Assembly (NCBI GenBank): GCA_001179505.1
Contig: CDMY01000985.1
Coordinates: 1-7,250 of the forward strand
Source of the DNA: Vitrella brassicaformis CCMP3155
Taxonomy: Eukaryota; Protista; Chromerida
Direction: 5' to 3'
Length of the DNA: 7,250 nucleotides
The notes under the pieces were generated by a model. That model was not told the DNA's origin. It ran no database searches and saw only the letters and a list, made by a program, of their open reading frames with translations. This document shows, in pieces, positions 1-7,250 of this stretch. The first letter of the stretch is position 1. Each line of letters begins with the position of its first letter. Both the position numbers and the translations under genes were made by a program.

Positions 1-1006
1 TCTCTCCACCCGTTACACAGCAATATACCCTAGCTCACAAGCTCGCAGTGGTTCGTCTTGCCAAGCTGGCAATCCTGACAGACACGTCAAGACGTCATTT
101 GCCGTCACGCTGCGTATGCTCCAGCAGATCTCGAGGTGGCTCTTCCGATCTCAAGCACGCTCCCAACCAACCTCACTGACTCGCCTTGCTTCAGTGTGTC
201 AAGGTGAATAGCTTGGAAGCGAACAGGAAAACGTCAGGCCCGGTTGCATTGTGGCGACGAACAACGGCAAAGGAACAGGACTGATGAATGGGCATCGCTG
301 GCCGTCAGGAAGACACACATCGTTCGGTTGTAGTTCGTCAAGCAAAATGCACAGCCATTCTACATTACACGGGGTGGGCGAGTGCATGTCATGATATCAA
401 TGACGGATCAAGATCATGGATGATTCATGTAATCCATTCAGTGAATCACTGGATCAAGTGCAGGCACCAGTGGGTTGCTTTGCGTGAGAAGTGGCCGTGA
501 TCCTGGACTGGCTGGCCACGAAAAGACGGGCCTCATCGATGTCACATCACCCATACATGATTGACAGGAGACAATACATATGATATACCTGAATGTATAT
601 CCGTATACGTACGTGTCCATGCGTATCTACACTACTCATACTCGTAACACTGCGTAGCTACATTACTCAGCATGCAGCTTACGTATACATCGGCACGATC
701 ACAGCCCATTGCAAACGCAATATCATGACACTCTTGTGAGGGCTCAACGCACTATCAGCAACATTGTGTCACTGATCGCGCTATCTGCCAGCACCACCAA
801 CCTACACGCACGATGGCCGATGGACAGAAAAACGGACAAACGGAAAAAAAAGCGAAGTGATCAACATGGACGTCACTCGCTCTTTCAGAGACACACGTGT
901 ATTGTTCGCCATGGATGTGTGGTGTACGTGTGTTTCCAGACGCACTCGAGCTCGATGATTGTGAGGGATGTTTCTGTCGACGAATGGCGTGCGTGTGCAG
1001 GCGATA

Positions 1007-1032
1007 AGTCAGTTAGACAGTCAGTCAGTCAG
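1007..1032. repeat. Degenerate (AGTC)n tetranucleotide repeat
   Basis: agtc agtt agac agtc agtc agtc ag at 1007-1032. Confidence 0.75.
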
Positions 1033-1834
1033 GCGGCTGTGTGCGTGTGACGTGATGAGTCGGTGCTTCTATGTGCTGCCAAACAGAGCACTTGCATTTG
1101 CTGCAAGCCGACAGACGTCTCTCTCTCACGACGTGCATACACGGCACGGGGGGCCAATTCAATCAATCAGTGCCTGTGGATGGATGCCCATGCTGTTTTC
1201 TGGCGTATGCATGTGGGACGGAAAGATGGATGGATGGGAGCACATTGGGCGGGGAGCCGGGTGGGCTGAGACACAGAGACAATACATTTTGAGACACCAT
1301 GGGGATACACGGGACATGAGAGCACTGCACTCATACAATTAAGAACGCCGCATGATGTGACTGCACATGGCTACCGAAACTGTTCCCCTTCAAACTTTCA
1401 GCGGTCTCATACCAATTGTGGACGGGTGATGCCAGATCGATCGATCAAAGAGACATATCAAGAGATAGAGAAAAGTCACTCATCGTTCCGCCTGAGACCG
1501 TTGGCACATGGAACCAAGCCGTGTATGCATTGCTGCTGCTTTGTCTGGTGGTTTTTGGTGGTTCCTTTGTCGGCTTCCAGCCTTTGGTTCGGAGAAAAGA
1601 CAGACGTCATGGATTTCTTTGCCCGAGAACACGACAATTGATTGAGTGACTGCGCTGCGAGCTTCTTCCATGTTGAAGATAGATTCATTCTCGCAGTGGT
1701 TCACTCACAATGAATTCCCATTCACGTGCGCAATGAGCGTCCTCTACACGAATCGTGCGGAAAAACTCGCACGATACGAATGCAGCAGCTCGATGTATCA
1801 TTCAGCATCCCTATCGACAAGATGGCACCTTTCG

Positions 1835-1858
1835 ACATTGCACATTGCACATTGCACA
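1835..1858. repeat. 7-bp tandem repeat (ACATTGC)x3.4
   Basis: acattgc acattgc acattgc aca read directly at 1835-1858. Confidence 0.85.
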
Positions 1859-2385
1859 CACGACGCGACAATCAAACAGACAGCAAAACAGCACATGTCG
1901 ACACGAGAGAGAGACATGAAAGCAAAAACATGGATTCCCAAACCAGTCGCCCGATAGCTGAGCAGCCCACCATGAGAGCGCGTATGACACCACAGAGGAG
2001 AAGAGAAACTGATTCAAAAACACATGCCTGGGAGTAAAAAACACGTGTGTATGTCACGAGGTCGATGTGACAAAGAAGTGACTGGTCGACCGCCTGTCTG
2101 ACCAACCACATATGCACACTCGTATGTACACATGCACACTTCGCATGCTTTGCGATCAGTCACAAGGGCCAGCTGACACGAGGACACAAGCATCGCTCTA
2201 CGGATGGGGACGTCCACAAAGGCCATCACACATCCACGCACCGTTTGCCTCCGCCTATCTAGGCCACTGTAGGCAGTCAGACCGTGCCAATTACATCTGA
2301 TATGCATGAAAAGCACGCAGACAGAATGTATGAGTGTCAAAACATCACGAGAAAATGCAACATGAGACAAATGCTCGTATCGCTA

Positions 2386-3679
2386 CTAGACGTCGAATTT
2401 CTTATCGAAGTCTTCTGGGGGCTCCTTGTCGCCCCACCTTATGTCAGTCTTCACGTGCCATGTATAGATCTGAACGACACACAGGAACCATCTGCGCACA
2501 GCACAATTTGGCTTGCTCATCGCGCATATACCTTTGTGCAGTTGTCTGCGAGTGGTTCTATGTCCCACTTGCTGACATTCGTCTGCTCGAGGAAATCGCT
2601 TTCCAGACGGCCTTTCTTACTCCGGATTTTCCACAGCAGTGGGGGGTCCTGCAGAAAGTGCCTCACGTGCAGGCCAAAGCCTGCTGTGTCAATCGGATAC
2701 GCACGACCCGTCTATACAGATACATACAGATCCACACAGAAAGGCAACGACATGAGCATTGGTCGAATCCATCCGCCCTTCGTGTTGCAGATTGCTCGTT
2801 CGCTCACCCCCCATGCGTTGTACTTCTTGATTTTGCCGGTGGTCGAGTTGACGTCACAGTACTGAGCTACTCTGCGTGCCCCCGCCAGGCCCACGGGCCA
2901 GGTGCCGATGTTGCGGACCTTCCGCAGCTCATGGAGAATGCGAATATCATATGCATTGTCGTCATCAGCAAAATACACAACGGAATCCTGCAACAGAAAT
3001 GAGACAATCCCCCGATTGTCTGCTGTGTTCATTGGTGTTTGTGCACCTCATATGCTCTCTTCAGCTCCGCATCGGCCTCATTTAGCACAATGTCCCGTAT
3101 CAGCCGAATGGCCTCGTTCCTCTGCTCTGCCCCCCTGGTTCTCAATCCAGATGAGCTACTGACGTTCAAGTGAGACCAATGCAATAGGAGGCTGTCATTC
3201 AGCCACCTCTCGACTTTGGCCGTCCTGTTGACGCTGTCCTCGACAACAATCATGTGCACGTTACTGGCTGCGAGACCGAATGTGTTGAACAGCCGCGTCA
3301 GATCCAGCCGCTGCGTGATTCGCCTGTACGTGGGAGTGATGACAAATACCCACCGCAGGCCGGGCACCCAGTGATGGGAGGGGAAGAGGAAGGGCGAATC
3401 AGACTCACTGAGGACGTGACGGGCGGTGAGGTGAGGGGCACGCTCTTGCCTTCCTCTCATGGCAGCACGAGGCGTTGATGAGTCAACCGAGCTGCTGAAC
3501 ACCTCAAGATGCGCCGTTCTCGAGGCGGCGTGCTTGTCGCCATCCAGCATCACGCCCATAGTAGTCAGCATCAGGGGGAGCGGACCGCACTGTCGCTTGA
3601 TCAGGAAAAAACATAAGAAGTAGAGTGGGGCAACCACCAGCACAGCGAGCGCACACGGCGCAGAGAAGCGAAAGCGCAT
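2386..3679 (-). CDS. Glycosyltransferase family 43 protein (beta-1,3-glucuronosyltransferase, GlcAT-I/B3GAT-like), type II membrane protein, 4 exons, about 358 aa
   Basis: Exons in transcript order: 3679-3047, 2987-2808, 2711-2532, 2469-2386 (TAG at 2388-2386). Introns 2988-3046 (59 nt), 2712-2807 (96 nt) and 2470-2531 (62 nt) are all GT..AG and phase 0. The spliced protein has the GT43 motifs in order: VFVITPTY, IVVEDS, RGAEQRNEA, VVYFADDDNAY (DxD), WPVGLAG, AWGTGRAYPIDTAGF, GRLESDFL, IEPLADNCTK|IYTWHVKT. These match human B3GAT3 as recalled (YVVTPTY, LVED, RGVEQRN, VYFADDDNTY, WPVGLVG, AWEPSRPFPVDMAGF, GHLESS, LEPRAANCTRVLVWHTRT). The N-terminus MRFRFSAPCALAVLVVAPLYFLCFFLIKR is a signal anchor, and six N-x-S/T sequons follow. 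The ORF-track start at 3745 is a TTG; the first in-frame ATG is at 3679. Confidence 0.92.
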
Positions 3680-3878
3680 CGCTCGAAGGGCTGATTGCTT
3701 CACGACACCGTCGTCAAGGAAACGACCGGAAAAAATTCCGCGCAACGGTGCACGGAGTTTACAAAAACGGCGGATTTTCCCTATAAACCGTTCGTTCTGC
3801 CGCTCGACTCAGACTCTTTCTGAGCGACAGACCGAAGGCGTGCTTAGGCTGCCAGAACTTCGCCAGCTCATCAACGAA
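3680..3878. promoter_or_regulatory. Putative bidirectional promoter plus both 5' UTRs between the divergent GT43 and GT47 genes
   Basis: Only 199 nt separate the two divergent ATGs, so both transcripts most likely initiate in this interval. It contains TATAAA (3782-3787), the palindrome GTGCAC (3748-3753), and the inverted repeats CGGAA-N4-TTCCG (3727-3740) and CTCAGA-N5-TCTGAG (3808-3824). The function of these motifs is inferred. Confidence 0.55.
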
Positions 3879-6208
3879 ATGACTGTTCTGACGCGGCCAT
3901 TCATCCTCATTCCTCTCGCCGTTTTTGGCGTCGGCCTCTTCGCTCTGGACGCCCTTCACCTCTATCCAGCGTCCCTACACAAGACAGCGGTTTCAGCGTC
4001 CCTGCACAAACTCCTTCGGAGCGTAAGAAGCGGAGGCAAGACGAACAATACCCCAGCAGCAGGAGAGCGGGAGGAGAGAGAGGACTTCGCTGATCTTGAA
4101 GCGCTGGAGAGCAAGATGGATGTCCCGTTTTACGTAAGTAAGGGGGGGGATTGCATCGCTCCTCTCGTCGAAGCCTTTGTAATTGCAGGTCTACGAGACT
4201 CCCGCGCTGATGGAAATGTACAACCGTTGCCAGGAGCCAGCAAGGGCAATCCTCGAAGGGGCGTGGCCGGCCCATGTGCCGTCTGCAATCAAGAAGAAGA
4301 TAGGTAGGACTGATCGCCGGTGCGCTTCACATCAATCTGTCGTGTGTGTGTGATAACACAGGGGAGATCTTCTGGCTGGATCAGCTGTGGAACGACACGT
4401 GGCGCACATTCGATCCTGACCAGGCGCTCGTCTATGTCCTCCCCATCTATCCAGGTGCATGGGTGTTGGGCAGAGAAGCAATTGAGGGGCCTCTTCAATG
4501 CATCTGTGTGTTGCAGCGCTTCTGTTCGAGGGGGCATGCGAGGGTGTCAGTGGAAAGGAAACTCACGAACTGGCCACTCGCGCCGTTCATGAGGTAAGCA
4601 AATGGGCACACATTTCGCGAATAGTTTCCTCCTCGACTCTGTTGTCCCATGATTCATTCAGATCACGGCAATGCCCTACTTTCATCGGCATGGCGGGTTG
4701 GATCATGTCGTCATCGTAAGCAGGGAGGGGCATGGAGAAGCTCGCTCGCACAACTTCTGCCGCGCTCTGCAGGGGACGGACTGGCGCCTTCGTGGATCGC
4801 GCCATGGAACTGTGAAGACGGTTTTTGGATCGGCATTTCAGGACTTCGTGGGGAACATCACGTGGGGCCGATTCAAGGCATTTGAAGGTGAACGAGAATG
4901 AATCAATTCGGTGTGCGCCATAAACGGCCTAATATTTTTCAGGGAGGAAGCCGTGGCGATGCAGTGTCACAGTGCCGTTCACGTGAGTGAAGAGAGGGGC
5001 AACTAAGCACACACATGGCATGGGTGGCTGAATCGATGGGCCTTTGTGTCTGTATAGTTCTGCCATGACCCACGTGCAGAAGGCCTACGAGCCCTTTACC
5101 AAGGAGAGCCTGCTGAAGCGCGGCTTCATTGCCCCTGAAGACGTCTTCGAGGACGACCGTCTGGACACCGCATTCGACCCGCTCTCGCGACGCGACTGGT
5201 TCGCGAGACACTACAACCTTTTCTTTCAGGGTGAGCGAGCAGTGGGGGGTGGATTGACGCATACAGCTCGTCCCTTTTCTTGCATGTGGTCTCGTGTTGC
5301 GTGATCCATTGATGGGTGCAGGGCAAGTGGACGCTCGCAAGGGATATCGCTACCGCCGTCTGGGAATGCAGCACCTCGCTGGCTGGCGATTCAGGCCCAA
5401 CACAAGCTCCAACGTCCTGGTCTCCTCGTCCAAGCCCATGACCTATCAAGTGCTGGACGCAGACGGCAAGGAGCGAAGGGAGCCAATTCCTTCCTGCCCG
5501 CGCAAAGACGGCATCAATAAGGAGGTCTTCAGCGGAAAGATGGGCAAATTTGAGCGGTGCAATGGGCAGATGGCTCCGGAGAAAGAAAAAGGGGCTGGTC
5601 AGCAGAGTGACAAGCGAACAGATCGTGGCCGCTATGCGGCGGCCACATTTCTGCATCGGCTGAGCAACTCGAAGCTGAATCTCTGCTTTCGGGGCGATGA
5701 CCTTACAAGCAATCGGTACACCGATGGGCTGTGGGCGCGGACACTGAACGTGCTGGTCACCGAAATAAAGGAATTCTACAGGAGCGCGATGCCTTTCCAA
5801 TGCGAGATTCCGTGGAGGTGAGTGAGTGGGTAAGTGGGTGAGGAAGAAAGATAGGAGAAAGAAAGCAGCCTTCATGCACACTTATCGAGTGCCAATGCCT
5901 GTTGTGTATGAATGTATCCGAACAGGAACTTCACGTATGCAATTGACGGCCCTGAGTTCGTTCGGTCCCCTCGCGAATCCCTCACTCCCATACTGCAAGA
6001 GGTCTACGATGATCCTGCGGCGGTGAGGGAGAGGCTTCGGCTCCAAGACTACTACAGCCGCAAGGCTCTTTGGAATGCGCCTGGGAGCACCACGGCCAGA
6101 AGCACACTGCGCGCCATGACACGGCAGTGTCTCACTGACGAGATAAAGATCGATTTCATACAGAGGACAAGCGGGAGCGGTGAGACATACCAAATGACGG
6201 ACACGTGA
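3879..6208 (+). CDS. Glycosyltransferase family 47 (exostosin-family) protein, type II membrane protein, 10 exons, about 566 aa
   Basis: Exons: 3879-4133, 4189-4303, 4362-4454, 4517-4593, 4662-4715, 4773-4887, 4943-4982, 5058-5230, 5322-5817, 5926-6208. Total 1701 nt = 566 aa plus TGA. All nine introns are GT..AG, 55-108 nt, with compatible phases. Exostosin-like motifs appear only after splicing and in the right order: VPFY|VYETP, GEIFWLDQLWNDTWRTFDPDQALVYVLP, MPYFHRHGGLDHVVI|GTDW, VTVPF, YNLFFQG, SKLNLCFRGDDLTSNRYTDGL, MPFQCEIPWR|NF. N-terminal anchor is RPFILIPLAVFGVGLFAL. The intron at 4716-4772 is 3n and stop-free, so it is the least certain (585 aa if retained). Confidence 0.88.
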
Positions 6209-6800
6209 AATCAACAGATACGAGTAGAACCGCGTGTACCCATGTGTTCAGGCATGGTGGGTGACATTGGGGAGCATCCGCTGTTCGCGCCGTGTGCGTT
6301 TCCAGACACGTTGGCCCGGCTGGAGGAGCAGAGGGCCCACGATACATAGTATCAATCGTGTTGGTTGTGTGGCGCATGTGTTGAATTAGACAGCGCGCCG
6401 CCGCGCGTTCGTGTGGATGTATTCTTCCTGTCCGAGAGCTAACGTCGGCGTATGGATGGATGGACTAATCCAGAGTCTAAGCCAGCCAGTATGTGTAGCA
6501 TATGTGATGTGCAGTCGGTTTGTGTTTTGCTTTGTTTTTCATGGCTGGATTGCCATCTGACAGTAAAATGCAAGACAAATTCAGTCAAAAAGTCCGCGTC
6601 ATGTGTTTTTTCAGGCCTATATTGACAAGCCATCGTTGTCTCACCCCTTTGCCCGCGTGCGCCGTATCAGTATAGCACGCACATACGTATATATCCATAT
6701 CCCAGCTACGTAGCACAAAGTCGAGGCCATCCACACGTCACACGTCCATATTCATTCGAAAACAAAAATATCGTCTGATGTCCCTGATTCTGACACTCTG

Positions 6801-7049
6801 ATGCGAAGTGGACACCTCGCATCGTGTTTGTATATGTGGATCTGTGTCGCGAGTCCCGTCTATCCCTCCGACAAGGTGTGTACGGACCGGAAGGAAGAGC
6901 AGACAGACAGGAGGATGCATACATGGAATGAATGGAGGTGTACCGACCGTCAGCCGCACACACAACCGACCTGTATGCGGGTGTCCCCGCATCCCCGTGA
7001 CCACCGCCTCCGCGTATGTGTGCAGCCGACGGGCGTGTCCACCGTGTAT
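6801..7049 (+). CDS. Possible 5' part of a secreted protein gene (signal-peptide exon plus 24-nt microexon), continuing beyond the window; product unknown
   Basis: ATG at 6801 gives MRSGHLASCLYMWICVASPVYPSDK, which resembles a signal peptide, and ends at AAG|GTGTGT (donor 6876). An acceptor tatgtgtgcag| ends at 7025. It is followed by 7026-7049 (PTGVSTVY, phase 0) and the donor GTGAGC at 7050. The downstream sequence is repeat-rich and intron-like. No homology was recognised. Confidence 0.35.
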
Positions 7050-7134
7050 GTGAGCACAAAGCGTTTGTCCTGCTCGTGCCCATGTGTATCTCGATGGATG
7101 TGTTGCGTGTCTGTCGATGGGTGCGTGCGAGTGA

Positions 7135-7210
7135 CTGTCTGCCTGTCTGACTGCCTGACTGCCTGTCTGCCTGGATGGATGGATGTGTGTATGGATGGAT
7201 ACATGGATGG
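7135..7210. repeat. Compound tetranucleotide microsatellite: (CTGN)9 followed by degenerate (GGAT)n
   Basis: Read directly: ctgt ctgc ctgt ctga ctgc ctga ctgc ctgt ctgc (7135-7170), then ggat x3 (7173-7184) and further atggatgg units to about 7210. Confidence 0.85.
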
Positions 7211-7250
7211 GAATCGATGGGGGCGTATGGGAAGAAGAGCGTTGAGGAAG

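Follow-up and report, generated by a model that had tools for sequence, protein, structure and literature searches.

Genes for GT43 and GT47-like glycosyltransferases are non-randomly linked in the genome of Vitrella brassicaformis CCMP3155, an alga associated with corals. One such pair lies in the window analysed here, which is an entire scaffold of 7,250 bp with 0 Ns and holds only two genes, a GT43 gene on the minus strand and a GT47-like gene on the plus strand. The preferred explanation, in which confidence is evenly balanced, is that the pair represents one case of a recurrent linkage of GT43, GT47-like and, often, GT14-like genes, and that these families share one class of wall or surface glycan. 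A shared pathway for the GT43 and GT47-like proteins is plausible, but unproven. The original prediction of two intact, spliced type II glycosyltransferases, one GT43 and one GT47, arranged head to head, is borne out by exons, phases, Pfam matches and hydropathy alike.

Exons were searched singly, whereas the whole-protein tests employed the public models P0025, P0147, P0011 and P0006. The B3GAT-like GT43 gene (2386..3679, minus strand) encodes 358 amino acids in 4 exons (3679-3047, 2987-2808, 2711-2532 and 2469-2386, stop included), all with GT..AG borders and all in phase 0, and the model is identical to the public one (P0025, CEM38452.1 / A0A0G4H408). This protein matches Pfam family PF03360 over nearly the full length of the profile (positions 2-206 of 207) with 156.3 bits against a curated cut-off of 27, which confirms the predicted family. 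A signal-anchor of the type II variety is predicted at residues 9-27 (3599..3655, minus strand; mean Kyte-Doolittle hydropathy 2.74 over 19 residues). Comparison with the solved structures of B3GAT1/2/3 yields E-values from 7e-39 to 2e-32 over residues 110-341. The DDD (DxD) motif for metal and nucleotide-sugar (2958..2966, minus strand) lies within FADDDNAY, which is aligned with FADDDNTY of B3GAT1/2/3, and GRLES aligns to G(M/H)(Q/L)ES of the solved enzymes, with the glutamate of the LES motif presumably acting as the catalytic base. The DDD, LES and WH motifs of solved glucuronyltransferases are kept, and the GT43 protein most likely transfers a beta-linked sugar, presumably glucuronic acid or a similar one, from a UDP-sugar to a galactose-type acceptor. 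It would be an inverting, Golgi-type, single-pass type II enzyme with the GT-A fold.

Outside the chromerids, the nearest relatives of the GT43 protein are animal and choanoflagellate proteins, and there are no plant proteins among the best 120 of 603 matches. In a tree of non-plant sequences, the chromerid GT43 clade falls outside the animal set; the 9 Vitrella GT43 loci belong to this chromerid-specific clade. Against the paralogue on C130, dN/dS is 0.41 and there are no stops; the GT43 gene is intact and under purifying selection. The GT43 gene itself yielded no evidence of expression.

For the GT47-like gene (3879..6349, plus strand), a homology-supported model comprises 11 exons and 589 amino acids: 3879-4133, 4189-4303, 4362-4454, 4517-4593, 4662-4715, 4773-4887, 4943-4982, 5058-5230, 5322-5817, 5926-6179 and 6252-6349 (stop included). 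All borders are GT..AG, the phases are consistent and there are 0 internal stops. This model departs from the original prediction at two points. The gene had been ended at 6208, but the stop codon at 6206-6208 falls within the last intron (6180-6251) and the true stop is at 6347-6349; in addition, an in-frame intron of 57 nt (4716-4772) had been read through as coding sequence. The public model (P0147, CEM38453.1 / A0A0G4H411, 510 aa) contains exons 2-11 exactly and starts at an internal methionine at 4116. The added exon 1 shares 80% identity with the N-terminal part of the paralogue P0006, and the start codon is conserved at C419, with pN (0.053) lower than pS (0.107). The upstream start brings in a predicted signal-anchor at residues 8-26 (3900..3956, plus strand; mean Kyte-Doolittle hydropathy 2.33 over 19 residues) that is conserved in P0006 and C419 and is missing from the 510-aa model, so that the GT47-like and GT43 proteins each have one N-terminal hydrophobic segment. 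Thus, the N-terminal anchor and the true 3' end are gained as corrections to the gene model. Exons 5-11 match P0011, a 397-aa protein on a JGI contig, at 99-100%; because this contig (1,454 nt) is shorter than the corresponding genomic span (1,652 nt), it represents spliced RNA. The GT47-like gene is expressed and spliced and, with dN/dS of 0.48 and no stops in the comparison with the C419 paralogue, it is intact and under purifying selection.

The family membership of the GT47-like protein, which had been predicted too, holds narrowly: P0147 matches PF03016 with 36.5 bits, a borderline pass of the 33.4 cut-off, and the paralogues score 36-58 bits. Single exons stay below the cut-off (best E 0.14), and a genome search with PF03016 at E up to 0.001 misses the window gene; at least seven other loci in the genome match this profile far better, up to 95 bits. 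The family is a Vitrella-specific expansion of at least 16 loci. When exon 8 was run with HMMER against 1.84 billion representatives, the matches were Vitrella paralogues plus two metagenome proteins and nothing else. The GT47-like alignment retrieved 0 relatives in a scan of metagenomes, and every one of the 17 word-search matches is from Vitrella or an unnamed JGI record. Among the matches in the ESM Atlas, 25 of 30 are PF03016 clusters of generic GT47.

Searches of PDB sequences with exon 8, P0006 and P0147 gave nothing, even at E up to 10. The AlphaFold model of P0006 (mean pLDDT 71) has EXTL3, EXT1 and EXT2 as its best PDB matches (E 6e-7 to 1e-5), compared with E of 1e-2 or worse for other, generic GT-B enzymes; these matches have low TM-scores (0.32-0.37) and pertain to a paralogue rather than to the window protein, to which P0006 is 73-90% identical in most exons other than exon 1. 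The C-terminal half of the GT47-like protein contains a large, lineage-specific insert that is modelled with low confidence. The prediction of a stand-alone GT47 lacking the GT64 half agrees with the Pfam result for P0147, where PF03016 is the only family found, and with the location of the GT64 (PF09258) loci of the genome on five other scaffolds, unlinked to the pair. By its sequence, the GT47-like protein is not recognisably IRX10 or EXT; it is a highly divergent stand-alone GT47, probably an inverting enzyme with the GT-B fold and a Golgi-type type II topology.

The linkage of the two families was evaluated in a genome of 72.7 Mb and 22,817 genes, with 9 GT43 loci and 16 or more GT47-like ones, under random independent placement, with the neighbour genes inferred from genome-search coordinates and consecutive public accessions. 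The window scaffold (CEM38452/3) and C682 (CEM29825/6) each have a GT43 gene and a GT47-like gene as immediate neighbours; on C212, a GT14-like gene separates the two (CEL94220/CEL94222), placing them two genes apart. By chance, at least two immediate pairs (observed for 2 of the 9 GT43 genes) would arise with a probability of 7e-5, and at least three pairs no more than two genes apart (observed for 3 of the 9) with ~2e-6, although these values assume independent placement, and tandem or segmental duplication or a general clumping of glycosyltransferases would inflate their significance. In this genome, then, the two families are linked beyond chance, as the original prediction implied. The GT14-like genes partake in this pattern: 3 of the 6 GT14-like loci lie on scaffolds that also bear a GT47-like gene, with all three families together on C212 and C682, and the GT47-like and GT14-like families together on C419. 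A search of the genome for PF01755 (GT25) gave 0 matches. The three linked loci include GT43 genes from two subclades and GT47-like genes from three lineages, and their orientations are divergent in the window, convergent on C682 and tandem, with the gene in between, on C212.

The space between the two start codons in the window is a divergent intergenic region of 199 nt (3680..3878), precisely as predicted, and presumably functions as a bidirectional promoter, such that the two genes would share it. In a DNA search with the whole window, its core (3707-3876) matched no other place in the genome. Similarity to C130, the closest GT43 paralogue (88% DNA identity), stops at 3706, and similarity to C419 (82%) and C698 (77-80%), the closest GT47-like paralogues, begins at 3877; C130 has no GT47-like partner, and C419 and C698 have no GT43 partner. 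Because the paralogue similarity ends at both start codons, the window arrangement is not a conserved unit, and the exact pairing is unique in the genome. Genes in Vitrella are separated by a median of 92 bp, and head-to-head pairs, which are enriched, show only modest co-expression (PMC4501334). Given this median, the proposed co-regulation of the pair cannot be read from the 199-nt gap. The caveat attached to the original prediction, that short spacing could make such a pairing expected by chance, stands in part: the spacing is ordinary, but the pairing of GT43 with GT47-like genes itself exceeds the chance expectation.

The adjacency could also be a by-product of genome dynamics without a shared function, resulting from lineage-specific expansions in a duplication-prone, compact genome. 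This possibility is a serious one, if considerably less than an even bet, and it draws on the uniqueness of the window arrangement, the short intergenic distances and the different orientation at each linked locus. Furthermore, the identity between GT47-like paralogues is mosaic, with 52-74% in 4716-5057 against 90-98% on either side, and many GT43 and GT47-like copies reside on small scaffolds with repeats at their ends. The window is itself an example: its end (6470..7250) is 100% identical, reversed, to the final 781 bp of scaffold C981 (7,369 bp), which bears another GT43 gene, and 6799-7250 is a dispersed repeat with at least 20 copies; in the flanks (709-2370 and 6706-7204), Pfam recognises no family in any of the ten largest ORFs. 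The by-product account is opposed by the recurrence of the linkage across different subclades, far above random placement among 22,817 genes, by the repeated presence of GT14-like genes at the linked loci and by purifying selection on both window genes. Under the shared-glycan explanation, the linked genes would sit in duplication-prone, gene-converting, repeat-bounded regions, and the linkage would be retained or re-created because one class of glycan is the common target of the linked families. The short scaffold with repeats at both ends, along with the resemblance of its halves to different loci, also raises the prospect that the join of the GT43 and GT47-like halves is chimeric. Such an assembly artefact is extremely improbable: with 12-18% divergence from their nearest paralogues, the two halves are not copies of those loci, the 170-bp core of the junction is unique and has no shared repeat that could mislead an assembler, there are no gaps of Ns, and the public annotation calls both genes on the scaffold.

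More specific proposals have been considered for the product. Animal XYLT is a GT14 enzyme, B3GAT3 a GT43 enzyme and EXT a GT47 enzyme, and the co-occurrence of the corresponding families on C212 and C682, with a partial set on C419, together with the closeness of the GT43 protein to animal and choanoflagellate B3GATs and its conserved motifs, would fit a pathway of the proteoglycan-linker or glycosaminoglycan-like kind in which GT14-like, GT43 and GT47 enzymes make a glucuronic-acid chain on secreted or wall proteins. This proposal is improbable given that the window contains no GT14-like gene, that the GT47-like protein has neither a GT64 half nor a detectable sequence tie to EXT1, EXT2 or EXTL3, with the GT64 genes of the genome unlinked, that GT14 and GT47 each span many other activities, and that a genome search for Xylo_C (PF12529), run without a positive control, gave 0 matches. 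A xylan synthase module akin to plant IRX9/IRX14 (GT43) and IRX10 (GT47), as raised in the original prediction, is much less probable still, despite the matching pair of families and the small amounts of 4-linked (2.0 mol%) and 2,4-linked (0.7 mol%) xylose in the walls of Chromera velia (PMC9293442). By match ranking, the GT43 protein groups with animal-type enzymes and not with IRX9/14. A published classification assigns non-plant GT43s to clade D, distinct from the clades of plant xylan enzymes (PMC4449007). The clade of the GT47-like protein is Vitrella-specific, exon 8 has no relatives beyond Vitrella other than the two metagenome proteins, and the seven or more loci that fit PF03016 far better are better candidates for IRX10.

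If the preferred explanation, a shared class of wall or surface glycan, is correct, the linkage would narrow the genes behind a chromerid wall or surface glycan to a few testable candidates, and B3GAT-type enzymes would have a use outside animals. Eukaryotes seldom group the genes for a complex glycan into clusters, and little has been learned so far about the chemistry of chromerid walls. It is conceivable, albeit doubtful, that the GT14-like genes, the B3GAT-type GT43 and the private GT47 clade are interchangeable cassettes of a true eukaryotic glycan cluster, with a glucuronic-acid-containing, proteoglycan-like product in an alveolate; such cassettes would consist of the same three families as the linker and chain of animal glycosaminoglycans.

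Among the known systems, plant IRX9/IRX14 and IRX10 come from the same two CAZy families as the window pair and cooperate in plants; their genes are not known to be linked. They differ from the window pair in that the GT43 is not of the plant type and the GT47-like protein comes from a divergent, lineage-specific clade. The window genes are probably not orthologous to the components of the plant xylan synthase complex, and a xylan synthase reading is unlikely. EXT1, EXT2 and EXTL3 share PF03016 with the GT47-like protein and provide the best structural match to the model of the P0006 paralogue (E ~1e-6), but they combine GT47 with GT64 domains, whereas the GT47-like protein lacks GT64 as well as sequence similarity to the solved chains (E up to 10). 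With animal B3GAT1/2/3 (PDB 1V82, 2D0J, 1FGG/3CU0), the window GT43 is collinear over ~230 residues, has the same type II topology and keeps the motifs TPTY, VED, EQRN, FADDDN, PID-AGF, LES and NCTK..WH; the identity is only 36-43%, WHTRT reads WHVKT, and the chromerid-specific clade has 9 Vitrella copies. The C212 and C682 neighbourhoods differ from the window in also containing GT14-like and other enzyme genes, in the subclades involved and in gene orientation, and resemble it in that, within the same genome, GT43 and GT47-like genes lie adjacent or near to each other.

The best-supported reading of the window, which spans in full a 7,250-bp scaffold (C985) of the 72,700,666 bp, 1,064-scaffold Vitrella brassicaformis assembly, is that it carries a pair of real Golgi glycosyltransferase genes, with transcript evidence from the GT47-like gene, and that this pair, which lies in a dynamic genomic region, exemplifies a linkage between the two families that recurs elsewhere in the genome. 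Exon reading, the public models and Pfam agree that the two genes are present, spliced, intact and arranged head to head, as claimed in the original prediction. The GT43 gene lies on the minus strand, with exons at 3679-3047, 2987-2808, 2711-2532 and 2469-2386, all four in phase 0 and with GT..AG at every border. The encoded protein (358 aa) does not differ from the public model CEM38452.1, matches the Pfam GT43 domain end to end (156 bits) and aligns over ~230 residues with the solved human B3GAT2, B3GAT1 and B3GAT3 (E 7e-39 to 2e-32). The hydropathy profile contains a single strongly hydrophobic segment, residues 9-27, which is consistent with a type II Golgi enzyme. An environmental relative of this protein, the 333-aa ENA metagenome protein P0029 from a 1,139-nt contig, has, within a single open reading frame, an FkbM-type methyltransferase domain (PF05050) followed by the start of a GT43 domain.

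Homology-guided reading of the plus strand yields a GT47-like gene of 11 exons at 3879-6349, with introns of 55-108 nt, consistent phases and GT..AG at every border; an open reading frame that runs through 4716-4772 as coding sequence was rejected, this segment being an in-frame 57-nt intron. With both gene models and the 199 nt between the divergent start codons verified, the GT43/GT47-like observation is confirmed, except that the gene end is amended from 6208 to 6349, because the stop originally proposed sits in the last intron and the true stop is at 6347-6349. Exons 2-11 are found exactly in CEM38453.1 (510 aa). The protein P0011, predicted from a JGI contig of 1,454 nt, contains exons 5-11 at 99-100%; the contig is too short for genomic DNA, so it shows that the gene is expressed and that its splicing follows the model. 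CEM38453.1 begins at an internal Met (4116), without a membrane anchor. The 3879 start is supported by the 80% identity of exon 1 to the N-terminus of the paralogue P0006, by the same start and anchor on scaffold C419, and by fewer non-synonymous than synonymous changes in exon 1. The public model of the C419 paralogue, CEM11577.1 (506 aa), and CEM38453.1 both begin near an internal MDVPFY; given that both lack the conserved anchor-encoding first exon (3879-4133 in the window, 688-1050 in L022, the C419 locus), they look N-terminally truncated.

The family assignment of the GT47-like protein draws on searches made exon by exon and, for whole proteins, with public models only. Single exons barely register in Pfam (E 0.14), and a profile search of the genome for PF03016 did not recover the gene; as whole proteins, CEM38453.1 and its paralogues pass narrowly, with 36-58 bits against the cut-off of 33.4. 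PF03016 clusters account for 25 of the 30 ESM Atlas feature matches, and the PDB entries closest to the AlphaFold model of P0006 (mean pLDDT 71) are EXTL3, EXT1 and EXT2 (E ~1e-6), with generic GT-B enzymes ranking behind (E 1e-2). A PDB sequence search with the GT47-like proteins gave no match to the solved exostosins. Pfam finds no GT64 domain in CEM38453.1, in agreement with the predicted stand-alone GT47. Exon 8, searched against 1.84 billion representatives with a cut-off of E 0.001, matches only 5 proteins: two are metagenome fragments and the others Vitrella paralogues. The 17 proteins that a word search finds for P0006 are all Vitrella or JGI records, and a metagenome scan with the GT47-like alignment found no relatives. 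Judged by sequence, the protein is a member of a private expansion, a clade with at least 16 loci in the genome, besides which there are about 9 more canonical PF03016 loci (up to 95 bits) that are better IRX10 candidates.

Could the pairing be due to chance? The spacing is ordinary for Vitrella, where the median intergenic distance is 92 bp and genes paired closely head to head are over-represented, with a co-expression described as only modest (PMC4501334), but the pairing of the two families exceeds random placement. A GT47-like gene is the immediate neighbour, by consecutive accessions, of two of the nine GT43 loci in the genome, divergently in the window (CEM38452/3) and convergently on C682 (CEM29825/6); on C212, where a GT14-like gene separates them, CEL94220 and CEL94222 are two genes apart. 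With random placement across 22,817 genes as the null model, the two immediate pairs have P ~7e-5 and all three linked loci P ~2e-6, values that assume independence and would be weakened by a general clumping of glycosyltransferase genes. The three loci combine GT43 genes of two subclades with GT47-like genes of three lineages. On C212, the GT14-like (Branch, PF02485) gene and the GT43 gene form a head-to-head pair (G000:C212:25385-27431). Of the genome's six GT14-like loci, three share a scaffold with a GT47-like gene; on C419, the paralogue closest to the window GT47-like gene is followed ~2 kb downstream by a convergent GT14-like gene (G000:C419:64187-69340). A shared pathway for the linked GT43 and GT47-like genes is plausible but is only our inference. 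A full-text literature search pairing exostosin with Chromera found no paper, and the papers found to mention both Vitrella brassicaformis and glycosyltransferase are, by title and abstract, not about these families.

A DNA search of the Vitrella genome with the whole window shows that its halves have separate closest paralogues: C130 matches the GT43 half (1904-3706) at 88% identity, and the GT47-like half (3877-6576) is matched by C419 at 82% and by two copies on C698 at 77-80%. The similarity stops at both start codons, which leaves between them a core of 170 bp that is unique in the genome. The partner family is missing upstream at both C130 and C419, so the head-to-head arrangement is not a duplicated unit. 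Identity to C419 is a mosaic, 52-74% in 4716-5057 and 90-98% in most other segments, exons and introns alike, and the JGI protein P0001 is identical to the window gene over its first 165 residues and C698-like thereafter, which suggests that paralogues recombined or underwent gene conversion, or that a transcript assembly is chimeric. The three short GT43 introns (within 2470-3046) differ from those of C130 at 14 of 217 nt (6.5%), below the exon synonymous sites (dS 0.22); gene conversion acting in patches, or constraint on introns as short as these, may be the cause. Purifying selection still acts on both genes, neither of which contains a stop (dN/dS 0.41 between GT43 and C130, 0.48 between GT47-like and C419). 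The final 781 bp (6470-7250) match the end of the 7,369-bp scaffold C981 (G000:C981:6589-7369) at 100% identity in reverse orientation. C981 bears another GT43 gene (CEM38295.1) and probably adjoins the window scaffold. If so, this second GT43 would be convergent with the GT47-like gene and ~5.7 kb downstream of it, in the order GT43, GT47-like, repeat, second GT43. Positions 6799-7250 belong to a dispersed repeat found at least 20 times on other scaffolds (78-91% identity), and 1-94 recurs on at least 10 scaffolds at 95-100%, several times near scaffold ends; neither contains a Pfam-recognisable ORF.

The analogy to plant xylan synthesis, one of the two readings originally proposed, is weak for both genes: IRX9/14 proteins are absent from the best 120 of the 603 GT43 matches, and the GT47-like clade is private. 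The GT43 tree groups the Vitrella and Chromera proteins into a single clade, within which Vitrella has two old subclades; this agrees with published work in which non-plant GT43s make up a clade D, separate from those of plant xylan synthesis (PMC4449007). Chromera walls contain a little 4-linked xylose, and uronic acids are not listed in the monosaccharide and linkage table of that study (PMC9293442). The animal analogy fits the GT43 better, its best matches after the chromerid proteins being animal and choanoflagellate B3GATs (36-43% identity). The co-occurrence of GT14-like genes with the linked families also brings to mind, by family assignment, the enzymes of the proteoglycan linker. Against such a linker pathway, the GT47-like protein lacks a GT64 half, the GT64 genes of the genome are unlinked, and the Xylo_C domain was not found in the genome by a search without a positive control. 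The TPTY, VED, EQRN, FADDDN, LES and NCTK..WH motifs of B3GAT1/2/3 are also present in the window GT43 protein.
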